This document shows positions 1-64,000 of a stretch of 64,000 bases of DNA, piece by piece. Under the pieces are notes generated by a model. That model ran no database searches. It worked only from the letters and a program-made list of their open reading frames with translations, and had not been told where the DNA came from. The stretch's first letter is position 1, and each line of letters starts with the position of its first letter. A program made the position numbers and the translations under genes. The stretch is from Leptolyngbya sp. Prado105. Lineage in GTDB: Bacteria > Cyanobacteriota > Cyanobacteriia > Leptolyngbyales > Leptolyngbyaceae. The stretch lies in the NCBI GenBank assembly GCA_025454375.1, contig JALOOO010000007.1, positions 908 to 64,907 of the forward strand, in the 5' to 3' direction.

Positions 1-1618
1 GTGCCGCTTGTTGTTTTGCATCTTTCTCTTTTTGCTGTGCTTGTTGATATTGCTGCTGCGCTGTTTTTTCCTTTTCCTGGGTTTGAGTCAGTCGCTCTGT
101 CAATTGTTGACTCTCGATCGCTAACCCGTCTTTCTGTTTCCTAGTTTCCTGCATTTCCGTTTCTGCTGTCTTACGAGCGTCCTCTGCCCGAAATGAACTC
201 GGAACCGCGATCGCTGCCACCCCAACCGCCCCCACAATCCCCATCAAACTGATCAAATTCCGCCGATTCGCCTTCCGAGTCGCTGTTGCTAACTCTTGTT
301 CCGCCTTCTCCCGCGCCTCCGTCAAAATCTGATTCGCCTCCTGCTCAGCAGCAAGCGATCGCTGATTTGCTTCTAGGGCTTCTCGTTGTTCCAAATCCAC
401 TGAATTCTGAATAAATAGCACTTCTTCTTGTGCCAACCGAGGCTGTCGCATTGTCCATTCTCTTGCCTCGCTCAAAGCTTGCCCCCGCAGCAGTCGAGAA
501 TCATCACGATCGCGCTCCCAAGCCAACAACTGTTCCGAAAACGGTCGCAGCTTCTCCATCTCCCGCCGCACCCATTCCGCATCAAACCGCGTCTGATAAA
601 TCCGGTTATACCCCCGCAGCACACCCTCTCGCAGCACCACTAACCCACTCAACCGCAGCGCCAACTGCTCTGGTGCATCCTCCGCCTCAATCTCTCCCCG
701 CCGCAAAATCTCCTGATAAATTCCCAACCGCTCCCGTCGCTGCTGCTCAGAACATTGCAAAACTCGATCGCGAATCGTCCGCAAATGCGCCTGTTCATCG
801 ATCGCCTTCGCATCCAAAATCTGCGTCTCAATCAAACCTTGAACATCCGTCGAACCATTCTCAACGACTAACTTACACACCCGCTGCGTCAAAAACGGCT
901 GCCCGCCCGTCCAAGCCAAAATCTCTGGCATCACCCCCGCTGCACTTCCTAATCCCGCAGCTAACGGAGCCACCTCCGCCTCAGTAAACCCCGTTAAATC
1001 GATCGCCCGACCAATATTAAACGGCGTGCGCGTCTTATCCTGAATCAACTCCGAAGGAGTCGCCACGCCAAACAACGCAAACGTCACCCGCTCATACTGC
1101 GGCTGATCCACCCGCAAGTTATAGCAAGCCCGAATAAACGCAAAAAAATCATCAATGGGAAACTTCAAACTCAGCACACTATCGATCTCATCCACAAAGA
1201 TCGCAATATTGCCCGCAAGCTCATCAAGTAACCAAACAATCAACAACCCCAACCGCTCCACAGGCGGCAAAAAATCCTGCTCCTTCCACCAACTTCGCAA
1301 CTTAAAGCGATCGCTCAATCCCAACCCACTCAAAAGCTGCCGCGCCACTCCCGCATACCACTGCTCAACCGTCGTACTCTGACTGCCAATTGCCGTAATT
1401 TCGATCGCCGCACAAGCCACCCCCTCTGCTTGCAGCCTTTGCATCGTCCTCATCCGCAAACTCGACTTCCCCATCTGCCGCGAATTCAGCACATAGCAAA
1501 ACTCCCCCGCCTTCAGACCCGCATACAGTTCTGCATCCGCCTGCCGCGTCACATAAGCCGGACTATCCCCCGGCAACGTCCCCCCAACCTGATAAAAACT
1601 AGAATTTGGCATCGTCAT
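1..1618 (-). CDS. AAA_35 (AAA-like/STAND-type) ATPase with TM helix and coiled coil; partial, continues off the left edge (homologues often end in WD40 repeats)
   Basis: Not in ORF track. Minus-strand translation from ATG 1618: [53 protein letters not shown] (Walker A-like), IFVDEID (Walker B), hydrophobic [20 protein letters not shown] (about 200-259), then a Q/E/K-rich coiled coil. The segments read at both ends are in the same frame. Start overlaps the upstream stop (ATGA). Confidence 0.9.
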
Positions 1619-2244
1619 GACTGCGATCGCTCCATCTGTGACACTACCCATCCCAAGTGCTTCATAATTTTCAGCACTCGTCCAATATCCTCCTGATTTC
1701 TCAAGTAAAAATCATCTGATTCTGCATACTCCTGACCCAGCACTTTAATGAACCGAAAATTAATGCCATTCGTCACTAAACCGAATGTCGGTTGACCTGC
1801 CACTGGATTTGCCAGCATGTAAGTCAAAGCTTGGGGTTTCGCCGCTTCCAAAGAAAACGTATTCCGTTTCGACTCCACAACTAGCACCCAAAGCTGTCGA
1901 TGTAACACTAAAACATCGATCACACCTCGATAAACCTTGCCCGCGTCTGTTGCTTGGATCTTGATCGTCTTCTCTGCACTGATCCGAAAAGGCTTACGAT
2001 AAAATCCAGCCAGTGAAAGTAAGGGAGAGAGTACAACCATCTTGACCGCATTCTCATGCATGACCTCTTCGCTCTGGTCGAGATAGTTCATCTGAATCTC
2101 TGTCAGTGCAGTTTGCTCCGCTGCACTTAATTCTGGCAATCCGACTTGCCACTCTAAGAAAAAATCGGCTGCTTGAGTCAACCGTAACCCAAACTGCTCA
2201 TGCACCTCGCGCAACGTTAAATCCCGAATCTGAGTCGCTGTCAT
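1615..2244 (-). CDS. HsdR N-terminal-like PD-(D/E)xK nuclease-fold protein
   Basis: Motif GVIDVLV...LVVESKR; [10 protein letters not shown] matches the cyanobacterial 'restriction endonuclease subunit R' family. ATG 2244 has GGAGGA 7 nt upstream (track start 2259). Confidence 0.75.
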
Positions 2245-2274
2245 CGCCTTATCCTCCATCCCTTTCAGTCAACC

Positions 2275-3861
2275 TTATGCCGATCGTAAGCGATCGCGAA
2301 AATACGCCCGATACAACTCACTGCGAAACTGCACATCATTCCCCAGCAGATCCACTAAGCCCATACTATGTAACTGAAACCCCTGCACCGAAGGCAGTCG
2401 CACCGTTCCTTCTGTCGCCACTAACTGCCGAACGGCTGCCGCCAACTCCGGATGCTGTTCTAAATTCCACAAATGCCGTCGTAAATGATCCCCATACAAT
2501 CCCGACTCCGTTGGCGCATTCCGCAGCAATGTTTCGAGCGTCGTATTCTCTCGCTTAACGTGATACAACGCCAACCGAACCAAGTAAGGATGTCCCCCCA
2601 CCATGCCCATCAATCGCCCAATCTGAGAAGTATTCCAGTTCAAGCCATGTCGCCTAGCTAAGTCCTGCACCTGATCCGCCGTGAATTCTAGAAGCTCGAT
2701 CGGTAAGCCCACATTAAACGGCGACTGATTGATATTCATCGGAATATACACTTCCGTCGAATGCACCACCACTAGGCGAAACCGCTTCCAAAGATCGCTA
2801 CTTTTTCCCATCTCATGCCAATTTCGCAGCAGTCCAAAGAAATCTGATGCGATCGACAAATGCTGAAACACCATGTCCACTTCATCCAGACAGAGTGCTA
2901 AAGGCTGATCTAAAGCAGGCAGTAAATACTCCTCAAAATAGGCTGTGCAATTATCCTTACTTCCAAATACCTCATCCCAATACTCATTCAACCGATTTGG
3001 AACTTTTAACCGCCGCCCCACACTTGCCGCAAACCAGCGCAAAAACTGATCCAAATCCCCAAACACAACTGAATCCGCCACCTGAAAACTCAAGGGCACA
3101 CCCAAACATCCTTGCTGTTCTGCATAGCGTAAAATTCTTGCCATCAGCGAAGTCTTGCCCATCTGCCTCGGCGCTTTGATCCGAATCAACGCCCCTGGAG
3201 TGACGATCGCTTCATAACACTGCGCCTCAATCTTGCCCCGCTCCACATAAAACCGTGATGCCAAATCGACCTGTCCCCCCGGCAATTCTGGCTCTGCCAC
3301 AGGTAAAGGCGGCATTTGCACCGATTCTTGCTGCGCGAACTCTTCCGCGATCGTCGGTGAATACAGTTCTTCGAGAGGGTCAAGCGGTTGCTCAACTTTC
3401 CCTTCGCTGAGCAGCGCTAAAATCTCCGCCAAAATTTCAGCAGTATCTTCAACCGTCTGCCATTGCCGTTGCTGAATCCGTTGCTGATAGCCGCGTAAAT
3501 CATAATTTAATGGAGCAGAAATCGGAAAATTCAGCCGAATCGGTAAAATCGTCGGCTTTCCAGTCTGATCGTGCAGTTGTTTTGCCCGTCTGACTTCTTC
3601 TGTGACCATTTCGCTCACGGACGATCGCTCTGACAGCAGCAGCAGAAAATAATCACACTGCAACAGTTCTGCATCAATTCGCTTCGCCCAATCTTCCCCA
3701 AGCCGAATACTTTCCCCTGCCATAAAGGTGCTGTACCCAGCCTCTTCCAGCCCATGATGAAACTCTTGCGCCAAACTCATGTCTGGGTCTTGGCTGCGGT
3801 AGCTAATAAATACTTTGACTTGAGAAAGTGTTGCCTTTTTCTTTTGCGGTGTTCGACTCAT
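2275..3861 (-). CDS. TIR domain + AAA_35 ATPase protein
   Basis: N-terminal VFISYRS...CDYFLLLLSERSSVSEMVTEEV (TIR_2-like); APRQMGKTS Walker A; LCLDEVD Walker B; HSTEVY and GGHPYL motifs typical of AAA_35. Confidence 0.9.
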   Translation of the reverse strand: MSRTPQKKKATLSQVKVFISYRSQDPDMSLAQEFHHGLEEAGYSTFMAGESIRLGEDWAKRIDAELLQCDYFLLLLSERSSVSEMVTEEVRRAKQLHDQTGKPTILPIRLNFPISAPLNYDLRGYQQRIQQRQWQTVEDTAEILAEILALLSEGKVEQPLDPLEELYSPTIAEEFAQQESVQMPPLPVAEPELPGGQVDLASRFYVERGKIEAQCYEAIVTPGALIRIKAPRQMGKTSLMARILRYAEQQGCLGVPLSFQVADSVVFGDLDQFLRWFAASVGRRLKVPNRLNEYWDEVFGSKDNCTAYFEEYLLPALDQPLALCLDEVDMVFQHLSIASDFFGLLRNWHEMGKSSDLWKRFRLVVVHSTEVYIPMNINQSPFNVGLPIELLEFTADQVQDLARRHGLNWNTSQIGRLMGMVGGHPYLVRLALYHVKRENTTLETLLRNAPTESGLYGDHLRRHLWNLEQHPELAAAVRQLVATEGTVRLPSVQGFQLHSMGLVDLLGNDVQFRSELYRAYFRDRLRSA

Positions 3862-4058
3862 CACTCAGAACCGGGGATATTCCTTTTCTCAGAATAATGA
3901 CTTTTCCTGATTCAGTCGAATAAAGCACGCAAGAGTTAATTTTTTAGCGTGCCTGCACTCCTTGAGCGATCGATTGATGAGCTTGGACTTCCGCAGCGGG
4001 AATGGAACCGACTTCACGATAACAATTCAGTTGATGAAAATTTATGGCGATACAATCG

Positions 4059-4733
4059 TTATGCCAGAGTACGGCGGGAAAATCCCCAAGCAAATAGTCC
4101 TGCAATCAAGCTGACCATCAGCCACTCAGGAGGCACTAGAGCGGGAGCAACGACCCGTAACAATAATCGCATTCCTACCAAAGCGACCGCAAGATATCCC
4201 GCACTTTCTAGATGCTCATACTCTTCTAACCATCGAATGAATAACCCTGCTAGAAACCGCAGTGCGATGACTCCGATCGTACCTCCTAGAACGATCAACC
4301 AGAGTTCCTGAGAAATCGCGATCGCGGTCGTTACACTATCTAGCGAGAATGCTAGATCGGTCACTGCAATCAAGGGAATGACTTGCCAGAGCGATCGTGC
4401 TGGCACAATAGAATCAACGCCATCCGTCTGTTGAGTGGCGAAATATTGCCAGGACAGCCACAACAAGTAGAGCGCTCCAGCCAGTTCAAATTGCCAAAAC
4501 TGAACGACCCAAGTGGCACTGACAATTAGGAGCATTCGCAGCACATAGGCAATGCCGAGTCCAATGTCGAGTGCCCGTCGTTCTAGTCTCGTATTCTGTA
4601 ACGATTGGGACAATGCGGCGAGTGCGATCGCATTATCGGCAGATAAAACTGCTTCTAATGCGACTAGCACAATCAGTACAAAGAGGGTTTCAACCCCTAG
4701 ATTAAACGGAGAATTAAAAATCTGATCTAGCAT
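4059..4733 (-). CDS. TerC family integral membrane protein (YkoY-like)
   Basis: LEAVLSADNA and DLAFSLDSV motifs; multiple TM helices. Confidence 0.9.
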   Translation of the reverse strand: MLDQIFNSPFNLGVETLFVLIVLVALEAVLSADNAIALAALSQSLQNTRLERRALDIGLGIAYVLRMLLIVSATWVVQFWQFELAGALYLLWLSWQYFATQQTDGVDSIVPARSLWQVIPLIAVTDLAFSLDSVTTAIAISQELWLIVLGGTIGVIALRFLAGLFIRWLEEYEHLESAGYLAVALVGMRLLLRVVAPALVPPEWLMVSLIAGLFAWGFSRRTLA

Positions 4734-4769
4734 TGCTTCGATTCCATATCTGTGTAATTGAGCAACTGA

Positions 4770-5120
4770 CTAAGCGGGAAACCTAATCAGTTGAGTGATA
4801 TGCCCTGCTCGCCGCCATGCGATGACTCCTCCTTTTAGAACATAGATAGAGTGATATCCTCTCTGAATCAATTGTTGAGCCACCCTAAAACTGCGCTGCC
4901 CAGAAAGACAAGTCACCAAAATTGATTGTGTTTTAGCAATGTCTTTCAATTCAATGTCCAGGTTCAAGCGCTGTGCTTTGGGAAGCATTTTGGTGGCATA
5001 TTTTGGATTCTGCACATCGAGGACAATTAGCTTGTCTAAAAGACTGCTTGCTTCATCCGAACTCAGCAAGATAGGAGAAGACTGAACTCTTGACGATGCA
5101 GGTTTAGGGCGAGATTGCAT
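4770..5120 (-). CDS. Rhodanese-like domain protein
   Basis: IVLDV..., active-site loop CLSGQRS, C-terminal LKGGVIAW. Confidence 0.85.
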   Translation of the reverse strand: MQSRPKPASSRVQSSPILLSSDEASSLLDKLIVLDVQNPKYATKMLPKAQRLNLDIELKDIAKTQSILVTCLSGQRSFRVAQQLIQRGYHSIYVLKGGVIAWRRAGHITQLIRFPA

Positions 5121-5323
5121 GAACTGTTCTCCTGAATTTCAAAGGAATGGGTAGAGTTTTTGGACTAGAGTAAGTGCGATCGCAGCGATGACCAAAGCCA
5201 CGCAATGGTCGTACACCAAATGCTGATAGCAACGCTTGCAGACAAACACAACCGACGTAGTAGCGGATCATTCATTCTCATCATGAGTACCTAGTAAATA
5301 GCAGTGTGAAAAACGCCGTATGG

Positions 5324-6460
5324 CTAAAGAATCGGAGTGGAATACAACTGTTGGTGAATTTCAAAGCCCCGGCTTTGCATTGCGGCTTCAAACATCGGAG
5401 TGGTTAAGGCTTGCTCTGGTGTCCAAACTCCAGACTGCTTAAGATCACCGGATAGTAGAAGTTGCGCGATCGTTCCCGTACCCACTCCCGCCGCTCTAGC
5501 CGTATTTGGATGAAACAAAGTAGAACGACACTGCACCAGTTGCCCATATTTCAACCCGATGACTTCGGATCGAATCGCAACCCCTACGCCACTCAGGAGA
5601 TCGCTGAACCGTGTCATTGCAAAACTTAAGTGTGACAAAAACTCAATCACTCGGTTCGATTGCAGCAACCGAGGATGCCACCGTGCCACACCCCAAGTGA
5701 GATAGTTATAAAAGCGCGGAACCGAACCAAATTTTGTCACGACTGTTCTGACCGGAAATGTATCCGCTAGGGTGAACAATTCTGGCAGATCAAACCAATA
5801 CACGCCTACTTTGCCATAGTGTGGAAACTCAATGACTTCGCGTTTGCTATACGGCTTGACTTGCTCCTGTTTTCCATTGATCTGGGCTTCAAACGGACGC
5901 TGCAACCCTAGAAAAGTAGATCGCATCACCGTTAATCCAGCTCCTCCAGAACCTCCAACCACATAGCTCAGATGAATTTTATGAGCTTGATCAAGTTGTT
6001 CGACATCTCGCCGCACCATACTATTCGAGATTCCTGGAAAAATTCCAGTGTTGAGAATCGCGGTGATGCCTGCGGTTGCCGCTTTTGACTTCAACGCGAT
6101 CGCTTTGCAAGTAAATGAAGGATGATCACTGACATCGACATAGTTTACGCCCGCATCAATGCAAAGCTTCAGAACAATTGCATTGCGATGATGAAAGGGT
6201 CCTGCACAGTGAATAACCAGATCAGATTGTGCGATCTGATCCTGTAGAGCTATCCAATCATCCAAGTAGAGCGGAATGAATCGACAGCGATGAGAACCTG
6301 CTTCCTGTATGGAATGTGTCAACTCTTGGAGCGCTTTTCGCCCCGCTGCTAAATTGCGTCCTGCGATCGTGATTTTAGCTGATGTGTGCTTCAGCAAGTC
6401 TGCGGCAACATTGCGCCCAATACGACCACTTCCACCCAAAATGAGTACGTGTTGTGTCAT
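5324..6460 (-). CDS. Saccharopine dehydrogenase-like NAD(P)-binding oxidoreductase
   Basis: GGSGRIG Rossmann motif, HCAGPF, YVDVSD, NTGIFPGISN. Start placed at MTQHVLILGG (track start 6481). Confidence 0.85.
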   Translation of the reverse strand: MTQHVLILGGSGRIGRNVAADLLKHTSAKITIAGRNLAAGRKALQELTHSIQEAGSHRCRFIPLYLDDWIALQDQIAQSDLVIHCAGPFHHRNAIVLKLCIDAGVNYVDVSDHPSFTCKAIALKSKAATAGITAILNTGIFPGISNSMVRRDVEQLDQAHKIHLSYVVGGSGGAGLTVMRSTFLGLQRPFEAQINGKQEQVKPYSKREVIEFPHYGKVGVYWFDLPELFTLADTFPVRTVVTKFGSVPRFYNYLTWGVARWHPRLLQSNRVIEFLSHLSFAMTRFSDLLSGVGVAIRSEVIGLKYGQLVQCRSTLFHPNTARAAGVGTGTIAQLLLSGDLKQSGVWTPEQALTTPMFEAAMQSRGFEIHQQLYSTPIL

Positions 6461-6544
6461 TTTTTTCCGAAATTTAGACAATAAATTGGTACTTGAAGCG
6501 AGTAAGAAACGGCTTCAAGTCTATGAATTCTGAGAATCTCCTGA

Positions 6545-6784
6545 CTATGCTGCTCTCTGAATTTGGTTGATTGCTCGATCGCTAAAAAACAAAGTGCTGG
6601 ATATCGGTGGTCGAGCCTGATCAAGTTCGATGAGGGAGGAATCGATCCATTCCAACAACGACAAAATAGCAAGCACTAGCAGTACTGAAATCACAGCAGT
6701 AATCTGCCAACGTGATATCCAGCGAATTAGCAAACGCAACCGTGACTGCGCAGATTGAACCGTGCAGCAATTAAAGTTCATCAT
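6545..6784 (-). CDS. Hypothetical small single-TM protein
   Basis: One hydrophobic segment (ITAVISVLLVLAILSLL); no recognisable family; start uncertain. Confidence 0.4.
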   Translation of the reverse strand: MMNFNCCTVQSAQSRLRLLIRWISRWQITAVISVLLVLAILSLLEWIDSSLIELDQARPPISSTLFFSDRAINQIQRAA

Positions 6785-7310
6785 GATGAAGATGCCTAAC
6801 TTAAGCCGAATTGAACCAAGCGGAAATAGCACAACTGAAGCGACATTCAAATCTACGCGAATCAGTTGCCACAAGGCTTTGGCTTAGATTGAAGAAATGA
6901 TTTAACGAAGACAAAACTTGGCTAAACGAACACCGCGAACCAGCAAGATTTGCCTTAACGAAGCGAGAGCAGCTTTTGCTTGACGGTTCTTTCCCAGTGC
7001 CGAGCCGTAAAATGGTCAGGTTTTGAGTTGACAGCAGTGCTTGAATTTTGCTTCAAACATCGGTGAACATCAGCATTCATGTCCTTAAGGGTTATAGTTT
7101 TGACTTTGAGGTAAACATTCTTAACATACCACATTACTGTCAAAAAGCAACCTTTTTTCGGCAAGTCTTTAGCTCAATCGAAGGATTTTGACAGGTAGGG
7201 CAGAAAGTAACTCGAAGACCCCGCCGAGAGTAAGAAACCCAAAACATTTATATGTTTCAACGGCAAAACTTTGATCAAATGACGAATTACCCCCTAGACA
7301 GGCATCATCC

Positions 7311-9035
7311 CTAGCTCCCCGGCTTCAAATAATCCAACAATCGATCGCCCGAATCTGCTCTGACCAATCCCACCGCAATATCCGGCAACACTCGCCGACT
7401 CGGAAACACCAAATAGCGCGGCTCCCACCTCGGGCGAAACTTCTCCTTAAACTGATGCAATCCCTTAAAGTTATAAAACTGATTCAAATGCTCAAAGAAG
7501 TAATGCAATCCCTTCTCCACCCGCTGAGCATCTGCCGCCTCTCCCACCCCAGCTAAAGGCGACAAACTAAAATTAAAACTGTCATACCCCTCTTGCTGAA
7601 AATGCTTTAGCATCTCTGCAAACAGAAAATCCATCGTGCCTTTCTCAGCGCGATCGACATGTCGCATCAAATCCACAGTTACTTCCTTGCGATTGTAGCC
7701 AGAAAGTAAATTAGAAAACGCGATCGCGTCTCCATTGCCATCTTCAATCACGGCAATATGGCATCCTTTCAAATACTCAGGATTAAACCAGCCGATCGAA
7801 AACTGCTTTTCTGAACCTTGCTTTGACTTTAACCATTCATCACTCACGGGTTTGAGTCTTGCAATTAAGCGATCGTCGATCGGAGGAGCATAAACCTGAA
7901 GCTGATACCCCGCTTTTGAGAGCTTATTAATTGCGGTTCTAAAGTCTTGATTTGCTTTTCCTTTCAAGTTAAAAGTACGCAGATCAATGATTGCTTCTTC
8001 GCCAATCTGTACCCAGCGGTAGCCTAAAGACTGATAGAGCGGCAATGTCTCAGGTAGCACTTCGTAAAATGTCGGAAACCAATCATTTTGATGGCAAAAC
8101 TCTCGAAAGCTCACAATTGCTTCTTTACGATCGTCACTGTGCCCGATCGGATCGCCCAAAGTAATCGCAGCCCGACCCTTTGCAACATAGGCAATCACGC
8201 TTTTACCGGATGGGCTAAAGTAGTAAGACTTGTCGGGGAGTAACGACAATCGAGCGAGCGAAGTCTGACCATACTCATCAATAATCTGACGAGCTTTCTT
8301 ACGATCGAATAACGTTGCGGGATCACCTCGGAGTAACACCGGACGCAGCAACATCAACAAGGCATAAGTCATCGTGACTAACCCGACCGCATAGATCGAA
8401 TGGGCAAAGAAATCGCCATAGCGTCTAGATGGCTCTAACCCAGCATTATCTGCTGTAAAAAACATCGCAAGCGTCTGCCAAATCGCCTGCTTGAAACTGA
8501 AATTAATCGGCTGTCCACTGACCTTAAAGTAACCATCGAGCCAATAAAACCCGATCGTGCCGTAAGCCAAAGTAAATAGAATTGCAACAACTAGCGCTCG
8601 AATCCCTTGCGCGATCGAAGGCGGATCGGATTTTGCCGTATAAACCTTTCTCAAGACAATCAGTTGAATCAATAAAATCATTGCTAAAGTACTTTCTTCA
8701 ATATCAAAGCCTTTAATCAAATGGCTCAAAATTGACAGAATGAGCAATCCAACGGTGAGGTACCAAGCCACCTTTTTTCGTCTGAGTAAATTCGCAGCTA
8801 AAGTTAGTAAAATAAACCCGGATAATGCCGCAAATAAATGTCCTCCAGCCCGAACCGAGAAGGGCAGAAAATGCTTCAGCCAAGCCGTCCGCTCAGGATA
8901 GCTCGGCGCGATCGCAGAAATCAAATTCACCCCTCCCATCACAGCCGTCAAGATCGCGGTCGATCCAATCCCGAAGCGAGTTTTGCGATCGACATTTCCC
9001 TCAATAGTTTTACGGCTTGAAAAGAACTGCTGCAT
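7311..9035 (-). CDS. mprF: Aminoacyl-phosphatidylglycerol synthase, MprF/LPG_synthase_C (DUF2156) family, short membrane domain
   Basis: About 6 TM helices then a cytosolic domain with DKSYYF, GDPIG, GEEAIIDL, FSIGWF, VDLMRH, FYNFKGL..FKEKFRPRWEPRYL. ATG 9035 lies 4 nt after the esterase stop. Confidence 0.85.
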   Translation of the reverse strand: MQQFFSSRKTIEGNVDRKTRFGIGSTAILTAVMGGVNLISAIAPSYPERTAWLKHFLPFSVRAGGHLFAALSGFILLTLAANLLRRKKVAWYLTVGLLILSILSHLIKGFDIEESTLAMILLIQLIVLRKVYTAKSDPPSIAQGIRALVVAILFTLAYGTIGFYWLDGYFKVSGQPINFSFKQAIWQTLAMFFTADNAGLEPSRRYGDFFAHSIYAVGLVTMTYALLMLLRPVLLRGDPATLFDRKKARQIIDEYGQTSLARLSLLPDKSYYFSPSGKSVIAYVAKGRAAITLGDPIGHSDDRKEAIVSFREFCHQNDWFPTFYEVLPETLPLYQSLGYRWVQIGEEAIIDLRTFNLKGKANQDFRTAINKLSKAGYQLQVYAPPIDDRLIARLKPVSDEWLKSKQGSEKQFSIGWFNPEYLKGCHIAVIEDGNGDAIAFSNLLSGYNRKEVTVDLMRHVDRAEKGTMDFLFAEMLKHFQQEGYDSFNFSLSPLAGVGEAADAQRVEKGLHYFFEHLNQFYNFKGLHQFKEKFRPRWEPRYLVFPSRRVLPDIAVGLVRADSGDRLLDYLKPGS

Positions 9036-9039
9036 GGGG

Positions 9040-9993
9040 TTAAAAGTGTTGATGTTTTTTCTGGGTATGAACATGCTGAAACTGTCGCCCAACAAAACTG
9101 AGTGAATCGATTAAATGCTTTCTCCAATAGTTCCACCCTACATCTTGACCCACAATTCCATGCCCTCCAGGAAATACACGAAGTTCATTGTAAATTCCTA
9201 AACGATCGAGGACTTTGTGAAAATCGCGAGTCGCATCAAGATATTTCTCATCACTTTCGCCTGCATCAAGATAGGCTCGAATTCGTTGACGCTCAGCTTT
9301 GGGAATCTCTACAACAAACATCTGTGGGCTATTCTGCTCCCCACTATTATCGATAAAGTATCCAGTATGGCTAAAGAAAATTGTGAATTTGTCTAAGTTC
9401 TTCAATCCAATATTAAACGCGCCCCAAGCTCCTGAAGACAGTCCGCCCATTGCCCAATAGTGCGAGTCTTCGATCGTCCGAAACTGCTCCTTCACTTCCT
9501 CGACTAAATCTTCAGCAATATACGTTGCAACCTTGCCATTCACCCCATCAAAATAGTCAGAATCCCAAAATGGACTCGTTCCACGATTGTCATTGCCATC
9601 GGGCATGATGATCAAAGCCGCAGGCAGGAGTTTCTTCTGGTAGAGAGCTTTGAGTGTTGCAGTGATCCCGGCTTTTTCGTAGTAATCTCGTTCGTCTCCA
9701 TGTCCGCCATGCAGCAGAAAGATGACAGGATAACGCCGTTTTGGATGCTTTTCATAACCGGGTGGCAAAATCACTCCGTATCGTCGCTGCTCTGCCATCG
9801 CATCACTGTAAAAGCTTCTGACTTGAAAAGTTAGCCCAGCAACTTCTTCGATCGGGGGCGTATCTAACTGAGGCGCACCTGCGATAAAGACGTACCAATA
9901 ACCAATCGCTCCTAACATTGAAAGCACGATCGCGCTGACAATCAACACAGAGGTTCGGATTTTTTTACCTTTCGGCTTAAAAGTTAACGGCAT
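9040..9993 (-). CDS. Membrane-anchored alpha/beta hydrolase, putative esterase family (Fes/antigen-85-like)
   Basis: N-terminal basic plus hydrophobic anchor; YPVIFLLHG, nucleophile GLSSG, DAGESD, C-terminal GGHG. Confidence 0.85.
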   Translation of the reverse strand: MPLTFKPKGKKIRTSVLIVSAIVLSMLGAIGYWYVFIAGAPQLDTPPIEEVAGLTFQVRSFYSDAMAEQRRYGVILPPGYEKHPKRRYPVIFLLHGGHGDERDYYEKAGITATLKALYQKKLLPAALIIMPDGNDNRGTSPFWDSDYFDGVNGKVATYIAEDLVEEVKEQFRTIEDSHYWAMGGLSSGAWGAFNIGLKNLDKFTIFFSHTGYFIDNSGEQNSPQMFVVEIPKAERQRIRAYLDAGESDEKYLDATRDFHKVLDRLGIYNELRVFPGGHGIVGQDVGWNYWRKHLIDSLSFVGRQFQHVHTQKKHQHF

Positions 9994-10171
9994 ATGTAAA
10001 AGCGAATACTCACTTTTTTGATGAGTGTTTTTTTGATGACTGTACTGCGAAGGAGCGAGAAGCAGCGTATTCTAAATTGCTTTCGTAGTAAATACAGATT
10101 CACCTTCCGATTTCCAGAGTCTAATTGGGGCGATTGCGTTATAACACACAGTAGGAGATTGGGAGAAATTC

Positions 10172-11539
10172 ATGTGTGCTGCAACTTATCGTGAACGAGC
10201 CGATGCAGGAATGGCAACATTACAGATGTTTTACAATCCTGCAACCGGATTATGGAACACTACAGGCTGGTGGAATTCTGCGAATGTGTTAGAAACCACG
10301 ATCGATTACTGCATCTTCACCGATTCGTTAACCTACCGCACAAACATATTCAACACATTTGAGAAAAACAAACGTAATAATTTCTTAAATGAGTTTTACG
10401 ATGATCAGGGATGGTGGGCACTGGCTTGGATAAAAGCGTTTGACCTGACTGGAGAATCCCGCTATCTCAATGCTGCTCGAATTATTTTCACCGATATGAC
10501 CAAAGGCTGGGATAACACCTGCGGTGGCGGAATCTGGTGGAATAAAGAGCATAAATATAAAAATGCAATCTCAAATGAATTATTTCTCTCGATCGCGGCT
10601 CGATTGTTTCTCCGCACTCGCGATCAGCGCTACCTCGATTGGGCACAGCGAACCTGGACTTGGTTTAGTAAAACCGGAATGATCAATGCAAGTAACTTGA
10701 TCAACGATGGTCTGAACAATCAATGTAAAAACAATGGACAACCGACTTGGACCTACAATCAAGGCGTAATTTTAGGTGGATTGATTGATCTCCATCAATG
10801 TACAAACAATCGAGCATTGCTCAAAACCGCAGAAGCGATCGCCGATGCCGCGCTCAAAAATCTTGCCCCTAAGGGGGTGCTAAAAGAACCTTGCGAACCC
10901 AACTGCGGCTTAGATGGTCCTCAATTCAAAGGCATCTTTATGCGCAATCTTTCTGACCTATACCGAACAATCAATAAGCTGAGCTATCGCGACTTTATCC
11001 TTCGCAACGCAGATTCGATCTGGAACGTTAGCCGCAATCCAAAGAACCAATTTGGCTTATGCTGGGCGCAGAAATTTGATCAAGCTGATGCGGCTCGGCA
11101 AAGTGCTGCAATGGATACTTTGAATGCCGCGATCGTTGCCAGTCGAACCCCGATCATTTTGCAAGCTGAGACTGGAACCTTGCACAATCTCGTGCTAGAA
11201 GCCGTCTATACAGGTTACGAAGCGGCAGGGTATGTCGCAAACTGGAATCGAGACGGACAATGGGTTGATTTTGAGTTCACATTGCCGACTACTGGACGAT
11301 TCGATTTGATCTTCCGCTATGCCGCTGCTGCTGGGAATGCAACGCGATTTATCTTTGTCAATGGGAGAGCGATCGTCAATGCTCAAATCTTCCCCGGAAC
11401 CGGAGACTGGACGGTTTGGAACACCGTAACAATTCCAAATGTTTCACTGAAAGCCGGAAACAATACGGTTTCTATCATTTTTAATCAATCAAAAGGAAGT
11501 CGAAACTGGCTCAATCTCGATCAGCTTATAATTCGTTGA
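10172..11539 (+). CDS. Glycoside hydrolase family 76 + C-terminal CBM35/CBM6-like module
   Basis: FYDDQGWW catalytic DD motif, CGGGIWW, YKNAISNEL, WTYNQG, FKGIFMRNL; C-terminal QAETG...GYVANWN...NTV...LNLDQL. Confidence 0.88.
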   Translation: MCAATYRERADAGMATLQMFYNPATGLWNTTGWWNSANVLETTIDYCIFTDSLTYRTNIFNTFEKNKRNNFLNEFYDDQGWWALAWIKAFDLTGESRYLNAARIIFTDMTKGWDNTCGGGIWWNKEHKYKNAISNELFLSIAARLFLRTRDQRYLDWAQRTWTWFSKTGMINASNLINDGLNNQCKNNGQPTWTYNQGVILGGLIDLHQCTNNRALLKTAEAIADAALKNLAPKGVLKEPCEPNCGLDGPQFKGIFMRNLSDLYRTINKLSYRDFILRNADSIWNVSRNPKNQFGLCWAQKFDQADAARQSAAMDTLNAAIVASRTPIILQAETGTLHNLVLEAVYTGYEAAGYVANWNRDGQWVDFEFTLPTTGRFDLIFRYAAAAGNATRFIFVNGRAIVNAQIFPGTGDWTVWNTVTIPNVSLKAGNNTVSIIFNQSKGSRNWLNLDQLIIR

Positions 11540-11560
11540 TTAATATTGTGCTAGCGGGCT

Positions 11561-12445
11561 ATGAACTCTCGATCCAGGCGCTCTCACCGAGTCCACATCA
11601 ACATCGAAAATGGGCGGTTTCAAATCCAAGGCATGAATGCTTGGTACTCCTACTGGCGTGATCCCTACCATTTGGTTTTAACGCTACCTTGGGCTGGATT
11701 TGTTGGATTTATCTTCACGGTCTACCTGGGCATTAACCTGGGATTTGCGCTCCTCTACATGGTAGGAGGAGACACTGTTGCAAATGCAACCCCCGGAGCG
11801 TTTTGGGATTACTTCTTTTTCAGTGTGCAAACCTTTGCTTCTATTGGCTACGGAGCCATGTATCCCAAAACCTTCTACTCGAATACGCTCGTCACGATCG
11901 AAGCGATGGGCGGACTCTTAGCGATCGCCATTCTCGCCGGACTTGCCTTTGCTCGATTTTCTCGCTCAACTGCACGAGTCGTCTTCAGTGATGTCGCAAT
12001 CATCGCCCCGCATGAAGGTCTGCCAACTTTGAGCTTTCGTGCAGCAAACGAACGCCGCAACCTGATCTTAGAAGCCCAGATGCGCGTCTACTTGCTGCGC
12101 GATGAAATCACTTCAGAAGGACAATACATACGCCGAATTCACGATCTCGCACTCTTACGCAGTCGAACTCCTGGATTTGCCCTCTCCTGGCTCGTCCTGC
12201 ATCCAATCGATCAGTCTAGCCCACTCTATGGCATGACTGCTGAAGAAATGACCGAGACAAACTGCGTAATTCAAGTCAACCTGAGCGGAGTCGATGAAAC
12301 CGTGATCCAAGTGCTACACGATCGACATAGCTATGTGCCCCAAGACATTTTGTGGAATCATCGATTCATCAACATCATTCACAAAACCCCGGACGGACAT
12401 CGCTATATTGATTACAGGCACTTTCACGACTCGGAACCCATTTGA
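11561..12445 (+). CDS. Inward-rectifier-type potassium channel (KirBac-like)
   Basis: DPYHLVLTLPW slide helix, FFFSVQTFASIGYG pore, FARFSR, and cytoplasmic Kir domain. Confidence 0.92.
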   Translation: MNSRSRRSHRVHINIENGRFQIQGMNAWYSYWRDPYHLVLTLPWAGFVGFIFTVYLGINLGFALLYMVGGDTVANATPGAFWDYFFFSVQTFASIGYGAMYPKTFYSNTLVTIEAMGGLLAIAILAGLAFARFSRSTARVVFSDVAIIAPHEGLPTLSFRAANERRNLILEAQMRVYLLRDEITSEGQYIRRIHDLALLRSRTPGFALSWLVLHPIDQSSPLYGMTAEEMTETNCVIQVNLSGVDETVIQVLHDRHSYVPQDILWNHRFINIIHKTPDGHRYIDYRHFHDSEPI

Positions 12446-12662
12446 TCTGATCGCACAACAACGCGACCATTTTCGACTTTGGTGCAGCGTTTGTGCTGCT
12501 TTGGAGCAGGATGCGGACAGAGCAGCTCTTCAGATGCTTGATGTTGAACAACCGACTGGTAATCTTTGAGAACCTGGACACAGCTAGTACAAGCGGTTAC
12601 TGAAGCGGGAGACATAGAGATTAGCTCACTCTGTTTCTATTATCGCGTAACCTGAAACATAA

Positions 12663-13553
12663 TTAAGTGCGGGAAGTACGATCGATAATCTCGCTCCGCA
12701 CCTGCTTAAAGGCAAAATCTCCCAACACTTTATGTGCGGTCGTCGTCGGATGAATGCCATCCCAAAACAAGAATCGATCGCAGTTCGTTGCCGTTTCCAA
12801 GCAAGCATTCGTCACATTCGTAAACCCATACCGATTGGGATCATTGATTGCCGTCCGATAGATTCCAAACACATCTAGCTCAGCAATGGCTAAACCTGGT
12901 TTTCTGAACTTCTCGATCGTGGTTTTCAGCGCTTGATTGTAGGCAATCGCAAACTCTGTCAAACTCTGAGCGTTCTGCTTGCCCCGAGTTGCAGGCAGAT
13001 TTCCTAGATCGGGTAAATTTGCGACCAGTAAGCGTTTTGCACCTTGGTCAAGCAGCAATTGCAGCGACTGAGTAAGATTCTGAATCGAAGCATTGGGCGT
13101 TTCTGTACTGAAGAGATAATCATTTGAACCTGCCCAAACTACAAACAGCGATTGCGGTTGAATCTGCGGCTGATTTTTTAGAAACGTTTCGACCTGCGCC
13201 AAAACGCCCGGAACTTGATTCATACCCACTTCGCCTGTCGTAGCTCCACCCCAAGCAAAATTCTTCACTTGATCGCCGCTCAGATTTAACTTTGCCGCTA
13301 GTTCTTCTACCCAAACTTTTCCATTCGAGTGTCTGCCCTGAAAGTAAGGCGGAGCAGGAACAGCCCCCCCTGTCGCCCGAAATACATTGCCGACATCAGA
13401 CAAGCTATCGCCAAAGACATAGAGCCGATCGATCGGCTGAACGAGTTGTTGAGGTTCAGGAAGCATTGCAGGGAGCGTAAACGCGATCGCGGACAAGCAA
13501 AACGCAGCGACAAAGAGTATAACTCTCCGCGAGCGCAAAAAGGACAATCTCAT
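12663..13553 (-). CDS. SGNH/GDSL hydrolase (lipase/esterase), exported
   Basis: FGDSLSD, GSND, C-terminal DGIHP; N-terminal signal-like segment. Confidence 0.92.
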   Translation of the reverse strand: MRLSFLRSRRVILFVAAFCLSAIAFTLPAMLPEPQQLVQPIDRLYVFGDSLSDVGNVFRATGGAVPAPPYFQGRHSNGKVWVEELAAKLNLSGDQVKNFAWGGATTGEVGMNQVPGVLAQVETFLKNQPQIQPQSLFVVWAGSNDYLFSTETPNASIQNLTQSLQLLLDQGAKRLLVANLPDLGNLPATRGKQNAQSLTEFAIAYNQALKTTIEKFRKPGLAIAELDVFGIYRTAINDPNRYGFTNVTNACLETATNCDRFLFWDGIHPTTTAHKVLGDFAFKQVRSEIIDRTSRT

Positions 13554-13738
13554 CTTCAGAAATTTGGAACACTAGAGACAAACTTAGCAAATTTGCTCAA
13601 AAATCTACTTGCACGATAGAGAGAAATCGCTCCAAATTAATCTCTCTTTGGACTAATGCAATACCCACTCGCATTTACATAAAGTGTACAAGAACAATAT
13701 GGGTCAGTAATCGGGGGTGTAGCGATGCAACACCCCTT

Positions 13739-13771
13739 TTATATTTTATAAAGCTTATATTTTATAAAGCT
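13739..13771. repeat. 16/17-bp tandem duplication TTATATTTT(T)ATAAAGC just after the NYN stop
   Basis: Copies at 13739-13754 and 13755-13771; preceded by hairpin GGGGTGT-AGCGATGCA-ACACCCC (13714-13736). Confidence 0.8.
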
Positions 13772-13774
13772 GAA

Positions 13775-14392
13775 TTAGGGAGCAATGCGAACGCGATCGC
13801 TCATATCACTGCGCTGAATCAAAGGCTGAATCTTTGCAAGATCCACATAGCGATCGGCAATATTGACTAAACTATCGCTCGTCATCGACTGCAAACTTAC
13901 GACCTCAACCTGCACCCCCCGATAAGAAACGGTATTCACCACATAGGTTAAATCCCCGTCTCCACTCAGTAAAACCATCGTGTTGCAGTATTGGGACAAT
14001 TCCAGCATATCGACTGCAATCTCGACATCTAGATTGGCATGTTTTGAGCCATCTGAATGCTGAATCAATTCCTTTGTGACCACTCGATACCCGTGGCGAC
14101 GCATCCATAAGAGAAATCCCTGCTGTTTCTCATTATTCGGATCGACCCCAGTGTAAAAGTAAGCGCGTAAAAGCCTCCGTCCCCCTGCAAGATACTCCAG
14201 CAATTTTGAGTAATCAATCTCTAACCCAAGCTGCATCGCAGCATAGAACAAATTCGACCCATCAATAAAAATTCCAACACGATCGCTCTTTAGCAAATTT
14301 TTTGGATCAGACGGCGCGAATCCGTCGTCTGAATCGTAAACATCTTCGGACTTGCCTGAAGATGTCCGACGGTTACGGGGAACAAATTGCAT
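13775..14392 (-). CDS. LabA/NYN domain protein (paralogue A, acidic motifs intact)
   Basis: IFIDGSNL, KHANLDVEIAVD, LSGDGDL, GVQVEVV, ADRYVDL. Confidence 0.92.
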   Translation of the reverse strand: MQFVPRNRRTSSGKSEDVYDSDDGFAPSDPKNLLKSDRVGIFIDGSNLFYAAMQLGLEIDYSKLLEYLAGGRRLLRAYFYTGVDPNNEKQQGFLLWMRRHGYRVVTKELIQHSDGSKHANLDVEIAVDMLELSQYCNTMVLLSGDGDLTYVVNTVSYRGVQVEVVSLQSMTSDSLVNIADRYVDLAKIQPLIQRSDMSDRVRIAP

Positions 14393-14627
14393 AGAAATTT
14401 ATGGCGAATTGTATAAAGCCAGCCTGAATTCCGGCTGCTTTCACAGTCAATCTGGCGCGCGAGCGTAAAGTATTCTGGCTTCGACTAGAGCCAATCTTAT
14501 AAATCGGGAGAAATACTCTATGCTGGGTGCTTACCGGAAGAATTCAAGACTATTTTTAGGTTTTACCGCGCTTTTCTCAATCACAGGGGATTGTGAACGG
14601 ATGGAACACGATTCGTTACTTTTATTC

Positions 14628-14743
14628 TTTTTAATTCAAAAATAAACTAACTTTAGACGGTCAGGTTTTTTGCAAATTTCTTTATTTTTTAATTCAAAAA
14701 TAAACTAACTTTAGACGGTCAGGTTTTTTGCAAATTTCTTTAT
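14628..14743. repeat. Perfect 58-bp direct tandem duplication in the AT-rich intergenic region
   Basis: TTTTTAATTCAAAAATAAACTAACTTTAGACGGTCAGGTTTTTTGCAAATTTCTTTAT at 14628-14685 and 14686-14743; TATAAT at 14741-14746. Confidence 0.95.
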
Positions 14744-14831
14744 AATGTTTTAAGATTCATATATTATTGATAAAAAAGGCTTCAATCCTATAACAGAGCC
14801 TCCAAACCTAGTTGCTCGGAGGTAAATTTAG

Positions 14832-14999
14832 ATGGAATATGGATGCTCTTTGGCAGAGGCGGCGAGACGGCTTCAGGTTGACCAAGCAACAGTTTTATTC
14901 GCGATGCAGAAAGGTGCGATTGCAACGCAGCAGAGAAATGGGCGCGTCATTGTGGCTCAAGCTGCGATCGCCGAATATCAGGCACGATCTCGTCGGTAG
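14832..14999 (+). CDS. 55-aa excisionase/HTH_17-like (MerR-superfamily winged HTH) protein
   Basis: Below the track cutoff. MEYGCSLAEAARRLQVDQATVLFAMQKGAIATQQRNGRVIVAQAAIAEYQARSRR; GGAGGT SD at 14818-14823, 8 nt before ATG. Pattern SL.EAARRL.V...TV......G.I......GR matches HTH_17. Confidence 0.8.
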   Translation: MEYGCSLAEAARRLQVDQATVLFAMQKGAIATQQRNGRVIVAQAAIAEYQARSRR

Positions 15000-15262
15000 C
15001 AGATTCAGACATTACAAGTCATCAGGCAAATTTCTTAAGCTTTCTAACAAACGGTAGCGAAATTTGCGAGGAAAAGTAATGCTCTGAATACCAATACCAT
15101 TGGGTTTTCAAATCCGTTCCATAATAAAACCCAATCTTTCTATCCCCCAAGTGCCCCCGGCATTTTTTTGGGAAAACCCTTTTTATATATGAACAATTCC
15201 CCTGCATGTGAAACGATATCGCGTTTTGCATGGGGAGAAATTTATCCGAGCTTTCGCGATTC

Positions 15263-15889
15263 ATGATCCAGTTAGTACGAGAACCGGATGGTATAGAGCC
15301 ATCACTTCCCCAAGTCCCAGAGGATTCATCCGAACAACTCCCGCTACTCTTTCCCGAAGAATTCGATGAAACAGATGCCCCTGTACATTTGCATCGAGGT
15401 CGATTGATGATTTTTATCGATGGTGCAAATTTATTTTATGCAGCGTCACAGATGGGAGTTGAAATTGATTATGCAAAATTATTGAACTACCTCCAGCAGC
15501 ACAGTACTTTAATTTATGCGTTTTTCTATACGGGCGTTGACCCTGGAAATCTCCGTCAACATGCGTTTTTAACCTGGATGCGGCGCAATGGTTATCGAGT
15601 CGTGACGAAAGATGTGGTGTTAAATGCGTCGGGGTCAAAGCGGGTGAGCAGCATGAATGTTGAGATTGCGGTGGATATGATGCGATTCGCTCAAGATTGT
15701 GACACTGAGATTTTGATTAGCGGCGATGGCGATCTCGCTTATGCGGTGAATGCCGTTTCCTATTTAGGAACGAAGGTAGAAGTAATTTCTTTACGATCGA
15801 TGACCCATGAACGCTTAGTGACGATTGCGGATAATTTTATTGATATTCTTAGTATTCGCGATGAGATTCAGAAATCTCCAAGATCTTAG
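15263..15889 (+). CDS. LabA/NYN domain protein (paralogue B, central Asp replaced by Asn)
   Basis: IFIDGANL, SSMNVEIAVD, ISGDGDL; acidic N-terminal extension. Start may be 15230. Confidence 0.9.
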   Translation: MIQLVREPDGIEPSLPQVPEDSSEQLPLLFPEEFDETDAPVHLHRGRLMIFIDGANLFYAASQMGVEIDYAKLLNYLQQHSTLIYAFFYTGVDPGNLRQHAFLTWMRRNGYRVVTKDVVLNASGSKRVSSMNVEIAVDMMRFAQDCDTEILISGDGDLAYAVNAVSYLGTKVEVISLRSMTHERLVTIADNFIDILSIRDEIQKSPRS

Positions 15890-17441
15890 CAAGCTGCGAT
15901 CGTAACAGTTGAAGTTGATAGTGTTTTGCAGTTTCAGAGGCAATGGGTTTAATTTCAAATTGCAAAATCGGTCTTGCGGCTTGTTCGTACTGTGAGATCG
16001 CGGCTAGATTCAGTTGGCTAAAATGCGTGAAATAGCTTTGAATCCGATCTTGACAGGTTTCTAATAATTCCTGTGGATTGGTTTTTCTAAGCGGCTGATC
16101 ATCGAATAGAAATGAAGCACTTTCTCGCATGATCGACGCGATCGTTCGACCCAATAGCAAGTCTAATGGGGATGAGTCGTCAGGCTGCTGTACTTGAATC
16201 AAGTCTTGCTTCATCGTTGGAAAGGTAATGAGAAGCTGATTTGGGCGAGGCTGGTCGAAGAATTCGCAGGCTTGATGCACCCATTTGATCAAGGCTTGCT
16301 GATAGTTGATCGCGCTTCGCTTAAAGTCGCCTGTCTCCCAGATCTTAAAAGAATTTGTTTGCAGTGCGAGACTGGCATCGATTTGGTATTGAGACAGCAA
16401 TCGATCGAGACTGAGCCAATCGCGAAATTCTTCCAAGCTCGATTCAAAGCCTTTCTGAACCAGCCCTTGCGCCTTTTGTTGAATTTGAAACCGTTGCTTG
16501 AGGGTTTCTGTTTCAGACAGAATTTCTGATTCGAGATCCCTAATTTTTGGTTGAAGTGCGTGTTGAATTTGGCGTGCGATCGACTGAATTCGGGCAGTCT
16601 GAGTCACTCGTGAGGCTTGAAAATGCGCTGCGATCGTTTGCAATGCAGATTCAAAAATGGGCAGCCCCGATTCTTTTGCTGCCGAACTATCTCCTTTCAA
16701 ACGAGCGCGAAGTGCGGGAAGCGCATCAACGCGGTAGAGATTGCTCACTCCTGACGGTAAGTGAGATCGAAAGCTTTCTGCAACGAATCTGAGGCGGTGA
16801 TAGACCCGAAGTTGATCTTCAGATTCGAGCAGATTGAGAAAATTAACGACAAAAACGACCGTTGTAATCCCGCGATCGAGTAACCAATCTCGCAGTTGTT
16901 CTCGCTCTCCAAGCGTCATCAATTTCCGTCCATCTAGAACTTGAATGATCACATCCGCGCCGAGCAATTGATTTTTGACGAGCGCGTCTTGCGCGTCTCG
17001 ATCGTCGGTTCCTGGTAAATCAACGAATTCAACGCCCGTTTTGAGCAAAGGGTGCGGGCAAAAGACTTCAACCGATTTCACATCTTCGCGCATTCGTCGA
17101 TCGTGGTCTAAAATCGCGAATTGTTTGAGCAAATCAGTTCCAGGTTTGCGGAGGATGAGATCGTCTTGAAATTGAATCGCGGTTTCCAGCGTATCGCCGT
17201 ATTGAACTCGAATCGCTGCGCCCGTCGTCGGGATAATGTCGATCGGTAAGGCGCGTTCGCCAAGCATTGCATTTAATAATGTAGATTTGCCGTAATTGAA
17301 TGGGGCAAAAATCGCAACGCGCAACTGGTCAGAATCGCGTTGAGAGATGGATTCGAGGTCTTGCCGAATGGGGTGATTGGGAGGTAATTCGAGGGTGCCG
17401 ATTGCAGATTTGATGATTTCGATTTGTGATTGTATTGACAT
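15849..17441 (-). CDS. Dynamin-like GTPase, second and shorter member of the pair
   Basis: AIFAPFNYGKSTLLNAM, PTTG, DLPGTDD, VVNFLN, DALPALRAR; helical C-terminus. Start placed at MSIQSQIE (track start 17504). Confidence 0.88.
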   Translation of the reverse strand: MSIQSQIEIIKSAIGTLELPPNHPIRQDLESISQRDSDQLRVAIFAPFNYGKSTLLNAMLGERALPIDIIPTTGAAIRVQYGDTLETAIQFQDDLILRKPGTDLLKQFAILDHDRRMREDVKSVEVFCPHPLLKTGVEFVDLPGTDDRDAQDALVKNQLLGADVIIQVLDGRKLMTLGEREQLRDWLLDRGITTVVFVVNFLNLLESEDQLRVYHRLRFVAESFRSHLPSGVSNLYRVDALPALRARLKGDSSAAKESGLPIFESALQTIAAHFQASRVTQTARIQSIARQIQHALQPKIRDLESEILSETETLKQRFQIQQKAQGLVQKGFESSLEEFRDWLSLDRLLSQYQIDASLALQTNSFKIWETGDFKRSAINYQQALIKWVHQACEFFDQPRPNQLLITFPTMKQDLIQVQQPDDSSPLDLLLGRTIASIMRESASFLFDDQPLRKTNPQELLETCQDRIQSYFTHFSQLNLAAISQYEQAARPILQFEIKPIASETAKHYQLQLLRSQLAKILEISESHREY

Positions 17442-17463
17442 ATTTTTTACCGAAAACCCTGGG

Positions 17464-17487
17464 AGAGACGCGATGAATTGCGTCTCT
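17464..17487. repeat. REP/SDR-like palindrome AGAGACGC-GATGAATT-GCGTCTCT between the two dynamin genes
   Basis: 8-bp perfect arms; closely related to the element at 60719-60758. Confidence 0.7.
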
Positions 17488-17521
17488 GCGATCAACCATT
17501 GCACCCCTCGATCAACCCCGA

Positions 17522-19573
17522 TTATCCCAATAGCGATTGATAAATCGATTCCACTCGATCGTAGTGTTGGTCAAGATTTGATCGCCCCTTGATCAATCGA
17601 TCGACTTCGACATCGCGATCGATCTGTCTTGATTCTTTTTGTCGTACTAAATTATCCAATTCGGACTTTCTCGATCGAATATCATCATCAATCCGTTGAA
17701 TAATCCCGTTCTCATAGGTCTCAAAACATTCCTGAACCGAATTGTAAATGGGCTGCCATTGTTCTTGCGCAATACTTGGCAAATGCTGCATCAATTCCTT
17801 TTTCACCGCTTTAGCAAACCGTTGTCGCGCATCATCTGCTTGAAAGGCTCCGATCGCCAGACCTGCTAGCAACACCCCAAACGGACCCAAAATCGACCCA
17901 AACAAAAACGCAACGCCAACTGTTGCAACTAGATTCAGAGTCACCGTGCCAAAGTCAAATCCACTGATCGCAAGAGCCGCCCCTGCCAAATTTCCACGCG
18001 ACAAGGAGAACAATCCCATCGCCCACTTTGCCCAACTCGGTGCAGTCTCGTCTTTCTCACTAGATTTTAGCCGCGCCTGAATGCCCGTCATCTTCTCACT
18101 AATCTGTGCTGTCACCTCACTATAGGTAGCACCATGCTTTTCAGCACTGCAAGACAGTTCAGAAAATGCCGCTTTCAATTCTTGATCGGCGGTCAATGCC
18201 CAGGCCGCAAATTTATCACTCACATACTGCTGAAATCCCTGTTTTGATTTGGCATTAAAGCATTCTCGTTTCGACTCACTAAAGAAATCCAAAAACTGAA
18301 GTTCATTCGGCTGATATTTAAGAAAATCCTGCTCAAACGTCGCTTCCATGCCCATCAAGTAACTCCGAAACGAATCTGCGATCGCGCGAGCTTTCTTGTC
18401 TTCCAACTGCCGAATTTCACTGCGAAAGCGATCGCGAATCTCAGAAAGCTTCTGAAACTCAGGCTCAACGGATTCAATTCGTTGCTTCAATTCATTGAGA
18501 TCTTGATCTAGCAAGGGAATCCGCAGGTCGATCGCTTCTCGGACGCGACGTTGAGTTTGCCACACCAAAGCTCTCGCTTTTCTCAATTCAGAAACCGCTC
18601 GCTCCTGCGTCAAAAACACATTTAAGGCAGCTAAAAACTCAGGAAATCCTGTCCCATTTAACGCTGCATTTTGATCTTTGATGCGTCGTCGCAGTGCCTG
18701 GATCGCTGAAATCTCGAATACTCGTTCATCATAGAGATCGTGACCCTCAACTTGACAGTACTCCGCCAAGTTTGATCGAAAGACTCGTCTCAATTTGGAC
18801 TCTGCTTCTGCTAACTCCTCCGGATCATCTGGATCAATCAAACTCTCTTTCACTTGATCCCAGGCATTCACCAAAAAGAATACAGACAACCCGCGCTCTT
18901 TGATGTAATTCTCCAAATATCGACGTTCTGCAAGCGTGCAAGGCTGAGTAGATCGCATCACAAACAAAATCGCATGACAGTTGTGAATGTAGCTCAGCGA
19001 GAGTTCATTCCGCGCTTCCGTATCATTCAAACCAGGACTGTCAACGATTTCTACTCCTTTCTCAAGCAATGCCAAGGGATACTCAACAACCGCGTGACTG
19101 ATATCTGGAAAGGCTTGCTGATTATTTTGCTCCAGTGCTTTGGCTTCTTCAGGTGCGATCGTGTATTGCGTTTTGAAGGTTCTAAAATCAACCTCTAGCG
19201 GCGACTTCCCATCATTAAAATGAATCGTGACGCGCTTCTCAGCGCCATATTTCAGCACCGTCAACAGCGCTGTGCAAGGATTCACATCACTAGGCAGCAG
19301 ATTCTCACCTAGCAACGCATTGAGAAACGTACTTTTCCCACGTTTCATATCTCCCAGCACGAGGAGACGAAACACTCCCGCTTTCAGGGCTTCCCCAGCA
19401 TTCTTCAAATCCTCAATCTCGCACTCTAGCCCTAACTGACCGGAAGCTCCTTCACTCTCAGTCTCGACTTGATTTAAAGCGGTTGCGATCGCATGGATTT
19501 CATTTGCCATCGCAGCCCGACTCTGCACGACTCGATCGAGGTCGCTGAGAAAATTCATTGTTTCAATTCGCAT
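17522..19573 (-). CDS. Bacterial dynamin-like protein, BDLP1-type
   Basis: GDMKRGKST, SDVNPCT, DSPGLND, LVNAWD, PSWAKWAMGL, hydrophobic paddle LNLVATVGVAFLFGSILGPFG; resembles recalled Nostoc punctiforme BDLP1. Confidence 0.95.
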   Translation of the reverse strand: MRIETMNFLSDLDRVVQSRAAMANEIHAIATALNQVETESEGASGQLGLECEIEDLKNAGEALKAGVFRLLVLGDMKRGKSTFLNALLGENLLPSDVNPCTALLTVLKYGAEKRVTIHFNDGKSPLEVDFRTFKTQYTIAPEEAKALEQNNQQAFPDISHAVVEYPLALLEKGVEIVDSPGLNDTEARNELSLSYIHNCHAILFVMRSTQPCTLAERRYLENYIKERGLSVFFLVNAWDQVKESLIDPDDPEELAEAESKLRRVFRSNLAEYCQVEGHDLYDERVFEISAIQALRRRIKDQNAALNGTGFPEFLAALNVFLTQERAVSELRKARALVWQTQRRVREAIDLRIPLLDQDLNELKQRIESVEPEFQKLSEIRDRFRSEIRQLEDKKARAIADSFRSYLMGMEATFEQDFLKYQPNELQFLDFFSESKRECFNAKSKQGFQQYVSDKFAAWALTADQELKAAFSELSCSAEKHGATYSEVTAQISEKMTGIQARLKSSEKDETAPSWAKWAMGLFSLSRGNLAGAALAISGFDFGTVTLNLVATVGVAFLFGSILGPFGVLLAGLAIGAFQADDARQRFAKAVKKELMQHLPSIAQEQWQPIYNSVQECFETYENGIIQRIDDDIRSRKSELDNLVRQKESRQIDRDVEVDRLIKGRSNLDQHYDRVESIYQSLLG

Positions 19574-19890
19574 TAGAACTTCCGCCCATCAATAAAAACT
19601 TTGTAGAGAGCAAACGCGATCGCAACGACAATCACGAGAGTCGCCAATGCACTGGCAATCCGAACTGCCGCAATCACACAAACTACAATGCCAACAAAGC
19701 TGGCAATCTTGATTGCGTTACGTTTCCAACGTTGAAATCGTGTTTCGGGAGACTGATGTTTGACAGTTTGATGAAATGGGGGCGAGTTCACTTCCGCTTC
19801 AAGTTCGCGCAGTCGCATAGCGAGTTCGCGTTCTTCAAGCTCCTTTTCGCGCTGGCGCAACTCTTCTTCTCTTGAATTTGAAGAACTCAT
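19573..19890 (-). CDS. Small membrane protein (DUF3040-like): N-terminal coiled coil plus TM hairpin
   Basis: REEELRQREKELEERE followed by two hydrophobic segments; stop overlaps the BDLP start (TAATG). Confidence 0.8.
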   Translation of the reverse strand: MSSSNSREEELRQREKELEERELAMRLRELEAEVNSPPFHQTVKHQSPETRFQRWKRNAIKIASFVGIVVCVIAAVRIASALATLVIVVAIAFALYKVFIDGRKF

Positions 19891-19942
19891 GATCGAGATC
19901 GACTAAAGTTTGCTGTTCTAGCATTCCCACAATCCAAGAGCT

Positions 19943-20674
19943 TTAAATTGATCGACGAATCTCCGATCGCAATTTTTCTAATTCTGGATCAACAGGCGGA
20001 CTCGCAGGCAACGAACCCTGATTCATTTGCCCTTTCATCGCAGCGAGTTCGGCATCAATCTCATCCCCTTGACCCAACGACTCAAACCGCTTTTCTAATG
20101 TATCGTTGCTCAATTCTGCCATCGCTTCCGATCGCGCTTCGAGTTGCAGCACCTTATCTTCCATACGCTCAAACGCATTCATTGCGCTGCCTGTTCTGAC
20201 TCGATTTAGCATTTCATTCAATTGCTCAGACGCTTTTGCCGATCGCGCCCGTGCAATATACATATCTTTTTTCGTTTTCGCCTCAGAAATCTTGCCCTCA
20301 AGCTTCATCATGTTCTGCTTTAGTTGAGTGACGATCGCGCCTTGTTGACTTAACTGCGCTTCCATGGCACTCGCCGTTTCTACATAACTTTTTCGCCGCG
20401 CTAGGGCTTCGCGTGCCAAATTCTCATCGCCTTTTTGTAGCGCTAACTGCGCCCGACGATACCATTCCTCTGAATTGGTACGGGCTTGGGACGCTTGACG
20501 TTCGGTGCGTTTTTGAGTCGCGATCGCTTGCGCGACGGCTTGGCGAAGCTGAATCAAATCATTCTGCATATCCAAAACGGTCTGCTCCAGAATTTTCTCT
20601 GGATCTTCCATTTTGCCAACCAGGTCATTTAGATTTGCACGAATCACGCGCCAAATTCGGTCAAACAGTCCCAT
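19943..20674 (-). CDS. PspA/IM30 (Vipp1-like, ESCRT-III superfamily) protein
   Basis: MGLFDRIWRVIRANLN...EDPEKILEQ...KISEAKTKK...AFERMEDKV; short C-terminal helix VDPELEKLR; GGAGAGG SD before ATG 20674. Confidence 0.95.
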   Translation of the reverse strand: MGLFDRIWRVIRANLNDLVGKMEDPEKILEQTVLDMQNDLIQLRQAVAQAIATQKRTERQASQARTNSEEWYRRAQLALQKGDENLAREALARRKSYVETASAMEAQLSQQGAIVTQLKQNMMKLEGKISEAKTKKDMYIARARSAKASEQLNEMLNRVRTGSAMNAFERMEDKVLQLEARSEAMAELSNDTLEKRFESLGQGDEIDAELAAMKGQMNQGSLPASPPVDPELEKLRSEIRRSI

Positions 20675-20760
20675 AGCAGCCTCTCCGCAGAATGGTGAAG
20701 GGGAATACCCTAGCTCTAGCTCACTCAATCCTACCGCAGGTTACTGAACCGTGAGTCTTC

Positions 20761-21885
20761 TTAGGGTTTGACTTCTGCCGCAATTCCCTGGCTTTTCAAT
20801 TCCTGAGCTTTGCGTTGTGCCTCAGCTTGATTGGTAAAAGCTGCAAGCTGAATCTTGCCATCGGAACGCACAAACGCATCGGGTATGACTCGACGGGCTG
20901 CACTCAAAGATTGATCTCCTGTGAATGGCACCTCAACTTTATATTGATAGGCACTATTGTTGGGTGGAGTCGCTGTCGGGGATTTGGCAACAGTAATAGG
21001 CGGCAATAGAATCGAAGACCCTGCCATCGGCATCGGCTGTGGGGAAGGTTGTGGAGAAGCAACAACGGTCGGCGCAGGAGAGGCATTCGGTGTGGGTGCA
21101 ACTAAAGCCGCAGCCGCAGCTTGAGTCGGAGTCGGACTGGGAGAAGCGGCAATTGTGGGAATGGGTGCGGGTCTAGTTTGCAGTGCTGAAAGCGTGTCTA
21201 ATCCTAAATCTGAAAATTCATCGCGATCGAGTCGAGGCGAAGTTGGGGTCAATCCAGTGGGAGATTCGCTTGCAGGCGAGTCACTCGAAGAATCTGCGAC
21301 TTCTGATGTGCCCGAATTTTGCCAGAGTCCACTGACGATCGTCGGATTCATAATTACATAGCCCAACATTGCGCTCGATACGAGCAATGTCAGCATCGAG
21401 CCAATTCCCAGCGGGGTGGATAAACTCTGCAAAAAACCGCGTTCAACTTCGACTTTTGCTTCTTCTCGCTTCAAACTTTTCAGCAAATGCTCAGAAGATT
21501 CTAAATAGTCATCCGGTGGCGTTGAAGCTTCGGCAACAGCATAAGGATCGCCTGCGGTTTCAGAGGTATAGGGAACCATTGCGCTTTCGTCAAAGTCCGG
21601 GATGTGAATTTCCCCGATCGCAGCGGCTCCAAGATCAAACGAAATAGCTTTGGGCGGTTCAGTCACGCGTGCAGCTTCGACCGTTGCAGTTCCGCCAAAT
21701 GACATCAAATCGAGGGGCTTTTTTGCAGGTTGCTTAGGACGCAATACGATCGGGGCAACGCTCAATCCTGCACGCTGCCGTCGATAGCGGGTCAATTCAT
21801 CTTCGAGACGCAGATCCAAACAGCCTAAAGCCTCTTGCAATCTAGCATTAGGGGCACTTTTTGAAGTAGCTCGATCGCGACGCAT
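20761..21885 (-). CDS. Membrane protein with Pro-rich linker and C-terminal SPOR-like domain
   Basis: ALGCLDLRLEDELTRYRR, one TM helix, C-terminal KIQLAAFTNQAEAQRKAQELKSQGI; AGGAG before ATG 21885. Confidence 0.7.
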   Translation of the reverse strand: MRRDRATSKSAPNARLQEALGCLDLRLEDELTRYRRQRAGLSVAPIVLRPKQPAKKPLDLMSFGGTATVEAARVTEPPKAISFDLGAAAIGEIHIPDFDESAMVPYTSETAGDPYAVAEASTPPDDYLESSEHLLKSLKREEAKVEVERGFLQSLSTPLGIGSMLTLLVSSAMLGYVIMNPTIVSGLWQNSGTSEVADSSSDSPASESPTGLTPTSPRLDRDEFSDLGLDTLSALQTRPAPIPTIAASPSPTPTQAAAAALVAPTPNASPAPTVVASPQPSPQPMPMAGSSILLPPITVAKSPTATPPNNSAYQYKVEVPFTGDQSLSAARRVIPDAFVRSDGKIQLAAFTNQAEAQRKAQELKSQGIAAEVKP

Positions 21886-22047
21886 AAGGGGAAAACTCCT
21901 CGATTGAAAGCCGTAAAATTCGGAAACACTCGGAACAGCAAAATCTGAGATTTCAGTGTAGTTCAGAGTTTTCAATTCGACGCAAAAATCTTGGCAACGC
22001 AGGTCACAATAGATCCAGAGCCAGATCCAAAGCCCTCGGTGAGTCGT

Positions 22048-22587
22048 ATGTCGTTTCAAGAACTGCAATCCATTTTGGGTGCGATCGAACCGCACTATCA
22101 TTCACCCGAACGCCAACAACTTCAGCAGATTCTTGAGCATTGGGTCGATCTAGCGGGGACAGATCTCGCAACCGCAACCCAGCCGATCTCGCTGCAACGC
22201 AACACATTAGAAGTGGCAACAGCTAGCCCAGTTTGGACGCAAACCCTCGTGTTCAAACGGTTTGGTATTTTGAAGAAAATTCGCGATCGCTTTGCGATCG
22301 ATCTCAGTGACATTCGCTGTTCTACTGTGCAGTGGAGAACCGCACCGAACCCCACTGCCCTCGAAGGCGACCTTTGGCAAAATCATCCCAGTCAAGTTCC
22401 AGCGACGACTCAACCACGCGAAACACAACTTGCCCTCTTTCACGACAGCCGTACTGCATTTGAGCGCTGGTCCTCTACGATTCAAAGCCGCTCCCAACAC
22501 TTACCCCTCTGCCCAAAATGTAATAGCCCTACCCCACCCGGCGAATTAGAACGCTGGTCAGTTTGTGCAATTTGTGAATCAAGCTGA
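22048..22587 (+). CDS. DUF721/DciA-family protein with C-terminal Zn ribbon
   Basis: ILEHWVDLAG...LEVATASPVWTQTL...IRC; CPKC...CAIC. Confidence 0.8.
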   Translation: MSFQELQSILGAIEPHYHSPERQQLQQILEHWVDLAGTDLATATQPISLQRNTLEVATASPVWTQTLVFKRFGILKKIRDRFAIDLSDIRCSTVQWRTAPNPTALEGDLWQNHPSQVPATTQPRETQLALFHDSRTAFERWSSTIQSRSQHLPLCPKCNSPTPPGELERWSVCAICESS

Positions 22588-23225
22588 GGAGGCCTGGATA
22601 CACAATTCGTAGATTTTCTATTTTGTACACCGTCTATATACGCAAGTATAATTCCTCTATTTTTCAGACGTTCAAATTTACTTCCTGAGTGACACTTAGG
22701 TGAGGCATTTTTTCAGAAATTAAGATGTTTCTAAGGCAAACAATTGTCTTTGGATTCTCATAACCTTTAAAGAATTTACTCTCTAAAAACAGAAGGTTGC
22801 TTTCTGTTCTCTATGATCCCCATCGTTTTTTTGATGAAGCGAATTCGATTCATTAGAAATCCAAGCGGTTATCTTTAGAGTGATCCCCAAAATCTAAAAA
22901 CAATATGAACTTTATTTCTCGAAATTAAGCTCTAAAATCGAGGCACATCAATCGCTTCAAAGGTTTTCGATAGATTAGCCCCACTTTCGCTTCGATTCAC
23001 AATAAACGTTAGAAACTACGTCTTCTCTTGTCATTGCAACTTCGCTAATTTTGAATCGCTCCAACTCGATTTGATTGAGATTAGTTAATTTGCTTCATTT
23101 AATTTCACTTACTCGCGGTCATCAAGAATAAAACTGAAGATTTTGTTAAGAAATCATAGACGTTTTTTCACATTTGTAAACACTTGTCCGAAACATGAAA
23201 AGTAGCTTGCTCTCTAGCGACTCCT

Positions 23226-23410
23226 ATCTTTGAACCGGAATGGGGATTTTCAGCAATTCCCGTCTGGCATCGTGAGTCTTCGTTTGCACTCTCGACTCAC
23301 CCTGAAGGCATCACCTTCACTCAGCCTGTAGAACCGATGATCTCTGATGCTGAAGTGAAGATTTAGAGCGCACTAAAAAAACGCACCCCGATTCGGGGTG
23401 CGTTTTTTTA
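23226..23410 (+). ncRNA. Structured small RNA candidate, identity unresolved
   Basis: No ORF; stems GGGGATT/AATTCCC (23242-23261), GTGAGTC/GACTCAC (23272-23300), CTTCACTCAGC/GCTGAAGTGAAG (23315-23360), then a terminator with a U7 tract on the plus strand. Ends are approximate. Confidence 0.55.
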
Positions 23411-23413
23411 GTG
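23371..23413. terminator. Bidirectional Rho-independent terminator
   Basis: CACTAAAAAAACGCACCCCG-ATT-CGGGGTGCGTTTTTTTAGTG: perfect 20-bp arms with A7 and T7 tracts. Confidence 0.92.
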
Positions 23414-23427
23414 TCAATTGCGTCAAA

Positions 23428-23841
23428 TTAGGGAGCCTGGGTCGGTTGAGCTTGAGTCGGTTGTATCAGTGGCTCAACATCTCCTAGAACAACGGTACGC
23501 GAATCCGCTGGGATTCGATTTGCTTGCTCTTGGACGACCGTAGAAGTTTGATGAGGATCAAATAGATTTGCAAATTCTGCTTTTAAGCGATCGACCCGTA
23601 CATTCGCCGTTTTGACTTCAGATTGGATCTCTTGAAGCTTGGCTTGTTGGCTGACACTATAAGGAATAAGCTGTGTCAAAGCCGCGATCGCAGCGCTAGA
23701 AATTAAAGCATTCACACCCAGTTTCACGATCGCTTCGGCAGCTAGCACACGAGAGCGCACTTGGCGACGTGCAGGTTGATGGGCGCGAGAGCGGCGTGAT
23801 CTTGGCGATTCAGGGGGTTGTGGTAGAGGAAGTGCGTTCAT
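23428..23841 (-). CDS. Slr1601-family putative cell-division (FtsB/L-like) protein
   Basis: Basic N-terminus, TM helix, coiled coil QAKLQEIQSEVK...VDRLKAEF, FDP...QEQ motif. Confidence 0.7.
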   Translation of the reverse strand: MNALPLPQPPESPRSRRSRAHQPARRQVRSRVLAAEAIVKLGVNALISSAAIAALTQLIPYSVSQQAKLQEIQSEVKTANVRVDRLKAEFANLFDPHQTSTVVQEQANRIPADSRTVVLGDVEPLIQPTQAQPTQAP

Positions 23842-24289
23842 GGGTTCATATAGCGGGACAGCATCGGAAAGCTACTCAAGCACAGCAAAGATTCACTTAA
23901 AAATCGGACGATGTGCGAGCAATGTTGGCAGCGTGATGAACAGTCTTCACCTCTTGCAAGTGAAGAAAATTGAACCTCAGTGGATCAAAAAATTGATTTA
24001 CTGTCGGTAGAGCTAATCCAAGATTGCAAATCTGGAACCCAAAATCAAGGCGTACTAGTGAACTAAGCTGGGTTATCACCTTGAAAAACTTGACAGAATT
24101 GTCAGGATTTTCGCTTGCTTTTGAGTGGCTTTCTAATCCAACCTGTCTAGGGGAAACCCTTTTCAGGCAGGAAACTTGCCTTGATAGTCTACTCGCTGAT
24201 TGCGAAAATAAACCCGTGAATTTACGGTTTTCTCCCCTCAACTTTGCGAATCGGCATCGAAACAAGTTTCCTACTTGTTGGTTAGAACC

Positions 24290-24385
24290 TTACTTATAAA
24301 GCTCGGTTGATAACCGGAACGCCAAAACTCCCGGAATGAGAGCGATGACGAGCGCGACCAGAACTTGAGTATCGGATAAAGGCAT
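24290..24385 (-). CDS. psaM: Photosystem I reaction centre subunit XII
   Basis: Not in track. [31 protein letters not shown]; AAGGAG SD upstream. Confidence 0.97.
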
Positions 24386-24543
24386 GTTTTGAAACTCCTT
24401 ATCTCAGGGTTATAGTTCCTCAATGTGAACGAAAACGCACATTTCGGAAAGTCTTTGTAACAAGATGCAACAGAGAATGTGCGTAGATTTGTACTGTTTG
24501 CGGCATTTTCGGAATCGTAAATCTCGCAAAAATTGTGGAATGC

Positions 24544-25353
24544 CTAGCGCGATCGTGCCTGTGCGGTGGTCAAAACTCTCAGCGCTTCAGCTTGGGTCAT
24601 TCCAGGTTTGAGTTCGGGCATGTAGAGCATTTGGATCAGGGCTTTATCGAGGTCTGAGAAGCGGGTGATATCTGTCCATGACTGGTAGAACATGCTATCA
24701 GAATAGCGATAAGAATCTCGCATGAGACCGAGCGACTGGGTAAGTTCTTCGCGGATCAGATGCGATCGCTCTTTTTGTGTGATGCCTGTGCTGGCGACCA
24801 AGATATTGGCATAGTTAATCATGCCTCGGGTATTCCAGCGGGTAATGAAAAAACCAAAGTTAACGGGCACATAAGCAGGCTCAAGCTGCTTGAATCGAGA
24901 TTCTGGAGCGAAGTGAATCGTGAGATTGGGATTGCGATTGGTGATCTGCATCCGAATTGAACCCCGTGTCAACTCATTGATCTCACGAATGACGGTCTGT
25001 AGCGTAGTCCGATCTGCTGAGGTCGGTCTGCCCAGAACTTGAATCCGAATCTCGCCGCTCCACTTGCGAATTCTAGGCGCAGATTCTTGGTTGTATTCTG
25101 CTCCCATCGCGATTTCCATGAAGTAATCGATCTGCGCTTGGCTAAACGCAGATCCGGAACGAATTGTTTTTGCTTGGGAGGAATAGACTGAAGTTTTCGG
25201 AGGGAGATTCGATGCGATCGAGCCACCACCCATCGTGGAGGTATCGTCTTGCGATGAAGTCATCGATCGTCCAATGCCTGCTGCCAAGACTCCAAGGGTC
25301 AAAGCACCTGTAAGCATTAAACTTCGACTGACAAGCTGCACATTCGATTTCAT
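24544..25353 (-). CDS. DUF2927 domain protein (exported)
   Basis: Signal/anchor segment; IRKWSGEIRI, HLIREELTQSLGL, YSDSMFYQ. Confidence 0.8.
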   Translation of the reverse strand: MKSNVQLVSRSLMLTGALTLGVLAAGIGRSMTSSQDDTSTMGGGSIASNLPPKTSVYSSQAKTIRSGSAFSQAQIDYFMEIAMGAEYNQESAPRIRKWSGEIRIQVLGRPTSADRTTLQTVIREINELTRGSIRMQITNRNPNLTIHFAPESRFKQLEPAYVPVNFGFFITRWNTRGMINYANILVASTGITQKERSHLIREELTQSLGLMRDSYRYSDSMFYQSWTDITRFSDLDKALIQMLYMPELKPGMTQAEALRVLTTAQARSR

Positions 25354-25442
25354 TCATTTCCCTCTCAAAGTCAGACGCTTCATGCACTCTAGAGTTCCCT
25401 AGAAGGCAGGTATGTGTCTCTCTGTCCTAAATTTTCAGCCGA

Positions 25443-27173
25443 TTAAGCTTCAATCGGGATAGTCTGCTGAATTGGAATCTGGATCACAAATTCTGTGCCT
25501 TCGCCCAGGGTTGAGGTGTAATCTAACTTGCCCTTGTGCTTCTGCGTAATAATCTGATAGCTGATCGACATACCCATGCCTGTGCCTCTGCCAACAGGTT
25601 TAGTGGTGAAGAAAGGATCAAAAATCCGCGATCGCGCCGATTCAGGAATGCCGCAACCATTGTCAGAAATTGCAATCTCAACCCAATTGGAATAAATCAT
25701 AGACGTGCGAATTTTGATATGAGCATTCGTTGTTGAATGCTTGTCCTCCAGTGCATCGATCGCATTGGCAATGATGTTCATAAAAACCTGATTCAGTTGT
25801 CCTGCATAACATTCAACACAAGGCAGATCGTCATAGTCTTTGACAATTTGAATCGCAGGCAAATTTCGCTGTTCTAATCGATGCTGCAAAATCATCAGAG
25901 TGCTATCAATTCCTTCATGAATATTGACGGGCTTGAATTCTGCTTCATCCATGCGAGAAAAACTTTTTAGCGACAACACAATTTGCCGAATTCGTTCAGT
26001 TCCGATTTTCATAGAAGACAAAATTTTGCCGAGATCTTGTTGAATAAAACTCAATTCAAGATCTCGCTCATCTTCAAATTCAGACACGAGTTCTGGTGCT
26101 TTCTGTTGGCATATTTCGACTAATTCGGTAATGTCTTTTACATATCTGTCTACATAGACAACATTGCCATGAATAAAGTTAACTGGATTATTAATTTCAT
26201 GTGCAATTCCGGCAACGAGTTGCCCTAGGCTGGACATTTTCTCGCTTTGAATCAGTTGGAATTGAGCGTGTTGTAATTCTTGAATTGCTGCTTCTAGATC
26301 AAGCTTCTGCTGTCGCAAAAGGGCTTCAGACTCTCTCAAATCCAATTCAATGACTTTACGTTCTGTAATTTCAGTTTCCAATTTTTGGTTGGTAACAATG
26401 ACTTCTGTACTGCGATCGAGCAAAGATACATAGGATTCTCGCAGTCGATCAGTCATATGATCGAACTCATTCGCCAACTGTTCAATTTCATCGCCTGTGT
26501 TGAAATTTAATCGGTAGTTGAGATTGCCTTGAGCCAATTCAGATGCACCAAATTGCAGCTTCTCGATCGATCGAATTACAGGCATTAAAATTAGCCAGTA
26601 CTGCGCTCCTAAGACCAGAATAATTAAACCAAGCGCTGCATAAGTGACGACTTGATCGATTCGTTTTAATCGACCTAATTCTTTGCGGCTTTCGCCATCT
26701 TTTTGCAGAAAGTCTTTTAGCAGCTTTTCTAGATGACGACTAATATCAGCTTCAAACCGATTAATCTCGCTAAAATCTGCTTGAAGATGTTCGATCGGAT
26801 GATCGGATGGTTTTAGCGTTTTGGAGCTAATTCTTTTTAAGGATTGGAATTGATTTTTAATTTGAGCAACTTCAACATTGCCCCCAAACCCTCTCTCGAA
26901 TTGGTTGATCGCGTCGAGAAATCCCTGCTGTTCCTGCTTGAAATCTGATGAATTTTGATCATTGAGCAAAACAATATCTTTAAGCCGATTCACTTGCCCT
27001 CTAAGATTTGCCCGCATTTGATGGACGGCTTCTAATCCATCATTCAGTTTCTGCCGTTTGATAAAAATATCTTCTTGTGCCCGTCGAACCCAGGATTGCC
27101 CCCCGACCAACACCGCAGCCATGACGATCGCAATGACGATCGAAGAACTCGAAAACTTACTCGAAATTCTCAT
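25443..27173 (-). CDS. Membrane sensor histidine kinase (HAMP-HisKA-HATPase)
   Basis: Two TM helices, GDEIEQLA HAMP, AGIAHEINNP H-box, NQVFMNII N-box, DNGCG, FDPFFTTK, GTGMG. Confidence 0.95.
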   Translation of the reverse strand: MRISSKFSSSSIVIAIVMAAVLVGGQSWVRRAQEDIFIKRQKLNDGLEAVHQMRANLRGQVNRLKDIVLLNDQNSSDFKQEQQGFLDAINQFERGFGGNVEVAQIKNQFQSLKRISSKTLKPSDHPIEHLQADFSEINRFEADISRHLEKLLKDFLQKDGESRKELGRLKRIDQVVTYAALGLIILVLGAQYWLILMPVIRSIEKLQFGASELAQGNLNYRLNFNTGDEIEQLANEFDHMTDRLRESYVSLLDRSTEVIVTNQKLETEITERKVIELDLRESEALLRQQKLDLEAAIQELQHAQFQLIQSEKMSSLGQLVAGIAHEINNPVNFIHGNVVYVDRYVKDITELVEICQQKAPELVSEFEDERDLELSFIQQDLGKILSSMKIGTERIRQIVLSLKSFSRMDEAEFKPVNIHEGIDSTLMILQHRLEQRNLPAIQIVKDYDDLPCVECYAGQLNQVFMNIIANAIDALEDKHSTTNAHIKIRTSMIYSNWVEIAISDNGCGIPESARSRIFDPFFTTKPVGRGTGMGMSISYQIITQKHKGKLDYTSTLGEGTEFVIQIPIQQTIPIEA

Positions 27174-27338
27174 AGCTCTAGACTCCAGTCGTTTCAGGAT
27201 GAGCTAGAGCTTGAAAATTGAAAAAAAACTGGGCATTCACGTGCTGCATGGGGAACTACGAAACAGGGACATCTCGCCCATAATTCCCGATTAGCGCACA
27301 ACTAAAACGCTCAGAAATTCTTCAGTGGCAAATAAAAC

Positions 27339-27719
27339 TTAGAACCCTAACAATGATTTAGAGCCTCGATAATACGTTGCCCAGCGCTTTGCATCAGGAC
27401 GAGACTGCCACTGCGATCGCGTCACCCAAACTGAGACAACTGGAGATGCCATGCCGCCATTTCGCCCCACAATGACGACTGAAACCTCATTTGCCAGCAA
27501 ATCGCGATCGAAGCCTCGCTGAATTGCTGCCCGCGCCACGACTTCTGCACGGCGAACAAGCGAATCATAGGTTTCATTGGGTCTACGATCGAGGGTGACA
27601 TCAAGCCTAGTCGTATAGGCTTGGACAGAATTTGGAGTCGTGACGGCATCTATTCCCCAGACTGCTGCACCGCATCCTAACGTGAGAAAGCCCACCATCA
27701 AAGAATTCCGAAGTTTCAT
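27339..27719 (-). CDS. Conserved hypothetical exported protein
   Basis: Signal-like N-terminus (MKLRNSLMVGFLTLGCGAAVW); globular C-terminus; start uncertain (track 27776). Confidence 0.65.
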   Translation of the reverse strand: MKLRNSLMVGFLTLGCGAAVWGIDAVTTPNSVQAYTTRLDVTLDRRPNETYDSLVRRAEVVARAAIQRGFDRDLLANEVSVVIVGRNGGMASPVVSVWVTRSQWQSRPDAKRWATYYRGSKSLLGF

Positions 27720-27869
27720 AGGACAAGAAGTTACAAAACGAACAAAGGGATCAAGATTGGAAGCGTTGAGATTCATGTTAGTTCTTTGTTGCAGAAAAGC
27801 ATTTTTTTTCTATGATGTGGTAGCGCAAGCGGTTTACATATAGTCTTCAAAAACAGTCGAGGTGTTGGG

Positions 27870-29369
27870 ATGAGCAATTATTGGGCGATCGCCGTTGGAA
27901 TCAATCACTACCAGTTCCTGCAACCTCTTCATTTTGCCCAGACGGATGCCCAATTTCTCTGTGAAAGCTTGGTGAGTAATGCTGGTTTCTTACCTGAACA
28001 ATGTGTATTGATGACGGATACGTCCCCGGATTTTGCGGATCATTCGAGCGATCCCACCGCCGAGAATCTGCGCTATTGGACGACTGTATTGCAAGACAAA
28101 CTCCAGCCAGAAGATGGATTGTGGTATTTCTTCAGTGGGTATGGAGTCTGTGTCGATGGCGAAGACTACTTACTCCCGATCGATGCCGATATTTCTCGAA
28201 TTCAAGACAGGGGTTTTTCAGTGCGATCGCTGTTTCAAACCTTGAAAACGTTGCCGACGCAAAAGATTTTTGTCTTACTGGATATCAATCGATCGGCTTC
28301 AGTCTCTCATGAGAAAGTTGGAACTCAAACTGTCGCAATCGCTCGTAAAGCTGGAATTCCAACGATGTTGTCCTGTCGTCCGGAGCAGTTTTCGCATGAA
28401 GCCCCTGCCTTAAATCATGGACTTTTTACCCAGGCATTGCTAGAAGGATTGCGATCGCATCAATGCTCAACCTTGGCAACGTTAGAAGATTTCTTAAGAG
28501 ATAGATTGCCAGAGCTATGTGATCACCACGATCTCCCGATTCAAGATCCGATCCTAGTCGTATCTGATCCAGAGCAGCTTTACCGAGTGATCATGCCTGT
28601 GAATTGGGCTGAGACTGAATCTTGGGTTCCGGCACCGACAAATCCATTTTCTGTAGAAGGCGACCTATATCTGAATGCGTTAGAGTCTGAACCTGAATCT
28701 CGTTACGAATTTCAGCCGACGGTCATGGGTGCGACTACGACCGAGATTCCCGACAATCTGGTGCTGAATCCAGCCGAATATGACCCGATCGAATATCAAC
28801 CGACTGAATATGAACCCATCCAAGCCGATCTGACGCTGCCTGAAGACGCGGATCAACCTGCGCCAACGCCAACCATTTCGCCGATTCCCGAAGAGCCTGA
28901 CTTGCCGGATCAGATGTTTTGGGAGCGACTGCTGTTTGGGGGAAGTGCAGTGTTGCTTGTGCTGCTGCTAGGTGTGCTGTTCCGAAATTGGTCAGCATTT
29001 ATGGGGGGACAGCAGCAAACCGCGAATCAGAATCCTGCCACTCCAGAAGTTGCGGCATCACCTGCTGCTGCCATCGATTCTGCAAAGATCTTGAACGAAG
29101 CTCGGTCGTTTATCAAACCTACGCTAGCATCAGATGCAAATCGTGCGATTGAACGCGCTCGTGCGATTCCACCCAGTGATCCACTCTATGCTCAAGCGCA
29201 ACAAGACATCGATCGATGGAGCCGCAATATTTTAGAGATTGCACGTAAGCGGGCAGAACAGAAAGAGTTTCAACAAGCAATTTCAGCCGCCCAACTGGTT
29301 CCCAAAGATCGACCTCAAGTTTATGCTGAGGCACAGAAAGCGATCCAGCAGTGGCGCAAAGCTCGTTAG
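27870..29369 (+). CDS. Caspase-like (peptidase C14/p20) protein with substituted catalytic dyad, TM helix and helical C-terminal domain
   Basis: WAIAVGINHY..LQPLHFAQTDA; FSGYG (H->Y); LLDINRS (C->N); HGLFTQALLEGL; TM near LLFGGSAVLLVLLLGVLF. Confidence 0.88.
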   Translation: MSNYWAIAVGINHYQFLQPLHFAQTDAQFLCESLVSNAGFLPEQCVLMTDTSPDFADHSSDPTAENLRYWTTVLQDKLQPEDGLWYFFSGYGVCVDGEDYLLPIDADISRIQDRGFSVRSLFQTLKTLPTQKIFVLLDINRSASVSHEKVGTQTVAIARKAGIPTMLSCRPEQFSHEAPALNHGLFTQALLEGLRSHQCSTLATLEDFLRDRLPELCDHHDLPIQDPILVVSDPEQLYRVIMPVNWAETESWVPAPTNPFSVEGDLYLNALESEPESRYEFQPTVMGATTTEIPDNLVLNPAEYDPIEYQPTEYEPIQADLTLPEDADQPAPTPTISPIPEEPDLPDQMFWERLLFGGSAVLLVLLLGVLFRNWSAFMGGQQQTANQNPATPEVAASPAAAIDSAKILNEARSFIKPTLASDANRAIERARAIPPSDPLYAQAQQDIDRWSRNILEIARKRAEQKEFQQAISAAQLVPKDRPQVYAEAQKAIQQWRKAR

Positions 29370-29411
29370 ACTGAGATAAGCAAATTTGCGAGACAAGATT
29401 GAGGAACCCTA

Positions 29412-29657
29412 ATGATTAGCCCGGATCAAGTTGAGGCAATGATCAAAGCAGGATTGCCGGATGCTCAAGTCACGGCCAATAGTCCTGATGGCGAGCATTT
29501 CGAGGTGACAGTTGTTTCCTCCGTATTTGCTGGAAAGCGTCGTGTTCAACAGCATCAGCTTGTGTATGGTGCGGTTCAACAAGCCCTTTCTACTGAAGCG
29601 ATCCATGCGCTCTCGCTGAATACGTTCACGCCCGAAGAATGGGCAACCAAAAACTAA
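29412..29657 (+). CDS. BolA family protein
   Basis: [24 protein letters not shown]...IHALSL. Confidence 0.95.
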
Positions 29658-29680
29658 CTCTCTTACCCCTTGAAACTACC

Positions 29681-29998
29681 ATGACTACATCAAACCGAAT
29701 CAAATCGATCGTGGACGGCGACAAGATCGTTGTCTTTATGAAAGGCAGTAAACTGATGCCGATGTGCGGCTTTTCCAATAACGTCGTTCAAATTCTGAAT
29801 ACGCTCGGTGTTCCCTACACGACTGTAGATGTGCTGGAAGATCCCGAAGTTCGACAAGGCGTGAAAGAATTCTCAAACTGGCCGACGATTCCCCAAGTGT
29901 ATGTGAATGGGGAATTTCTCGGCGGTTCGGACATCTTGATCGAGATGTACCAGAGTGGCGAGTTGCAGCAACTTGTTGAGGTCGCGCTCGCTTCCTAG
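29681..29998 (+). CDS. grxD: Monothiol glutaredoxin (Grx4 family)
   Basis: FMKG, CGFS active site, [18 protein letters not shown]. Confidence 0.96.
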
Positions 29999-30043
29999 GG
30001 GACTGGGGGGATCACTCCCCATATTCTGAAAGCTCACCGACCA

Positions 30044-30081
30044 AAATCAAAAAGGGGCGCACAAGCACCCCTTTTTGATTT
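30044..30081 (-). terminator. Intrinsic terminator between convergent grxD and the DUF6761 gene
   Basis: AAATCAAAAAGGGGCGC-ACAA-GCACCCCTTTTTGATTT; the single mismatch is a G.U pair on the minus strand; A/T tracts on both sides. Confidence 0.8.
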
Positions 30082-30322
30082 ATCGATAATCCGGTTCCGG
30101 CATTGCCATGTCAAAATTCGACGGATCATAGATGTAGCGAGTAATTTCCTCTTCTAAACGGTTGATCTGATACGGCTCTAACACACTGGCATGTCGGAGC
30201 GCTGCCAAATACCCATCCAGGTAAAGGCGCAAATCATCGTAACGATAGCCCCGATTCCAGAGTTCGACGAGAGCGTCGGAGAGGCGTTGATAATAGCGAA
30301 TCGTCAAAGAGTCTTGAAGCAT
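30080..30322 (-). CDS. DUF6761 family protein
   Basis: MLQDSLTIRYYQRLSDALVELWNRGYR...YLDGYLAAL; small conserved cyanobacterial family. Confidence 0.8.
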   Translation of the reverse strand: MLQDSLTIRYYQRLSDALVELWNRGYRYDDLRLYLDGYLAALRHASVLEPYQINRLEEEITRYIYDPSNFDMAMPEPDYR

Positions 30323-30479
30323 ATGCGATGACGCGAAAACAACAGATGCCGTTTGGCATTCCACTCACTGAGCTATGTACTTAGCTTAACATTACAGTCA
30401 CTACTCTCTCGGTTTGTATCGAAATTCTATAGAAAGACATATTCGGAAATGCTTCGTTGTGCAAGCTGAGTCCATCTGA

Positions 30480-30522
30480 GTAGCACCCGTTACAAATCAA
30501 AACTAAGAAGCTTTGATACCCT
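30480..30522 (+). promoter_or_regulatory. NtcA-activated promoter of nrrA
   Basis: GTA-GCACCCGT-TAC (30480-30493), 23-nt spacer, TACCCT (TAN3T) at 30517-30522. Confidence 0.85.
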
Positions 30523-30553
30523 TAACTCAAGCATTTTGAGGTCAACAGCCCCC

Positions 30554-31336
30554 GTGGGAGCCATTAATATACAAATCGTTGAAGGGAATCCGCACCTTCG
30601 ATCGCTGCTAGGATGGCATCTTCAGCAGGCGGGCTATCAAGTCCACCAATCGGCTGATTTGCACCAAGCGCGTGAGATGTTTCTGTTGCGGCAGCCGAAT
30701 CTCATTATCCTTGATTCTGAGATGCCAAGTGGAGATGGGTTAGAGTTTTGCCGCTGGGTAGGAACTCAACAGACGGCACTCGTGCTGATGCTGTCGGCTC
30801 GGACGACGGAATCGGATATTGTCGAGGGATTGCGATCGGGGGCGGATGATTATTTGACGAAGCCGTTCGGGATGCAGGAATTCTTGGCGCGGGTGGAGGC
30901 GTTATTGCGACGGCAGCGAGTAGCAGCTCCTCCCGTGAATCTCGATTTTGGGGATTTGAAGATTGATTTAGTGCATCGACGGGTGCGGTTTAAGGGCGAG
31001 TTGATTGAGTTAACGCCGCAGGAGTTTAGTTTGCTGTATGTGTTAGCTCAGGCGGGTGGGACGGCTTTGAGTCGGGCGGATCTGCTGCAACGAGCCTGGC
31101 CGGATGAGATTGATAATCCTCGAACGGTCGATACGCATGTGTTGTCGTTGCGAAAGAAAGTGGAGATTGATCCTCGGCAGCCAAATTTGATCCAGACGGT
31201 GCGGAATGTAGGATATCGATTGAATTTAGAGATTTTGAATGTGACTCCGATTCATCAGAATGGAGGACAACCGCCCCGCAAGCCTACAACAGTTCCTTTG
31301 TCGAGGATGGCAACGGCTCCACGTCCGCGAATTTAA
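30554..31336 (+). CDS. nrrA: OmpR-family response regulator NrrA (Rre37-like)
   Basis: IVEGNPHLRSLLGWHLQQ...LTPQEFSLLYVLAQAGG...DNPRTVDTHVLSLRKK, characteristic of NrrA; GTG 30554 aligns with the homologue N-terminus. Confidence 0.88.
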   Translation: MGAINIQIVEGNPHLRSLLGWHLQQAGYQVHQSADLHQAREMFLLRQPNLIILDSEMPSGDGLEFCRWVGTQQTALVLMLSARTTESDIVEGLRSGADDYLTKPFGMQEFLARVEALLRRQRVAAPPVNLDFGDLKIDLVHRRVRFKGELIELTPQEFSLLYVLAQAGGTALSRADLLQRAWPDEIDNPRTVDTHVLSLRKKVEIDPRQPNLIQTVRNVGYRLNLEILNVTPIHQNGGQPPRKPTTVPLSRMATAPRPRI

Positions 31337-31992
31337 GGAATGATTTCGACGATCGTACCAACTTTTACAACGTTATAGATTTCGTCAACGTCTTTATTTT
31401 TCAAAGCAGGGCAGCCCAATGTCCAATGGGTGCGATTTTCAACGAGTGAATCTTGACCTGTTGGGACACCATGAATTCCGACCTCGCCGCCAATGCCACT
31501 GAAAGGCGGAATTTCTCCTTGCTGCTTGGATTGCTGATGCTTGCATTGAGATTGAGCATTGGGGTAGTCCAACCAGAGAAACTTTGACCAGCTTGGATGG
31601 GGATATTTGTCTTGAATTCGGAAAATTCCTTCCGGGGTTTTGCGATCGCCCTCGCGCCGTTTATCTCCCTGAGGATCACCAAATACGACTGGATAAGATT
31701 TAATCGGTTTTTGATTGTAGTAGAGCGTTAATCGATGTTTTGATTTCTCAATCAGAATCGAGATTTTTGAGGTGTCGAAATTCGATGGAAGCAGTTGTGT
31801 GATCAGTCTTTGCGAATTTTCAGCCCGAGTGGGTGGAACATGCAGCGTCTCATCCGGTGGGCAAGTCATCGGCGTAAGTGAAAGAGGTGGAAGAATTCCT
31901 CGCTTGAGGGCAACCCAGGAGATCAGTCCGAATCCTGCGATCGCTAATGTCAAAGCTCTCAGATGTGACGGCTTGAGATTCTTAAAGGGCAT
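31333..31992 (-). CDS. L,D-transpeptidase (YkuD) family protein
   Basis: ILIEKSKHRLTL, KTPEGIF, GIHG...TLGC catalytic motif; N-terminal anchor. Confidence 0.9.
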   Translation of the reverse strand: MPFKNLKPSHLRALTLAIAGFGLISWVALKRGILPPLSLTPMTCPPDETLHVPPTRAENSQRLITQLLPSNFDTSKISILIEKSKHRLTLYYNQKPIKSYPVVFGDPQGDKRREGDRKTPEGIFRIQDKYPHPSWSKFLWLDYPNAQSQCKHQQSKQQGEIPPFSGIGGEVGIHGVPTGQDSLVENRTHWTLGCPALKNKDVDEIYNVVKVGTIVEIIP

Positions 31993-32147
31993 AGTGGCTT
32001 AGAATCCTCGGATCGATCAGATTTTTACTGAGCTACAGCAGCATGGTTTAGGATTCCCAACTAAAAATGATTGAGTAGACGCAAAAAAAACATGGGCAGA
32101 TTTCTGGTTGGCTCGATACACTTACGATGAAGATTTGAATCCTCCAT

Positions 32148-33179
32148 GTGAATATGCTTCGCTTCGTCTTGCTAGCTGCTCTGAGTTGTGCGACTGTTAC
32201 TGCCTGTGGTACTCCGCCAAAGATTGCGATTGAAAATCGGGCGATCGCGAGTAGTCCATTGGCGATTGAGAATCAGTTCGATACGGCAACTGATTTTGTC
32301 GAAGGAGCAGCACTTGTACAACTCGGTCGAGAATTTCGATACATTGATCATTCGGGTCGGATTACGGTAACTCCGAAGCAGGAATTTGAAGCGTATTCGC
32401 CTTTTTCAGAAGGGTTAGCGGTGATCAAATTAGGCGATCAATATGGCTATTTGAATCGCAATGGAGAAGTTGCGATCGAGCCGAAATTTGAACGAGTGAC
32501 TCGATTTCGAGAAGGATTTGCGGCGATTCAAGCTGGAAGACTGTATGGATTTATCAAACCGACGGGTGAGATTGCGATTAAGCCTCAATATCAGTTGACC
32601 TCGGGCTTCTCGAATGGATTTGCGGCAGTCAAAATTGGAGAGAAATATGGCTATATCAATTCGTCGGGTAAAACTGCGATCGCACCCAAATTTGATGATG
32701 CTTGGCAGTTTTCAAATGGGCTAGCTGCTGCAAAGATTGGAAAAAAATGGGGCTACATCAATCAAAGCGGGCAATTTGTTGCACAACCTCAGTTTGATGG
32801 GGCATTTAATTTCTCAGATTCGATGGGACGAGTTCGGATTGGAAATCGCTGGGGATTTGTGGATTCGAGTGGGAAGATTGCGATCGCGCCTCAATATCAA
32901 TTTGCGTCTGATTTTTCTAATGGATTGGCATTAGTTGAACAGAATGACAAATGGGGCTACATCAACAAATCTGGAAAATTTGCAATTGCACCAAAATATC
33001 AGTTTGCGGGCAGTTTTTCGGATGGGTTTGCGCCTGTAAAAATTGGCGAGAAGTGGGGTTACATTGATCCAACTGGGAAGATTGCGATCGCGCCACAATT
33101 CGACGAAGTTGGAGATTTTAAGGAAGGATTTGCGCGGGTGCGACTGAATGAAAAATGGGGCTATCTTCGCAAGCCTTAA
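32148..33179 (+). CDS. WG/KWG-repeat lipoprotein
   Basis: Repeated F(S/R)(E/N/D)G(L/F)A.V..G.K(W/Y)GYI...G..AI.P.F units of about 36 aa; lipobox-like VTAC. Confidence 0.9.
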   Translation: MNMLRFVLLAALSCATVTACGTPPKIAIENRAIASSPLAIENQFDTATDFVEGAALVQLGREFRYIDHSGRITVTPKQEFEAYSPFSEGLAVIKLGDQYGYLNRNGEVAIEPKFERVTRFREGFAAIQAGRLYGFIKPTGEIAIKPQYQLTSGFSNGFAAVKIGEKYGYINSSGKTAIAPKFDDAWQFSNGLAAAKIGKKWGYINQSGQFVAQPQFDGAFNFSDSMGRVRIGNRWGFVDSSGKIAIAPQYQFASDFSNGLALVEQNDKWGYINKSGKFAIAPKYQFAGSFSDGFAPVKIGEKWGYIDPTGKIAIAPQFDEVGDFKEGFARVRLNEKWGYLRKP

Positions 33180-33266
33180 GAGAGAGAAAGGATCTATCAC
33201 GAGGTCATAGGTCGAAAGCGATCCTGCCATTACAGTAAGCGTGAAGGCAAACTGTGGGGCAATTCT

Positions 33267-34529
33267 GTGGATATATACATTCTCGATTTATTAGTGATTG
33301 GGCTTTTATTGTTGACGATTACTTTAGGATCGGGTTGGATTGCTCGATTGCCGCTTTCTTATGCCTTGATTTATTTAGTGGTTGGGATTCTGCTGAGTCC
33401 TTATGGATTCAATTTAATTCAAGTTCGCCCCGACGCAGAATTTTTAGAGCGAGTTGCAGAGCTTGTTGTGCTGATTTCGCTCTTTAGCTGCGGGCTGAAA
33501 ATGAATCGACCGATGCGATTTTTTGCATGGCGATCGACGACTCGATTAATTGGGCTATTGATGCCAATTACCATTTTTGCAGTGGCAGCGATCGGGCATT
33601 TTATTCTGAAATTAGATTGGGGATTATCGATTCTTTTAGGGGCGATTTTAGCGCCAACTGATCCAGTTCTTGCGTCAGAAGTGCAGCTTTATGATCCGAG
33701 CGATCGAGATGAATTGAGATTTGGACTTACTTCTGAAGGCGGGTTGAATGATGCTTTAGCGTTTCCGTTTGTTTACTTTGGGATTCACTGGCTGGAGAAA
33801 GGTGACTGGCACACTTGGTTTCGGGATTGGGTTTTAATCGATGTGATTTGGGCGATCGCGGCTGGATTGGTTGTCGGATTTGCGATCGCGAAAGGGATTA
33901 AGCAAATTGATAAACGCTTAGAATCGTTTCGGACTCCGGATGATTTGATGGAGGATTTTGTTGCACTGAGCGCCATTTTTATTACTTATGCAGTCACTGA
34001 GTTGGTGAATGGATATGGATTTCTAGCAGTCTTTGTTGCTGGAGTTGCGATGCGGAGAAGACGCAATGCAGAATACACCAGAAATCAACTGCACTTTATT
34101 GAACGCTTAGAAAAGCTCGCAGAAATTGGCACGATTTTGCTCCTGGGATCAATGTTGCGATTTCAGCCGATGCTCGCTTTTGCAGGCGATGCGTTTGTGA
34201 TTGCATTTAGCTTGATTTTTGTGATTCGACCGCTGGGAGCTTGGATTAGTACGATCGGGTTAAAGGTTCATCCTGCAACGCGCTGGCTCTATGGCTGGTT
34301 TGGTATTCGAGGAGTGGGATCGATTTACTATCTTGCCTATGCGTTTGGGAATGGATTGCAAGGACAAGATGGAGAGCAAATTGCTTGGATTACCTTTTGG
34401 ACGATCGTGATTTCAGTTTTTCTGCATGGTGTAACTTCAACGCCATTGATGCAATGGTATGAACGCAATGTCGAACACAATAGAACGATCGAAGACCATG
34501 CGGCTCAACATGAAGAGCAAGGCGCGTGA
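33267..34529 (+). CDS. Cation:proton antiporter (CPA1/NhaP-like)
   Basis: LAPTDPVLA, TSEGGLND, WFGIRGVGS motifs; many TM helices. Confidence 0.9.
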   Translation: MDIYILDLLVIGLLLLTITLGSGWIARLPLSYALIYLVVGILLSPYGFNLIQVRPDAEFLERVAELVVLISLFSCGLKMNRPMRFFAWRSTTRLIGLLMPITIFAVAAIGHFILKLDWGLSILLGAILAPTDPVLASEVQLYDPSDRDELRFGLTSEGGLNDALAFPFVYFGIHWLEKGDWHTWFRDWVLIDVIWAIAAGLVVGFAIAKGIKQIDKRLESFRTPDDLMEDFVALSAIFITYAVTELVNGYGFLAVFVAGVAMRRRRNAEYTRNQLHFIERLEKLAEIGTILLLGSMLRFQPMLAFAGDAFVIAFSLIFVIRPLGAWISTIGLKVHPATRWLYGWFGIRGVGSIYYLAYAFGNGLQGQDGEQIAWITFWTIVISVFLHGVTSTPLMQWYERNVEHNRTIEDHAAQHEEQGA

Positions 34530-34689
34530 TGCGTGATCTTGAACGCCTAAACGCTCGTACAACAAGCGCTTTTGACCGAGATCAGGATTGAGGGTTGTAG
34601 ATGAAATCTCGATCGCTCAACTCTTCAAGTGGCTTCAGGAATAGACGCACTTGCGCTAAGATACGTGAGCCAATTTCAATAAAGCTATC

Positions 34690-35325
34690 ATGCAAGCCCG
34701 TCGCATTGCCCGTGAACTCGCGCTATTAAGCTTGAGTCAGATCTCCTCTGATCCGAAGAAAATCAATAGTCAGAAAATTCAAGAACTTGTGGTCGAGTCG
34801 GTTCGGACGCTTGCAGAAGAGGCGCGAGATAATTTAGAGACAGCGGCAGCAGAGCTACAACGCGGAGATAGCCAATTGCTCAAAAGCCAAACTCGTGCTG
34901 GAAACGTTGACAGTGCAAGGGTAATGGTGCAAGAAGCGATTACCCTCGCCCAAACCGCAATTAATCGCCTTGGAGGCGCGATCGAACTTCCCGAATTTAT
35001 TCAACTGGCAAATCAAACTGAAGTGCGGGCATACACCATGGAGATTATCACGCGCTTTCAGGTCGAACGAGAAACGGTGGATAAATTGCTGAATGAGATT
35101 TTGATCGATTGGAATCTGGATCGACTGGCAACGCTCGATCGAGATTTATTACGAATCGCGACCACTGAAATGATGTTTTTGGGTGTGCCCAATAAAGTGG
35201 CGATTAATGAAGCCGTAGAACTCGCGAAACGCTACAGCAATGAAGACGGGCACAAATTCATTAATGGGATTCTCAGGAAAGTGACCGAAGCGATTCATGG
35301 CATCGACACAAACGCGAGTGGCTGA
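34690..35325 (+). CDS. nusB: Transcription antitermination factor NusB
   Basis: RRIARELALL, DRDLLRIA, AINEAVELAKRYS, FINGILRK. Confidence 0.96.
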   Translation: MQARRIARELALLSLSQISSDPKKINSQKIQELVVESVRTLAEEARDNLETAAAELQRGDSQLLKSQTRAGNVDSARVMVQEAITLAQTAINRLGGAIELPEFIQLANQTEVRAYTMEIITRFQVERETVDKLLNEILIDWNLDRLATLDRDLLRIATTEMMFLGVPNKVAINEAVELAKRYSNEDGHKFINGILRKVTEAIHGIDTNASG

Positions 35326-35365
35326 TTTCCGCTAAATTTGATAAGAGCAATCTGGGAATTTCGAC

Positions 35366-36964
35366 ATGGCTTTTAATTGGTTCAATCGATTCAACAAACA
35401 AGAAGAAGGGAGTCAGCCCGAACCTGCTCCTATTGAACCAGCGGTAGATGAGTCTCCGACTGAGAACCCTTCAACCGTCTCAGAAGAGGATGCACGCATC
35501 GCCAATGCAAGAGCGATCGTCGAAAATTTCCGCCGCAAACAGCAAGAAAAAGCCCAAACTGAAACGACTGCTGCGGTCGAAGAAATCTCTCAACCTGTTG
35601 AAGTTCCAGACTCTATTGAGGAAGCTGAAACAGAATTAATCGAACAACTCGACGCAGACCCAATTGCAGCGGCTGAAGCTGAAGTGATCGAGCAATTTGA
35701 CGCAGACCCAGTTACAGAAGAAGTTCTGCCTGAATCTGATCCTGTTGCAGAAGCACCTGAAATTGCAGAAGTGCCTGAAGTTGCAGAAGTGCCTGAAGAA
35801 ACGCCTCAACCCGCAGCCGTTCCGTTCTGGGCGCAAGCAGCCGAAGCCGATCGACAAGCGCGATTAGAACGACTCAGAGCCAATGCGATCGAGGACGTTG
35901 TCCCAGAACCGGAACCTGTCGCAGCGCAAACGGCTCCAGAAATTCCGCCTGAATTTCTAATCGATGAAGGCTTCCTCTGGTCGGCAGAAGTTCTCTCAGC
36001 CATGGGACGACGCGCAGAAGATGTCTCGATCGAAGAAATCACCTGGCTAAAACGCTTGCGGCAAGGATTGGATAAAACTCGGCGCAGTCTGGTCAATCAG
36101 CTTAAAGCGATCGTGGGTCAAGGTCCATTAAATGAAGATGCTGTCTTTGAAATCGAATCGCTGCTGCTCCAAGCCGATGCGGGTGTTGAAGCAACCGATA
36201 AGATCATCTCGGCATTGCAATCGAAATTGAGAGAAGAAGCATTACCTCCCGATCAAGCGATCGCGTATCTCAAGCAGATTCTCAGAGAGTTACTCGATCA
36301 ACCTTTGCAAGGATCGCACTCTGCATTTTTTGCGCCCGAAAAAGAAACCTTCAACATTTGGCTGATGACCGGGGTAAATGGAGCAGGCAAAACCACCACG
36401 ATCGGCAAACTCGCCCATATTGCAACCAAGTCGGGCTATAAGTGCTTAATCGGTGCGGCAGATACGTTCCGGGCGGCAGCAGTTGAACAAGTCAAAGTTT
36501 GGGGACAAAGAAGCAATGTCGAAGTGATCTCGAACCCTGGACAAAATACTGATCCGGCAGCCGTTGTGTTCGATGCGATTAGTGCAGCCCAGGCGCGTGG
36601 GACAGAATTGCTGTTAATCGATACCGCCGGACGACTTCAGAACAAGAAAAATCTCATGGACGAATTGAGCAAAGTTCGTCGAATTATTGATAAGAAGGCG
36701 GGAGATGCCAAAGTCGAATCTTTACTCGTTCTAGATGCGACGCTTGGGCAAAATGGGCTGAGACAAGCGGAAGTATTTGCTCAGGCGGCGCAATTGAGTG
36801 GCGTTGTCTTAACAAAACTAGATGGAACGGCAAAAGGTGGCATTGCTTTGGCTGTGGTCGAACAACTCGGATTGCCGATTCGGTTTATTGGGGCAGGAGA
36901 AGGGATTGAGGACTTACGACCCTTTTCGAGCTATGAATTTGTTGAGGCTTTGATCAGCGGCTAA
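35366..36964 (+). CDS. ftsY: SRP receptor FtsY with long acidic N-terminus
   Basis: GVNGAGKTTT, DTFRAAA, DTAGR, TKLDGTAKGG, GAGEGIEDLRPF. Confidence 0.97.
   Translation: MAFNWFNRFNKQEEGSQPEPAPIEPAVDESPTENPSTVSEEDARIANARAIVENFRRKQQEKAQTETTAAVEEISQPVEVPDSIEEAETELIEQLDADPIAAAEAEVIEQFDADPVTEEVLPESDPVAEAPEIAEVPEVAEVPEETPQPAAVPFWAQAAEADRQARLERLRANAIEDVVPEPEPVAAQTAPEIPPEFLIDEGFLWSAEVLSAMGRRAEDVSIEEITWLKRLRQGLDKTRRSLVNQLKAIVGQGPLNEDAVFEIESLLLQADAGVEATDKIISALQSKLREEALPPDQAIAYLKQILRELLDQPLQGSHSAFFAPEKETFNIWLMTGVNGAGKTTTIGKLAHIATKSGYKCLIGAADTFRAAAVEQVKVWGQRSNVEVISNPGQNTDPAAVVFDAISAAQARGTELLLIDTAGRLQNKKNLMDELSKVRRIIDKKAGDAKVESLLVLDATLGQNGLRQAEVFAQAAQLSGVVLTKLDGTAKGGIALAVVEQLGLPIRFIGAGEGIEDLRPFSSYEFVEALISG
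35744..35797 (+). repeat. In-frame 18-bp tandem repeat x3 in ftsY (V/I-A-E-A/V-P-E)
   Basis: gttgcagaagcacctgaa / attgcagaagtgcctgaa / gttgcagaagtgcctgaa. Confidence 0.85.
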
Positions 36965-37041
36965 ATTAGCGTGATTTGGCTGGGATGAAGCTTGAACTGT
37001 CAATACTGAGTAGGGCACTCCATTCATCTCTAATCAGTATC

Positions 37042-38367
37042 ATGCGCGATCCTGTCGATCCTCAAATCGAATTCTATCTCCGGCAAGCGCGTCGGCTGAG
37101 TAAAGCTGGAATCTATGAGGATGCGATCGCTCAATTCGATAAAATTTTGCAGCGGCAGCCCAGTTTGTCCGAGGTCTGGTTTGAGCGAGGCAAGGCATTT
37201 TATAGACTGCGACGCTATGACAGCGCGATCGAAAGCTTCAAAGAGTCAATTTTGCTCCGATCTGACTACGAATCTGCCTGGAATATGCAAGGCATGGCAC
37301 TGTCTCAACTCGATCGCTATGCCGAAGCGATCGCCAGCTATGACAAAGCGATTAAACTGATTCCAACCAACTTTAAAGCTTGGTACAATCGGGCGAATGC
37401 GCTTTTGAAGCTAGGCTCAACCTATGAGGCACTGCACAGCTACGAGGAAACGCTAAAGCTGCGCCCCAATTACACAAAAGCTTGGTACAACCGAGGCATC
37501 GTGTTGACGCGACTGAAGCGATATGAAGCAGCGATCGACAGCTATCAGCAAGCCTTGGTCACTCGTCCTCATTTTTCTTCGGCGCATTACAATCAGGGCA
37601 ATCTTTTTTACCGCCTAGAACGATACGAAGAAGCGCTAGCAAGCTATGCACAGGTGCTAGAAATTCGTCCTGATTTGTATGAGGTCTGGTACAACCAGGC
37701 AAATGCGCTGCACCGATCCGGGCGACATGAACGGGCGATCGAGAGCTATACTCAGACCCTTGCACTCAAACCCAACTCGGTAGAAGCCTTGTACAACCGA
37801 GGCAATACGTTTGATGCGCTATGCCAGTACGAGCAGGCGATCGCCGATTACCAACGAGCGCTCAAACTCAATCCTGATTTTTATGAGGCTTGGTACAACC
37901 TGGGCGGAGTCTGCCAGAAATTAGGACGTTACGAAGACGCGATCGCGCATTACGATCGGGCAATTCAATGCAACGCAAAGTTTTATGAGGCTTGGAGTAG
38001 TCGAGGAGTCGCGCTGCGAAAAATTAGCTGTTATGAAGAAGCGATCGAGAGTTTTGATCGGGCAATTGCACTCAATCCAGATGCGGATGAAATTTGGTAT
38101 CGCCGAGGCAAAGCGTTAGAACATTTAGGCAAGAGTGATCGGGCGATCGCAAGCTATGACACTGCCCTGAGTCTCAATCCAAATAGCGATAAGATCTGGT
38201 ACAGTCGCGGGATTTCATTAAGTCGAGCCGGACGAGATGCAGAAGCCGTCGAGAGTTTTGAAAAAGCAATCACGTTAAATGCAGATCCCTCCGATGCCAA
38301 CAATCGACTTGAAAAAGCGATCGCCTCAAATTTCGACTTGCTAGAAGTCAATCATCCTAATCTGTAA
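37042..38367 (+). CDS. Tetratricopeptide repeat protein
   Basis: Successive 34-aa units W(Y/F)NRG..L..L.RYEEAIASYD.AL...P; start uncertain (track 36976). Confidence 0.92.
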   Translation: MRDPVDPQIEFYLRQARRLSKAGIYEDAIAQFDKILQRQPSLSEVWFERGKAFYRLRRYDSAIESFKESILLRSDYESAWNMQGMALSQLDRYAEAIASYDKAIKLIPTNFKAWYNRANALLKLGSTYEALHSYEETLKLRPNYTKAWYNRGIVLTRLKRYEAAIDSYQQALVTRPHFSSAHYNQGNLFYRLERYEEALASYAQVLEIRPDLYEVWYNQANALHRSGRHERAIESYTQTLALKPNSVEALYNRGNTFDALCQYEQAIADYQRALKLNPDFYEAWYNLGGVCQKLGRYEDAIAHYDRAIQCNAKFYEAWSSRGVALRKISCYEEAIESFDRAIALNPDADEIWYRRGKALEHLGKSDRAIASYDTALSLNPNSDKIWYSRGISLSRAGRDAEAVESFEKAITLNADPSDANNRLEKAIASNFDLLEVNHPNL

Positions 38368-38370
38368 CGA

Positions 38371-38610
38371 TCACCAAGTGGGGTCAAAAAATAGATTGAC
38401 GGTGACTAACTCACGTCCAGGTGGCACAGATGAAATGCAGCTTCGTACCGTTTCGCCATCATCTAGTTCAACCTCGCAGGCGTGACACGAACCCATCAGG
38501 CAACCTGTAGGAATCGAAACCCCTGCACGATCCGCAACTTGCAAGAGCGATTCGCCAACTTCTGCATTGACCGTAACATCATCGGGAAGGAATCGGATGC
38601 GAACACTCAT
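38371..38610 (-). CDS. Small 2Fe-2S ferredoxin-like protein
   Basis: CLMGSCHAC...C cluster motif. Confidence 0.92.
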   Translation of the reverse strand: MSVRIRFLPDDVTVNAEVGESLLQVADRAGVSIPTGCLMGSCHACEVELDDGETVRSCISSVPPGRELVTVNLFFDPTW

Positions 38611-38771
38611 GACCCATCTCTCAACAAAATTCTAAAGAATATCTAAACGCCAAAGGATTTGAAGGATTTTGCCTCTACTGTATGAATCAAGGACAAACGG
38701 GTACGTTGCACCGAAAGGGTTAGGGATAAGAGCGCATACAGGTAATCTGATGCGCTTGTTTTTTTTAAGTG

Positions 38772-40241
38772 TTACGGAAGAATCGGCTTGAGATCAAGAT
38801 GCGGCTCGATCGAATCTGCCAATTGATCCAGCATCATTTCCCGTTGTTCGCGGTAATTCGCAACGCCTGTCGGCAGCGATCGCAGTCCACGCTGTTGCCG
38901 CAGTCGGTTTAACCAAGCCCGTCGCCAAGGTCCATTATCAAAGAGTCCGTGCAGATAGGTTCCCCACACCGATTGGCTGTCATCCACGATGCCGAGATTC
39001 GGGTCATCAAATAATGCGTGCGTACCCTCTTCGGATTCAATCACGCGCGTTCTGCCCTGGTGAATTTCATAGCCCGATACTGGTAGACCTTCCTGGGGAA
39101 AATTCGAGGTCACATTGCGCTGACGAGCCACTTTTTGACCTGCGATTACCGTTTTCAGCGGCAGCAAGCCTAACCCCCGATAGCGCCCTTCCTGACCTTC
39201 GATGCCTTCAGGATCAGCCAAAATCTTGCCCAGCATCTGGAATCCGCCGCAGATGCCAAGCACCGTTCCGCCTGCTGCAATATAGTTCTGGATTTCTTCA
39301 GCCATTCCGGTTTTGTGCAGCGCGATTAGATCCGCGATCGTCGTTTTCGATCCTGGAATAATCACGGCATCGGGATGTCCCAAAGATTGCTTGGGATGCA
39401 GATATTTCACGCTGACAGACGGTTCTGCCTCAAGTGGGTCAAAGTCCGTAAAATTGGAAATTCGCGGCAGGCGAACGACTCCAATCGTCAAATCACTTTT
39501 TGGAGCGGAAGAACTGCGATCGAATAAAGACAGCGAATCTTCGGCTGGAAACACTTGATCTAGCCAGGGGATCACTCCAATTACCGGAATTCCGGTCTTT
39601 TTCTCTAACCATTCGATGCCCGAATCTAAGAGCGATCGCTGTCCTCGGAATTTGTTGATCACGATGCCTTTAATCAAAGCCCGCTCATCGGGATCAAGGA
39701 GTTCCAACGTTCCGACAATATGGGCGAAGACTCCGCCTCGCTCAATATCAGCAACCAAAATCGTCGGCGCATTCAAATGCTTCGCCACCCGCATGTTGGT
39801 TAAATCGCGATGCTTGAGATTAATTTCCGCAGGGCTGCCTGCCCCTTCACAGACGACGAGATCGAATTCTTCGCTAATGCGTCTGAGTGATTCTTCGATC
39901 GCAGTCCAGCCGGGTTCAAAAAACTGCTCATAATAATCTGCCGCAGTCGTCCGCCCAATCACTCGACCTTTTAAGACCACTTGTGAGGTCATATCTCCCT
40001 GAGGCTTGAGTAAGATCGGATTCATCTCGACCCAGGGTTGAATCCCGGCTGCCCAAGCTTGAACTGCCTGTGCGTAGCCAATCTCACCCCCATTTGCCGT
40101 GACATAGGAATTCAGTGCCATATTTTGCCCCTTAAAGGGAGCAACTCGAAACCCCTTCCGTGCCAAAATTCGGCACAAGGCAGTTGAGATCATTGATTTA
40201 CCAGCGTGGGAAGTCGTCCCTACAACCATCACTGCTTTCAT
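38772..40241 (-). CDS. cobQ: Cobyric acid synthase
   Basis: GTTSHAGKS, FKGQNMALNS, EGAGSPAEIN, ISNFTDF, GICGGFQMLG, GTYLHG. Confidence 0.97.
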   Translation of the reverse strand: MKAVMVVGTTSHAGKSMISTALCRILARKGFRVAPFKGQNMALNSYVTANGGEIGYAQAVQAWAAGIQPWVEMNPILLKPQGDMTSQVVLKGRVIGRTTAADYYEQFFEPGWTAIEESLRRISEEFDLVVCEGAGSPAEINLKHRDLTNMRVAKHLNAPTILVADIERGGVFAHIVGTLELLDPDERALIKGIVINKFRGQRSLLDSGIEWLEKKTGIPVIGVIPWLDQVFPAEDSLSLFDRSSSAPKSDLTIGVVRLPRISNFTDFDPLEAEPSVSVKYLHPKQSLGHPDAVIIPGSKTTIADLIALHKTGMAEEIQNYIAAGGTVLGICGGFQMLGKILADPEGIEGQEGRYRGLGLLPLKTVIAGQKVARQRNVTSNFPQEGLPVSGYEIHQGRTRVIESEEGTHALFDDPNLGIVDDSQSVWGTYLHGLFDNGPWRRAWLNRLRQQRGLRSLPTGVANYREQREMMLDQLADSIEPHLDLKPILP

Positions 40242-40286
40242 TCGGTCACCTCCGGGAAAAAATCGAGTATCGGGTTCATTATGTTT

Positions 40287-40688
40287 CTAAATTGGCAATC
40301 GCAACCAACGGGTCAGGGCATTGAAGACCTGATCGCGAAAACTTGCCTTGCCAAATCCGCCTACCGATCGCCATTGCGAGACAAGCTGCCGTCCGAGGGG
40401 AGTTAACCGAAAGCTATCCGTCAGACCTTGCCCATCCACTTCGCGTCGTAATAGCCCAACTTGAATCAACCAGAGCATTTCACCATCCGCGCTTAATTCA
40501 GAAAGCATTCGCTTGGTCAGTTGCTGCCTTGTCCCAGACAGTCCTACCAATGAGCTAAGTGTGACACTCTGATCGAGCATCAGCGTATAGAGTCTCATGT
40601 AGAAAGGAGCGCAACGAACGGCACGAGTCGCACGATCGAGCGTTTTTTGAGAATGTCGGAAGACAGGGTTGGGTGTCGTGGGTGTCAT
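40287..40688 (-). CDS. Npun_F0494-family conserved cyanobacterial protein
   Basis: RAVRCAPF...WLIQVGLLRREVDGQGLTDSFRLTPLGRQ. Confidence 0.85.
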   Translation of the reverse strand: MTPTTPNPVFRHSQKTLDRATRAVRCAPFYMRLYTLMLDQSVTLSSLVGLSGTRQQLTKRMLSELSADGEMLWLIQVGLLRREVDGQGLTDSFRLTPLGRQLVSQWRSVGGFGKASFRDQVFNALTRWLRLPI

Positions 40689-41070
40689 CAGGGATTGTGA
40701 CTAGGTTTAATAAAATTTTGATGAATTTTAAGAGATTCAGACTCTATTATTGACAAAAATATTACTGATTTGCTAGTTAGAACGAGCAGAGGTATTGAAA
40801 TTGTCCCATCCTCGATAAATTTTCTCAAACTTTCAGACAAAATCCGGGTAAAGTTGCAGTTTTTACTCAGTAATTTCAGTAATTTCTTTCCCAAATTCCT
40901 AAAATCGCTTCTCAATCTAAAGACAGATCCATTTTTTTTAAGACTGACCACTCCAGATAGATCCGAGGTTCACTCTATACATCTTAAGATTGCCTCACTG
41001 ATAGAAATTCGTAGATCCTCACAGTTTGTGATGTTCGACCTAGATAAAGAAATGAGGCTTGGCGGTAGGC

Positions 41071-41778
41071 ATGATTCGAGTCATTTTGATTGAAGACCAT
41101 GATTTAACCCGTGTTGGCATTCGTGCTGCTCTGCAACAGCGAGAAGGATTCGAGGTGATTGGAGATGCGCGGGACGCAAAATCGGGGTTGAAGCTCGTCA
41201 AAACAGCACAGCCTGATGTCGCGATCGTCGATATTGGTTTGCCTGACTTTACCGGGATTGAACTGACGCAGCAGTTTAAGCAGGCACAGGCAACAGGTGA
41301 ATGCCCAAATACAAGAATCCTGATCATGACGATGCAGGATAGTGAAGATACCGTTCTTGCGGCTTTTGCGGCAGGGGCAGATTCTTACTGCATGAAGGAT
41401 GCCAGCATTGATAAGTTAGCTCAGGCGATTCAGACCACTGCTGGAGGAAATGCTTGGATCGATCCTGCGATCGCTCGAGTTGTGCTGCACCAAACGCAAA
41501 AAGCTTATCGCTCTAGTCAGCATTCACCGGAACCTGCGACGATTTCGATCAATCGCTTATTAGATGAAGATCTAGTTCCTGCCTATCCGCTGACTGAACG
41601 AGAGCTAGAAGTCCTCAAGCTAATTGTGGATGGCTGTAGTAATGCTCAAATTGCTGAAAAGCTCTACATTACAGTTGGCACAGTTAAGACTCATGTTCGC
41701 AACATCTTGAATAAGCTCTGTGCAGATGATCGCACCCAAGTTGCAGTTCGTGCTTTGAGAACTGGATTAATTCAGTAA
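41071..41778 (+). CDS. NarL/LuxR-family response regulator
   Basis: IEDHDLTR, VDIGLPD receiver; LTERELEVL...IAEKLYITVGTVKTHVRNI HTH. Confidence 0.95.
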   Translation: MIRVILIEDHDLTRVGIRAALQQREGFEVIGDARDAKSGLKLVKTAQPDVAIVDIGLPDFTGIELTQQFKQAQATGECPNTRILIMTMQDSEDTVLAAFAAGADSYCMKDASIDKLAQAIQTTAGGNAWIDPAIARVVLHQTQKAYRSSQHSPEPATISINRLLDEDLVPAYPLTERELEVLKLIVDGCSNAQIAEKLYITVGTVKTHVRNILNKLCADDRTQVAVRALRTGLIQ

Positions 41779-41805
41779 GCAAAAAAATGAGTTTAATACA
41801 ATCTG

Positions 41806-41835
41806 AAGAGACGTTTCGCTGAAACGTCTCTTTTT
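41806..41835 (+). terminator. Intrinsic terminator after the LuxR regulator
   Basis: AAGAGACGTTTC-GCT-GAAACGTCTCTT followed by TTT. Confidence 0.85.
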
Positions 41836-42202
41836 ACACGGTAAACGCTTCGATATGTTCTAGTAGCTTTAAGAAGTCGATCGGCTTTTGCACATATCCA
41901 TTCGCGCCTGCATCTAATCCAGATTGAATCTCTGTCACATCATGCGCTGAGATCAATAGAATCGGCAGCGTATCGTTGCGCGATCGAATTCTCTCGGTCA
42001 CTTCCAAGCCATTCATTCCGGGCATCATCACATCGAGTAAAACCAAATCTGGACAGCCCTGTTGAAGCTGTTCTAGTGCCGAAACGCCGCTATTTGCAAC
42101 TTCAACTTCAAAGCCTTCTGCTTCTAGAAAGACCTGTAACAGCAGTAGATTGTCTAGCATATCGTCAACTGCTAAGATTCGATGCACCTTTCGTCCTAAC
42201 AC
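41834..42202 (-). CDS. Single-domain response regulator (CheY-like)
   Basis: AVDD, LLDVMMP, ISA, QKP. Confidence 0.92.
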   Translation of the reverse strand: MLGRKVHRILAVDDMLDNLLLLQVFLEAEGFEVEVANSGVSALEQLQQGCPDLVLLDVMMPGMNGLEVTERIRSRNDTLPILLISAHDVTEIQSGLDAGANGYVQKPIDFLKLLEHIEAFTV

Positions 42203-42393
42203 TGCCTAAGTCCTCGCTATAATTTTTGTATTTCTTGTTACCTATATTTGCTTTTATTTACTGAAGATCAGTCATACCTAGGATGGATTCCCGCGAAGAA
42301 TCTATCTTGCGATTTTCGTCTCTGCCTTGAGAGGCTTATCAATTCGGTTTGTGATTCTCTATTCTTACGGCTGTGAATTTGGAGAAGACAGCG

Positions 42394-42954
42394 ATGACAA
42401 CCACTATTGAAACAAAAAGTAGAAACGGAGCGCTTTGGTCAGGAATTTTATTGCTGGCTTTGGGGTTAGGGGCGATCGTTGCTCCGGTTTTTTCGACGAT
42501 CGTGACGGAAACCTGGTTAGCTCTGATTGTGATCTCAGCAGGATTTACAAAGTTGGTCTATGCAGTGCAAACTCGTGAACAAGGTGGATTTATTTGGAAA
42601 ATTTTACTGAGTGCTTTGTACCTTTCAACGGGGATTATGCTATTCGTCGCACCTTTGACAGGCGTTCTAACGCTGACGCTGTTGCTGGGAGGCTTTCTGG
42701 TAAGTGAAGGCACATTTGAGACGATTCTGGCATTTCGACTGCGCGAGCAAAAGAACTGGGTTTGGTTGCTAGGAAATGCGATCGTGACATTGGGCTTGGG
42801 TGCTTATATTCTGTTGCAGTACCCGTTTGATGCGCCTTGGTTGTTAGGAACTGTGGTGGGTGCTAGTGTAGCGGCGAGTGGTTTGTCACGGGTGATGTTC
42901 TCGCTGAATCCCCAGGTTCAGACAAATAATGAAAGTTCAGCCACTTCTGCTTAG
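42394..42954 (+). CDS. HdeD/DUF308 family membrane protein
   Basis: Six hydrophobic segments with HdeD-like pattern; GGAG before ATG 42394. Confidence 0.85.
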   Translation: MTTTIETKSRNGALWSGILLLALGLGAIVAPVFSTIVTETWLALIVISAGFTKLVYAVQTREQGGFIWKILLSALYLSTGIMLFVAPLTGVLTLTLLLGGFLVSEGTFETILAFRLREQKNWVWLLGNAIVTLGLGAYILLQYPFDAPWLLGTVVGASVAASGLSRVMFSLNPQVQTNNESSATSA

Positions 42955-43205
42955 GGATTTGCGATCAAATAACATCCCTAAGCTTCGATTGGGTTCCGCC
43001 GCGCGTAAACGGCGGGCGATTGTCTCAACTCCTCTGGAACTGGACTCAGCCTTGCTGAGCGAATGCAGCCCGGTTTAGCAGGGTTGGTTTGATTAGCCCA
43101 CCATTCATACAAGCAACGCAGCATGGTTGATACGTTTGGGACTTTATGAGTGAGTAAGTTCCTTAGGTCGATTCGTTGATCAAATTATTCATTTCAGTTT
43201 TGCCG

Positions 43206-43243
43206 CCACCGATGTCTTTTAGATATTGGTGGTTTCACTTTTT
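43206..43243 (+). terminator. Plus-strand terminator-like hairpin
   Basis: CCACCGATGTCT-TTT-AGATATTGGTGG (two G.U pairs on plus) then TTTCACTTTTT. Confidence 0.6.
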
Positions 43244-43571
43244 ATCTAGATGAATTCTGCCAAATTAGGGGCGAATTTCATCAATGCCTCAAGAAAACTG
43301 CAATCTAACAGGTGTTAACGCGCAAAATCTCTCAGTATTTCTTCCGTTAGGATCTGTAAATTCCGTAGATGTTCTAGTTAACGAGATCTGACCCTACAGA
43401 GCATTATATGAGGAGATTTCATATTTAAGTAAAGCGCAGTAAGTACCTACGTAAAATCTAGGAGCTTTTAGGGTTTTCACTTAAAAACCTGCCTCATCTC
43501 AACTTCTAAGCCTCCCAAGGTAACAAGAAATTGAGCAGATTTCTTTGTTCTATCGATGATCCTGTAGAGTT

Positions 43572-46346
43572 ATGCATCGCTATTTATACGTTCTGTCTTT
43601 AGCAGTCAGCCTGCTGGTTAATCTTCTCTCTATAAAAAGCGCGATCGCAACTTCTAATCTGAAGATAGAACCGATCAATCCTTCAGAAATTTCAGATGAG
43701 AATAGGCTCAAGTCAATCTCTGAAATCAGCGAAGACAGTCCAGTCATTGCACAAGTCATTAATCCGCCGCCCAGCGAGATCATTGTTCCGCCGCCCCTCG
43801 ATGAGCCAGAGATCAATCAGCCGCCTCAGCCTCCGGATCTGAAACCTCCAGAACTTCCGAAACCTTCAGAACCTCCGAAACCCACGATCGCAGATCCAGA
43901 AGTTTCTAAAAAACTACTTAATGCCATTATTTTAAATGCGATCGGCAATAGCTCGAAGCGCTTTCCCTGGCTGGTTAATCCAGCAAGTAACTTACTAGAA
44001 TCTACTACATCATTTACGCCTGCCAAGACCGAAAACTATACCGATATTGACATTCAGTATCGCGATAATCAGCTTCTGATTCGAGAGTTTGATGCAGCAA
44101 ATTTTCCTAAATCCGATCAGTTCTATTGGGTCTTACCCAAAAATCGGATTGTCATCGAAACTCGAGGCTGGCAAGCTGGAATTGACTATCAAGGACAAGA
44201 AAGAACGCTTGAAATCGATCAACGAATTCGCTTGACCCAGGCACTGTGGGGATTACAAGCTGTTTGGTCTTTACCTCAGCCGTTTCAAGACCTATACGGT
44301 AGAACAGATACAAGCCAATTTACGATACAAGCCATTTCGGGCGAGGTCAGCAATCCAGTTGGAGTCGCTGCTCCTCCTGTGATCATTAACAATACAACGC
44401 TGAGTCCCACTGCGATTCGCATTGCTCCACCGCCAAGACTTGGCACTGGCTCAAGCAACAATTCCAATGGTGGAGGCTCACTGTTCCAGTTTCTTGAAGC
44501 TGAAAATGCACCTTTGATCCTTCAAGCCTATCCAACAAGCAATTTGCAGCCGCTTATGGAAGCAGAAGGATTATTCGTAGGCGCAAAAATTCCGCCATCT
44601 GTCTTAGAAGCAGCCAGAATTGGCTGGAAAAATCCATTCACAGGCGAAGGGCAGTCAACGGCTCCGGTGATGAGTTCTGCTCCTGGCATTAAAGTTGGGC
44701 AGTTAGGTAAGTTTGACAATCTTGATTTGCTCAATCTGCTCGTGAATCCTAGCCTCGATTCAACAGAGCGAACCTTAGCTTATCTCAATTCATTATTCTG
44801 GATTCCATTGGGGCAGAGAAAACCCGATATTTTACGCACGCGAGTAACCCAGCAAGATGAGCTTTTTTGGCATCGGTTGTCGCTCAATCAGCCTCACAAT
44901 CGTACTCTACTGCAATATGATGCGGTTCGACCTCAAGCAACTTACACAAATGTCTTTGCGAATCCTGGCTTTTCTCTATCATTTTCGATGAAGAAAGGTC
45001 AGGTCAATGATCTCCAGTCGTTGAATTCGAGTTTGGGACTGTTACTGGGGGGAGTGTTTAGTTTTATTCGACCGCAAGATCTGACGCAAAGTTTAACAGA
45101 GAGCCGCGATCGCTACGATCGCCGAGAAGCATTTTCTGGCATTGTGACTAAAGCCACATCGAATCAAAGAGTTGCAATTAATCAGCGTCTGAATCGAGGC
45201 TTGTACTATGCTAATACAACCAGTGGTCTGAGACAGATTTCAGGGACATTCACGTTTCCTAGCATCATTACACCGACTCATGCTGAACTCTTTCAGATCC
45301 GTGCTGGCAATCAACGCCGCTTAGCCCGTTTTTTGCAAGTCGAAAGTACTTGGATACCTGGAAATACTTATTTCTCACGGTTAGAACTCTCAAATCGAGA
45401 CTTTGGACAACTATCGTTTATTGGGATGCCAGTAAATTCGAGTTTAACTGGACTTACCTCGAATCGTTCTTCTGCGACTCAAGTGGTAATTCAAGCCCCC
45501 GATGGACAGGAGTTTGTACAGGATTTCTCGTCCTCTTCACCTGATCCTACCGTTGTGCCGATTGGGATTCGATCGTCGGATATTGCCTTCGATCGCATTG
45601 AATTCACGCAATTTGGTCGCGGCAAAACTCAAACCAATCGGTTTGAGGGATATCTATTTCTTCCGGCAGTGGAAGCGATGTTAGCAGGCTCTTCGGGGAA
45701 ATGGAACTATGCAGTGAATACGGGAGTTTGGTTTAACCTCAATGGAGATGCTGCTTTTGAAGTTGCAAGGAATAACCTAGGTGATCCTGAGCCTAGTGTT
45801 GGGGTTTACCTGAACTCTTTGATCAATCATATTGACACTCGTGTGGTCAATGGCTCTGATGGAAAAGCAAAAGCGATCGTCAATCTAATTCCTTCTTTGC
45901 GCTTATCTTGGAGTAGTGTGCCGAATGCGTCTAATCCAGCTTATCTGAACTTGAGCTATACCTACACGCGACAGCAAAGACAGCTTAACTATTCCATCAC
46001 GCCTGGTTTCTTTTTAAGTTATAGCAGCGATCGTTTAGCTCCAGTCGGCTTCTTTCAGGGACAGCTTGGATTTAAGAGAGGTTTAGAATTTCGCTCTTCC
46101 CTTGAACTCAATAGTCAATTCTTTTATAGCTTGGAAGCATCGCAACGCTTAAGTGCGATTTGGTCAGCAGGTTTCTATGTGCAGAACTATCGATCGACTG
46201 AGAGCCTGATTAATCGAGAATCTGCTATGTCCTATGGCATTATTTTGAGAAATCGTTCTGCAAAACAGGGATTCGATTGGCGATCGCGCTTTGGCATGAG
46301 TGGCAATCAGCTTGAGATTCGGCTAGAAGGCGGCTATCAGTTCTAA
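43572..46346 (+). CDS. Large hypothetical exported protein (924 aa), probable C-terminal outer-membrane beta-barrel
   Basis: Signal peptide, Pro-rich linker, alternating hydrophobic beta-strand pattern in the last 150 aa or so, terminal EGGYQF. Confidence 0.75.
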   Translation: MHRYLYVLSLAVSLLVNLLSIKSAIATSNLKIEPINPSEISDENRLKSISEISEDSPVIAQVINPPPSEIIVPPPLDEPEINQPPQPPDLKPPELPKPSEPPKPTIADPEVSKKLLNAIILNAIGNSSKRFPWLVNPASNLLESTTSFTPAKTENYTDIDIQYRDNQLLIREFDAANFPKSDQFYWVLPKNRIVIETRGWQAGIDYQGQERTLEIDQRIRLTQALWGLQAVWSLPQPFQDLYGRTDTSQFTIQAISGEVSNPVGVAAPPVIINNTTLSPTAIRIAPPPRLGTGSSNNSNGGGSLFQFLEAENAPLILQAYPTSNLQPLMEAEGLFVGAKIPPSVLEAARIGWKNPFTGEGQSTAPVMSSAPGIKVGQLGKFDNLDLLNLLVNPSLDSTERTLAYLNSLFWIPLGQRKPDILRTRVTQQDELFWHRLSLNQPHNRTLLQYDAVRPQATYTNVFANPGFSLSFSMKKGQVNDLQSLNSSLGLLLGGVFSFIRPQDLTQSLTESRDRYDRREAFSGIVTKATSNQRVAINQRLNRGLYYANTTSGLRQISGTFTFPSIITPTHAELFQIRAGNQRRLARFLQVESTWIPGNTYFSRLELSNRDFGQLSFIGMPVNSSLTGLTSNRSSATQVVIQAPDGQEFVQDFSSSSPDPTVVPIGIRSSDIAFDRIEFTQFGRGKTQTNRFEGYLFLPAVEAMLAGSSGKWNYAVNTGVWFNLNGDAAFEVARNNLGDPEPSVGVYLNSLINHIDTRVVNGSDGKAKAIVNLIPSLRLSWSSVPNASNPAYLNLSYTYTRQQRQLNYSITPGFFLSYSSDRLAPVGFFQGQLGFKRGLEFRSSLELNSQFFYSLEASQRLSAIWSAGFYVQNYRSTESLINRESAMSYGIILRNRSAKQGFDWRSRFGMSGNQLEIRLEGGYQF

Positions 46347-46489
46347 TTCACCAGAGATCGAGGTTGTAAAATTGGCAGGGGAGGTGCGAGAATTGCACCG
46401 CTGATTGATGAGGTTTGTGCTGATGCCGATGTAGCAGTCACTGCCACCATACTCGCTAACCCAACTAAAATAAATACGCCGCGCAACAA
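46343..46489 (-). pseudogene. Frameshifted, truncated paralogue of the 46715-47164 gene
   Basis: TTG 46489 with GGGGAG SD gives ILVGLASMVAVTATSASAQTSSISGAI; after a 1-nt loss (ATT-CT-CGC vs ATT-ACC-CGT) the other frame gives RTSPANFTTSISGEL, versus VLVGLAGLVAIAAAPASAQNASVSGAITRTSPAGFSTSISGEM. Confidence 0.8.
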
Positions 46490-46621
46490 CGAACTTCTCC
46501 CCTAAGAGATATGAATTACGATCAGAAAACCTTACAGCCTTTATTGCCCGACTTATCAATCTATCTGGCACTGTAATGGAGTTGAATAGATGATGAATAG
46601 AGTCTCGCTGAAGGATGAGAT

Positions 46622-46659
46622 AAAAAAATCAGAGATGCGATGAATGCACCTCTGATTTT
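46622..46659 (-). terminator. Intrinsic terminator of the 46715-47164 gene
   Basis: Minus strand AAAATCAGAGGTGC-ATTCATC-GCATCTCTGATTTTTTT. Confidence 0.8.
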
Positions 46660-46714
46660 GACTTAGACAATACTGCTCAAAGGCAGTAGAGGTCAGTTAA
46701 GTTGATTACTAGAC

Positions 46715-47164
46715 TTAGGGCAAGGGGGGTTCTTCAGCAGGGATCTCGATAAAACCACCAGTCGGATTAGATTCCAATCCATCAACACCAGCAGCAGCCT
46801 TCAAGATTGCAGCATAAGCATCAATGCCCATTTCTTCGGTGAGGGGAAGATCTCTTAGAGTTTCAGCAACAACTTGCTCAAGCAAAGATGAAGCACCTGA
46901 AGTCGGCATGAATTCGATGGCTGCATCGATTTCTAACGTCGGATCAGTTGAGCTAGCAGTTCCTGTAACGCTCAAAGGACCCTCGAAGTACATGCCTGCG
47001 GGTGCAACCATTTCACCAGAGATTGAGGTTGAGAAACCAGCGGGAGAGGTACGGGTAATTGCACCACTAACCGACGCGTTTTGTGCAGAAGCAGGTGCAG
47101 CAGCAATTGCTACTAATCCAGCCAAGCCAACTAAAACAGACGCAGAACGAGATAAGAAACTCAT
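46715..47164 (-). CDS. Small secreted Ala/Ser/Thr/Gly-rich hypothetical protein
   Basis: GAGGAG SD before ATG 47164; signal peptide ending ASA-Q; C-terminal AYAAILKAAAGVDGLE plus acidic Pro-rich tail. Confidence 0.8.
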   Translation of the reverse strand: MSFLSRSASVLVGLAGLVAIAAAPASAQNASVSGAITRTSPAGFSTSISGEMVAPAGMYFEGPLSVTGTASSTDPTLEIDAAIEFMPTSGASSLLEQVVAETLRDLPLTEEMGIDAYAAILKAAAGVDGLESNPTGGFIEIPAEEPPLP

Positions 47165-47504
47165 TGTCAATACTCCTCTAACTTTTACGCATCTAACTCT
47201 GTAATTCATACAAAGTTTGTATGGATTTATTATTCAACAATTAACGATGAACTCCCATAGAGACTTTACTTAATCTATGTAGTAACTTACTAAATTTCGC
47301 TGCTTAACTTAGGTATAAATTACATATTGCTCTGACAAGTAGAAGAGTTTGATTTTACTGTTCATTTGCTTCTTGTACGAACTTAAATTACTTAGGTTAG
47401 GAAGGTTTGAGCGAGTCCTCAATCCCCTTAAATGCTTATGTATACACTATCGTATCCATAAGCATCAGCCGCAGTTATCCCAAATCAATCTGGTACTAAA
47501 ATGC

Positions 47505-47533
47505 AAAAGCGGGATGCGTTAATTCATCCCGCT
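47505..47533 (-). terminator. Terminator-like hairpin after the RTX gene
   Basis: AGCGGGATG-CGTTAATT-CATCCCGCT with a short T run on the minus strand. Confidence 0.65.
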
Positions 47534-47568
47534 CGTTTCAAATCAAAGTGAGTTTAGCGAACTGTCAG

Positions 47569-50500
47569 TTAGGCAAAGAAGAATGTCGCTTGATTGCCAA
47601 GGGCTAAGTTCTGATTGAAGTTGCTAGGGGTAAAACCACTGGTACTCATCAAAACAATCAATTGTGTGCCTTGACCAAATCCTAGCGCTTGATTTCGCAA
47701 GGATAAGACTGTGGTTGAACCATTATCAACCACATCAATATTCATAGCACTGTCAATTCTGAGTTGATCACCATCGACCCCTCGCCGGAAATTGGTGATC
47801 ACATCGCGACCATCCCTTGATGTATAGACCACCAGATCAATTTCTCGATCGAGTCCCAAATCAATGAGATCGTTGCCGCGTCCACCGATTAAAGTATCGG
47901 CTCCTCTTCCACCTCGAATCGAGTCATCCCCTGCAAATCCTCTCAAAAGATTGTTCTCGTCGTTGCCAAAAATCTGATTATTCAGCGCATTGCCTGTGCC
48001 ATTGAGCGCAACCCCAGTTAGAGTTAAGTTCTCGATATGGTCACTCAATGTCCAATCCACTGAGGATGTGATAGAGTCTGTTCCTTGATTCAAAGCTTCT
48101 GTCACAACATCAGCGAGATTATCCACAACGTAGTTGTCATTTCCCAATCCTCCAATTAAGATGTCTGCACCTAAACTGCCATCTAGATTGTCATTGCCAG
48201 CACCCCCGACTAAACGATTGTTGCCTGCGTTCCCGATGAGAGTATTTGCGAGGCTGTTTCCAGTGCCATTGATTGCAGCCGAACCCGTTAAGGTGAGATT
48301 CTCAACATTGGCTGGGAGCATATAGGTCACAGAAGAGATAACTTTATCCGTTCCCTGACCTGCTAGCTCAGTGATTGTATCGCTAGCAGACTGAATGATA
48401 TAGGTGTCACTGCCAAAGCCACCGATTAAGATATTGGTTCCAGCGCCACCACTAATCAAATCATTACCAGAGCTACCATCCAATCTATCGTCACCAGCAC
48501 CGCCCCAAATTGAATCAGCATTGCTACTTCCAGAGAACGTAATCGCACCTGCATAGGTTGAGAAATCGAATTCTTCAAATTTGCGAATCACCAATCCTGG
48601 GACATTTGTGATTTGTGTGTTGACATTGGTCATGTCTACGGTAATAGATATCGTTCCATTGGTTAGCACAAAGCGATCGTCACCGTCTCTTCCATTAAAT
48701 TGATCGTTTTGCTGCACTTGAGCAGAGTCAACAATGACACGATCGTTGCCGAATCCACCGATGAATTGATCGCTTGAGATCGTTCCTAGAAAAGTGACTG
48801 CCCCGAAATAATCACTAAAATCGAATTCCTCAAAATTCTGAAGCGTCAGTCCTGAAATACCGCTAATTTGGTTACTTGCTGCTGGATTGATCGTCAAGTT
48901 GACAAACCCAGCACTGAGCGCAAACCGATCTCTCCCGGCTCCACCATTGATGTCATCATTTTGCACAACCTGCTCAAATTGAGCATTAACGGTGTCATTT
49001 CCGCCCCGTGCGTTCAGTTGATCACGTCTCAGCGTGAGTGTGAAAGTTTCGTCAGCACTCGTGCCATTGATGACTTCTCCAACATTGATCAGAATCGATT
49101 GACCCACTTGCAATGCTGTAATGCCACTATCCCCATTGCCATTGTCATTGACAGTTACTGAAACTGTATCGGTTGTAGAAGCAGACCCACTCTGGTAGGA
49201 CAAAGAAGCAAGCGCCGCGTTCAGATTATTGAGGCTACCGCTCAGTTGAAAACTTTGACCACTGTTACCCGGCACAACCGTTAGACCATTGGTTGTCCCG
49301 AATATGAGGGTTCCAGTTCCGACAGCAACAGTGACCGTCAGAGGAATTGCGTTATTCGCATCAATATCAGCGATACTGATGCCAGAAATCGCAGTTGAGC
49401 TATTCGTGTTCACGTTCTGGAATCCAGGAACACTGAGCGTCGGAGCATCGTTGACCGCTGTAATATTTAGCTTTGTTGTGGCGATCACACTGGTTTGTGC
49501 GCCATCATTTACGACAAATTGAATTTCTCGACTGGTAGTGTTTGGATTGTCGCTGAGGTTGCGGTAGGCGATCGACTTGAGTGCGTTCTCGTAGTTCGCA
49601 ATTGTAGTGGTTCCGGTAAGTGCTAATATCCCATTGTTAAACGTTCCTGAAATCCCGTTTTGATTGGTAAATAGGAGTTCGTCTTGTCCTGCAACAAAAT
49701 TCGCGATCGTGATGGTCGCTCCATCTATATCGTTATCGAAGTTGGTAATGGTTAGGTTGGAACTGGTTAAAGTTGCTGAACCATTTTCGGTAAAGCTGGT
49801 TGCAAAATTACTGCCGGGACTTGCACCATTGAGATCGAGTGTCAGGGGTGGGCGAAGTTGAATCGATCGAGTCGCAGTGAGTGGATTGCTCCCATTTGCA
49901 CCATTTCCATTGTCGTTTACAGTAATGGAGAGGGTGTCTACAGTATTGCTGCTGGCTCGATACGACAAAGAGGCAAGGGCTGTATTGAGATCACTGAGAC
50001 TGCCACGAATCTCAAAACTCTGCACATTTGTAGTTCCGTTCCCCGATACTACGGTGATTCCATTCTGTGTACCGAGCGAGAGAGTTCCAGTTCCCGCAGA
50101 AACTGTAACATTCAGAGGGATCGTACTGTTGGCATCGACATCAGCAATACTGATGCCAGCGATCGCAGTTGAAGCATTAGAATCAAATCCCTGAGTTGCC
50201 GGAGCGTTGAGAAGTGGAGCATCATTGGTCGCGGTGATGCTGAGGGTTGTGGTGACGATCGGGCTAGAGCGCACATCATCGAATAGAACAAACTGAATGT
50301 CTCTTGCGATCGTGTTTGGATTGTCACTGGAGTTTCGGTACTGAATCGAACTTAGAGCAGTTCGGTAGTTCGCGATTGTTGTCGTTCCCGTTAGGGTAAG
50401 GACTGCGTTTGTGAAAGTTCCGCTGATGTCATTTTGATCAGTAAATAGAAGTTCATCTTGTCCGGCGACAAAATTTACGATCGTAATCGTTGCTCGATCA

Positions 50501-52440
50501 ATCTGATTGTCAGAATTGGTAATTGCTAAAGTGTTGCTAGCTAGAGAAACCGTCGCACCGTTTTCAATAAAGGCTGCTGCGAAATTGCTACCCGCACTTG
50601 CTCCATTGAGATCTAGCGTCAGTGGAGTTGGAGGATCGAGTCTCCATAAGCGATCGCCACCAGAGCCGCTATTTGCCGAGAAATACAGCGTTCCATTGAC
50701 ATTCGCCAAATTATCCACGTCAGATCCAGTACCGCCTAGTCGAATGTCTTTTACAAGTAAGGCTTGACCGCTCAGAGGATCAACTTTCCAGAGTTCAACT
50801 CCATTGGCGGCAGAACCATTTGTGGCTGAGAAGTACAATGTGCCATCGACATTGACGAGCGATCGCGGATCGGAATCGCCTGAAGTATGAATGTTTCTAA
50901 CCAATGCTGCCTGACCATTCGCATCAATCTTCCAGAGTTCAAGGCCATTCACACCATCATTTGCTCTGAAATACAGCGTTCCGTTGACATTCGTAAGAAG
51001 TTGCGGATTAGAGTTACCTGTAGGGTTAATATTGCTTACTAGCTCTGCTTGTCCATTTGCATCAATCCTCCAGAGTTCAACTCCATTCGTACCATCATTT
51101 GCTGTGAAGTATAACGTTCCGTTGATATTAGTAAAATTCGAGAGAGAAGAACCCGTTGATCCACCCCGAATGTCTCTCACTAAAGTAGGAACTGCTCCTA
51201 GCGCGATAGTATCAAACTTCCAAAGTTCGGCTCCAGTTGCAGGAGTGGTAGTGCCTGCTGCTGAGAAGTAAAGAATTCCATTAACGTTGGTGAGATTCCT
51301 AGGTGTGGAACTTGCAATACCCGATCGAATATTATCAACAAGTTGAGCTTCACCATTTGCATCCAGTCTCCACAACTCAATGCCATTCGTCGTATCTCTT
51401 GCTACAAAGTAAAGTGTTCCATTCACATTTACCAGAGATTCAGGATCAGAATAGCTTGGGGCTGTAGCACTTGCCACGACGCTTAGTTGTCCAGTTGGAT
51501 CAACCTTCCACAGTTTTCGACTTGCGCCATCATCTGCTGAAAAGTAGAGTGTGCCATTGATGTTAATCAACTCTTCAGGAGCAGCATTTCCACCTGCATT
51601 GATGTTGCCGACTAACGATGCTGTGCCTGTGGGCGAGTCAACTTTCCACAGTTCAACCCCGTTTACCCCATCATTGGCGGTAAAGTAAAGTACCCCATTT
51701 ACATTCGTCAGATTAGTAGGAGAAGAATTGAGACTGCCCGCAGCAATGTTTCTAACCAGTGCGGCTTGACCTGTCGTAGGGTTGATTCGCCACAATTCAG
51801 TTCCATTGCCATCGCTTGCCGAGAAGTACAAAACACCATTGACATTGACAAGATTAGTCGGAGCGGTGTAAGTCCCTGCTACAGGCACAGGATCATTTGC
51901 TAAAACCGATCGGTAATTCGATCGCGCTTCTAGCCCAAAAGCCAATTCAGTCCGAATTTCTCCAGTTCTAACTTCTAGCTGCCAATTCCCGCCAAGTTCC
52001 GCAGATCCGGTCTTGGTTACAGAAGCTGCGATCGTGGCTCCAGTCAGTTCGCTCATCTGCTGCAAGAAGGCTTGTGAACCTTGAGCCACTTCGCAACCGT
52101 AGATTAAAATCTCTGCATCTGCACCCAATGATCTAGCCCATTGCATCAACGATCGAGCATATGGTTCAATCGTCGATGTACTGAGTTTTGCTGTCCCTAG
52201 TAAAATCGTGCCTGGAGTTCCATGAGACACGATATGAATGGCTCCAATCTGCCTTCGTTGGGCTAATACTGTACTGATCTGGATTACACCATCGCCATTC
52301 AGCAAAATGACTTCAACGTTCGATCTCACTCCTGCAACGAGACTAGAAAAATCAGGAACAGACGGATCGATAAACGCAATTTCTGTACAATCGCTTAGAT
52401 CTAAAACAGCAGCGCCAAACTGGGGTGCAGAAGCAGACAT
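47569..52440 (-). CDS. Giant surface protein: DUF4347 + ELWxxDGT-like repeats + two cadherin-like modules + RTX Ca-binding repeats
   Basis: FIDPSV..HIVSHGTPG..YGCEVA..GGNWQLE (DUF4347); nine xLW(R/K)xD/N repeats with LVNVNGTLYFSA; duplicated 259-aa module starting 50625 and 49848; GGAGDDRLDG/GGAGNDNLDG nonapeptides; no signal peptide. Confidence 0.9.
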   Translation of the reverse strand: MSASAPQFGAAVLDLSDCTEIAFIDPSVPDFSSLVAGVRSNVEVILLNGDGVIQISTVLAQRRQIGAIHIVSHGTPGTILLGTAKLSTSTIEPYARSLMQWARSLGADAEILIYGCEVAQGSQAFLQQMSELTGATIAASVTKTGSAELGGNWQLEVRTGEIRTELAFGLEARSNYRSVLANDPVPVAGTYTAPTNLVNVNGVLYFSASDGNGTELWRINPTTGQAALVRNIAAGSLNSSPTNLTNVNGVLYFTANDGVNGVELWKVDSPTGTASLVGNINAGGNAAPEELININGTLYFSADDGASRKLWKVDPTGQLSVVASATAPSYSDPESLVNVNGTLYFVARDTTNGIELWRLDANGEAQLVDNIRSGIASSTPRNLTNVNGILYFSAAGTTTPATGAELWKFDTIALGAVPTLVRDIRGGSTGSSLSNFTNINGTLYFTANDGTNGVELWRIDANGQAELVSNINPTGNSNPQLLTNVNGTLYFRANDGVNGLELWKIDANGQAALVRNIHTSGDSDPRSLVNVDGTLYFSATNGSAANGVELWKVDPLSGQALLVKDIRLGGTGSDVDNLANVNGTLYFSANSGSGGDRLWRLDPPTPLTLDLNGASAGSNFAAAFIENGATVSLASNTLAITNSDNQIDRATITIVNFVAGQDELLFTDQNDISGTFTNAVLTLTGTTTIANYRTALSSIQYRNSSDNPNTIARDIQFVLFDDVRSSPIVTTTLSITATNDAPLLNAPATQGFDSNASTAIAGISIADVDANSTIPLNVTVSAGTGTLSLGTQNGITVVSGNGTTNVQSFEIRGSLSDLNTALASLSYRASSNTVDTLSITVNDNGNGANGSNPLTATRSIQLRPPLTLDLNGASPGSNFATSFTENGSATLTSSNLTITNFDNDIDGATITIANFVAGQDELLFTNQNGISGTFNNGILALTGTTTIANYENALKSIAYRNLSDNPNTTSREIQFVVNDGAQTSVIATTKLNITAVNDAPTLSVPGFQNVNTNSSTAISGISIADIDANNAIPLTVTVAVGTGTLIFGTTNGLTVVPGNSGQSFQLSGSLNNLNAALASLSYQSGSASTTDTVSVTVNDNGNGDSGITALQVGQSILINVGEVINGTSADETFTLTLRRDQLNARGGNDTVNAQFEQVVQNDDINGGAGRDRFALSAGFVNLTINPAASNQISGISGLTLQNFEEFDFSDYFGAVTFLGTISSDQFIGGFGNDRVIVDSAQVQQNDQFNGRDGDDRFVLTNGTISITVDMTNVNTQITNVPGLVIRKFEEFDFSTYAGAITFSGSSNADSIWGGAGDDRLDGSSGNDLISGGAGTNILIGGFGSDTYIIQSASDTITELAGQGTDKVISSVTYMLPANVENLTLTGSAAINGTGNSLANTLIGNAGNNRLVGGAGNDNLDGSLGADILIGGLGNDNYVVDNLADVVTEALNQGTDSITSSVDWTLSDHIENLTLTGVALNGTGNALNNQIFGNDENNLLRGFAGDDSIRGGRGADTLIGGRGNDLIDLGLDREIDLVVYTSRDGRDVITNFRRGVDGDQLRIDSAMNIDVVDNGSTTVLSLRNQALGFGQGTQLIVLMSTSGFTPSNFNQNLALGNQATFFFA

Positions 52441-52626
52441 TCCGGTGAACTCCAAACAGAACGTCCCTAGCATTCCCGATGCTGATCGCAACTTAGATGG
52501 GCTTATCTCGTTAATTTCACGAATTCAGTAATATAACCGAGCAATTACATGCCTTAAGTTTGGGAATGCCGCTGCAACCGTGAAATTCCCGGGAATTTCT
52601 TGCCGAAAGATGAGCAATTTTGTGGA

Positions 52627-54441
52627 TTAGAAATTCCCGTGAGTTGCGATCGCATGTTTAAGGCGATCCGTCACTTCACTCAGCGCGATCGCGCCTAGCT
52701 CTCCAGAAGCCCGCGTCCGAATATTCAGCGCATTCGATTCGACTTCTTTTGCCCCCACGACTGCCATGACTGGAATCTTTTCCTTCTCAGCATTGCGAAT
52801 CAATTTGCCCAGTCGATCGCCACTTGGCGCAACTTCCGCTCGAATTCCCGCAAGTTTCATTTGCTCAACCGCCTGCTTCGCGAATGGCAAAAATTCATCA
52901 CTCACGGTGAGTAACCGAATCTGCTCTGGAGCAAGCCACACTGGAAAATCTCCGGCGTATTCTTCAATCAGAATCCCGATCAATCGCTCCAATGAGCCAA
53001 ACGGTGCGCGGTGAATCATCACAGGACGTTTGCGGCTGCCATCTTCTGCAACATATTCGAGATCAAAGCGTTCCGGTAAGTTGTAATCGACTTGAACAGT
53101 TCCAAGTTGCCATTCTCGATCGAGCGCATCACTAAAGATAAAGTCCAATTTCGGACCATAAAACGCTGCCTCACCGATCCCTTCAAAATAGTTCATCCCT
53201 AGGGTTTCGACTGCACGACGAATTGCACCTTGAGCTTTATCCCAAGCCTCATCAGACCCAATATACTTATCTGAATCTGGATCACGGAAACTCAAGCGAG
53301 CTTTGAAGTTCTTCAGTTGCAGACTCTTAAAGACGGACAAAATCAAATCTACAACGCTGAGAAACTCTGCATCAAGCTGTTCAGGGGTAACGAACAAATG
53401 AGAGTCATCCACAGTAAAGCCGCGCACTCTGGTCAATCCGCCAAGTTCACCCGATTGCTCGTAGCGATAGACTGTTCCAAATTCTGCTAATCGCATCGGT
53501 AAATCTCGATACGATCGCAGTTCACTCTTATAGATTTGAATGTGGAATGGACAGTTCATTGGCTTCATTACAAAGCCCTGTTCTTCGGTTCGAGCTTTGT
53601 CGTCTTCCGCCATCATCGGAAACATATCTTCGCTGTACTTCTGCCAGTGACCTGATGTTTTGAACAGATCAACTTTTGCAATGTGCGGCGTAACCACAGG
53701 CAGATAACCGCGCTTGGTTTGCTCTTGTTTGAGAAAGTCTTCGAGCGTCGATCGCAAGATTGTGCCTTTGGGTGTCCACATCGGCAAACCTGGACCCACG
53801 AGATCTGAAAAGATAAATAGTCCCAACTCCCTCCCCAATTTTCGATGATCGCGCTTCATCGCTTCTTCTTTGCGGCGCTTGTACTCGGCTAACTGCTCAG
53901 GAGTCTCCCAAGCGGTTCCATAAATCCGTTGAAGCTGAGCTTTGGTTTCATCTCCGCGCCAGTATGCACCCGCAACGGATTCAAGCTCGATCGCATCGGG
54001 GTTTAATTCTTCCGTACTCTCAACGTGTGGACCTGCACACAAATCCCACCACTGATCGCCTAGGTGATAGATCGTGATCGGCTCTTGCTTGATGTCGTCA
54101 AGAATCTCTAACTTGTACGGCTCATTCAGCACTTGAATTCGGCTCTTTGCTTCTTCGCGACTGACTTGCTCACGAGTGACGGGCAATTTGCGCCGAATGA
54201 TTTTTGTCATTTCTTTCTTAATCGCCTTGAGATCCTTTTCAGTAAAAGGATCTGGGCTATCAAAATCGTAGTAAAACCCATTCTCAATCCAAGGACCGAT
54301 CGTCACCTGCGCTTTCGGAAAGAGTTTCTGAACCGCCATCGCCAACACATGCGAAGTCGTATGGCGAATTTTCTTTAACGCTTCAGATTCGCTGGTCTTG
54401 GGCAAATGAATTTTTTCCGGCTGGTTTGAATCGGCAGACAT
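52627..54441 (-). CDS. thrS: Threonine--tRNA ligase
   Basis: IRHTTSH, DLCAGPH, RDHRKLG, KPMNCP, RVRGFTVDD, FYGPK, IHRAPFGSLER. Confidence 0.98.
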   Translation of the reverse strand: MSADSNQPEKIHLPKTSESEALKKIRHTTSHVLAMAVQKLFPKAQVTIGPWIENGFYYDFDSPDPFTEKDLKAIKKEMTKIIRRKLPVTREQVSREEAKSRIQVLNEPYKLEILDDIKQEPITIYHLGDQWWDLCAGPHVESTEELNPDAIELESVAGAYWRGDETKAQLQRIYGTAWETPEQLAEYKRRKEEAMKRDHRKLGRELGLFIFSDLVGPGLPMWTPKGTILRSTLEDFLKQEQTKRGYLPVVTPHIAKVDLFKTSGHWQKYSEDMFPMMAEDDKARTEEQGFVMKPMNCPFHIQIYKSELRSYRDLPMRLAEFGTVYRYEQSGELGGLTRVRGFTVDDSHLFVTPEQLDAEFLSVVDLILSVFKSLQLKNFKARLSFRDPDSDKYIGSDEAWDKAQGAIRRAVETLGMNYFEGIGEAAFYGPKLDFIFSDALDREWQLGTVQVDYNLPERFDLEYVAEDGSRKRPVMIHRAPFGSLERLIGILIEEYAGDFPVWLAPEQIRLLTVSDEFLPFAKQAVEQMKLAGIRAEVAPSGDRLGKLIRNAEKEKIPVMAVVGAKEVESNALNIRTRASGELGAIALSEVTDRLKHAIATHGNF

Positions 54442-54583
54442 GGGACGAAAGCTAATAAAATCACCCATCTATCTTACCGATCTGGCGGTAATTCGGGTTG
54501 AATCTGCAAAGTTTCGAGCTAAGATATAAGTGTTACGAAATGTAACAAATATTAGGATTTGCTCACGTGGTCACTCTCGAAAA

Positions 54584-54901
54584 ATGTTTAATCCCAACAT
54601 CCCCGATCCAAATATATTCAAAACCGTTTTAGAACCGCTTCTAGAGGACTTCCAGTACTGGTTTTCGCGATCGCGGAAGCTTTTGGAGGCAGAATCGATT
54701 TCGTTTCTGAGCGAAGCTGAACAAACCGAACTTTTGCAGCGAGTCGTTAGCGCTCAACAAGCCGTCAGTGTCACTCAAGCCTTGATGAAAGCGACAGATG
54801 GGCAGGCAGGTGTCGATTCTTCGATTTTAGTCACCTGGCACAAAGTTGTGACAGACTGTTGGCAAGTCAGTCTCAAACTGCGATCGCAGCAATCGAGTTG
54901 A
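54584..54901 (+). CDS. DUF2605 family protein
   Basis: LEPLLEDFQYWFSRS...TWHKVVTDCW. Confidence 0.85.
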   Translation: MFNPNIPDPNIFKTVLEPLLEDFQYWFSRSRKLLEAESISFLSEAEQTELLQRVVSAQQAVSVTQALMKATDGQAGVDSSILVTWHKVVTDCWQVSLKLRSQQSS

Positions 54902-55056
54902 ATTTTTCCAAACTCTCTCTTTTTTGGGATATCGAGATTCGTAAAAATCTGAGAGACTATTAGATAATAAGAAGATTAATTTTCACAATTCAGCATGGGC
55001 ACATCACTGTGTGTTCCCAACAGCTTTCTTTGTCAATCTTTATTGGCGCGAGGCAT

Positions 55057-55347
55057 ATGATTCTGCACCTACTTTATATTCTGGCGTTTACCGCATTGGC
55101 GTTTTTGGCGGTTGGGAATTTGATTCGGAATCTCATGACGTTGGGGATTGAGTCGCAGCGTCAGTATCCCTCGACGACAAAGAATCGTCCTACGCCTCAC
55201 CCGGAACTGCTGGATGAGAATGGACGGATGATTGACGAGCCGCTACTGGTGATGAGATCGATGAGTGTGGAAGATGCTCGCGAGCAGTTAGATGCGATTT
55301 ACAAGTCCTCACCCGGTGGGGAATCCGCACAGTCTGGGGACGAATAG
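55057..55347 (+). CDS. DUF2973 family protein
   Basis: LLYILAFTALAFLAVGNLIRN...HPELLDENG..IDEPLLVMRS..VEDAREQLDAIY. Confidence 0.85.
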   Translation: MILHLLYILAFTALAFLAVGNLIRNLMTLGIESQRQYPSTTKNRPTPHPELLDENGRMIDEPLLVMRSMSVEDAREQLDAIYKSSPGGESAQSGDE

Positions 55348-55428
55348 CCCCCTTAAGAAACGCCATAATTGTGAGTGAAGGTGCGGTGATGTTCGCGCCT
55401 TCTCTAATATTGAGGTGAGGGTGGAACT

Positions 55429-56673
55429 ATGAAGTGGGATAGTTCTTGGTTGAATCAAGTTCGAGACGGAATTGCCGCAGCAACAAAGCATGTCTCGATC
55501 GAGCCGATGGCAAAGACGGTTCAGGGTTGGTTCAAGGTGGACGAGGCAGAGGTTGAAGAAATTTTGCGAAAAGTGCGATCGGAGTTGCCGACGACTGAGG
55601 CATTGCTCGTTGGAAAACCGCAGTCGGGAAAATCTTCGATCGTGCGCGGAATCACGGGCATTTCGGCGGAAATCGTCGGGCAGGGATTTCGTCCGCATAC
55701 GCAGTACACCCAGCAATATTCCTATCCCACTGAAGAGTTACCGCTGTTAGTTTTTACAGACACTGTGGGGTTAGGAGAGGGTCTTCAAGAAACCTCTGAA
55801 GTGATTCGTGAATTAGTGGGTGAGCTTCAACCTGGCGAGTCAAATGCAAAAATTCTCATTCTGACCGTTAAGATCAGCGATTTTGCTACGGATACTTTGA
55901 AGCAGATTGCCGCTCGAATCCGGCAGAAACATCCAGACGTGCCTGTTTTGCTAGCGGTGACCTGTACGCATGAACTCTATCCCACTGAGGTTAGCGATCA
56001 TCCTGACTATCCCCCAAGTCTTGCAGAAGTCGATCGAGCATTTACTCGCATCCAATCAGACTTTAAGAGTTTGTTCGATCAAGCCGTTTTAATCGATTTC
56101 ACCTTAGAAGAAGATGAATTTCATCCAGCGCTCTATGGATTAGAACCGTTGATGGATACGATCGCGCAACTGTTACCTGAAGCAGAAGCGAGAACGATTT
56201 CGCAGTTGCTTCACGATCGCGATGCAGGCAAGCAAATTAGCGATCTTTACCGAGAGGCAGCGCGGCGATATATCCTACCGTTTTCAGTCATGGCAGGGGC
56301 AGCCGCAGCAATTCCTTTACCTTTGGCAACGATGCCTGTTCTAACCGCGTTGCAGGTTTCGATGGTGGGGGCGTTGGGGCAATTGTATGGACAGACGTTA
56401 AGCCCTTCACAAGCAGGAGGAGTCGTGAGCGCGATTGCGGGTGGATTTGTTGCACAAGCGATCGGGCGAGAGTTGATTAAATTCGTGCCGGGATTTGGCA
56501 GTGTGATCGCGGCTTCTTGGGCGAGTGCGTATACCTGGGCGTTGGGGGAGGCAGCCTGTGTGTATTTTGGGGATTTGATGGGAGGCAAAACGCCTGATCC
56601 GAAACGGATTCAGACGGCGATGCGCGAAGCCTTTCAGGATGCGAAAGATCGATTTAAACCTTCAAAAGAGTGA
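55429..56673 (+). CDS. GTPase with C-terminal DUF697/YcjF-like membrane domain
   Basis: GKPQSGKSS, DTVG; C-terminal hydrophobic AAAIPLP...IKFVPGFGS. Confidence 0.85.
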   Translation: MKWDSSWLNQVRDGIAAATKHVSIEPMAKTVQGWFKVDEAEVEEILRKVRSELPTTEALLVGKPQSGKSSIVRGITGISAEIVGQGFRPHTQYTQQYSYPTEELPLLVFTDTVGLGEGLQETSEVIRELVGELQPGESNAKILILTVKISDFATDTLKQIAARIRQKHPDVPVLLAVTCTHELYPTEVSDHPDYPPSLAEVDRAFTRIQSDFKSLFDQAVLIDFTLEEDEFHPALYGLEPLMDTIAQLLPEAEARTISQLLHDRDAGKQISDLYREAARRYILPFSVMAGAAAAIPLPLATMPVLTALQVSMVGALGQLYGQTLSPSQAGGVVSAIAGGFVAQAIGRELIKFVPGFGSVIAASWASAYTWALGEAACVYFGDLMGGKTPDPKRIQTAMREAFQDAKDRFKPSKE

Positions 56674-56750
56674 GGGCGATGCGAGCAAGTTGCACATCGG
56701 ATTAAATCGGGATTCGCTAGAATTTGCGTATCTGCAACTTTTTATTACAA

Positions 56751-57353
56751 ATGCACCTTCGTTTCTCGCAGGATATCGAATCTCTGATCAATCGGCTTTC
56801 TGAAGAACCGTTAACGATCGCAGCGATTCTCTCCGAAACTTCAGAACGCGGATTTAGTCTTGTGATTGGGCTGTTAGTGATTCCCTTTCTATTCCCTGTC
56901 CCGCCAGGGCTGACTGGAATTCCTGGAACCGCCTGCGTCTTACTGGGGGTGCAAATGGCACTGGGAAGACGCGCACCCTGGCTGCCTAAAAAAGTTGCCC
57001 AGTTCAAATTTCCAACTAGCTTTGCAAAACAGCTTTTACAGAATGTGCGAAGAGTTACGCGGATTTTAGAGAAAATTACGCGCCCTCGCCTCAGCCGCAT
57101 CGCCTCGAATTCGCGGATTTGGCAGTTTAATGGCATCTGCATTACTTGGCTTTCAATTTTATTAATCGCGCCGATTCCTTTGACGAATCCATTTCCGACG
57201 GTTGGAATTTTGCTTCTCGTTGTCGCAATGCTTGAATCAGACGGGCTGCTAATGTGTGTCGCCTATGCACTGACTGCTTCAATTACAGCCATCTGCGCCA
57301 CGATCGTTTATTTACTTTGGAAAGCTCCCGATCTGCTAAACCAATGGCTATAG
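56751..57353 (+). CDS. Exopolysaccharide synthesis ExoD family protein
   Basis: ERGFSLVIGLLVIPFLFP..PG; APIPLTNPFP; ESDG. Confidence 0.9.
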   Translation: MHLRFSQDIESLINRLSEEPLTIAAILSETSERGFSLVIGLLVIPFLFPVPPGLTGIPGTACVLLGVQMALGRRAPWLPKKVAQFKFPTSFAKQLLQNVRRVTRILEKITRPRLSRIASNSRIWQFNGICITWLSILLIAPIPLTNPFPTVGILLLVVAMLESDGLLMCVAYALTASITAICATIVYLLWKAPDLLNQWL

Positions 57354-57980
57354 ATCCATTTTTCCAATTATCTCAAACCGATTTTGATCATTCAGTTGCA
57401 GAATGATGGCATCGCCCTGGTCAGGAATTTTATCCGCGATCGCAGTCATGTTGACTTGATGCGTCACCATGACGACCACTTTTTTCTCCGCTTTATGTTT
57501 CAACATAAATTGCCGCAGTTCTTCAGTTTGGCGAGAGGCGGTTTGAGGATTTTTAAAGAATGAATTTAACGCAGTCAATTGCTCGACTTTGCCTAAATTC
57601 AGCAGTCGCGCCGTCTCTAAACAGCGACACCACTGGCTAGAGAGAACGCGCGCCACAGGAATTTGATTTTGGCGAAAGGCACGACCAATTCTCTTGGCTT
57701 GCTGTTTGCCTTCGGGCGAGAGGTTGCGCTGTGTTGTGCAATTGTCCAGGCGAAAATTGACTGGATCACCGGTACCCGGTGCGATCGCATGTCGCATCAA
57801 AATGACGGTGAATCGTTCTGCCTGACGCAGTTGTGCCCAAGTTGCTGAGCTTGCTGAAGTTTCAGAGCGATCGGATCTGACCGGACGAGACGATTGGGAG
57901 AAAGCACGGAGCGTATCGACGTAGTAAACGTTGCCAATTCCTGCGAGGCACAGCAAAGCAAGGACAATCAATGGTTTCAT
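57348..57980 (-). CDS. Histidine phosphatase superfamily protein, exported
   Basis: LMRHA, QRNLS..G, SSQWCRCLETA, VTHQ. Confidence 0.9.
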   Translation of the reverse strand: MKPLIVLALLCLAGIGNVYYVDTLRAFSQSSRPVRSDRSETSASSATWAQLRQAERFTVILMRHAIAPGTGDPVNFRLDNCTTQRNLSPEGKQQAKRIGRAFRQNQIPVARVLSSQWCRCLETARLLNLGKVEQLTALNSFFKNPQTASRQTEELRQFMLKHKAEKKVVVMVTHQVNMTAIADKIPDQGDAIILQLNDQNRFEIIGKMDL

Positions 57981-57996
57981 CTGTGACGATAAGGAG

Positions 57997-60027
57997 CTAG
58001 GACACGAGGTAAGTGTACCCGCTTAAGCTGCGTTCATAGTTCTGAAGCAATAACTGCGATTCTTGCAGAGTAATTCGATTTTCCGCGAGCGCTAGTTCTG
58101 TCTGGAGTCGAATACTTTCGATCATGTCTTCTGGATCGTATTGGACATAGCCTAGAACTTCTTTCATCGTGTCGCCGCGCACTACATGCTGGATTTGATA
58201 GCCCTTGGGCGTAAGCTGAATGTGAACGGTGTTGGTATCGCCAAACAGGTTGTGCAGATTACCCATAATCTCCTGGTAAGCTCCGTTCAGGAACATGCCG
58301 AGATAGTAAGGTTCACCCGGTTTCAAAGCATGAAGTTCTAGTACGGGTTTGACATCGCGCAGATCGATGAATTGATCGATTTTGCCATCGCTATCACAGG
58401 TCAGATCGGCAAGCGTCACCCGGCTTGTCGGTTCCTCGTTGAGACGGTGAATCGGCATGATCGGAAAAAGTTGATCGATCGCCCAACTATCAGGAGCCGA
58501 CTGAAAGACCGATAGGTTCATATAGTACATGGATGCCATGATCTGTTCGAGATCGGCGAGATCATCAGGAATGTAGTCAAGCTGACGCGAGAGCGCAATG
58601 ATTTTATGGCAGCATGACCAATACAGACGCTCTGCTCTAGCACGTTCGGTCAGACTGAGGTAGCCGAACCCAAACAGGTTGACCGCTTCATCTTTGAATT
58701 GAGTTGCATCGTGATACATCTCTAGGAAATTCTCAGAGGTAATCGAGGTGTAGGTTTCGTAGAGATTTTGCACAATCATATGTTCATCTTTCGTCGGAGA
58801 TTGTGGAACCTCGCAGGAGACATCGCTGGTGCCAAGAATGTTGAAGACGAGTACGGATTGATGTGATGCGATCGCTCTACCGCTCTCACTAATCAAAGTT
58901 GGAACGGGAAGAGTTGCAGCGGTGCAAGCATCTTTTACGGCTGCGACGACATCATTAGCATAGTTCTGAGTCGTGTAATTTTTAGACGCATGAAAATTCG
59001 TTTGCGAGCCGTCATAGTCCACACCTAAACCGCCACCGACATCCATATATTTCATGTCGGCTCCGAGTTTGCAGAGTTCGACATAGATTTGACTCGCCTC
59101 TCGCATCGCTTCTTTCAAGACACTAATTGCGGAAATTTGAGAGCCAATGTGAAAATGCAGCAGTTGTAGGCATCCCAGCATATTTGCTTCTTTCAACCGA
59201 TTCACCGCATGAATGATTTCGGGAATGGTCAGTCCAAATTTTGCTCGATCACCAGCAGATGTCCCCCAGCGTCCAATCCCTTTTGCGTTCAATTTGGCAC
59301 GAACGCCTAGAATTGGCTCGACTCCGAGTTTCTTGCTCGCTTCGATCGCAAATTCAACTTCTTCGGGTTGTTCTAGCACAATGATCGAAGTTTGTCCCAG
59401 TCGCCGTGCCAACATTGCGGTTTCGATGTACTCCCGATCTTTGTAACCATTGCAGACCAGCAGCGCACCGGGAGTTTTGAGCGATGCGAGGGCAATCATC
59501 AATTCAGGCTTTGATCCCGCTTCTAAGCCAAACTGATGCGGCTGTCCGAAGCGAACGAGGTCTTCGACTAAATGGCGTTGCTGATTGCATTTCACTGGAA
59601 AAACGCCGCGATAGACTCCGGGATAGCTGTATCGTGCGATCGCTTTTGCAAAGGCAGAATTAATCCGCTCAATCCGATCTTCTAAAATATCCGAGAAGCG
59701 AATCAGCAGCGGCAGTCCTAGATTTCGCTGTTTGAGAGCATTCACCAATTCAAAGAGGTCGAGCGATCCGCCCCGATTTCCTTTAGGAGAAACGGTGACA
59801 TGTCCTGCTGCATTAATTGAGAAATACGGATCGCCCCAGCCCTGGATGCGGTAGAGTTCTTCGCTGTCTTCGATCGTCCATTGTTTTTGGCTTGAGGTCG
59901 GTTCAGTGGGGCGCAGTTTTCCATTTGATTTACCGTTCGGCTTGCCGTTTGAGCGATGACTTGGGGTTTCTAACGTCTCTTCAGGCTGTAGGTTTTCCGG
60001 TTTGGCAGTAGCAGTGCGCTCTCCCAT
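57997..60027 (-). CDS. speA: Biosynthetic arginine decarboxylase
   Basis: FPVKCNQ, EAGSKPE, HFHIGSQI, DVGGGLG, SESGRA, DLTCDSDG, GAYQEIMGNLHNLFG. Confidence 0.97.
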   Translation of the reverse strand: MGERTATAKPENLQPEETLETPSHRSNGKPNGKSNGKLRPTEPTSSQKQWTIEDSEELYRIQGWGDPYFSINAAGHVTVSPKGNRGGSLDLFELVNALKQRNLGLPLLIRFSDILEDRIERINSAFAKAIARYSYPGVYRGVFPVKCNQQRHLVEDLVRFGQPHQFGLEAGSKPELMIALASLKTPGALLVCNGYKDREYIETAMLARRLGQTSIIVLEQPEEVEFAIEASKKLGVEPILGVRAKLNAKGIGRWGTSAGDRAKFGLTIPEIIHAVNRLKEANMLGCLQLLHFHIGSQISAISVLKEAMREASQIYVELCKLGADMKYMDVGGGLGVDYDGSQTNFHASKNYTTQNYANDVVAAVKDACTAATLPVPTLISESGRAIASHQSVLVFNILGTSDVSCEVPQSPTKDEHMIVQNLYETYTSITSENFLEMYHDATQFKDEAVNLFGFGYLSLTERARAERLYWSCCHKIIALSRQLDYIPDDLADLEQIMASMYYMNLSVFQSAPDSWAIDQLFPIMPIHRLNEEPTSRVTLADLTCDSDGKIDQFIDLRDVKPVLELHALKPGEPYYLGMFLNGAYQEIMGNLHNLFGDTNTVHIQLTPKGYQIQHVVRGDTMKEVLGYVQYDPEDMIESIRLQTELALAENRITLQESQLLLQNYERSLSGYTYLVS

Positions 60028-60242
60028 TGTTGCTGATCCTCACTTTAGCGATTCTTTAAGAGTTTAGTGTATCGCGGAGTTTATGAAATCGTGGTCATTC
60101 AGATTACGTAGTTTGGAGAGTGAGGGAGTGGGGGAGCGTTTTGTCAATTTGTGGGCTTCTCCAATGCTTCAAATTCGTCCCGATTCTCCAATCTGGGCTA
60201 ATCTAGGTTTGGTAAATTTCACTTCATTCTTGGGAGTCCAGC

Positions 60243-60692
60243 TTGGAACGCACATTTTTAGCCATTAAGCCCGATGGTGTACAACGGAAATTGGTCGGTG
60301 AAATCATTCGCCGCTTTGAAACGAAGGGCTTTACTCTCGTCGGATTGAAATTCATGAATGTCAGCCGTGAGTTGGCTGAGAGCCATTACGGGGTTCACCG
60401 TGAGCGTCCGTTTTTCGCTAGCTTGGTGGAATTTATTACATCGGGTCCTGTTGTGGCGATGGTTTGGGAAGGAGATGGAGTGATTGCGGGTGCGCGAAAG
60501 GTGATTGGCGCAACGAATCCTTTGACGGCTGAACCTGGCACGATTCGCGGTGATTTTGGTGCGAATATTGGGCGGAATTTGATTCACGGTTCGGATGCTC
60601 CAGAAACGGCACAGAGCGAGATCGCATTGTGGTTTAAGGACGAAGAATTGGTGAATTGGTCGCCGACGATCATGGGTTGGATTCACGAGTAA
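60243..60692 (+). CDS. ndk: Nucleoside diphosphate kinase
   Basis: KPDGVQR, GATNP...PGTIRGD, NLIHGSD. Confidence 0.98.
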
Positions 60693-60718
60693 TGGATTAA
60701 CCCGATCCCCGGTAATCA

Positions 60719-60758
60719 ACGCGATTCATCGCATCTCTACGATGAATCGCGTCTCTAC
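60719..60758. repeat. REP/SDR-like element between convergent ndk and the oxygenase gene
   Basis: ACGCGATTCATCG-CATCTCTA-CGATGAATCGCGT (13-bp perfect arms), with two CTCTAC ends (GTAGAG on the other strand). Confidence 0.75.
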
Positions 60759-60782
60759 CCCGATCTAATTCGATCGACATAT

Positions 60783-62210
60783 TCAATTCATCGGTTTCCA
60801 TGTGCCGTGAAATCCGATTGGAATCACTTCGGGTAATGCTAATCGACACACAGGTTGATCCGCTAGATGATCGCGATCGTAAATCCAAACCTCGCTTGTA
60901 TTCGTATTGCCATCGTAAATCACGGTAATAATCCAACCTTGATTCGGATCGATCGCATCAGGGGCATAAATCGGCTCCGTTGGATAGCGATTGTCACCAC
61001 AGTCTGCTTCGGTTAAGGTTCCAGTTTTTTGATCAAATTGTCCGATCGCTCCGAAGAAATCTTTGACTAGATTACTGCCGTTGCGGTGCATTGCAAAATA
61101 GGTGTAGCGCCAGTTTTGTCCGACATCAATCGGGTTGACCACTGGAAATTCTAAGAGTCGATCGAGGAGTTCCTGCTGTTCTAACACTTTTCCAGTTTTG
61201 GGATTGACTCGCACTTGCCAAAGCGTTGACTTTGCTGATGTATGCGTTTCACCCGTAGCGACCTGTCTCAAATATTCATTCGTATTAAAGTCGGCGAGTC
61301 GAATGATATCTACCACAGCATTCCCGTCAGTATCAACACAAGCATTGCTAAAGTGCCATTGAAACCACGGGTCAGTTTCGCCTTTGCTGACAAGTTGTAG
61401 GGTTTCTCGATCGAAGACCAACACCTGAGTTCCAAGTTCTGGCTTCCAGTCGAACGATTCACTAAAACTCTTAATTCTTGCTAACAGCAAAAACGAGTTT
61501 AACCGCAGAGGTGAAACAAAAAATAGTAAGTACTGACCTGCCATCACAAAATCGTGAATAAGGGGACAACCGTCTAGGGTGTAGCTGTCTCGCCGCTTAA
61601 GTTTGCCAGTCGCATCGACACAATACAAATTCAGAATCGCGTCTTTCCCAAAGCTCACACCGAAATTGTAGATATCTCCGGTTTTCGGATCACGTTTTGG
61701 ATGAGCAGAAAAAGGAATTGCCTCCGGTAAGCCTCCTAAAGGGTCAGGTTTTCCAGTCTCTAAGGTTTCTAGATTGAGCGTGTACGGATGTGCGCCTTCC
61801 CAGAGAGCGAGTAAGCGATCGCTCAATGCTAAGACTGAAGTATTTGCCGCATTTTTCAAGCCTTTTGTGAATCGATTGATCAATCCTCCCGGCGGTAGCA
61901 TTCCATAACCGCTATAGATCAATCGTCCGGCTTGTTCCTCGTCTAGGAATTGCGGCGTTTCTACATAGCGATAAACTCCCGTTGCGTCTGCATTGCTAAA
62001 ATGCACAGCTAAGATTGCGCCGTCGCCATCAAACCAATGCCCCACTCTTGTATTGCCTCGTTCTAGGCGACCGGGACCGTTGCGATACAATGAGCCTCTT
62101 AATCCTGTGGGGATTTTGCCTGAGAGTACTGATAGAGATGTCGGCGAAAACCCTTGAGCAGTATGGAGAACAGATTTAATCCAGGGTTGTGATCTGACAG
62201 TAGTAACCAT
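60783..62210 (-). CDS. Carotenoid oxygenase (CCD/RPE65) family dioxygenase
   Basis: GSLYRNGPG, HWFDGDG, four Fe-ligand His contexts FSAHPK, LIHDF, QWHF, GFHG; EFP and TEPIY. Confidence 0.93.
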   Translation of the reverse strand: MVTTVRSQPWIKSVLHTAQGFSPTSLSVLSGKIPTGLRGSLYRNGPGRLERGNTRVGHWFDGDGAILAVHFSNADATGVYRYVETPQFLDEEQAGRLIYSGYGMLPPGGLINRFTKGLKNAANTSVLALSDRLLALWEGAHPYTLNLETLETGKPDPLGGLPEAIPFSAHPKRDPKTGDIYNFGVSFGKDAILNLYCVDATGKLKRRDSYTLDGCPLIHDFVMAGQYLLFFVSPLRLNSFLLLARIKSFSESFDWKPELGTQVLVFDRETLQLVSKGETDPWFQWHFSNACVDTDGNAVVDIIRLADFNTNEYLRQVATGETHTSAKSTLWQVRVNPKTGKVLEQQELLDRLLEFPVVNPIDVGQNWRYTYFAMHRNGSNLVKDFFGAIGQFDQKTGTLTEADCGDNRYPTEPIYAPDAIDPNQGWIITVIYDGNTNTSEVWIYDRDHLADQPVCRLALPEVIPIGFHGTWKPMN

Positions 62211-62219
62211 GATTTTTCC

Positions 62220-62891
62220 TTAGTAAAGTAGCTTACCATCTTCGAGTTCGACAATACGATCGGCGATATCTAAGATGCGATTGTCATGAGTCACGAGTAA
62301 AATCGTGCAGCCTTGTTCTTTAGCAAGGTGTTGCATCAGTTCGACGACATCTCGACCGGATTGTTTATCAAGTGCGGCAGTGGGTTCATCGGCGAGAATA
62401 ATTTTTGGATGACCGACTAATGCGCGAGCAATCGCAACTCTTTGTTTTTGTCCACCCGATAAGTCTGCCGGATAGTAATCGATGCGATGTTCGAGTCCGA
62501 CCGCTGTTAGAATTTGCTCTGCCATTGCCGACGCGGTTGTGTAAGAGGGTTCACTTAATTCTAACGGCATCATGACGTTCTCTCGCACGGTGAGACATTC
62601 AAGGAGATTGTGCGCTTGGAAGATGTAGCCTAGCTGTCTTCTCGCTTGTACGAGTTGGGAGTGAGCAGCATTTGAGAGTTCTTGTCCGAGCAGATTGAGT
62701 CTGCCGGATTGTGTCGATCGTAGACATCCAATTAAGCTCAAAAGTGTCGTTTTCCCTGAGCCGGAAGGTCCTGTCATGATCACGATTTCACCGCTTTGAA
62801 TGTCGAGATTGATATCAGACAAGACTTGCTTTTTCAGTTGACCTTGACCATAGTAATGATCGAGATTTTGAATTGAGATTGCGGTTTTCAT
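62220..62891 (-). CDS. DevA-family ABC exporter ATP-binding subunit
   Basis: GPSGSGKT, IFQAHNL, LSGGQKQRVAIAR, ILADEPT, VTHD. Confidence 0.93.
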   Translation of the reverse strand: MKTAISIQNLDHYYGQGQLKKQVLSDINLDIQSGEIVIMTGPSGSGKTTLLSLIGCLRSTQSGRLNLLGQELSNAAHSQLVQARRQLGYIFQAHNLLECLTVRENVMMPLELSEPSYTTASAMAEQILTAVGLEHRIDYYPADLSGGQKQRVAIARALVGHPKIILADEPTAALDKQSGRDVVELMQHLAKEQGCTILLVTHDNRILDIADRIVELEDGKLLY

Positions 62892-62893
62892 GA

Positions 62894-64000
62894 TTAGAAA
62901 ATATCAGCAGGATCAGCCGATCGCAGTTTTCGTACCGAAATTGCGGCTGAGATAGTACACATCATTGCCGTTAGCACTAACACAAATATGGCTCTTCCAA
63001 GGGTCATCACCATGGGCAAAAGAGTTGCCTGTCTTGTCACTTGATAGAAGCCGAGAGAAATCGCAAATCCAGGGAGAAACCCAATGAATGCCAGGATTAA
63101 TGCTTCTTGAAATACGACTGAAAGCAAATAATTATCGTTAAACCCGATCGCTTTTAGCGTTGCATACTCAGGTAGATGGTCAGAAACATCACTATAGAGA
63201 ATCTGATACACCACTACTGCACCGACGATAAAGCCAATGACTGCGCCTAAATCAAACACATACCCGACAGGGGTGCTGGTATTCCAAAAGCTTTTTTCTT
63301 GCTCCATAAATTCTGCTTTTGACATGACTCGGACATCGTTTGGCAACCCCGATCGTAGATTTTGTAGCACTTGATCGGGGTTTGCATTCGATCGCAGTTT
63401 TACGATGCCAACATCAATCAATCCTTTCTGCCGCCGCTCGCGAAACATTCGCAAAAAGTTTAAATCGCTCGTGATCAGATGCCCGTTAATTCCAAACGAA
63501 GTTCCGAGCTTAAACAATCCAACGACATCAACTCGTCGATTTTCAACCTCAGTCGTCACATTGCCCGAAGCTTGAAATAACTGTGGAACCTGCCCAAATT
63601 CTCTTCGCGCTCCTGCATCAAACATCACAGTGTCAGGACGTCTGAGTAATTCGGTATTGGATCTAACTTCTGGTAACAGAATCGCTTGATGATCTGGATT
63701 GATCCCGATTGCATAGAGATTCCAAATCTGTTGGTTTTCTGGATTCTTCCATTGAACTGGACTCAGGTAAACCGGAGTCACAGATTCTACTCCTGAATAG
63801 CCTAAGGCTTGATATAGTCTGCGCTCTGTAAATCGATCGAGAGAAATTACTGCTTTATAGCGATCGCTCACTAGAAAAATCTCACCATCCAAAACACTGT
63901 GAAGCTGGACTGCACCTTCAAACAATGCACTGCGAAATCCCATTTGCAAAAACATCAGCACATCTGCAAAAGCAATTCCCGCGATCGCAACCAACATTCG
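62894..64000 (-). CDS. DevC-family ABC exporter permease, 5' end probably beyond the window
   Basis: AGIAFADVLMFLQMGF, ILYSDVSDHLPEYATLKAIG, terminal ADPADIF; the frame is open at the window edge. Confidence 0.92.
   Translation of the reverse strand, partial: RMLVAIAGIAFADVLMFLQMGFRSALFEGAVQLHSVLDGEIFLVSDRYKAVISLDRFTERRLYQALGYSGVESVTPVYLSPVQWKNPENQQIWNLYAIGINPDHQAILLPEVRSNTELLRRPDTVMFDAGARREFGQVPQLFQASGNVTTEVENRRVDVVGLFKLGTSFGINGHLITSDLNFLRMFRERRQKGLIDVGIVKLRSNANPDQVLQNLRSGLPNDVRVMSKAEFMEQEKSFWNTSTPVGYVFDLGAVIGFIVGAVVVYQILYSDVSDHLPEYATLKAIGFNDNYLLSVVFQEALILAFIGFLPGFAISLGFYQVTRQATLLPMVMTLGRAIFVLVLTAMMCTISAAISVRKLRSADPADIF

What the first reader, a model, noticed from the sequence alone, without database searches (positions are those of the whole stretch)
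15849..20674. PspA/Vipp1-like (ESCRT-III), small membrane protein and two dynamins in one probable operon
Seen: four co-oriented genes with gaps of 52 nt, a TAATG overlap and 80 nt. The SPOR-like gene lies 86 nt further upstream. The PspA homologue has a Vipp1-like terminal helix on a short linker. Established: PspA/Vipp1 are ESCRT-III-family membrane remodellers; BDLP1 tubulates membranes; tandem bacterial dynamins work as heterocomplexes in membrane repair, and some limit phage spread (DynA, Eleos). Inference: a combined ESCRT-III plus dynamin membrane-repair or fusion machine in which the 105-aa coiled-coil/TM protein is the membrane adaptor (a PspB/C analogue). That adaptor role is, to my knowledge, untested.
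Basis: partly seen in the sequence, partly recalled or inferred. Interest (0 to 1): 0.75.

Follow-up and report, generated by a model that had tools for sequence, protein, structure and literature searches.

The report
Dynamin module parked behind cyanobacterial pspA
The four genes are real, but only the small membrane protein and the two dynamins form a unit conserved across cyanobacteria; the PspA gene sits next to them only in this one shallow lineage, so a combined ESCRT-III plus dynamin machine is not supported.

Summary
On the minus strand lie a PspA/IM30 gene (20674..19943), a 105-aa membrane protein (19890..19573), a BDLP1 orthologue (19573..17522) and a second dynamin (17441..15849). 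The gaps are 52 nt, a TAATG overlap and 80 nt, and a SPOR-like gene ends 86 nt upstream.

In 80 BDLP1 loci from other cyanobacterial species, the small-protein gene lies directly upstream of BDLP1 in 57 of 73 testable loci. The second dynamin lies downstream in 50 of 72. None of the 80 has a PspA-family gene within the flanks. PspA orthologues at 79-89% identity each have a different downstream neighbour. Only a 95%-identical relative shares this arrangement.

By tree and synteny the PspA gene is the non-Vipp1 paralogue of the widespread dciA/SPOR-like/pspA/vipp1 block. It does carry a Vipp1-like C-terminal helix. Here the dynamin module occupies the place of vipp1.

The new element is the small protein. 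It belongs to an unannotated family of about 190 clusters that is tightly coupled to BDLP1, so it is more likely a dynamin partner than a PspB/C analogue. Co-transcription could not be tested.

The parts
20761..22101 (-). SPOR-like membrane protein. It is context only, but it is the conserved upstream neighbour of pspA. The longest ORF is 446 aa; a public gene call gives 374 aa, starting near 21885.
   Evidence: SPOR Pfam hit at the cut-off (21.4 bits against 21). One TM segment at residues 231-251. A homologue sits directly upstream of the pspA orthologue in every relative examined except L086/L087, and in many pspA-vipp1 tandem loci.
19943..20674 (-). PspA/IM30-family (ESCRT-III-like) protein, 243 aa. 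It is the cyanobacterial PspA paralogue, not canonical Vipp1, and carries a short-linker Vipp1-like C-terminal helix (VDPELEKLRSEIRRSI).
   Evidence: PF04012 at 209 bits. PDB scores: Nostoc Vipp1 243 bits, Synechocystis Vipp1 about 230 bits, Synechocystis PspA 146 bits. An NJ tree groups it with the upstream paralogue of pspA-vipp1 tandems. Synteny is dciA(-)/SPOR-like/pspA. The C-terminal motif is conserved in its clade.
19891..19942 (-). 52-nt pspA-to-small-gene spacer, with no terminator-like or promoter-like site.
   Evidence: Sequence; scan. The relative L082 has 70 nt here because of an 18-nt insertion and is otherwise similar.
19573..19890 (-). 105-aa small membrane protein, a member of an unannotated family associated with BDLP1. 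It has a charged N-terminal helix, a conserved T-x-K-H-Q-x-P-E linker motif, and a roughly 40-residue hydrophobic helix or hairpin with a conserved central Arg.
   Evidence: AF2 model with pLDDT 79, helices 5-34 and 51-101. Hydropathy. Family alignments. 191 clusters in 1.84 billion representatives. No curated family. Directly upstream of BDLP1 in 57 of 73 loci.
17522..19573 (-). BDLP1 orthologue, 683 aa. This is the membrane-binding bacterial dynamin-like protein of the 'Tandem B' type, with a hydrophobic paddle at residues 541-579. Its ATG shares one base with the stop codon of the small gene.
   Evidence: PF00350 plus PF21808. Matches 2j68/2w6d at E 8e-271 over residues 3-682. G1 is GDMKRGKS and G3 is DSPG; paddle located. 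Overlap read from the sequence.
15849..17441 (-). Second dynamin-like protein, 530 aa, in the position of the 'Tandem A' partner. It has a G domain plus a helical region and no hydrophobic paddle. Its 3' end overlaps the convergent NYN gene by 41 nt.
   Evidence: PF00350 at E 2e-23. About 27% identical to BDLP1. Orthologues at 42-58% identity lie downstream of BDLP1 in 50 of 72 loci. No hydrophobic segment; G1 is APFNYGKS and G3 is DLPG.

Best explanation
The functional unit is a three-gene cyanobacterial dynamin module: small membrane protein, BDLP1, and a second paddle-less dynamin. In this lineage a local rearrangement has placed it directly behind the pspA paralogue, in the slot that vipp1 occupies in many other cyanobacteria.

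Proposed working of the module (inferred):
- The small protein sits in the membrane through its long hydrophobic helix or hairpin and exposes a charged helix to the cytoplasm.
- It is made in fixed proportion with BDLP1 through translational coupling.
- It marks or prepares the membrane where BDLP1 inserts its paddle and polymerises.
- The paddle-less DLP2 pairs with BDLP1 as in other heterotypic bacterial dynamin pairs.

Because no terminator separates pspA from the module and the spacer is only 52 nt, the module is probably read through from the SPOR-like/pspA promoter here. It would then be co-expressed with PspA. That is a regulatory accident of this lineage, not evidence of a physical ESCRT-III/dynamin complex.

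Shown: gene identities, spacing, conservation patterns, paralogue assignment.
Inferred: topology, the small-protein/BDLP1 interaction, the BDLP1-DLP2 heteromer, read-through transcription.
For: Conservation of the core:
- A small-family gene lies on the same strand directly upstream of the first BDLP1 copy in 57 of 73 testable loci. These span Nostocales, Oscillatoriales, Leptolyngbyales, Chamaesiphon, Pleurocapsales and Thermosynechococcaceae. The median gap is about 24 nt.
- DLP2 lies downstream in 50 of 72 loci.
- No other neighbour recurs in more than about 21 loci.

The small family is compact and stand-alone:
- 191 clusters, 72-164 aa, full-length matches.
- Conserved motifs.

Non-conservation of the PspA link:
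- 0 of 80 BDLP1 loci contain a PspA-family gene.
- 0 of 80 vipp1 loci contain the small gene or a dynamin.
- PspA orthologues at 79-89% identity have six different downstream neighbours, yet keep the SPOR-like upstream gene.
- Only the 95% relative shares the cluster.

Slot replacement:
- dciA(-)/SPOR-like/pspA/vipp1 is seen in L088/L089 and in about 25-30 of the 80 vipp1 loci.
- The tree puts the window gene with the upstream paralogue.

Anatomy and transcription signals:
- BDLP1 has a paddle and DLP2 has none.
- The literature already describes tandem cyanobacterial BDLPs and heterotypic pairing (PMC5827413, PMC6104087, bioRxiv 10.1101/2025.05.27.656310).
- There is no terminator-like site in the junctions.
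Against: - No transcript data exist for this organism, so read-through from pspA is untested.
- No interaction test between the small protein and BDLP1 was possible, because the tool folds single chains only.
- 16 of 73 BDLP1 loci lack the small gene, including the closest BDLP1 relative in the genome collection (L002, 72% identity, 526 nt of upstream sequence).
- One family member (P0124, L176) has no dynamin within 7 kb. The partnership is therefore frequent but not obligatory.
- The arrangement is stable between two relatives at 95% PspA identity and 89% BDLP1 identity. Selection for the pspA link in this genus cannot be excluded.
Confidence: 0.62

Rival explanations
1. PspA, the small protein and the two dynamins form one integrated membrane-repair or fusion machine, in which the 105-aa protein bridges PspA to the dynamins as a PspB/C or YdjG/H-type adaptor.
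For: - Four co-oriented genes with gaps of 52 nt, an overlap, and 80 nt, and no terminator-like sites.
- The arrangement is kept in a second organism at 95% PspA identity and 89% BDLP1 identity.
- Membrane adaptors encoded beside pspA are known: B. subtilis pspA-ydjGHI (PMC8581546).
- PspA and dynamins are both implicated in membrane repair (PMC8581546, PMC9950537).
Against: - The link is absent from all 80 other BDLP1 loci, from all 80 vipp1 loci, and from six closer PspA orthologue contexts.
- The small protein co-varies with BDLP1, not with PspA.
- It matches no PspB or PspC model.
- Two large surveys of PSP genomic contexts contain no occurrence of the word 'dynamin' (PMC9239133 and PMC11237479, as counted).
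Confidence: 0.1
2. The dynamin pair is an anti-phage defence system of the Eleos (LeoABC) or DynA type, and the neighbouring PspA and NYN nucleases are part of a defence island.
For: - Weak PADLOC matches of BDLP1 to LeoA (E 4e-16) and LeoBC (E 8e-13), and of DLP2 to LeoA (E 5e-10).
- The two flanking NYN genes match the PADLOC NYN model.
- B. subtilis DynA delays phage lysis (PMC9950537).
Against: - The Leo matches are low-scoring (57 bits and below) and fit general dynamin homology. By contrast, BDLP1 scores 903 bits to Nostoc BDLP.
- The module is a near-universal chromosomal feature of filamentous cyanobacteria with stable vertical synteny, unlike patchy defence islands.
- NYN genes are not conserved neighbours; only 1 of 80 loci has one.
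Confidence: 0.07
3. This PspA-family gene is the organism's only Vipp1/IM30. The cluster would then couple thylakoid biogenesis (Vipp1) with BDLP-driven thylakoid fusion.
For: - It has a Vipp1-like C-terminal helix.
- It scores higher to Nostoc and Synechocystis Vipp1 structures than to Synechocystis PspA.
- No second PspA-family gene lies in the 64-kb window.
Against: - The tree and synteny place it with the non-Vipp1 paralogue.
- Relatives with named genomes carry both paralogues: Phormidesmis priestleyi, Pantanalinema rosaneae, Leptothermofonsia sp. ETS-13, Leptolyngbya sp. BL-A-14 and Myxacorys chilensis.
- True Vipp1 proteins are 255-280 aa with a long linker.
Confidence: 0.08

Closest known systems
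Nostoc punctiforme BDLP1 and the tandem cyanobacterial BDLP operon ('Tandem B' followed by 'Tandem A'; Low and Lowe 2006; Jilly et al. 2018, PMC5827413)
   Same: - The window's BDLP1 aligns end to end with the solved BDLP (E 8e-271).
- It has the same Dynamin_N plus PF21808 architecture and a paddle.
- A divergent second dynamin follows it, as described for the tandem clades.
   Different: - The papers read here describe only the dynamin genes. They do not mention the small gene upstream, which is present in most loci.
- In this lineage the module lies directly behind pspA, which is not seen in Nostoc-type loci.
Campylobacter jejuni DLP1/DLP2 heterotypic pair (PMC6104087) and Bacillus subtilis DynA (a fused pair)
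   Same: - Two different dynamin-like proteins are encoded side by side.
- The expectation is that they act as a heteromer that tethers or fuses membranes.
   Different: - Sequence similarity is only remote (E 1e-9 to 1e-11).
- The C. jejuni operon carries an HcpA-like beta-lactamase rather than a small membrane protein.
- No heteromer was tested here.
Mycobacterial iniBAC operon
   Same: A non-dynamin first gene is followed by two dynamin-like genes (IniA, IniC) in a stress-induced operon, as summarised in bioRxiv 10.1101/2025.05.27.656310.
   Different: - Whether IniB resembles the 105-aa protein was not tested here.
- The match to IniA is weak (E 4e-6).
Psp systems with membrane adaptors: E. 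coli pspABC and B. subtilis pspA-ydjGHI (PMC8581546)
   Same: A pspA gene is followed by a small membrane-protein gene. In those systems the membrane proteins recruit PspA.
   Different: - The small protein here matches no PspB or PspC model; similarity to YdjG/YdjH was not tested.
- It is conserved with BDLP1 rather than with PspA.
- pspA orthologues in close relatives lack it.
Cyanobacterial pspA-vipp1 tandem (Vipp1/IM30; PMC8281802, PMC13051332)
   Same: - The window gene is the orthologue of the upstream (pspA) member.
- It keeps the dciA(-)/SPOR-like context.
   Different: - vipp1 is not downstream here.
- Unlike most upstream paralogues, this clade carries a Vipp1-like C-terminal helix on a short linker.

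Membership tests
PspA/IM30 (bacterial ESCRT-III-like) family | Full-length match to PF04012 above the curated cut-off, and homology to solved PspA/Vipp1 structures | tested here: met
   209.3 bits against a cut-off of 33.9, covering residues 2-217. Matches 6zvr at E 1.6e-71 and 7abk at E 1e-41.
Canonical Vipp1 (IM30) clade | C-terminal extension ending in an amphipathic helix | tested here: met
   VDPELEKLRSEIRRSI corresponds to VVDAELDSLRKQLDQL of Nostoc Vipp1, but on a much shorter linker (243 aa against 258-267 aa). Amphipathicity and membrane binding were not tested.
Canonical Vipp1 (IM30) clade | Phylogenetic placement with Vipp1 proteins | tested here: not met
   A midpoint-rooted NJ tree on 215 core columns separates all 32 Vipp1 proteins, including Nostoc 6zvr, from a clade that holds the window protein, its orthologues and the upstream paralogues. 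This is a distance tree without support values.
Canonical Vipp1 (IM30) clade | Position as the downstream member of the pspA-vipp1 tandem | tested here: not met
   The window gene lies next to the SPOR-like gene, which is the position of the upstream paralogue.
BDLP1-type bacterial dynamin-like protein | Dynamin_N G domain with G1/G3 motifs, the PF21808 helical domain, and a hydrophobic paddle near the trunk tip | tested here: met
   PF00350 at E 1e-33 and PF21808 at E 3e-152. Matches 2j68 at E 8e-271 over residues 3-682. GDMKRGKS, DSPG and a paddle at 541-579. GTPase activity and tubulation cannot be tested here.
Tandem partner dynamin ('Tandem A' of Jilly et al. 2018) | A divergent Dynamin_N protein encoded directly downstream of the BDLP1-type gene | tested here: met
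   PF00350 at E 2e-23. About 27% identical to BDLP1. Orthologues lie downstream of BDLP1 in 50 of 72 loci. It was not compared with the published Tandem A sequences themselves.
Heterotypic dynamin pair (Cj-DLP1/2-like complex) | Physical heteromer of the two dynamins | not testable with these tools
   Only single-chain structure prediction is offered. This is inferred from gene pairing and the literature (PMC6104087).
PspB / PspC adaptors of the Psp system | Match to the PspB or PspC family models, and co-occurrence with pspA | tested here: not met
   No such Pfam or NCBIfam hit for the 105-aa protein or for 15 relatives. The family co-occurs with BDLP1, not with pspA.
Eleos (LeoABC) anti-phage system | Strong matches to LeoA and LeoBC models in the Leo gene arrangement | tested here: inconclusive
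   Only weak hits: LeoA 57 bits, LeoBC 46 bits and LeoB 36 bits for BDLP1; 37 and 30 bits for DLP2. PADLOC gives no cut-offs in this output. The scores fit generic dynamin homology.
Single operon (pspA-small-BDLP1-DLP2) | One transcript spanning the junctions | not testable with these tools
   No RNA run holds the window sequence. The only support is the absence of terminator-like sites and the short gaps.

The most novel reading that the evidence does not exclude
The 105-aa protein defines an undescribed, cyanobacteria-wide family of small membrane proteins. It would be the missing third subunit (anchor, nucleator or regulator) of the BDLP1-DLP2 dynamin machine. This could explain why purified BDLP1 alone shows weak assembly-stimulated GTPase activity and no fission. 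In this lineage the module would additionally have been captured into the pspA transcription unit, giving a natural experiment in which ESCRT-III-like and dynamin remodellers are co-expressed.
Probability: 0.45. Interest if true: 0.6.

Novelty: new variant of a known kind. Interest (0 to 1): 0.4.

Why it matters
BDLP1 of Nostoc is the structural reference for bacterial dynamins and mitofusin-like fusion proteins, yet its cellular role and partners remain open. A small membrane protein encoded directly upstream in most cyanobacterial BDLP1 loci, sometimes with overlapping stop and start codons, is an obvious candidate partner. The papers read here do not mention it. Adding it, together with DLP2, to reconstitution and localisation experiments is a cheap and direct test.

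The PspA adjacency is of narrower interest. It shows how a membrane-remodelling module can be placed under a stress gene's promoter by rearrangement. It should not be cited as evidence for an ancient or general ESCRT-III/dynamin partnership.

Tried and rejected
- **RNA evidence.** No RNA run holds the window, and only one DNA run, from a wetland metagenome, holds it. Metatranscriptome contigs laid on a Dolichospermum locus (L070) gave sparse fragments inside the small gene and BDLP1. None spans a junction, so they say nothing about co-transcription.
- **Locating the organism's own vipp1.**
  - A metagenome scan with a relative's Vipp1 returned 80 loci, none from the window's metagenome.
- **PspB/C, DUF3040 or another curated family for the small protein.** Only sub-threshold, inconsistent hits were found, so this was rejected.
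- **Defence-system reading.** There are only weak Leo hits, so this was kept as a low-probability rival.
- **Structured RNAs or repeats in the junctions.** None were found.
- **Promoter scan.** No promoter-like site lies in the pspA-small spacer. A sigma-70 consensus scan has limited value for cyanobacteria.
- **Small ORF as a chance ORF or leader.** This was rejected because of family conservation.


Full report
**1. Observation**

The region holds four co-oriented minus-strand genes:
- a PspA/IM30-family gene at 20674..19943 (243 aa);
- a 105-aa ORF at 19890..19573;
- a 683-aa dynamin-like gene at 19573..17522;
- a 530-aa dynamin-like gene at 17441..15849.

The sequence gives the stated spacings:
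- 86 nt between the SPOR-like gene and pspA;
- 52 nt between pspA and the small gene;
- a TAATG stop/start overlap between the small gene and BDLP1;
- 80 nt between BDLP1 and the second dynamin.

Start codon of the second dynamin:
- In-frame GTG and TTG codons lie further upstream.
- The gene call in the 95% relative (531 aa) and tblastn alignments that begin at residue 1 favour the ATG at 17441.

Pfam confirms the identities:
- PspA_IM30 at 209 bits;
- Dynamin_N plus the bacterial dynamin helical domain PF21808 (E 3e-152) for the first dynamin;
- Dynamin_N (E 2e-23) for the second;
- a borderline SPOR hit for the upstream gene.

No terminator-like site falls in any junction. No Rfam family or repeat lies there either. 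The window is a contig from a wetland metagenome. Frequent GCGATCGC motifs and the gene content mark it as cyanobacterial.

**2. What the genes are**

*First dynamin.* It is a clear orthologue of Nostoc punctiforme BDLP1. It aligns over residues 3-682 with PDB 2j68/2w6d at E 8e-271. It has G1 and G3 motifs and a hydrophobic paddle at residues 541-579.

*Second dynamin.* It is about 27% identical to the first. It has a G domain but no hydrophobic segment. It matches the position of the 'Tandem A' partner that Jilly et al. describe next to the BDLP1-type 'Tandem B' gene (PMC5827413).

*Small protein.*
- The AlphaFold2 model has mean pLDDT 79. It shows a charged helix (5-34), a linker, and a long helix (51-101). 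The last ~40 residues of that long helix are hydrophobic and carry a conserved central Arg.
- This fits a membrane hairpin or a long membrane helix with a cytoplasmic N-terminal helix. The topology is inferred.
- It matches no curated Pfam or NCBIfam family. The only hits are sub-threshold and inconsistent, such as DUF3040 and DUF4349.

**3. Which PspA-family protein is it?**

- It scores higher to Nostoc Vipp1 (243 bits) than to Synechocystis PspA (146 bits). It also ends in VDPELEKLRSEIRRSI, which corresponds to the C-terminal helix of Vipp1 (VVDAELDSLRKQLDQL).
- However, a relative with a 79%-identical orthologue carries dciA(-)/SPOR-like/this gene/a second PspA_IM30 gene. The second gene is the true Vipp1: 314 bits to Nostoc Vipp1 over its full length, with a long linker.
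- The same tandem, often with dciA and the SPOR-like gene, recurs in about 25-30 of 80 metagenomic vipp1 loci.
- A distance tree splits all Vipp1 proteins from a clade that contains the upstream paralogues and the window protein.
- The window gene is therefore the cyanobacterial PspA paralogue.
- Most upstream paralogues elsewhere lack the terminal helix. Its presence in this clade is a small curiosity.
- Named relatives hold both paralogues: Phormidesmis priestleyi, Pantanalinema rosaneae, Leptothermofonsia sp. ETS-13, Leptolyngbya sp. BL-A-14 and Myxacorys chilensis.
- No second family member lies in the window. The organism's own vipp1 could not be found.

**4. Is the cluster conserved?**

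A scan of one genome per species with BDLP1 returned 80 loci from many cyanobacterial orders.

- *Small gene.* tblastn and an iterated HMM show a small-family gene directly upstream of the first BDLP1 copy, on the same strand, in 57 of 73 loci with enough upstream sequence. The median gap is about 24 nt.
- *DLP2.* Orthologues lie downstream in 50 of 72 loci.
- *BDLP1 copies.* 13 loci have two or three BDLP1 copies.
- *Other neighbours.* No other neighbour recurs in more than about 21 loci.
- *PspA.* Not one of the 80 loci has a PspA-family gene in the flanks. In turn, none of the 80 vipp1 loci has the small gene or a dynamin within 4 kb.

The closest orthologues of the window's PspA tell the same story.

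| PspA identity | Downstream neighbour |
|---|---|
| 95% | same cluster as the window |
| 89% | ornithine carbamoyltransferase |
| 86% | convergent glycoside hydrolase |
| 85% | unknown 126-aa gene |
| 84% | acyltransferase |
| 81% | methyltransferase |
| 79% | vipp1 |

The SPOR-like upstream gene stays in all of these relatives but one. The site downstream of pspA is thus a rearrangement hot spot, and the dynamin module landed there recently.

**5. The small family**

- A profile of 16 members found 191 clusters at 50% identity among 1.84 billion representatives. All are 72-164 aa and match over their full length.
- Every source that names a member calls it hypothetical, apart from one truncated JGI label beginning 'Flp pilus ass'.
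- The association with BDLP1 is strong but not absolute. 16 of 73 loci lack the small gene, including the closest BDLP1 relative in the genome collection, L002.
- Two loci have a different 176-aa multi-TM ORF in its place.
- One member has no dynamin within 7 kb.

**6. Literature**

- Tandem or multiple BDLP genes in cyanobacteria and heterotypic pairing of bacterial dynamins are established (PMC5827413; PMC6104087; bioRxiv 10.1101/2025.05.27.656310).
- The passages read in these papers, found by searching terms such as 'operon', 'upstream' and 'small', do not mention the small upstream gene.
- Two surveys of PSP genomic contexts contain no occurrence of 'dynamin'.
- A review of cyanobacterial membrane dynamics treats PspA/Vipp1 and BDLPs separately.
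- Membrane adaptors encoded beside pspA are known in B. subtilis (PMC8581546).

**7. Explanation**

The best-supported reading is a three-gene dynamin module (small membrane protein, BDLP1, paddle-less DLP2) that in this lineage lies behind pspA in the place of vipp1. It is probably transcribed by read-through.

The small protein is most likely a membrane partner of BDLP1. Its role could be as an anchor, a nucleator or a regulator; which of these is not known. The TAATG overlap suggests coupled translation.

A physical PspA-dynamin machine is not excluded in this genus, but comparative evidence gives it no support. A defence role has only weak, generic support.

**8. Verdict**

The ESCRT-III plus dynamin coupling is a lineage-specific juxtaposition of two known systems. 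The part worth following up is the conserved, unannotated small partner of BDLP1. Interest is moderate.

Noticed in passing
window 19943-20020 (C-terminus of the PspA paralogue); P0001-P0120; L113, L124 against L127-L174: The non-Vipp1 paralogue of this clade (Leptolyngbyaceae, Phormidesmis, Pantanalinema and relatives) ends in a conserved (V/I)DPELEKLRSxIR helix like that of Vipp1. Most upstream paralogues of pspA-vipp1 tandems elsewhere end without it. The C-terminal extension is therefore not exclusive to Vipp1. It may be ancestral, or it may have been copied from the neighbouring vipp1.
   Followed up: partly
L084, L086, L088, L090, L092, L093, compared with window 19891-19942: The site just downstream of pspA is a rearrangement hot spot. 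Six orthologues at 79-89% identity have six different downstream genes, while the SPOR-like upstream gene is kept in all but one (L086).
   Followed up: yes
L017:4815-5345 and L032:9389-9919: Where the small family is missing, these two loci have a homologous 176-aa multi-TM ORF directly upstream of BDLP1. It may be an alternative membrane partner.
   Followed up: no
L176:7001-7345 (P0124): This small-family member (55% identical over 70% of the query) has no dynamin gene within 7 kb. It lies between a radical-SAM gene and an ABC ATPase gene.
   Followed up: no
window 13775-14392 (-) and 15230-15889 (+): Two paralogous NYN (LabA-like) nuclease-domain genes, 55% identical, flank an AT-rich spacer. 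The second converges on the DLP2 gene and overlaps its 3' end by 41 nt (15849-15889).
   Followed up: partly
window 14628-14743: A perfect tandem duplication of a 58-nt AT-rich unit lies in the spacer between the two NYN genes. A perfect 16-nt tandem duplication lies at 13739-13770.
   Followed up: no
window 23371-23413: A perfect 21-nt inverted repeat has an A-run on one side and a T-run on the other. It looks like a bidirectional intrinsic terminator upstream of the 137-aa ORF at 23428-23841.
   Followed up: no
window 21991-22101: The longest SPOR-like ORF (446 aa) overlaps the divergent DciA gene by 111 nt. A public gene call starts it later (374 aa, near 21885), so the true start is probably downstream.
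   Followed up: partly
L018, L020-L022, L024, L027, L030, L038, L041, L069, L074, L076, L080: In 13 species BDLP1 itself is duplicated in tandem (three copies in L041). The small gene, where present, lies upstream of the first copy only.
   Followed up: partly
L070:9450-9500 and 12079-12110: Short stretches of a Dolichospermum locus attract many unrelated metatranscriptome contigs at high depth. They are probably short dispersed cyanobacterial repeats rather than signal from this locus.
   Followed up: no

Follow-up and report, generated by a model that had tools for sequence, protein, structure and literature searches.

The locus analyzed here lies in a window of 64,000 nucleotides from Leptolyngbya sp. 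Prado105 (contig JALOOO010000007.1) and centers on two convergent genes, one for a 924-amino-acid (aa) protein on the plus strand and one for a 149-aa protein on the minus strand. Both proteins have many conserved homologs, so the two genes are more than chance reading frames. The features of the locus, in window coordinates, are as follows.

43205 to 43233: terminator-like hairpin past a DUF308 gene, bounding the region upstream of the large gene
43234 to 43571, plus strand: AT-rich region upstream of the large (barrel) gene, from GC content
43572 to 46346, plus strand: gene for the 924-aa protein, a predicted outer-membrane beta-barrel (ORF and translation)
46343 to 46489, minus strand: remnant of a second putative pilin gene (HMM match and nucleotide identity)
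46625 to 46659, minus strand: intrinsic-terminator-like hairpin 3' of the putative pilin gene, with a stem of 14 pairs and then a run of T
46715 to 47164, minus strand: gene for the 149-aa putative pre-pilin, a divergent homolog of the cyanobacterial tubular (CT) pilin (translation, homologs, AF2, and hhalign)
47165 to 47506, minus strand: AT-rich region upstream of the putative pilin gene, with its Shine-Dalgarno (SD) sequence (sequence, GC content of 0.36 to 0.38)
47534 to 47507, minus strand: terminator of the RTX gene, the upstream boundary of the 5' region of the putative pilin gene
47569 to 52491, minus strand: gene for a 1,640-aa surface protein with DUF4347, ELWxxDGT repeats, and RTX repeats (Pfam and NCBIfam matches)

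The small gene has an SD sequence (GGAG) 9 nt 5' of its ATG, and its terminator hairpin lies directly past the stop codon. Flanked by this terminator and by that of the RTX gene, it appears to be monocistronic. The regions upstream of both genes have a GC content of 0.36 to 0.38, compared with about 0.45 to 0.47 within the genes. The remnant between the two genes matches the HMM of the small family (E of ~5e-8) and shares 125 nt at 73 to 76% identity with the 5' ends of intact copies. This 48-aa remnant retains the 5' end alone, encoding the signal peptide and N-terminal motif; it carries a frameshift and breaks off at the large gene's stop codon. In Leptolyngbya boryana CZ1, both copies are intact at the syntenic position, and the L. 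boryana ortholog of the large gene encodes 925 aa; in the present genome, the second copy has been lost by deletion. A preliminary description of this DNA had noted a 924-aa protein with a signal peptide, a beta-rich body, and a Tyr-x-Phe end, a convergent secreted protein rich in A, S, T, and G with an SD sequence and its own terminator, a decayed second copy, AT-rich upstream regions, and an adjacent RTX giant, all of which our analysis confirms.

The small protein begins with a signal peptide (residues 1 to 27, ending in ASA before Q), leaving a mature part of 122 aa that contains no cysteine and is rich in A, S, G, and T. It has no matches in Pfam or NCBIfam. The AF2 model, with a core pLDDT of 83 to 87, predicts two beta-hairpins (residues 31 to 39/45 to 53 and 58 to 69/76 to 85) and a helix-turn-helix (residues 94 to 105 and 111 to 125). 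This is the topology published for the CT pilin (PMC12397347). The cyanobacterial tubular (CT) pilus was described in 2025 in Microcystis aeruginosa PCC 7806SL (Ricca et al., Nat Commun 2025, PMC12397347); its pilin, MrpC/BH695_0841 (PDB 9btq), is encoded in the cluster BH695_0836-0841, consists of two beta-hairpins and a helix-turn-helix, and assembles into a rigid and hollow extracellular tube about 110 Å wide, held together by lateral pairing of antiparallel beta-sheets. The preliminary description had asked for a pilin- or curlin-like fold; the predicted topology is that of the CT pilin.

Several comparisons link the small protein to the CT pilin. A Foldseek search of the PDB with its model places 9btq on top, with a probability of 0.80 but an E value of only 0.09. 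Alignment of the profiles of pilins of the window's kind (window-type) and of the MrpC type by hhalign gives a probability of 93.9% and an E value of 1.6e-7 over 101 columns, with an identity of ~24% to MrpC over the aligned core. An iterated HMM of the window pilin family likewise matches MrpC-type pilins (E of 1e-8 to 1e-12). A direct hmmsearch of PDB sequences with the profile of the window's small family does not reach 9btq, and the relationship is therefore remote. Small genes that adjoin large-family genes in other genomes match 9btq with E values of 1e-18 to 1e-19. Taken together, profile-profile comparison, predicted topology, and synteny indicate that the 149-aa protein is a remote homolog of the CT pilin. 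Both pilins would be Sec-secreted, with a mature length of 122 aa, no cysteine, and an A/S/T/G-rich composition, and share the fold (predicted here); beside the pilin lies a pilin-like paralog in Microcystis and a truncated, frameshifted remnant in the window. They differ in their C-terminal motif, LDAYAAILKAAAGxDGLE in the window type versus RFGDxxGIVxxW in the MrpC type, as well as in their N-terminal motifs.

The published cluster also encodes an O-GlcNAc transferase (GT41) and an FkbM methyltransferase, and its pilin is heavily O-glycosylated (PMC12397347). The product of the last gene of the cluster is named a "cell surface protein" (a UniProt-based name) or an "outer membrane porin," and the authors proposed that this porin is usher-like and possibly an outer-membrane platform (PMC12397347). 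In M. aeruginosa DA14, a protein of 1,354 aa matches our large-family profile with an E value of 8e-205, and the gene order there (pilin-like, OGT, GT41/FkbM, a 270-aa protein, and the large protein) matches that published for BH695_0840 to BH695_0836. By this gene order, taken from DA14 rather than from the PCC 7806SL record, the large family probably corresponds to the family of BH695_0836, so that both clusters would contain a member of the same cyanobacteria-restricted "cell surface/outer membrane porin" family.

The window locus differs from the Microcystis cluster in gene content and orientation. Neither a GT41 nor an FkbM gene is present among the flanking genes in the window or at other window-type loci; such genes occur beside MrpC-type pilins only (loci L043 to L045, L047, and L129). 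The 270-aa, beta-rich "adhesin" of Microcystis, searched for by tblastn, is absent from the window and from the other ~125 loci, occurring only at the Microcystis-like locus L047. The large gene converges on the pilin gene here, whereas the two are co-directional in Microcystis. The hosts differ as well, a filamentous Leptolyngbya type versus a planktonic bloom former, and the window-type clade is known from genes alone. The motif NASVSG was considered as an N-x-S glycosylation sequon, a reading that we rejected because it is not kept across the wider family.

The 924-aa protein carries a signal-like segment at its N terminus (MHRYLYVLSLAVSLLVNLLSIKSAIA, followed by T) as well as a Pro-rich low-complexity stretch, and it ends in EGGYQF; across 52 homologs, conservation of the terminal F and of G920 exceeds 90%. 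Its AF2 model is confident (pLDDT 80, pTM 0.66) and beta-rich: it contains over 30 strand segments as well as three long helices (residues 480 to 550), and the Pro-rich stretch (residues 20 to 105) is disordered. Residues 121 to 924 are uniform and conserved across the family, and variation is confined to the N terminus, which differs greatly in length and bears repeat extensions of ~470 aa in Microcystis members. Searches of Pfam and NCBIfam, and of PDB sequences by phmmer, returned no matches. In a Foldseek search of the PDB, the best matches of the model are nearly all outer-membrane barrels, generic large ones (TbpA, FimD, PapC, LptD, and porins) with low query-normalized TM-scores of 0.15 to 0.2; a search of BFVD gave no useful match. 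A profile search of 1.84 billion representatives recovered the large family itself (76 clusters) and no relatives beyond it, with no link to ushers, TonB-dependent transporters (TBDTs), LptD, BamA/TpsB, or secretins. Identity as a TBDT, LptD, or porin (plug plus TonB_dep_Rec, or OstA/LptD domains) was rejected on the empty Pfam result, this profile search, and the query-normalized TM-scores of at most 0.2. By homolog and profile searches, the family is closed and confined to cyanobacteria. The 924-aa protein is thus predicted to be a family-specific large outer-membrane beta-barrel; the barrel that the preliminary description had suspected is borne out by the models, with no specific known transporter as its relative.

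We next consider how the two families are distributed. Among 301 cyanobacterial genomes, the large family is found in 22, window-type pilins in 14, MrpC-type pilins in 5, and either type in 18. All 18 pilin-bearing genomes are among the 22 with the large family (18/18), and none is among the other 279; for window-type pilins alone, 14/22 versus 0/279 gives p = 8e-19 by Fisher's test. At 87 of 99 unique loci, one to four pilin ORFs lie within 10 kb of the large gene, and 119 of 143 such ORFs are convergent with it and downstream. Tandem paralogs number up to four, and there are secreted proteins in which four pilin modules are fused. Co-occurrence and tandem paralogs of the small gene, both named as checks in the preliminary description, are therefore strict and common, respectively. 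The window-type clade includes Nostoc, Leptolyngbya, Alkalinema, and Moorena.

No third gene conserved across the ~100 loci was found besides the barrel and pilins, and the locus contains no gene for a periplasmic chaperone. Since pilin and barrel are the sole genes conserved across loci, they make up the conserved core. Among candidate partners, TPR proteins and two-component regulators were set aside as generic families clustered via their repeats, and ShlB/TpsB, TPS-domain, and CHASE2 cyclase neighbors occur in one MAG only.

The pairing of an outer-membrane channel with small polymerizing subunits, the analogy drawn in the preliminary description, is a reasonable one given the co-occurrence, the paralogs, and the predicted barrel. 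Like the window pair, chaperone-usher pili (FimD/PapC ushers and FimC/PapD chaperones) combine small, often paralogous, Sec-exported subunits with a single large barrel dedicated to them in the outer membrane and have no ATP source, and FimD and PapC are among the Foldseek matches. The window pair, however, has no usher (PF00577) or chaperone Pfam domain and no chaperone gene, the predicted pilin is not Ig-like with donor-strand exchange, and the resemblance to FimD in fold is generic (TM of 0.17 to 0.29). Membership in this class was rejected on the lack of Pfam and NCBIfam matches, the lack of a conserved third gene, and the different pilin fold. Curli (CsgG/CsgA/CsgB) and Fap (FapF/FapC) likewise join an outer-membrane channel to small, paralogous, beta-forming subunits that polymerize extracellularly, and a pilin paralog could, by this likeness, act as a nucleator. 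In sequence and fold, they are unrelated to the window pair: CsgG is a nonameric lipoprotein and FapF a 12-stranded barrel that forms trimers; the barrel here, by contrast, is predicted as a single chain of ~800 residues, and the expected product is an ordered double-layer beta-sheet tube rather than a cross-beta amyloid.

We consider it likely that the window contains a divergent, minimal CT pilus locus in a relative of L. boryana, with the barrel most likely serving as exit and assembly platform. Given its strict co-occurrence with the pilin, the barrel is the leading candidate for the CT pilus assembly machine. The 149-aa Sec precursor would be cleaved after ASA, and we infer that the 122-aa mature pilin, like MrpC/BH695_0841, polymerizes into a rigid, hollow surface tube through antiparallel beta-sheets that pair laterally. 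The barrel would presumably be inserted by BAM via its C-terminal Y-x-F end, with the variable Pro-rich N terminus in the periplasm and a conserved helical insert, and would most likely be the dedicated outer-membrane exit and assembly platform of the pilin. As in the chaperone-usher pathway and in curli, export would be driven by polymerization or folding energy. A role of the barrel in pilus export or assembly is a presumption both here and in the literature (PMC12397347). Several points count against this explanation. The pilin relationship escapes a direct search of PDB sequences and has a weak Foldseek E value, the TM-scores to known barrels are low, the glycosylation and "adhesin" genes of the Microcystis cluster are missing here, and the link of the large family to BH695_0836 comes from gene order in another strain. 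In addition, a tube 110 Å wide cannot, as such, pass through a single barrel, and co-occurrence fits an anchor, a receptor, or a channel equally well.

In one unlikely alternative, the pilin tube is real and the barrel is its outer-membrane anchor or base, tip, or receptor, with the pilin leaving the cell via a general secretin, vesicles, or lysis. Channel and anchor are not told apart by co-occurrence, and both the length-variable N terminus, with repeats of a sort common in surface and anchor proteins, and the UniProt-based name "cell surface protein" (PMC12397347) would suit an anchor. Against this, the ~100 loci offer no other conserved gene as an export route, almost every one of the best PDB matches by Foldseek is a transmembrane barrel as large as a transporter, usher, or LptD, and the family varies in the N terminus alone while residues 121 to 924 stay uniform.

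Window-type small proteins might instead share no more than the fold of the CT pilin and, rather than being filament subunits, act as secreted cargo, monomeric or oligomeric, or plug or gate a specialized transport barrel as its periplasmic or lumenal partner. The low identity to MrpC, the dissimilar C-terminal motif, the absence of glycosylation genes, and a clade known from genes, with no filament seen, would all be compatible with such a role. We nonetheless regard it as quite improbable: tandem paralogs and four-module fusions are typical of polymerizing subunits, mature length, composition, and topology equal those of the CT pilin, and the proven pilus cluster has a large partner of this same family. 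Finally, it is extremely improbable that the pair and the giant RTX protein form one adhesion system, in which, for instance, the pair anchors or displays a type I secreted adhesin. The giant adjoins the pair, is syntenic in L. boryana, and has giant RTX or cadherin-like counterparts at L037, L039, and L045, but an RTX neighbor is found at only 4/99 loci by RTX-motif screen, with L037 added by sequence clustering; the RTX gene is followed by a separate terminator; and some adjacency is expected because RTX proteins are numerous in cyanobacterial genomes. By these locus counts, the giant was also rejected as a conserved partner.

With a CT pilus locus as the preferred reading, two further elements of the preliminary description need revision. 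Its view of the pair as undescribed is out of date, the CT pilus of Microcystis having been published in 2025 (PMC12397347), and the pair most likely produces a rigid, tubular pilus, not a sheath or coat. Relatives of the small protein as CT pilin and the large family as a possible usher-like platform are already known (PMC12397347). New are the distribution of the large family (22/301 genomes), the strict coupling of pilin and barrel, the arrangement at 87/99 loci, and the missing glycosylation and "adhesin" genes in the window-type clade.

The question of the assembly machine is thereby reduced to two genes, the pilin with its paralogs and one large barrel, in ~100 loci. It is possible, although we lean slightly against it, that a pilin and a barrel of ~900 aa constitute a self-sufficient, two-gene pilus assembly machine of a new class that operates without chaperone, ATPase, or glycosylation. 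If so, pilin export and templating of the tube would both fall to a giant single-chain barrel with its conserved helical insert, and the window-type clade, present in about three times as many genomes as the MrpC type, would represent the commoner CT pili. The clade occurs in L. boryana and Nostoc, which are genetically tractable and would be easier models than Microcystis. Its presence there widens the likely range of the tubes beyond planktonic bloom formers, to filamentous cyanobacteria that form mats and symbioses, in which their role may lie in adhesion or in building a matrix and not in buoyancy.

The sequence elements that the preliminary description claimed for this locus (both ORFs, the SD, the terminator, AT-rich regions upstream of the large gene and of the small gene, the decayed copy, and the RTX neighbor) are all real.

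Features of the locus in the window, with their basis in parentheses
43572 to 46346, + strand: large gene, 924-aa ORF (ORF and translation)
46343 to 46489, − strand: remnant of a second pilin copy, first ~48 codons, in the interval separating the small gene from the large gene's end
46659 to 46625, − strand: strong terminator-like hairpin 3' of the small gene's stop codon (sequence)
46715 to 47164, − strand: small gene, 149-aa ORF, convergent with the large gene (ORF and translation)
47534 to 47507, − strand: terminator of the RTX gene, upstream of the small gene (sequence)
47569 to 52491, − strand: neighboring 1640-aa DUF4347/ELWxxDGT/RTX protein (Pfam/NCBIfam domains)

The large protein has a signal-like N-terminal segment, then a Pro-rich stretch, and the C terminus ...EGGYQF; in the small protein, the signal peptide ends in ASA/Q, and GGAG lies 9 nt 5' of the gene's ATG. 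The second pilin copy is frameshifted and truncated exactly at the large gene's stop codon. The syntenic locus of Leptolyngbya boryana CZ1 (ThrRS, DUF4347-RTX, pilins of 142 and 143 aa, the convergent 925-aa large protein, DUF308, and response regulators) has two pilins that share 88% identity, and their identity to the window copy is about 73%; in the window, the pilin copy nearest the large gene is mostly gone. At its 3' end, the remnant overlaps the barrel gene's stop codon (opposite strand), and its start codon, signal peptide, and N-terminal motif are retained; judging from the sequence, it could produce a secreted peptide of ~48 aa.

Neither Pfam nor NCBIfam contained a match to the small protein. 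Its family forms about 56 clusters in a set of 5.8 billion proteins and has conserved motifs at the mature N terminus, NASVSGA(V/I)T.T.PAGF.TSIS.E.VAP.G..F, and at the C terminus, LDAYAAILKAAAG.DGLE. The AF2 model (57 sequences; core pLDDT, 83 to 87) consists of four strands as two hairpins, followed by two helices, and its top Foldseek match in the PDB (E of 0.09, probability of 0.80) is 9btq, titled "extracellular tube from Microcystis aeruginosa PCC 7806SL." [quoted passage not shown]

We examined the small genes adjoining large-family genes in three other genomes (loci L043, L044, and L045). All three are 39 to 45% identical to 9btq (tblastn) and are matched by an iterated window-type HMM (E of 1e-8 to 1e-12), and the two used as PDB queries, from L044 and L045, match 9btq by plain phmmer with E of 1e-18 to 1e-19. 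Aligned with hhalign, the window-type (A3) and MrpC-type (A4) alignments match over 101 columns (probability of 93.9%, E of 1.6e-7), with the common core motifs [S]VS[GA]A[VI]T ... E.V.P ... F.G. The mature window pilin and mature MrpC are both 122 aa long, Cys-free, and A/S/T/G-rich. The window pilin is homologous to a structurally proven tube-forming pilin.

Pfam and NCBIfam scans of the large protein also gave no match. More than 100 full-length homologs (37 to 81% identity), all cyanobacterial and all annotated as "hypothetical," occur in Leptolyngbya, Nostoc, Anabaena, Nodularia, Fortiea, Scytonema, Alkalinema, Moorena, Geminocystis, Halothece, Snowella, and Microcystis. When the family profile was run against 1.84 billion representative proteins, it retrieved 76 clusters, all members or fragments, and no distant relatives. 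Residues 1 to 120 are variable, and 121 to 924 are evenly conserved. In the AF2 model (52 sequences; mean pLDDT, 80; pTM, 0.66), a disordered region (20 to 105) and a helix (109 to 135) precede more than 30 beta-strand segments that continue up to the C-terminal Phe, broken by a mixed region (~300 to 405) and three long helices (480 to 550). Foldseek matches in the PDB are almost only outer-membrane barrels (TbpA, BtuB, FimD/PapC, LptD, porins, and CdiB), with probabilities up to 1.0 and query-normalized TM-scores of only 0.15 to 0.2, so that the large protein is predicted to be a large barrel belonging to no known family. The modeled strands, the generic barrel matches, and the family-only profile matches bear out the earlier proposal of a barrel that is not a known transporter.

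[quoted passage not shown] A 1354-aa Microcystis aeruginosa protein (P0198) matches the large-family profile over its C-terminal ~880 residues (E of 8e-205), and its locus runs from a 152-aa pilin-like protein (72% identity to 9btq) through TPR-GT41 and GT41/FkbM to a 270-aa protein and the large protein, followed by a convergent, unrelated dynamin gene. Because this order is the published one, the large family most likely corresponds to the "cell surface protein/outer membrane porin" of the CT cluster, a mapping taken from the gene order of another strain. Microcystis-type large proteins have an N-terminal extension of ~470 aa before the conserved body (L129:10001-11410 and L047:7046-8314), containing near-perfect tandem repeats (…IAQIPAQEFLSADTQLAPFTIPATPAIIDTWEIPTTTIKLEIDSSGDRS…).

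Across 301 evenly sampled cyanobacterial genomes, the large family occurs in 22 (14 of 134 genera), almost always in single copy. Window-type pilins are found in 14 genomes and MrpC-type pilins in 5, making the window-type clade ~3 times commoner than the published type. All 18 genomes with either type lie within the 22 carriers, and none of the 279 genomes lacking the large gene has a pilin (Fisher's test for window-type pilins, 14/22 versus 0/279, p = 8e-19, where genome kinship overstates independence). The pattern is consistent across families. Among 99 nonredundant loci, 87 carry one to four pilin ORFs no more than 10 kb from the large gene; 119 of these 143 ORFs are downstream of the large gene and converge on it, which is also the arrangement in the window. 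The two families thus co-occur as had been proposed, and the pilin is strictly coupled in genomes to one barrel family. In the four carriers without either pilin type, candidates that are more divergent adjoin the large gene; the one at L038 is a 255-aa two-module protein. Another is a 319-aa secreted protein convergent with the large gene at L041:11248-12207 (− strand), in a genus with 3.3- to 3.4-Mb genomes; it resembles the pilin motif at its N terminus only (ADTVSGSVTFTSAG...) and may be a subunit that has diverged further or been extended.

The window locus is very probably a CT-type pilin/barrel locus. Its system belongs to a divergent clade of the CT pilus family, and this clade may already sit in the published authors' PSI-BLAST set; the preliminary description had called the system undescribed, and its kind has in fact been described, very recently. 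Unlike the Microcystis cluster, the window clade lacks glycosylation and "adhesin" genes: GT41/FkbM genes occur beside MrpC-type pilins only and the 270-aa "adhesin" at Microcystis-like loci only. No third gene conserved beside pilin and barrel, and no conserved chaperone or ATPase, was found among the loci compared. TPR proteins and two-component regulators were rejected as partners because they cluster via generic domains only. The value of the locus lies in reducing the search for the CT pilus assembly machinery to a core of two genes, carried by tractable hosts.

Both the pilin and the large protein carry Sec-type signal peptides. The pilin would cross the inner membrane via Sec and the outer membrane either through the barrel or at its site, then polymerize on the cell surface as beta-sheets pair laterally, with folding energy as the drive. 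As a 110-Å tube is too wide for a single barrel, either subunits would exit individually or the barrel may do no more than anchor the tube base. We lean toward the barrel as an export/assembly platform; pilins would then leave singly, either unfolded or in a ribbon that is one subunit wide and follows the 1-start helix, and would coil once outside, as in type 1 pilus rods. The barrel's conserved helical insert (480 to 550) is a speculative candidate for a gate or pilin-binding element. Pilin paralogs and four-module fusions fit a polymerizing subunit and, with the insert, speculatively suggest nucleator or adaptor roles. The initial idea of a channel plus subunit was reasonable and is now better supported, albeit for a system already described. 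Chaperone-usher and curli/Fap systems are functionally similar in pairing a dedicated barrel with small paralogous subunits, but membership in either was rejected: their domains are absent, there is no chaperone, and the pilin fold differs.

The motif screen places RTX giants in 4 of the 99 loci, and sequence clustering adds L037. Giant RTX/cadherin-like repeat proteins adjoin the pilin/barrel pair at five loci in three families (f14, f8, and that of the window):
window 47569-52491, − strand
L048:4296-9191
L037:137-7930
L039:443-6166
L045:1-4536
They are too rare for a core part, and their adjacency may be more than chance. In a single occurrence, a Synechococcales MAG (L001, 59-3652 and 7994-8294), the pair is flanked by a CHASE2-guanylate cyclase, a ShlB/TpsB-type transporter, and a TPS-domain (two-partner secretion) protein.

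One cyanobacterial family (genomes of 4.1 to 4.4 Mb) has secreted proteins of 529 to 544 aa with four tandem pilin-like modules behind a single signal peptide, each adjoining a normal single-module pilin:
L037:12940-14529, + strand
L039:6660-8261, − strand
L040:14577-16211, + strand
These could be a preformed arc or nucleator of the tube. A Microcystis-family genome has a 373-aa open frame with three tandem MrpC-type modules (G218:C189:1608-2666, + strand), on a separate contig from its large gene.
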